Shown here in pieces: positions 1 through 12,468 of a stretch of DNA of 12,468 bases (position 1 is its first letter; every line of letters begins with the position of its first letter). The stretch comes from Octopus sinensis (taxonomy: Eukaryota), in NCBI RefSeq assembly GCF_006345805.1, contig NW_021826592.1:1-12468 (forward strand), given 5' to 3'. The position numbers and the translations under genes were made by a program. The notes under the pieces are model-generated. The model worked only from the letters and a program-made list of their open reading frames with translations, did not search any database and had not been told where the DNA came from.

Positions 1-98
1 ACGGCGTTCACCACCAGGTCGCGATTAAGTGAAGGCCTCTTTGCAAACATATATAAGTTTTCCTAATGGCGTCTCCACTGATGTCGAAAATCGAACAG
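1..98 (-). repeat. Inverted copy of the host repeat unit that spans the uninterrupted (empty) insertion site
   Basis: 12-98 is the near-exact reverse complement of 220-307. The reverse complement of 1-17 (ctggtggtgaacgccgt) continues into the sequence found after the right TSD (ctggtggttaccgcccgt, 5834-5851). Confidence 0.9.
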
Positions 99-307
99 GG
101 CTATAAAGCTACAGTAACACCCCCTCCCCAATGTGGTTAGCCATGATAAGATGGCTTCTATACTTTACATTATCGAGCGATTACTGTTTCAATCTCATTC
201 TGAGATTTAATTATGCTTACTGTTCGTTTTTCGACATCAGTGGCAGACGCCATTAGAAAAACTTATATATGTTTGCAAAGAGCCTTCACTTTCATCGCGA
301 CCTGGTG
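98..307 (+). mobile_element. Left part of a ~356-bp HHR-bearing non-autonomous repeat (PLE pLTR or retrozyme-like), split by the Tx1 insertion
   Basis: 98-166 recurs identically at 5986-6054. Removing the retrotransposon and one TSD joins 98-307 to 5840-5985, giving a 356-bp unit followed by a 69-bp restart. The family assignment is inferred from the HHR and the inverted plus partial-tandem layout. Confidence 0.6.
290..307 (+). repeat. Left target-site duplication (tttcatcgcgacctggtg, 18 bp)
   Basis: An identical 18-mer lies at 5822-5839, directly after aataaagaaaa. Confidence 0.93.
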
Positions 308-559
308 TTTTTTGAATTTTTCCTCGGCGTATACCAATATTTTTCTGTTGCTGCAAATCGTTGTGTGAGTTCGTTTCCGTTTGTCTACTCTGTCGTGTTA
401 CAAGTAATATCATTGTTGAACTGTTTTTGACCCAGTAATTTTCGCCCCTCGGGGTAGAAAATTTCTGTGTGCTGTTTTGTGTGAACTCTTAACCTGTATA
501 GGTTATTTTTGGAAAAAAAAAATTCTCTTGTCATTTGTGACAAGTTTGTGTTGTCTAAT

Positions 560-2072
560 ATGGAATTAGACTTAAGTTCAAAAAAAGACTTTCCCGAGAT
601 GGGAGAAAGTATAACAACTGTTAAACAAAAGGAAACACAGACAAAACCCAGTTTTTCAGACGCCGTAGGTGGCGAAGTCGAAGAAATGGAGGTATCAATG
701 GAAAGATTATTCAAGTTTAGATCGCTGGTGCAAAAAAGTGGCGAAGAAACACGATTGGTACCGCCCCCCGAAACTATACAAGCAATAAAGGAAAAAATGG
801 TCACCTACAGGGTGTACAATATCAAGGAAAAACGAATGACCGACGTGAAAAACGAAATGGTCGAAAAGTGTATGGCTCCAATATGGAGTAAAGTTAGTCA
901 TGTCAACCGAGGTGCAAGAAGCGCTACACAGTGGAGGCGCATTTTGAAACGGCGGAAGTAGCAAGGCAAATTTCGACACAAACGTTGAAAAACGAGAGTA
1001 TAATACTGCTACCCTTATATTTAGGATGCAGAACCGCAAAAGTGACCCTAGAAGATATACCAACGGGCTACGACGTGATGTGGGCGGCAACAGCGGTCAT
1101 TTTTGATGTTGAATCAAAATTGACAATTTTAGTATGAAGAGAAAAATTGCAAAACACTGGAGAGGCCAGCAGCTGGAGATGATAATCCAGGCGGAAAATG
1201 CGACGTTGGAAAGCCTACCAGACAGAGTCTTCGTGGGGGAGGGGCACTCCATACGAGTTTCGGTGGAAGGACGCAGGCCCAGATGTTTTAAGTGCGGGCA
1301 AAAGGGCCACGTTCGCTCCGTTTGCACAAAAAAAAATAATGCGGGCAACGCCCCCCCACAAAACGCTGTGAAGAACGCAGAAAGCAGCAAAGTGGAGAAA
1401 AAAGTAACGGCTGGCGAAAACAAGGAGGAAAAAATAAACAGGTCGAACTCCAAAAAGGAGGAAGACAAGAACGAAATGCAAAATGAGAAAGGAAAGGATG
1501 AGGAAAATAATGCAACAAAAACAAATAAACAAGAAGACATGGAATTTACGAACGTGTCCAACAAAAGGAAAAAATCCATCACCCCTGACTCCCCACCCGT
1601 ATCAAAAAAAAAAACAACGCAGACGAACAAATTAAAATATTCTCCAATCCCACCCCGGCGGTACTACACTTATAGGCCAGCACTTTAACAAACCCCACCC
1701 CCCAACTGTAAAAGGGTTTAAACCCAACGAAAAATTATTGCATACACCACAAAGAACGTGAGAGTAGAAACATGGGTGAAAGCAAGTACGCTGATCAGGT
1801 GCTACAAAGCGACCGAGAAGGAAGCGGAGTGGCGATATGGAAGGGTCGGCGAAGAAGGATGGAAAGACAAAACCTTACAAAGCCACGTAAAAGCCGGCTT
1901 CATTAAGGATGTCACCCAGGAGGTGACAACTGGGAATTACCCGTTAGCCCGCAGCCACACCAACCCAGAGCCCGGTGGCAACGCCGGTGAAACACCCAGC
2001 AGCAACGGCGAGTGGGGGGGAGACAGGCAGAAAGAATCTGTCAGGCTCCCTCTCGCAACCGTGAGTAAATAA
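560..2072 (+). pseudogene. ORF1, gag-like nucleic-acid-binding protein with a CX2CX4HX4C zinc knuckle; frameshifted as given
   Basis: ATG at 560. Consecutive ORF fragments 509-961, 931-1137, 1134-1688 and 1758-2072. CFKCGQKGHVRSVC at 1284-1325 is followed by a K/E/N-rich region. The last stop lies 15 bp before the ORF2 ATG. Continuity across 1688-1758 is uncertain. Confidence 0.8.
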
Positions 2073-2087
2073 TTTTCTTTTTTCTCG

Positions 2088-5000
2088 ATGATTAAGTTAG
2101 GTTGTATAAATGTGCGTGGAATGGGATCGAAATGGAAACAGGCTTGTTTTCGTGACGACCTCATTTCACATAGAATCGAAGTAGCTATTGTTACCGAGTC
2201 CAAGATGAAGGGACCCCAAGCGTTCTCACCACTTCTCAATGGTTACGAGAAATTTATTTCTCCTAGCCGAGGGGGAGGTGCAGGCGTGGCAGTTCTTTTC
2301 AGGAAGAACTTGGACTTACAGGTAAGTACTGTCTTTTTGGACCCAGAAGGTAGGCTGGTTGTCCTAGATGTGACGCACGTGAGTAAGCAGTCCTTCAGGT
2401 TGGTGGCTGTCTACGCTCCTAACGGACGTGGGCAGACCGGTTTTTATCGGGAACTGGAGCACTTTCTAGTGACGTCCAAAACGGTAGTCTTGGTAGGGGA
2501 TTTCAACACCATTCTCGATGCGCGGGTGGATGGTGTAGGCTCGAGCGATAGGAAGGGGAATCCTGGCCTCAAGGCTCTACTAGCGAGCTTTAATCTAGTA
2601 GACCGTTTTCGACTGGATGAGCCGAACGTTCCACAGTGGACGTGGAGTAATAACGACGGCTCACTCAGATCGTACATAGATAGAGTATTTGTTAAGGAAC
2701 GAGATAGGAATAGTGTTAGCTGTCCACAATTCTCTGTTGTGCCTTACACGGATCACAAACTTGTAACGTGTGAGGTACATGTAGATAAATGCCATAGACA
2801 AGGTCCCGGGTACTGGAAGATGAACAAGTCTATTTTGACCTGTGAAGCTTTCCGTACCCGGATTAAGGAATTAGTACAGAGGGCATTATGTGGCACCATC
2901 ATTAATAATAGATGGTGGCTCGCCCTCAAAAGAGCCATCCGTTTGGAGTCCATTAGATTTAGCAAGCAGCTAAGTTTAGATAGGACTAGAATAGAGGGCG
3001 AATTAGTTAAGAACTTAGACGAGGCTATGGAATCTGGCTGTGCATCCGGAGTGTTGGCAGCGAGAGCGGTATTGTACCGTCACCTCAACGCCAAGCACGA
3101 GGGGTGTAGAGTCAGAGCTAAGTTACGTGCAGGAAAACGAGAAGGTATTAACGTTGCCGGATGGGCCCGTCGTGAGGAGAGTCAGAAGGGCAAAAAGTCC
3201 TGTATTATGTCCTTAACTGACGAGCAGGACCGCAAGATCTATGGACAGGAGGAGATGCAGAAGGTCCTTCACCAGCATTTCGCACGGCTGTTTGGGGGCG
3301 GTGGCCCGCTCGAGCGTGGGGAGACCTTAAAGGACTTCCTAGCTGGTGGGCCTCGGCTCTCGGCAGGTGAGGCGGAGTGCTGTGAAGGATCGATCTCTCC
3401 CGCAGAGGTAAGAGGGGTTATGGCCGAGTGCGCCGGGGAAAAGTCACCGGGATTGGATGGTCTACCCTATGAATTTTATTGTTGTATGCCGGACTTGTTC
3501 GGGGACATACTGGCAAGCGTCTATGCAAACTGGCAACAGAATGGGAGGATTCCCAGCTCTGTGAGTCGGGGAGTTGTGACGCTGGTCCAGAAAGACCCGA
3601 GCAAGGGGACAGTATTAGTAATTACAGGCCCATAACTCTACTTAATGTAGAGTTTAAGATTTTGGCCAAGGTGTTAGCAAAAAGGTTGACGGCTGTCGTG
3701 AAGAAACTTGTCGGGAAGGCACAGACATGTGCAATCCCAGGCAGGTCGATCCAGGATAATCTTCACCTTCTCCGCTACACTATAGATAGGGTCGGGAAAT
3801 TAGACGGCAAAGGAGGGGCATTGGTCCATTTAGACCAAAGTAAAGCGTTTGATAGGGTGACCATCGGTACTTGGCGGCGGTTCTCGAAGCGGCTGGGCTG
3901 GGCCCTGGCTTCTGCGGGTGGATCTCAGCTATGTACAGCGGCATCAAGTCCACAGTCCAGATAAACGGTTACCTAACGGAGCCGTTTTCGATCAAGCGTT
4001 CAGTTCGACAAGGGTGCCCCTTGTCCCCGCTCCTGTATGTTTTGGCTCTTGAGCCATTGCTGCGGAAGCTGGAGAAGTTGGGAGGCAACCCTAATGAATC
4101 GATCGATGCGGTAAGTCTGTTTCTGCCTATGCGGATGACGTCACCCTCATCGTGTCCAACGGAACACAGCTACCTCGGGTAGTAGGTGCTCTCCATAGAT
4201 ACGAAGCGGTGGCAGGGGCAAAAGTTAACAGGGACAAGTCCATCGGTTTGCGCCTCGGCACCTGGAGGAACAAGCAGATACCGTCCAGTGTTGTTGGACA
4301 CTGGACGGATGGTCCTGTTAAATTGCTCGGAGTATGGTTTGGTCCAGACTCCCAGACGGAGAAGAATTGGAGCGAGGTAACGAGCAAGGTGGATGCCATA
4401 GTACGGAAGTGGTCCGGAAGGCATCTTTCCTTGAAAGGGAGGGCGGAGGTGGCACAGATGTTTATAGCCTCTGTCGTCACCTACCGCCTGACCGTCGTGC
4501 CTTGCCCCGATTCGTGGTTAAACAAGTTGGAACGACTTCTTTTCCGCTTTTTGTGGAAAGGAGGAAAGCCACTTGTGAGACGCTCCGTGTGTTGCCAGGA
4601 ACCGCTAAAGGGTGGACTGGGGATGCCTTGGCTAATGATGCGCAAGCATGCGTTGAGGCTGAGACACCTCTGGTGTTACCTGGAGGATGATAAGGTGTGG
4701 AGTTCGCTGGCAGAGGAATTCTTCCCGCGACCGGCCTCTATGGAGGGATTTACACCCGGTCTCATTAAAGGACGTAAACTGACTTCATGGCAGAAGGAGT
4801 GCCGACAGGCACTCTGGCTGATCCACAAGATGGGTAAGGCCGGCAGCGGGAATACCACCTCGGTGTTCTATAAAGGGCTGGTAGGAGGAAAAAATGACGA
4901 CGTCCTAGGAAGGGCTCTGGGGTTCGATGAGGATCAACTCTCCAACCTGTTTAAGAAGACTTTCAGGCCGGGGTATTTGGATAATTACCAAAAATCCCTG

Positions 5001-5474
5001 ACCTGGCAGTGCTATAGGAATGCATTACCTGTTCGCGAGAAGTTATCCAGGCACGGAATGTCAGTGCCACCGACGTGTCCAAGATGTGGGTTGGACGATG
5101 AAACCGTTCAACACGCTTTGTACAATGTCGGGAGCTGTCAGGCTTGATAAGTTACGTGGAACACGTGTTGTCGCATCTGGGACGAGTACAGCTGTCGGCT
5201 GGATCTATGATTAAGATGATACCGCCAACTGGACTCTCAAAGGAAGGTAAGGCTTGTTTTTACTGTACGGTGGCAGTATTGAAAGAGTGTGTATGGAGAA
5301 CTAGAGTGGAAGGTCTAGTGAAAGGGTCCTTTATCTCTGGCCCCGGTTTGTTAAAATACTTCGGATATCATCTGAAGAGCAAGATGGGGTTGGAGAAGAG
5401 GAGCCTGCCACAGAAAGTATATGGAACGTTGGAAGGATGTGATGAGAAAGGTGGGTGAGAGTAACCCAGCTTAA
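2088..5474 (+). pseudogene. ORF2 polyprotein: AP-like endonuclease, reverse transcriptase and C-terminal zinc-binding domain; frameshifted as given
   Basis: APE motifs INVRG, VTES, VYAP, GDFN, IDRVF and TDH. RT motifs KSPGLDGLPYEFY, NYRPITLLN, DQSKAFDRV, RQGCPLSP, YADD (4128-4139) and KLLGV. C-terminal CPRC..ETVQH. Frameshifts near 3608, 3858, 4100 and 5120. It ends at 5458, or at 5474 if a further shift restores ...YMERWKDV. Confidence 0.92.
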
Positions 5475-5639
5475 TCATCGAGGAAAGGAATCGGCTGCTG
5501 GGATTTATAGGCTGCCGGGTTCAAAATTGAAACTGGTACCTCCCATTACCTTTCACTGTACATAACTGTTTAAAATAAAGAATTAATAATAAAAAAAAGA
5601 AAAGAAAAGAAAACATACGCACTAAAAGTTCTCGTGATA

Positions 5640-5698
5640 AAGGCAAAAGTAAGCCAAGGTTTCGTTTCAAGGCAAAGTAAGCCAAGTTTTCGTTCAAG
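5640..5698 (+). repeat. Imperfect ~28-bp tandem duplication in the 3' UTR
   Basis: aaggcaaaagtaagccaaggtttcgtttc (5640-5668) is followed by aaggcaaagtaagccaagttttcgttc (5669-5695). Confidence 0.85.
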
Positions 5699-5810
5699 TG
5701 ACATAAAATTTTAATTTTGTAATTTTTTAAATTTCATTCGAACTCGCATAGCATTTTTGTAACTGTTTTGTCCTGTAATGTATCCATTCTATGTTAGATC
5801 TATTGATCAT

Positions 5811-5821
5811 AATAAAGAAAA
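5811..5821 (+). terminator. Polyadenylation signal and short A-tail of the retrotransposon
   Basis: aataaagaaaa lies immediately before the right TSD. Confidence 0.75.
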
Positions 5822-5839
5822 TTTCATCGCGACCTGGTG
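5822..5839 (+). repeat. Right target-site duplication
   Basis: Identical to 290-307. Confidence 0.93.
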
Positions 5840-6054
5840 GTTACCGCCCGTTGACGAGGGACAACAAACCCGAAACTAGTTCGAGCGTATCACTCAGGCT
5901 TGCGAGGAAGGGATGGCCTCCCTTTGCAATTACTCCAAGGACACTGATATTGTGTCTAAAGCCAGCTAGAAACGAAGATCTCTTGGGGCTATAAAGCTAC
6001 AGTAACACCCCCTCCCCAATGTGGTTAGCCATGATAAGATGGCTTCTATACTTT
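5840..6054 (+). mobile_element. Right part of the ~356-bp HHR-bearing repeat plus a 69-bp partial second unit
   Basis: It continues the empty-site sequence seen inverted at 1-17, and 5986-6054 equals 98-166. Confidence 0.6.
5842..5889 (+). ncRNA. Minimal type I hammerhead ribozyme motif (U3 variant, GUU triplet)
   Basis: Stem I cgcccg/cgagcg (one mismatch), core TTGACGA at 5851-5857, stem II ggg-acaacaaa-ccc, GAAAC at 5872-5876, palindromic stem III region aactagtt, predicted cleavage after 5881. Confidence 0.65.
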
Positions 6055-7735
6055 TGAAGACTGAGGGGTTCGAATGTCCTGTCCATGTTTATTGTATCGT
6101 CTTCTATGAGTTATACGTTCTTGCATGTTGTATTTTTCTACATACCTTAACATATATTCAGGCGCCCCGTACCCCCTTTATCATTAATGTGAACACATAT
6201 CTTAATAATTGGTACGACTCTCTGTTGTCTCTCTCTCTTCATTCTACTTTTCTCTTTCATCTTCTCTTGCCTCTGATCTTTGGTCTAGTCTTCCACTACC
6301 CTCCTATTCTTTGTCTCGCTCTGCACTCACAGGTCTCTTTCGACCCCATCCCACTCCTCTCTGTTCCTTTTCTTCTCCTCTGATTCTTCTTTCTCTCTTC
6401 CTCTCTTGTGCGTGTGTCCCTTTTCTCTCTCTCTCTTCCTTGCTTCTCTTTCTTTTCTTTCCCTCTTCTCTGTCACGTGACTGTTGGCCGAAATCTGCCT
6501 TTCAGCTCCTGACCCTCGTCGTGTTGACATCGTTGTTCTTCGTCCGCCGCTATAAAGGCTTTTTCAATGCGCCAGAGAAAAAATTTGTTTGCTTGTTATC
6601 AGTCGTAAGGACTTGTTGTTTTCACCGTTAATGCTTCTGTATTTCTTGTTTCTGTATTCCATTAGTGTTTTTTGTTTTTATATCTGTCCCTTTTGCTGTC
6701 CTGGTGTTCGTATGCATTCGATCCTTCTTCCAGGAAATCTACGCTTCCAGCTTAGTTTTTCTTGGAGGGCTGGCCGTGATCTAGTAATCTCAAGATTAAT
6801 CAGCCGAAATTACTACGATGATCCGGTTCTTGACTGAAGACTGAGGGGTTCGAATGTCCTGTCCATGTTTATTGTATCGTCTTCTATGAGTTATACGTTC
6901 TTGTCCATGTTGTATTTTTCTACATACCTTAACATATATTCCAGGCGCCCCGTACCCCCTTTATCATTAATGTGAACACATATTCTTAATAATTGGTACG
7001 ACTCTCTCTGTTTGTCTCTCTCTCTCTCTCATTTCTACTTTCTCTCTATTCATCTTCTCTTGCCTCTGATCCTTTGTCTAGTCTTCCACTACCCTCCTAT
7101 TTCTTTGTCTCGCTCTGCACTCACAGGTCATTCTTCGACACCCATCCCTTCTCCTCTCTGATTCCTTCTTTCTCTCTCTTCTCTCTCTTTGTTGCGTTTT
7201 GTCCCCCTTTTCTCTCTCTCTCTCTCCTTTTCTCTTGCTTCTTTCTTTTCTTTTTCTTTTCCCTCTTCTCTGTCACGTGACTGTTGCCGAAATCTGCCTT
7301 TCAGCTCCTGACCCTCGTCGTGTTAACATCGTTTTTCTTCGTCCGCCGCTATAAAGGCTTTTTCCAATGCACCAGAAAAAATTTGTTTGCTTGTTATCAG
7401 TCGTAAGACACTTGTTGTTTTCACAATGCGTTAATGCTTCTGTATTTCTTGTTCTGTATTCCATTATTGTTTTTTGTTTTTTTATATCTGTCCCTTTTGC
7501 TGTCCTGGTGTTCGTATGCATTCGATCCTTCTTCCAGGAATCTACGCTTCCAGCTTAGTTTTTCTTGGAGGGCTGGCCGTGATCTAGTAATCTCAAGATT
7601 AATCAGCCGAAATTACTACGATGATCCGGTTCTTGACTGAAGACTGAGGGGTTCGAATGTCCTGTCCATGTTTATTGTATCGTCTTCTATGAGTTATACG
7701 TTCTTGTCCATGTTGTATTTTTCTACATACCTTAA
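6055..7735. repeat. Tandem repeat of ~780-803-bp units (two full copies plus a 98-bp partial copy) with a CT-rich core
   Basis: tgaagactgaggggttcgaatgtcc starts at 6055, 6835 and 7638. The last copy runs into (TA)n at ~7735. Confidence 0.93.
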
Positions 7736-7822
7736 TATATATATATATTAATATATATATATATATATAATATATATATATATAATATATATATATATAC
7801 ATACATTAATAAATACATACAT
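7734..7822. repeat. (TA)n/(TACA)n microsatellite
   Basis: Seen directly in the sequence. Confidence 0.95.
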
Positions 7823-7883
7823 ATTATGCTTGACTGCTAAATCTACAGGTTTTTCATTCTCTCTCTGTTTCTTTCTCTTATTC

Positions 7884-7918
7884 CTTTCTGTTGAGAGCGT
7901 AGACTCGATACGTAAAAG
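7884..7918 (+). ncRNA. Degenerate minimal hammerhead motif
   Basis: cttt-CTGTTGA-gag(cgtaga)ctc-GATAC-GTA-aaag. Stems I and II pair correctly, but the core has two substitutions relative to CUGANGA and GAAA. Confidence 0.45.
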
Positions 7919-8013
7919 AGTTTTTCATTTTTCATTGTCCTGTGCGTCGAACTAATACACCTGTTTGTTGTTCATACACCTTGTCTTCGTCTTTTGTTTT
8001 TCTATAAATTTCG

Positions 8014-8045
<32 letters not shown>

Positions 8046-8071
8046 CCCTCTCTTCTCTCTCTCTCTCTCTG

Positions 8072-8142
<71 letters not shown>
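8014..8142. repeat. Compound (CT)n-(TA)n microsatellite
   Basis: Seen directly in the sequence. Confidence 0.95.
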
Positions 8143-8144
<2 letters not shown>

Positions 8145-8540
8145 TACAGTTAAGTTGAAACATGTGATACGGAGAAGTGCACAATTGACGACAAAGCATT
8201 TGTGGAGTAAATGAAGGGCTATTTCGATTAAGTGACATGTCTTGCGTCTGTTTGGAAGATTCCAGGCCCTAATCTTGTCGTGGAAAAGTGAGTGGAGGAT
8301 ATGTGATTCTTGAACGCACCAAAAAGCTGTCAGTGGATATGATTTCTTTTGCGGTTGTCGTCGCTGCCGCTACAACGCTGAACAATCATGAGACATAGGA
8401 ACTACATCTATGTGACAAATTAAGCCTGAGGGCGCGCTCAACAGTACCACACGAGAGAAATCTACATGAAAGAAATGACGAGGTAAGGCGGGGGATTGAC
8501 AAAGAAGCGCTTGAAAACAACACTGCCATGCGATATTTCG

Positions 8541-8949
8541 GTTGTGAGTACAACTCAGCTCCCAAACGAAAACAATTCTGCATGCAGCATTGGGGTACGC
8601 GAGGTCACACTACGAAAGGATGAAAGTCAAAGTCGACCTCGGCGGAATTTGAACTCAGAACGTAACGGCAGACGAAATACCGTTAGACATTTCGCCCGGC
8701 GTGCTAACGCGTCTGCCAGCTCGCCGCCTTCGATGCCTGGAATATTGAAGTTTCCATTTATCGAGCAACACACAGAGTCTCTAACAAGAGTGGTTGGGTC
8801 ACGTAATGGTGGATTGCTGACGTGGTTGGGGATCAATAATCGTGGCTCAACTGTGCACTCCGCGTAAACTGCGTGCGACCGCTGTGAAGGATACTCAGCT
8901 CCTGAACGAAAACAATTCTGCATGCAGCGACCGGGGGCGCAAGGTCACA
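8541..8949 (+). repeat. Diverged ~69-bp direct repeat pair (8541-8609 and 8881-8949), 340 bp apart
   Basis: Shared actcagctcc..aacgaaaacaattctgcatgcagc...ggtcaca. Confidence 0.85.
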
Positions 8950-9394
8950 TTAAGGACATGGTCTCTAACTAACGTGGTTGGGTCTTAGACACAATAAATT
9001 AGTAGGTTAATGTACATATGATATTTTGTTTTGTAATCAATAGCTGAAGAATATTTGCATGGACTTTGTCTATGCTTAGACGGAAGACTTTGATACTGAA
9101 GCTAAAAGAAAATAGTTGAATAATTGCTCAGGATTTAATATATTTTAGTATATTTTTCATAATAAACAAAGTGCATTCCAAACGGTTTTTATTCCAACAA
9201 ATTTCTGCCTATGGTATTACGGGAACAGGATATTATTGCTACCACTTAGACAAGGCAGTTTGAAGTCTACATCAGTTCATCCATTTAATACAACCTACTT
9301 ATATCATTTCAGTAGCTGCTTTTGCCAGTTTGAACAGAAGCAATGTGTGGAACATGCGGTAGTCGAACGTATCTCAGGAAATAGGGTATTCTGC

Positions 9395-9516
9395 CCCAAA
9401 AGGCCCCATTACTCATTATGTGAAAATTTTCAAGAGTTTAAAACCATCTCTGGAACGTAAGGAATGCATGTTCCCAGTTTGGAGAAAATCAGTTGCGAAC
9501 TTCTGAAGTTCTGCGG

Positions 9517-9552
<36 letters not shown>

Positions 9553-9603
9553 CACACACACACACAAACTCACACAAACTCCTCAGTTTTATACATATAG
9601 ATA
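9395..9603 (+). mobile_element. Possible 3' end of a non-autonomous Helitron/Helentron-type element
   Basis: The layout ccagtttggagaaaatcagttg..., then an (AC)n tract, then ttttatacatatagat resembles DINE-1/HINE-like ends. This is resemblance only, and no 5' end was found. Confidence 0.25.
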
Positions 9604-9642
9604 TACATGTATGCATTTATGTATGTGAGTGTGTGTGTGCAT

Positions 9643-9691
<49 letters not shown>
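9521..9691. repeat. (AC)n (9521-9566) and (TAG)n (9643-9691) microsatellites
   Basis: Seen directly in the sequence. Confidence 0.95.
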
Positions 9692-9715
9692 CTATTGAAG
9701 CTGAAATGACTTCAC

Positions 9716-9757
9716 AAATTATTACTCAGAGTTTCACGTAAACGATCATCAGAATGT
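9716..9757 (-). ncRNA. Minimal hammerhead motif, minus strand
   Basis: The minus strand reads acatt-CTGATGA-tcgtttacgt-GAAAC-tctga-GTA. The core is canonical but stem I pairing is poor. Confidence 0.6.
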
Positions 9758-9776
9758 TGCGAGTTATTAGAACAGT

Positions 9777-9821
9777 CACGACTGTCTGATGATCGGTTAC
9801 GTGAAACTGTGTAAGAGTGTG
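9777..9821 (+). ncRNA. Minimal hammerhead motif, plus strand
   Basis: actgt-CTGATGA(9786-9792)-tcggttacgt-GAAAC(9803-9807)-tgt-GTA-agagt. Stem I actgt/agagt has one mismatch and is extendable by cac/gtg. Stem II is weak. Confidence 0.65.
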
Positions 9822-9923
9822 TCAAGTCTTTTCAGCTTCAACAAAATAATATTTTATTCTATTTTTGGTATTCCAGTAAAGTTGTTCTTCACTTTTTTGC
9901 CCATGTGTGCTCACATTCGTTTT

Positions 9924-10180
9924 ACATACATACATGCATACATACATGCATGCATACATACATACATACATACATACATAAATACATACATACAGACAGA
10001 CATAATATATAATAAAATATAATATATACATATGTATATATATAGACATATATATATATATATATAATATACCATATAACATATATATAGATATAATATA
10101 TATATGTCGAATGTAGTATTCTATCTATCTATTTATCTATAAACATATAAAATATTATACACTTGACACACTCTTACACA

Positions 10181-10253
<73 letters not shown>

Positions 10254-10335
10254 ATAAGATATTATATATATATATAATATATATATATGTATATATATAA
10301 TATATATATAATAATGTATATATATATATACTATC

Positions 10336-10388
<53 letters not shown>

Positions 10389-10390
10389 TC

Positions 10391-10424
<34 letters not shown>

Positions 10425-10435
10425 ATATGTATATA
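9924..10435. repeat. (ACAT)n and long imperfect (TA)n microsatellite
   Basis: Seen directly in the sequence. Confidence 0.95.
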
Positions 10436-10549
10436 TGCTGTTGGTAAGGGCATTTGAATTATAACGTCGGATGTAATCAATTGAACCACACGTGTATTTA
10501 TCGTTATGGTAAAATCTGGCGTGTGATTGAGTGGATTTCATCCAGATAG

Positions 10550-10628
10550 TTTTGGCTGAGGAGCTACAAGTGGGTTTTTTGTAATTAAAATTACATTTAA
10601 TCATTAATAGCGAAACAATTGTCCAAAA
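10550..10628 (+). ncRNA. Type I hammerhead motif with canonical core, palindromic stem III and extended loop II
   Basis: ttttgg-CTGAGGA(10556-10562)-gcta...tagc(10608-10611)-GAAAC-aatt-GTC(10621-10623)-caaaa. acaattgt is a perfect palindrome. Confidence 0.75.
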
Positions 10629-10785
10629 ATAATCTGTATTTTTGTTATTTTTTATTTGCCCTGTTCGTGTGAGCTAACAATCGTACTGACTTTCATAGGA
10701 AACATGTATTTTTGTGGTTGAAACCTTTTGGATTTTCTAGTGCTAGAATGAGCCACATAGTGACCATTCTCTTATATTTATTTTT

Positions 10786-10786
10786 A

Positions 10787-10826
<40 letters not shown>

Positions 10827-11032
10827 TACATACATATATATACATATATGTACATATATATATACACATATACATATAAATAGATAATTAGATATATAGA
10901 GATAGATAGACAGACAGACAGACAGATAGATAGATAGATAGATATAGAAGTACATGAGAGAGTAAAGAGAGAAGGAGAGAGAGAGGTGGGGAGAGAGAGA
11001 GACTGACCTACAGGCAGACAGACTGACAGACA
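10786..11032. repeat. Compound (TA)n/(GATA)n/(GACA)n/(GA)n microsatellite
   Basis: Seen directly in the sequence. Confidence 0.93.
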
Positions 11033-11184
11033 CAGGGAAACACATGGGCAATAACCGATAAAGGGTTAATGCAGACAGCAGATGATTTGTAAGTGAATTA
11101 GTTCTATTTTCAGGTTAGTGATTGTTGTTATATAATGATCGGGTTTGTCTGAGGAAATCATCGATGATTGCTCATCGCATTTCC

Positions 11185-12060
11185 TACAACCTCACCACTA
11201 CAACTACCACCACTACAACCACCACCACCACCACCACCACTACCAACAACAACAACAACAACACTCTATGAATAATAACAACAGCAACACGATTATCTCC
11301 ACTACCATCACAACCCCTGACACTGAGACCCCTGCCATCTCTACTGATCACACCAGCAGAGCTCCTAATGCCACCACCACACCACCACCACCACCACCAC
11401 CACGACACCACCACTACTGCCACCACCAGCACCACCAGCACCATCAGCACCACCACTAACACCACCACCAACACCACCACCACCCCACCACCACCATCAC
11501 CATCATCATCATTACGACCACCACTAACACAGCTACTATCGAAACTATAATTGCCACCACCACCACCACAACCACCACCAGCTACCGCACCACCATTAAC
11601 ACCACCACCACCACCATCACCAGCGTCATCATTACGACCACCACTAACACAGCTACTATCGAAACTATAATTGCCACCACCATCACCACAACCACCACCA
11701 ACTACCACCAACTACCACATCACCATTAACATCAACACCACCACCACCACCACCACCACCACTGCTATTCCCCATAATATACCAGAATCACCCATCACCT
11801 ACAACATTGCCATTAACACCACTACTACCACCACCTCCACTACCATTACCTACAACATCGTCATTAACACCAGCTTCATCACCACTACCACCACCAGCTC
11901 CCCCACAACCACTATTACCACCATTATTAGACTCCATACTCCCACCGCCACCACAACCACCACCACCACCACCACCACTACCACCTCTGCCATCATCAAC
12001 TTTACCGACATCATTATCAGCCTCCATGGTACCATTCCTACCACCAATGCCATCGTAATT
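11185..12060. repeat. Degenerate (CAC/CAT/TAC/AAC)n trinucleotide low-complexity tract with an internal 120-bp-period duplication
   Basis: Seen directly in the sequence. 11485-11586 is nearly identical to 11605-11706. Confidence 0.9.
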
Positions 12061-12215
12061 ACACATTGGATGTCTAACCACTTCGTTCTGGCAATACCAG
12101 AATTTAAGATAAAGTTAATAAAAACACATCACCGACTCTGTCAGGTGCCATCGCCGTCCTCACCTAATCACCTGCCCATCATCTCACCTTTTTAACGCCT
12201 TCACCACGGCAGTAA

Positions 12216-12468
12216 GTAGTAGTAGTAGTAGTAGTTGTAGTGGTGGTGGTGGTGGTGGTGGTGGTAGTGGTGGTGGTGGTGGTGGTGGTGTTGGTGGTGA
12301 TGGTGGTGGAGATAGTGTTGGTGGTGGTGTGGTGATGGTGGTGGAGATAGTGGTGGTGGTGGTGGTGGAGGTAGTGGTGGTGGTGGTGGTTGTGATGGTT
12401 GTGGTGGTGATGGTGGTGGTAGTGGTGGTGGTGGTTTTCGTATTATTATTATTATTATCATTATTATT
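12216..12468. repeat. (TAG)n-(TGG)n-(TAT)n trinucleotide microsatellite
   Basis: Seen directly in the sequence. Confidence 0.95.

Follow-up and report, generated by a model that had tools for sequence, protein, structure and literature searches.

A probable dispersed hammerhead retrozyme family with a U1/U2-type promoter motif in Octopus sinensis and a site-specific LINE at its predicted transcription start

Metazoan non-LTR retrozymes, known from coral, mussel and axolotl, are tandem non-coding units of 170–400 nt (PMC7229834; bioRxiv 10.64898/2026.07.22.740005; these and most papers below are cited from their accessible parts), with one type I hammerhead and no LTR, PBS or PPT (PMC7229834). 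They coexist with Penelope-like elements (PLEs) that have been proposed as their mobilisers, while the transcription of animal retrozymes and the identity of the enzyme that moves them are open questions in the field (PMC7229834; bioRxiv 10.64898/2026.07.22.740005). PLE insertions are characterized by 5' truncation, partial tandems, an inverted 5'-truncated copy, a one-sided tail, a hammerhead and a bias towards microsatellites (PMC8557442, PMC4209133), the tail being 30–40 bp long (PMC8557442). Newt satellite 2 is a hammerhead repeat cited as using an internal snRNA-type Pol II promoter (PMC2220036), with a palindromic stem III that needs a dimer (PMC4209133). Tx1-clade LINEs, with an AP endonuclease and a CCHC ORF1, insert at one fixed target in a multicopy element, also in tandem: Tx1L in Tx1D, Tx1-Mar in Mariner-N4 and Keno in U2 (PMC4494074, PMC4640811); a tree legend in PMC4494074 also lists "satellites" as a target. 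R2, which has a restriction-like endonuclease and uses Pol I, relies on the promoter of its target, and co-transcribed target sequence aids and strengthens its site-specific integration (PMC4494074).

The window analyzed here is the whole 12,468-nucleotide stretch of O. sinensis contig NW_021826592.1, starting at contig base 1. From its sequence alone, a 356-bp non-coding unit had been reconstructed as the sum of 98–307 and 5840–5985, followed by an exact 69-bp restart. The sum and the absence of coding sequence held, positions 98–166 are identical to 5986–6054 over 69 bp and not beyond, and the three hairpins that had been named were present at their positions. The window copy of the retrozyme comprises 98–290 plus 5823–5985 and belongs to a 357-bp dispersed non-coding repeat family. 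Its halves are separated by a 5.5-kb LINE flanked by a 17-bp duplication. The joined form exists uninterrupted elsewhere in the genome as 357-bp tandems (G000:C19, loci L003/L004); the window copy is 1 bp shorter than this natural unit. The features of the window are the following:

1–97, minus strand: inverted arm of the retrozyme, unit ~286–357 and 1–28, matching the unit at 92%
98–290, plus strand: forward arm with a 5'-truncated start and a promoter-like region, unit 164–357, matching the natural unit in L004 at 98%
234–243, plus strand: PSE-like motif ACATCAGTGG, with ATCAGT at −58 from the predicted +1
264–270, plus strand: TATA-like run, ~30 bp ahead of the predicted +1, a feature that U6 genes also have at this place
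291–307, plus strand: 5' copy of the 17-bp duplication, with the predicted transcription start at A294
308–5822, plus strand: probable L1/Tx1-like LINE, full length, frameshifted in the window copy
~485–1688, plus strand: LINE ORF1 with a CCHC knuckle
2073–5458, plus strand: LINE ORF2 with AP endonuclease, RT and zf-RVT
5823–5839, plus strand: 3' copy of the 17-bp duplication, unit 1–17
5823–6054, plus strand: remainder of the forward arm, unit 1–232, including the 69-bp redundancy at 5986–6054
5836–5894, plus strand: predicted type I hammerhead

The inverted arm is interrupted by the start of the contig, and the forward arm ends 3–8 bp before the usual short end (unit 235–240) because another repeat is joined there. 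Positions 294–307 may represent the RNA leader of the LINE.

The single hammerhead proposed for the unit was recovered as an Rfam HH9 match at 5833–5903, with a score of 27.4 bits (E 0.00027 in a 1.4-kb scan), which is below the gathering score of 52. The predicted structure on the plus strand is as follows:

5845–5850 with 5882–5887, and 5836–5840 with 5890–5894, plus strand: stem I
5851–5857, plus strand: core TTGACGA
5858–5861 with 5868–5871, plus strand: stem II
5872–5875, plus strand: GAAA
5875–5880, plus strand: stem III, the palindrome ACTAGT
between 5881 and 5882, plus strand: predicted cut

The core of the window family is non-canonical, with U3 opposite G8 and a GUU triplet, and the window copy has one additional mismatch in stem II. 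In 15 hand-picked diverse copies, the stems covaried: 94.1% of cells were paired, and 7 of the 18 pairs had changed on both sides. None of 500 shuffles scored as high, a comparison that overstates significance since the 15 rows are related and the structure was drawn from them, and the best slid control had 48% paired. The stems are thus conserved among homologues. The monomer fold had a z of −4.0. Among 80 distinct contexts, the core was U3/G8 with U17 in 48, C3–G8 in 20 and U3–A8 in six, and the stem III insert was palindromic in 74. Retrozyme family B has the C3–G8 form, with a GUC triplet. The stem III pairs were invariant across the 15-copy set, and the loop is so short that all of them would form only between two hammerheads. 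A palindromic helix III is regarded as a mark of dimeric cleavage and U3–A8 as natural covariation (PMC4209133). The accessible part of PMC3088659 mentions U4C and has no match for C3U or GUU. Cleavage in the window family is therefore likely to be dimer-dependent and perhaps weak; the U3/G8 core with U17, which counts against efficient activity, may cut poorly.

A genome search with window positions 5824–6054 as query gave 1,979 first-look candidates, and the 40 that were scored contained 41 near-full matches, 97–100% identical. The unit is thus multicopy, and tandem and permuted copies were found as well, the 357-bp tandem period appearing in L003/L004 and other loci. The query demanded unit 1–232, so shorter copies could not show up. 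We surveyed the arms at 24 distinct empty loci, a set that excludes the window copy, two loci filled by the LINE and three duplicates. The forward arms were 245–904 bp long and had variable 5' ends, so the 69-bp restart is not a fixed feature of the family. We had also considered the 69-bp repeat as a terminal repeat of the LINE; the variable arm lengths and the existence of empty units rule this out. All 24 forward arms stopped at either of two fixed sites, separated by about 45 bp: unit 235–240 (13 loci) or 280–288 (11 loci); the L012 end was mapped as 272 through a mapping gap and has the end sequence of 283. An inverted arm was present at nine loci, in seven of which it ended at the other fixed site. 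TA or ATA repeats surround twelve of the 24 loci, poly(A) is absent from all of them, and 9–14 bp duplications were seen by eye at three. Fixed ends, 5' truncation, head-to-head arms, a one-sided tail and the lack of poly(A) are the traits expected from PLE-type copying. Reverse transcription around a circular or tandem RNA, as had been suggested for the locus, fits these data, because the arms extend across the predicted cleavage site and re-enter the promoter region; the template would have been a circle or an uncleaved multimer, which are indistinguishable here.

The hexamer ATCAGT occurs once on the plus strand of the unit. It was found at −57 to −61 in the upstream regions of all 15 U1 and all 19 U2 genes (a 20th U2 locus, LINE-filled, was left out), and one U2 class has ACATCAGTGG in common with the unit, at the same offset. 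At the LINE target sites, the A of ATCG lies 57–61 bp behind ATCAGT. Of 43 distinct sequences upstream of the LINE, 31 had the hexamer at −57 to −60; the other 12 were array junctions, the U2 case, rearranged copies and single-base variants. The unit thus shares a PSE-like motif with U1 and U2 at the same distance from the predicted +1, and is likely transcribed from an internal U1/U2-type promoter. A Pol III promoter of U6 type, raised by the TATA-like run, was rejected: none of 15 U6 matches, several of them probable pseudogenes, had ATCAGT at this position. The TATA-like box at −30 and the T-run at the LINE start would also be compatible with Pol III, whose transcripts would end at the LINE. 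Promoters of snRNA type normally make short RNAs, which counts against their use by a LINE. In contigs from four runs that we guessed to be RNA, retrozyme coverage was far deeper than LINE coverage, for which copy number alone would suffice.

The LINE has two ORFs, and its ORF2, with AP endonuclease, RT and a C-terminal zinc-binding domain, completes the domain set of the L1 clade; the zf-CCHC match in ORF1 was just under the cut-off (E 0.00054). The element begins with a T-run and a 5' UTR of about 170 bp and ends near an AATAAA without a poly(A) tail. Copies L239 and L250 have an open ORF2 frame of 1134 aa. It is probably an L1/Tx1-like element, placed by its traits: it combines a CCHC knuckle in ORF1, a Tx1 character among animal L1-clade elements (PMC5203782), with sequence-specific insertion. 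No named Tx1 reference appeared among the 120 ORF2 homologues listed or among the atlas matches, and the nearest named homologue among those 120 was from Argonauta hians. In a tree of 30 full-length copies, most insertions in retrozyme family B fell in an older group (support 1.0), and L252 and L246, also in family B, were in or beside a young family-A group (midpoint root, short branches).

Insertion of the LINE is site-specific. All 46 scored 3' junctions, collected with LINE-end queries without target sequence and from fetched stretches, lay 2–5 bases before an ATCG. A retrozyme-type site, or an array on one, was the target in 45, including L122, in which the 3' side is disrupted after eight bases. 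Two rows were dropped from the set: L099, with only a 25-bp match, and L050, which was missed by the regular expression and is on target. The remaining junction was at the first base or bases of a U2 gene (Rfam score 183.6 bits). Keno inserts inside U2, and we met no insertion of this type among the 46 junctions. The LINE was present in one of 20 U2 loci viewed and in none of 15 U1 loci. Arrays of two or three LINEs separated by a single duplication were found (C6, C22, C9, C2), and near-identical LINEs occupy retrozyme families that are only 72–81% alike. In an exact 3'-end search, 30 of 31 copies kept a precise 5' junction; L121, L125 and L135 lack the 5' end and the upstream target, for which deletion or hitch-hiking would account. 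A further LINE family, 82% alike, also inserts at the ATCG site, on the same base in 29 of 30 loci, a count biased upward by the 17 target bases in the query.

The duplication, spanning about −3 to +14, offered a way to follow the origin of the 5' end. At empty sites, the allele at +6 follows the upstream haplotype in 18 of 18 cases. Both ends were available for 41 insertions: the duplication copies were identical in 28, which say nothing on the leader, and different in 13. Five of these 13 differ at +6 alone, and in each the 5' copy breaks the haplotype link that the downstream-most copy keeps. L131 carries a family-B leader on a different target, which leaves seven that are either disrupted or not informative. 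At the U2 insertion, a 14-bp duplication of U2 sequence comes first, and behind it stands an additional retrozyme leader beginning at about +1. L246 and L252 have target-type 5' copies, with no family-A leader in their family-B targets. The donor-type 5' alleles and the extra leader at U2 suggest that transcription of the LINE likely begins at the host promoter and that its RNA carries a host leader.

Taking these observations together, we consider it probable that the unit is a non-LTR retrozyme that encodes no protein, with an internal U1/U2-type promoter likely driving its transcription and a PLE enzyme likely copying it, and that the LINE inserts at its predicted start and likely borrows its promoter. 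In this scheme, the A of ATCG, about 59 bp downstream of the PSE-like motif, would be the Pol II start site. By analogy with known retrozymes, successive hammerheads would cleave the RNA of a tandem locus, probably by forming a double hammerhead through the palindromic stem III, and the resulting 357-nt monomer would be circularized with the promoter sequence inside. With the promoter carried inside the circle, the upstream element would survive retrotransposition. A PLE enzyme would prime at unit 235–240 or 280–288 and copy round the circle or along a multimer. The LINE, landing directly behind the promoter, would make an RNA that starts with 14 host bases, and pairing of these with a new target would give the precise full-length 5' joins; we infer such leader pairing because of the donor-type alleles and the U2 insertion.

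The locus had been described as either a retrozyme or similar to the pseudo-LTR (pLTR) of a PLE, and the two halves of that description fared differently. Its units join head to tail with no ORF between them and no LTR structure, as in a retrozyme, and a PLE ORF, which a pLTR would adjoin, is not attached: the suggested linkage to an RT/GIY-YIG ORF was absent from 29 unit loci with 1.5-kb flanks, and flank ORFs were unrelated (8/12 scanned). It is very unlikely that the unit is the pLTR of an autonomous PLE and its copies are heavily truncated insertions. The fixed ends, the tail and the inverted arms are all typical of PLEs, a PLE with a hammerhead-like pLTR exists in this genome (L221), and 30 of the 1,979 candidates were viewed, which leaves this explanation some room. 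However, walking upstream from the fixed end always re-enters the unit, for up to 2.5 units, and the hammerhead helices have canonical sizes, not the minimal PLE form. No resemblance to the unit was seen in the L221 pLTR or in the 3' regions of the GIY-YIG loci viewed (30 of 147, a small sample), and neither those loci nor seven longer ones contained a pLTR resembling it or an autonomous PLE with its ends. The lack of such an autonomous element also counts against copying by a PLE. Diverged relatives lie near L192, L202/L224 and L223; none of them belongs to a pLTR. The relative in L223 was considered as proof of co-integration and rejected; it sits in a TA repeat, which separates it from the PLE. 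L005 has an RT fragment 1 kb away from the unit, again not joined to it. On this small sample, filing the unit as a retrozyme is better supported than as a pLTR.

For the LINE, a simpler account would be endonuclease preference alone, combined with an internal promoter of its own, the site lying at a transcription start through U2-targeting ancestry or by chance; the 5' allele mismatches would then reflect mutation, sporadic read-through or gene conversion. Both U2 and the retrozyme site contain TTYATCGC, which could be enough for an endonuclease, the 5' UTR could hold a promoter, and the 28 identical duplications and the target-type copies in L246 and L252 agree with this account. We nevertheless regard it as unlikely, since the families differ in target sequence beyond ATCG yet keep the spacing to the PSE-like motif, the five mismatches fall on one polymorphic base and always in the 5' copy, and the extra leader in the U2 insertion begins at about +1 and no further upstream. 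More improbable than either alternative above is a single entry of the LINE, with the composite then spread by the retrozyme machinery. Filled copies do have the same fixed 3' ends as empty ones, and L121 resembles a 5'-truncated composite. Hitch-hiking cannot explain the arrays in which one duplication separates neighbouring copies, the insertion in U2 or the spread of one LINE subfamily over retrozyme families 72–81% alike, and the second LINE family at the same base also argues against it.

If the LINE does borrow the retrozyme promoter, a three-tier parasite chain is conceivable, which we offer tentatively and think somewhat doubtful: a PLE enzyme would spread a retrozyme with an snRNA promoter inside its circle, and a Tx1-like LINE would owe both RNA ends to that retrozyme. 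The 14-nt target-matching leader would come from the promoter, and a tail-less, target-matching 3' end from the downstream hammerhead, whose predicted cut lies about 56 nt past +1, or from a cut in read-through target. No LINE copy has a poly(A) tail, so there is room, speculatively, for 3' processing in read-through target or at the hammerhead. If true, such a chain would explain the near-100% full-length, base-precise insertion, and the LINE could switch targets as new retrozyme families expand.

Compared with the systems described above, the retrozyme itself is of a known kind, and what sets it apart is the promoter motif together with the LINE that targets the predicted start. As in other metazoan non-LTR retrozymes, the 357-bp unit is tandem and non-coding, with one type I hammerhead, no LTR, PBS or PPT and PLEs in the same genome. 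It differs from them in occurring mostly as dispersed insertions of one to two units with two fixed 3' ends and head-to-head arms, and in its U3/G8 core with GUU and its U1/U2-type promoter motif. The word "promoter" and the name "Tx1" do not occur in the preprint bioRxiv 10.64898/2026.07.22.740005, and PMC13282606 makes no mention of hammerhead or retrozyme. On transcription and mobilization, the open points in the field, the octopus family supplies testable leads: a specific promoter motif and a pair of fixed priming sites. Newt satellite 2 resembles it in the hammerhead, the internal snRNA-type promoter and the dimer-requiring palindromic stem III, but belongs to another phylum and has another sequence, and the octopus promoter is predicted from the U1 and U2 genes of this genome; the accessible part of PMC2220036 mentions no targeting LINE. 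With PLEs the unit shares 5' truncation, partial tandems, the inverted 5'-truncated copy, the one-sided tail, the hammerhead and the microsatellite bias, whereas it has no ORF, a tail of about 45 bp and a hammerhead of canonical size.

The LINE resembles the Tx1-clade targeters in its AP endonuclease, its CCHC ORF1, its one fixed target in a multicopy element and its tandem insertion. Unlike theirs, its target is a hammerhead retrozyme at the predicted transcription start, and in contrast to that of Keno, its U2 insertion is at the first bases of the gene. Our literature search, with Repbase, subscription journals and supplements outside its scope, found no paper on a LINE targeting a hammerhead repeat or an snRNA start, so the element adds a target class that we did not find in print, namely the sites where transcription begins in a hammerhead retrozyme and in U2. 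The element places 5.5 kb at a single base and kept its 5' end intact in 30 of 31 copies sampled, which bears on how LINEs join their 5' ends and on tools for site-specific gene insertion. In the probable reliance on the promoter of its target and in the role suggested for co-transcribed target sequence, the LINE is like R2. It differs in being an AP-endonuclease element and in using, as predicted, an snRNA-type Pol II promoter inside another mobile element, and would thus be the AP-endonuclease counterpart of the R2 co-transcription strategy.

The LINE that interrupts the window's retrozyme has a predicted leader that begins much like a spliceosomal snRNA. This and two further features considered here are as follows.

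Window 294–305: U2/U1-like beginning of the predicted leader
Window 6055–7742: second non-coding element, built of 2.1 units of 780–803 bp in tandem
L221, 5936–6300: young Penelope-like element (PLE), with frames of 479 and 781 aa (RT and GIY-YIG)

The start of U2 is the same as that of the leader over the first five bases, and over the first six in the T allele, the variant at the polymorphic base +6. The first 12 bases of U1 match the T-allele leader in register at nine positions. This likeness might have survived from a promoter capture, or it might be due to chance. Instead of the PSE-like motif found upstream of U1 and U2, the U6 upstream regions (L161, L166, L169–L175) have a TATA box at −30 and, at about −77, the octamer-like motif ATGCAAAT.

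Different LINE families are stacked at the same retrozyme site (L227, L229–L233), with identities of about 82% in ORF2 and 64% in ORF1; locus L128 appears to have arisen by recombination between two of these families. In related retrozyme families (L260, L264, L266, L273, L282, L283 and L285) the hammerhead core is of the U3–A8 type, and the palindrome inserted in stem III is a different one (CGCG; CCGG in L276). The L221 PLE, whose terminal repeat contains a hammerhead-like motif, is a candidate partner of the retrozyme; comparison with the retrozyme unit revealed no sequence link between the two.

The contig is short, and frameshifts and homopolymer differences in window 308–5822 and 6055–7742 suggest that it contains sequencing errors, which makes any single-base feature of the window copy uncertain. 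Elsewhere in the window, two 60-bp copies (8553–8612 and 8893–8952; 83% identical), probably a decayed repeat, lie within a GC-richer stretch at about 8150–9000.

The 3' end of the window retrozyme directly adjoins the second tandem element, in which an Rfam scan gave no match and no convincing hammerhead was found. A genome search returned 1,687 first-look candidates for this element. Its arrays are 5'-truncated and most share one fixed 3' end, and in both respects the element resembles the retrozyme.

Follow-up and report, generated by a model that had tools for sequence, protein, structure and literature searches.

The window, a 12,468-nt stretch of Octopus sinensis contig NW_021826592.1, carries a non-LTR retrotransposon lying within a ~357-bp hammerhead-bearing repeat, here termed Rz-A (Table 1). 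Positions 98-166 repeat 5986-6054, forming a partial tandem, and both orientations of the repeat are present at 14/29 host loci. Rfam miRNA hits in the window were discarded as simple-repeat artefacts.

Table 1. Features of the octopus locus, with positions counted from the first base of the window.
Feature	Position	Strand	Remarks
Inverted second copy of retrozyme promoter and start region, ended by contig start	1..98	-	Head-to-head, typical of the Rz-A repeat
Upstream part of ~357-bp hammerhead repeat (retrozyme family Rz-A)	98..307	+	Empty sites join 307 to 5840
PSE-like snRNA promoter element	232..249	+	Core ATCAGT 236-241, 58 nt before predicted +1 (A294); best PWM hit of the monomer
5' copy of target duplication	290..307	+	True extent likely 291-307 = -3..+14
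Full-length L1-group (probably Tx1) non-LTR retrotransposon, without poly(A) tail	308..5822	+	
ORF1, CCHC knuckle	560..2064	+	Frameshifted in window copy; about 500 aa in open copies L061 and L079
ORF2: APE endonuclease, RT with YADD, C-terminal CCHC finger	2088..5474	+	Frameshifted in window copy
AATAAA adjoining fixed 3' end of element	5811..5816	+	
3' copy of target duplication (host allele)	5822..5839	+	Predicted +1 of retrozyme at 5826
Type I hammerhead fold, extended stem I	5833..5898	+	Core 5851-5857 (U3), palindromic stem III 5875-5880, predicted GUU cut after 5881
Downstream part of retrozyme monomer	5840..6054	+	

The element has the architecture of the L1 group, with two ORFs, the second of which joins an N-terminal APE endonuclease and a reverse transcriptase (RT) to a C-terminal CCHC finger; zf-RVT, APE endonuclease and RT domains were found in ORF2. 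Its RT is nearer to L1 ORF2p (E = 3e-61) than to R2 (1.6e-25; phmmer against PDB). By these sequence features the family belongs to the L1 group; it is probably a member of the Tx1 clade, in which insertion into a specific multicopy target, as seen here in 46/47 cases, is common but not defining alone. The ORF2 frameshifts of the window copy lie mostly at homopolymers, and this copy differs from an intact one (L063) by 3 substitutions and 24 indel columns. Copies with intact ORF2 (1129 aa in L063 and L080) are present in this very young family, and 42/47 copies retain the 5' end. The element tree did not resolve donor-recipient pairs.

The host unit has a 357-bp period, one type I hammerhead and no coding sequence, which agrees with the 170-400-nt tandem units, type I hammerhead and lack of coding capacity given for metazoan non-LTR retrozymes (excerpt of PMC7229834). 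We therefore classify it as a putative non-LTR retrozyme, with predicted self-cleavage and circular RNA. It resembles these retrozymes and newt satellite 2 in its short hammerhead unit and differs in that octopus host loci mostly hold 1-2.5 units, with frequent inversions. Metazoan non-LTR retrozymes are likely Penelope-derived (bioRxiv 10.64898/2026.07.22.740005, in excerpt); when we looked for an autonomous Penelope element next to the unit, of which the unit might be the pLTR, all 29 host loci lacked matches to Penelope-like proteins over the adjoining 1.5 kb, in a search that took in some of 880 candidates.

We collected insertions by an exact-pattern search with a 19-mer of the element 3' end (48 matches; the pattern control gave 2). 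One match (L184) was rejected as a chance occurrence with no element homology upstream, leaving 47 true 3' ends. Of these, 46 lie at one and the same base of the hammerhead repeat; the other, L081, sits where a U2 gene begins. A further 207 exact empty sites of the repeat exist in the genome. Could a single nested insertion have been multiplied together with its host, either by whatever mobilises the retrozyme or through segmental duplication? The majority of copies do span the whole element and have this repeat on either side, and two locus pairs (L098/L179 and L035/L036) resemble segmental duplicates. However, hosts diverge about tenfold more than elements (3.6% vs 0.36%), the host value being the greater in 105/105 pairs, so the insertions were independent, which largely refutes amplification of a composite; the use of several host types, U2 and tandem arrays, and the unique outer flanks of the host loci, also speak against it, making this reading scarcely credible. 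The data thus strongly support target specificity for the hammerhead-bearing repeat, as the preliminary description of this DNA had proposed; the unrelated 3' flanks expected of chance nested insertion were not seen when the copies were compared. Outside the pattern census, at L090, a 5'-truncated Penelope-like element replaces the 3' side after 9 target bases; we counted this locus neither for nor against specificity.

An 18-mer, TTTCATCGCGACCTGGTG, is repeated at the two ends of the window element, and its GC content of 56% agrees with the balanced target described earlier. The 18-bp duplication reported with it stands as a repeated sequence; its true length is most likely 17 bp (291-307/5823-5839), at -3..+14 relative to the predicted start. 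We assign T5822 to the element end because copies at CTTC targets still read TTTC at the 3' junction (e.g., L089). A duplication of the type left by target-primed reverse transcription (TPRT), ~17 bp long, occurs at most element loci.

What marks this site is its position relative to a candidate snRNA-type promoter. The ATCAGT core lies at -58 in the retrozyme and at -57..-61 in 15/15 U1 and 28/29 U2 loci, the single exception being the U2 gene that bears the insertion; five retrozyme types preserve it within the -57..-61 interval. This proximal sequence element (PSE), about 60 nt upstream of the predicted +1, is called from a 6-nt core and its position, and its PWM score was equalled or exceeded at 71/221,790 control positions. 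An snRNA promoter has also been cited for newt satellite 2 (excerpt of PMC2220036). The insertion site is where transcription from an snRNA-type promoter is predicted to start (+1), and the element likely inserts there to borrow a promoter that its targets apparently have in common. A further candidate, a 3' box at ACAGAT downstream of the hammerhead, was rejected since in several retrozyme types these bases pair into a hairpin. Contigs of sequencing runs that we guessed to be RNA cover the retrozyme and bits of the element, in a form from which starts, ends and read-through are not readable.

Sister families insert at the same register in other retrozymes, in U2 and in U1, two of their elements ending at a U2 start (L218) and a U1 start (L223). 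These two show no clear duplication, L223 also lacks the upstream promoter, and the U2/U1 cases are single events (one family member and two sister elements). Among 26 sister-family loci examined, 12 have other flanks, several of them without the ATCAGT core. The endonuclease might instead read about 17-20 bp of the retrozyme start, with the promoter irrelevant to targeting, transcription from the element's own promoter (which may lie within its 250-nt 5' UTR) and U2 as an off-target look-alike. YTYATCG is indeed common to all family targets and CC.GTG to most, just 1/47 family copies sits at an snRNA gene, and in Tx1 elements the choice of target has been attributed to the endonuclease (excerpt of PMC4494074). 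Yet the genome contains 17,246 occurrences of the 10-mer common to Rz-A and U2, the sites used being promoter-bearing, and the register is unchanged at Rz-B, Rz-C and U1 despite their differing sequences. Recognition of sequence by itself also leaves the 5' junctions unexplained, and we consider it unlikely.

At these junctions, the 5' copy of the duplication is often donor-derived and not the host allele. In the U2 insertion, a 17-nt U2 duplication is followed by retrozyme +1..+14 and then by the element; in L092, a 5' copy of one retrozyme type sits within a host of another, with host-type bases upstream. Position +6 is discordant between the two duplication copies at 4/19 single Rz-A insertions, as compared with 0/304 other positions (Fisher p = 8.7e-6), and at all four loci, as well as in tandem L072, it is the 5' copy that departs from the host haplotype of the empty sites. 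Gene conversion could lie behind some of this discordance. Because the retrozyme sequence in the U2 insertion starts exactly at +1, the element RNA likely begins at the borrowed promoter. The heads might also have been added by an RT that jumps to free retrozyme RNA, with no co-transcription, and U1/U2 heads on SINEU and Tx1-Mar have been described (excerpt of PMC4494074); but the donor heads span precisely +1..+14, which is what the top-strand cut would leave upstream, and their length does not vary among the junctions examined; such template switching seems very improbable.

The target is followed by a hammerhead ribozyme, directly 3' and on the same strand at 36/47 element ends. In the window, the core TTGACGA (5851-5857) is flanked by core-proximal stem I (5845-5850/5882-5887), stem II (5858-5861/5868-5871) and GAA (5872-5874), and Rfam HH9 matches 5833-5903 with 27.4 bits (E = 5.4e-5), under the gathering score of 52. 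Minimum free energy folding of the region by itself did not recover the hammerhead (z = +0.92), and a two-copy cofold was not informative, so its support rests on covariation across related repeats: 93% of cells were paired, with two-sided change in 8/12 pairs (0/500 shuffles), in a set of 16 hand-picked repeats from which the structure itself was drawn. The Rz-A core, UUGACGA, has U3-G8 in place of the C3-G8 of canonical CUGANGA and a GUU triplet, and the window copy has a stem II mismatch at A5868 (T in most copies). Canonical cores occur in Rz-A', A'' and C, and U3-A8, the described active natural variant (excerpt of PMC3088659), in Rz-B. Stem III of Rz-A is a 6-nt palindrome, of a kind reported to need dimers (excerpt of PMC7229834). 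The insertion site had been placed immediately 5' of the ribozyme; in fact it overlaps it, because the CCTGGTG within the duplication supplies the 5' side of extended stem I at its distal end.

A same-strand cut ~60 nt past the element was correctly foreseen, as the predicted cleavage after 5881 lies 60 nt beyond 5821. In a ribozyme-centred scheme, the hammerhead would cut read-through RNA there to leave a target-homologous 3' tail that guides priming, and an upstream ribozyme would make the 5' end. The covarying hammerhead behind most ends, the 3' junctions without poly(A) and the ribozyme just downstream in every sister retrozyme target are consistent with this. The U3-G8 pair, GUU triplet and 6-nt palindromic stem III of Rz-A argue against it, as does the AATAAA preceding the hammerhead. 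Moreover, the same register is used at U2/U1 genes, which have no ribozyme, so that the anchor appears to be the promoter or start site; donor 5' sequence begins at +1 and not at a cut site about 300 nt upstream; and at 10 tandem junctions the duplication alone separates the copies, a layout that leaves no ribozyme for the upstream cut once suggested for arrays. We regard the scheme as improbable. Trimming of element transcripts at 5881, as an add-on to the promoter model, is possible though doubtful, and the ribozyme may be mostly a bystander of the host repeat's own life cycle that at most trims read-through RNA.

We thus favour, with a probability of roughly two in three, a young LINE that inserts at a fixed retrozyme site, the predicted snRNA-type start, and likely uses that promoter. 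Independent insertions fall at one place, -3..+14 relative to the predicted start, and duplicate ~17 bp there, in a repeat whose U1/U2-like proximal element, at equal distance, would act as promoter. The APE endonuclease would make its bottom-strand nick at -3 and its top-strand nick at +14, and would recognise a YTYATCG-like sequence solely when such a promoter or longer flanking sequence accompanies it. The promoter would be left upstream and yield an RNA of host +1..+14 followed by the element; annealing of the cDNA of this 14-nt head to a new target would explain why 5' copies can carry donor alleles and why so many elements have an intact 5' end. The 3' duplication copy would regenerate the site, leading to tandem arrays. 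As a more tentative extension, SNAPc may tether the LINE lineage at a fixed distance from any PSE, letting it hop among U1, U2 and at least five retrozyme types and tap the promoter, while the host hammerhead finishes the RNA. Ty3 and Dictyostelium TRE5-A insert at defined positions with respect to a promoter complex of small-RNA genes and read Pol III factors (TFIIIB), whereas SNAPc tethering of the octopus LINE is purely hypothetical.

Like the U2-specific Keno (Tx1 clade), the octopus LINE is an APE-type element at a fixed site in an snRNA-type unit. Keno and Utopia insert within U2, the downstream U2 starting at nucleotide 39; the octopus U2 insertion lies at -3 instead, leaving the downstream coding part whole, and its family uses mainly retrozyme targets. 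Tandem insertion has been noted for Utopia (excerpt of PMC4640811). Tx1L of Xenopus (into Tx1D) and crocodilian Tx1-Mar (into Mariner-N4), some copies of which carry U1/U2 heads, also target other mobile repeats (excerpt of PMC4494074); their targets are DNA transposons, whereas the octopus target is a hammerhead retroelement at a predicted promoter, with a single-base register common with U1/U2. R2 and R1 rely on the target rDNA promoter, and co-transcribed target sequence aids their integration (same excerpt), a likeness in promoter use that we propose for octopus; R2, however, uses Pol I and an HDV-like ribozyme of its own at the 5' end, while the octopus LINE would use snRNA-type Pol II, with its 5' end at the start site and the host's ribozyme 3'. 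Our literature search, with Repbase/Dfam and most subscription papers outside its scope, returned no description of a Tx1-type LINE targeting a hammerhead or retrozyme repeat (nor of a retrozyme as a LINE target at all), a SNAPc-linked non-LTR element, a hammerhead repeat with a PSE (in a mollusc retrozyme or otherwise), Tx1-Penelope targeting or an octopus Tx1 case.

Hammerhead retrozymes are hence a further kind of LINE target, and targets that seem unrelated may follow one rule, that of the snRNA-type start site. The locus adds genomic evidence on the transcription and full-length 5' junctions of target-specific Tx1-type elements, and on the promoter driving animal retrozymes, a putative PSE that extends the newt satellite 2 case to a mollusc. 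With intact ORF2 and copies nearly all full length, this young family provides a tractable APE-type site-specific integrase and a clean contrast between sequence reading and promoter tethering. If SNAPc tethering were true, the element would be parasitising another parasite and be tied to the machinery that transcribes snRNA genes.

The window is an entire contig (12,468 bp) from an animal genome of 2.72 Gb. Searching the genome for the exact 19-nt pattern at the 3' end of the element yielded 48 matches (a control pattern gave 2), and the flanks of all 48, window included, were read. One chance pattern match, L184, was dropped, leaving 47 true ends at 43 loci; two of these, L098 and L179, probably represent a single duplicated event. 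In 36/47 the element ran directly into the hammerhead repeat, in 10/47 into the duplicated start motif followed by the 5' end of a further LINE copy (same or sister family), and in one, L081, into the opening bases of a U2 gene. The preliminary description had proposed that this family targets a hammerhead-bearing repeat, and the recurrence of that repeat, rather than of unrelated 3' flanks, bears the proposal out. The 5' end was kept in 42/47 copies. Exact empty sites (repeat copies lacking the element) of the window's type, Rz-A, numbered 207, so that the element occupies roughly one site in ten. In a set of 15 single full-length Rz-A insertions, all with unique outer flanks, the hosts diverged by 3.6% versus 0.36% for the elements, and host divergence was the greater in 105/105 pairs; because of this, we infer that the elements inserted independently into pre-existing, already diverged hosts. 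We put the probability that the element targets a specific site of the hammerhead repeat at about 97%. At L082, L093-L097, L177, L182 and L183, LINEs of different families occupy one retrozyme start site in head-to-tail stacks.

ORF1 of the element carries a CCHC knuckle, and ORF2 carries APE endonuclease, RT and zf-RVT domains. The window copy is frameshifted; as only 3 substitutions and 24 indel columns (for the most part single homopolymer bases) separate it from the genomic copy L063, whose ORF2 is open (1129 aa), these breaks may be assembly errors. Among solved structures the nearest to ORF2 is L1 ORF2p (E = 3e-61; R2 at 1.6e-25); Tx1 membership is likely. The best named relative of ORF2 belongs to Argonauta hians (65% identical over part of its length), which points to an octopus-like host. 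The Octopus vulgaris repeat annotation describes 13 recently active L1-Tx1 families, and its available portions do not mention hammerhead, retrozyme or snRNA (PMC13282606). Tx1 elements are described, in the accessible parts of two reports, as targeting U2, microsatellites, and DNA and LTR transposons (PMC4494074, PMC4640811); Keno enters U2 before nucleotide 39, whereas the element in L081 lies at the first bases of U2. A literature search over main texts turned up no account of LINEs that target retrozymes or snRNA-type start sites.

Features of the window
Feature	Position	Details
Preferred host 3' ends (fetched loci)	170-174; 214-222	
PSE-like core	236-241	ATCAGT
Predicted start (+1)	294	A of ATCGC
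Two-ORF non-LTR retrotransposon	308-5822	ORF1 + ORF2 domains
Predicted hammerhead cleavage position	5881	
Tandem ~800-bp repeat	6055-7740	two and a bit copies; starts 6055, 6835, 7638; TATA-like motif
Two 60-bp imperfect repeats	8490-8950	340 bp apart, inside an apparent other dispersed repeat

The retrozyme stops at 6054, before the 3' end usual for the host, and the ~800-bp repeat follows directly; similar TATA-bearing repeats are targets of the sister LINEs L201 and L206. Apart from these features, the window consists of AT, TC and CAC microsatellites.

We surveyed the host repeat with 167-307 as query, fetching 30 of 47 listed loci (880 candidates). In the fetched loci the unit is 357 bp long, with partial tandems, variable 5' truncation and two preferred 3' ends; both orientations occurred in 14/29 loci, and no Penelope-like ORF was found within 1.5 kb of the 29 loci. 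The repeat fits a non-LTR retrozyme, matching the accessible portions of published descriptions (PMC7229834; bioRxiv 10.64898/2026.07.22.740005). In a comparison of 16 hammerheads, picked by hand from five related repeat types, 93% of stem cells were paired and 8/12 pairs had changed on both sides (0/500 shuffles). In the Rz-A hammerhead G8 faces U3, the site is GUU and stem III is a 6-nt palindrome; as a motif it looks weak. GUU-site hammerheads cut more slowly. Canonical cores, GUC sites or a compensated U3-A8 are found in the other types, U3-A8 being a variant described as active (PMC3088659, in part); hammerheads with a short palindromic stem III are described as working as dimers (PMC7229834, in part). 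At the cleavage position, C (giving GUC) made up 16% and 89% of depth in contigs of two guessed-RNA runs versus 0.15% in a DNA run, an excess that may stem from other subfamilies, from a different species or from active variants being preferentially expressed. Rz-B (~360 bp; L191-L198, e.g., G000:C1:12348500), a second retrozyme, combines a compensated U3-A8 core with a GUC site; a LINE family of its own targets it, with the promoter register unchanged. A minimal Penelope-type hammerhead lies antisense to a sister LINE insertion (L207 + 980-1065), and a hammerhead-like motif just downstream of another LINE insertion (L212).

Two roles had been suggested for the ribozyme. Cleavage upstream by the preceding unit in arrays is contradicted, as no ribozyme lies between tandem elements and donor heads start at +1. 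Trimming of the 3' end at the cleavage position is conceivable because the junctions are without poly(A), and any sequence gained by read-through would no longer be seen once priming had taken place; with the weak look of the Rz-A motif and an AATAAA upstream of it counting against the idea, we consider such trimming improbable.

The U2 insertion pointed to a promoter reading of the site. ATCAGT occurs at -57..-61 in 15/15 U1 loci and in 28/29 parsed U2 loci (30 fetched), the sole exception being the inserted gene, and in the retrozyme it lies at -58; Rz-A'' and Rz-C have the same core, at -58 and -61. A PSE matrix built from 17 distinct U1/U2 instances gave its best monomer match at -57..-59 in 7/8 sites scanned (the miss, L096, is a filled site), with equal or better scores at 71/221,790 control positions. 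A published passage cites an snRNA promoter in newt satellite 2 (PMC2220036).

A survey of sister families (134 RT matches; 30 further loci fetched, 26 3' flanks read) placed 14/26 at retrozyme starts (8 Rz-B, 2 Rz-C, 2 Rz-A'', 1 Rz-A', 1 Rz-A) and 12/26 elsewhere. Of the latter, 10/12 group in a clade of their own, whose targets are mixed, and L205 and L188 lie outside it. The 8 Rz-B insertions had a 17-bp duplication and the same PSE register. Pattern searches found a ~1.55-kb ORF1-only LINE derivative (L218, G000:C7:27338800-27340400) between a U2 promoter, intact upstream, and the U2 gene, at whose start it ends; a 5'-truncated sister LINE (L223, G000:C15:29050900-29053160) runs up to the opening bases of a U1 gene that belongs to a U1 cluster. 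Because the 10-mer common to Rz-A and U2 occurs 17,246 times in the genome, it cannot be the whole targeting signal, and something further must contribute, whether recognition of a longer sequence, RNA pairing or tethering to the promoter; guidance by SNAPc is a tentative and rather unlikely option. Separately, a 5'-truncated Penelope-like element with an RT tail and a GIY-YIG-like end is joined 9 bases after a LINE 3' end (L221/L090, G000:C9:94408000-94409190), and another Penelope-like ORF follows after 4 kb.

The target-site duplication spans -3..+14 (17 bp), with target-specific bases only from -3/-4 in L089, L092, L096 and L098. At the 5' junction of L081, a 17-nt U2 duplication (one substitution) is followed by ATCGCTACCTGGTG, which is retrozyme +1..+14, and then by the element; in L092, the 5' copy is of Rz-A' type within an Rz-A'' host, and the bases upstream of it are host-type. 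Both ends were available for 19 single Rz-A insertions; their duplication copies differed at the polymorphic +6 in 4/19, as compared with 0/304 at other positions (p = 8.7e-6). Empty sites show a fixed upstream haplotype (GGAGC with T, 11/11; GAGGC with G, 6/6), which the 5' copy violates in each of the four discordant insertions as well as in the tandem L072. Donor-recipient pairs were not recovered from the element tree, and RNA data gave no informative signal on the transcription start. Donor sequence upstream of +1 never appears in the junctions seen. The simplest reading is that the element RNA would start at the host's +1. It is fairly probable that the element borrows the snRNA-type promoter of its host for its own transcription.
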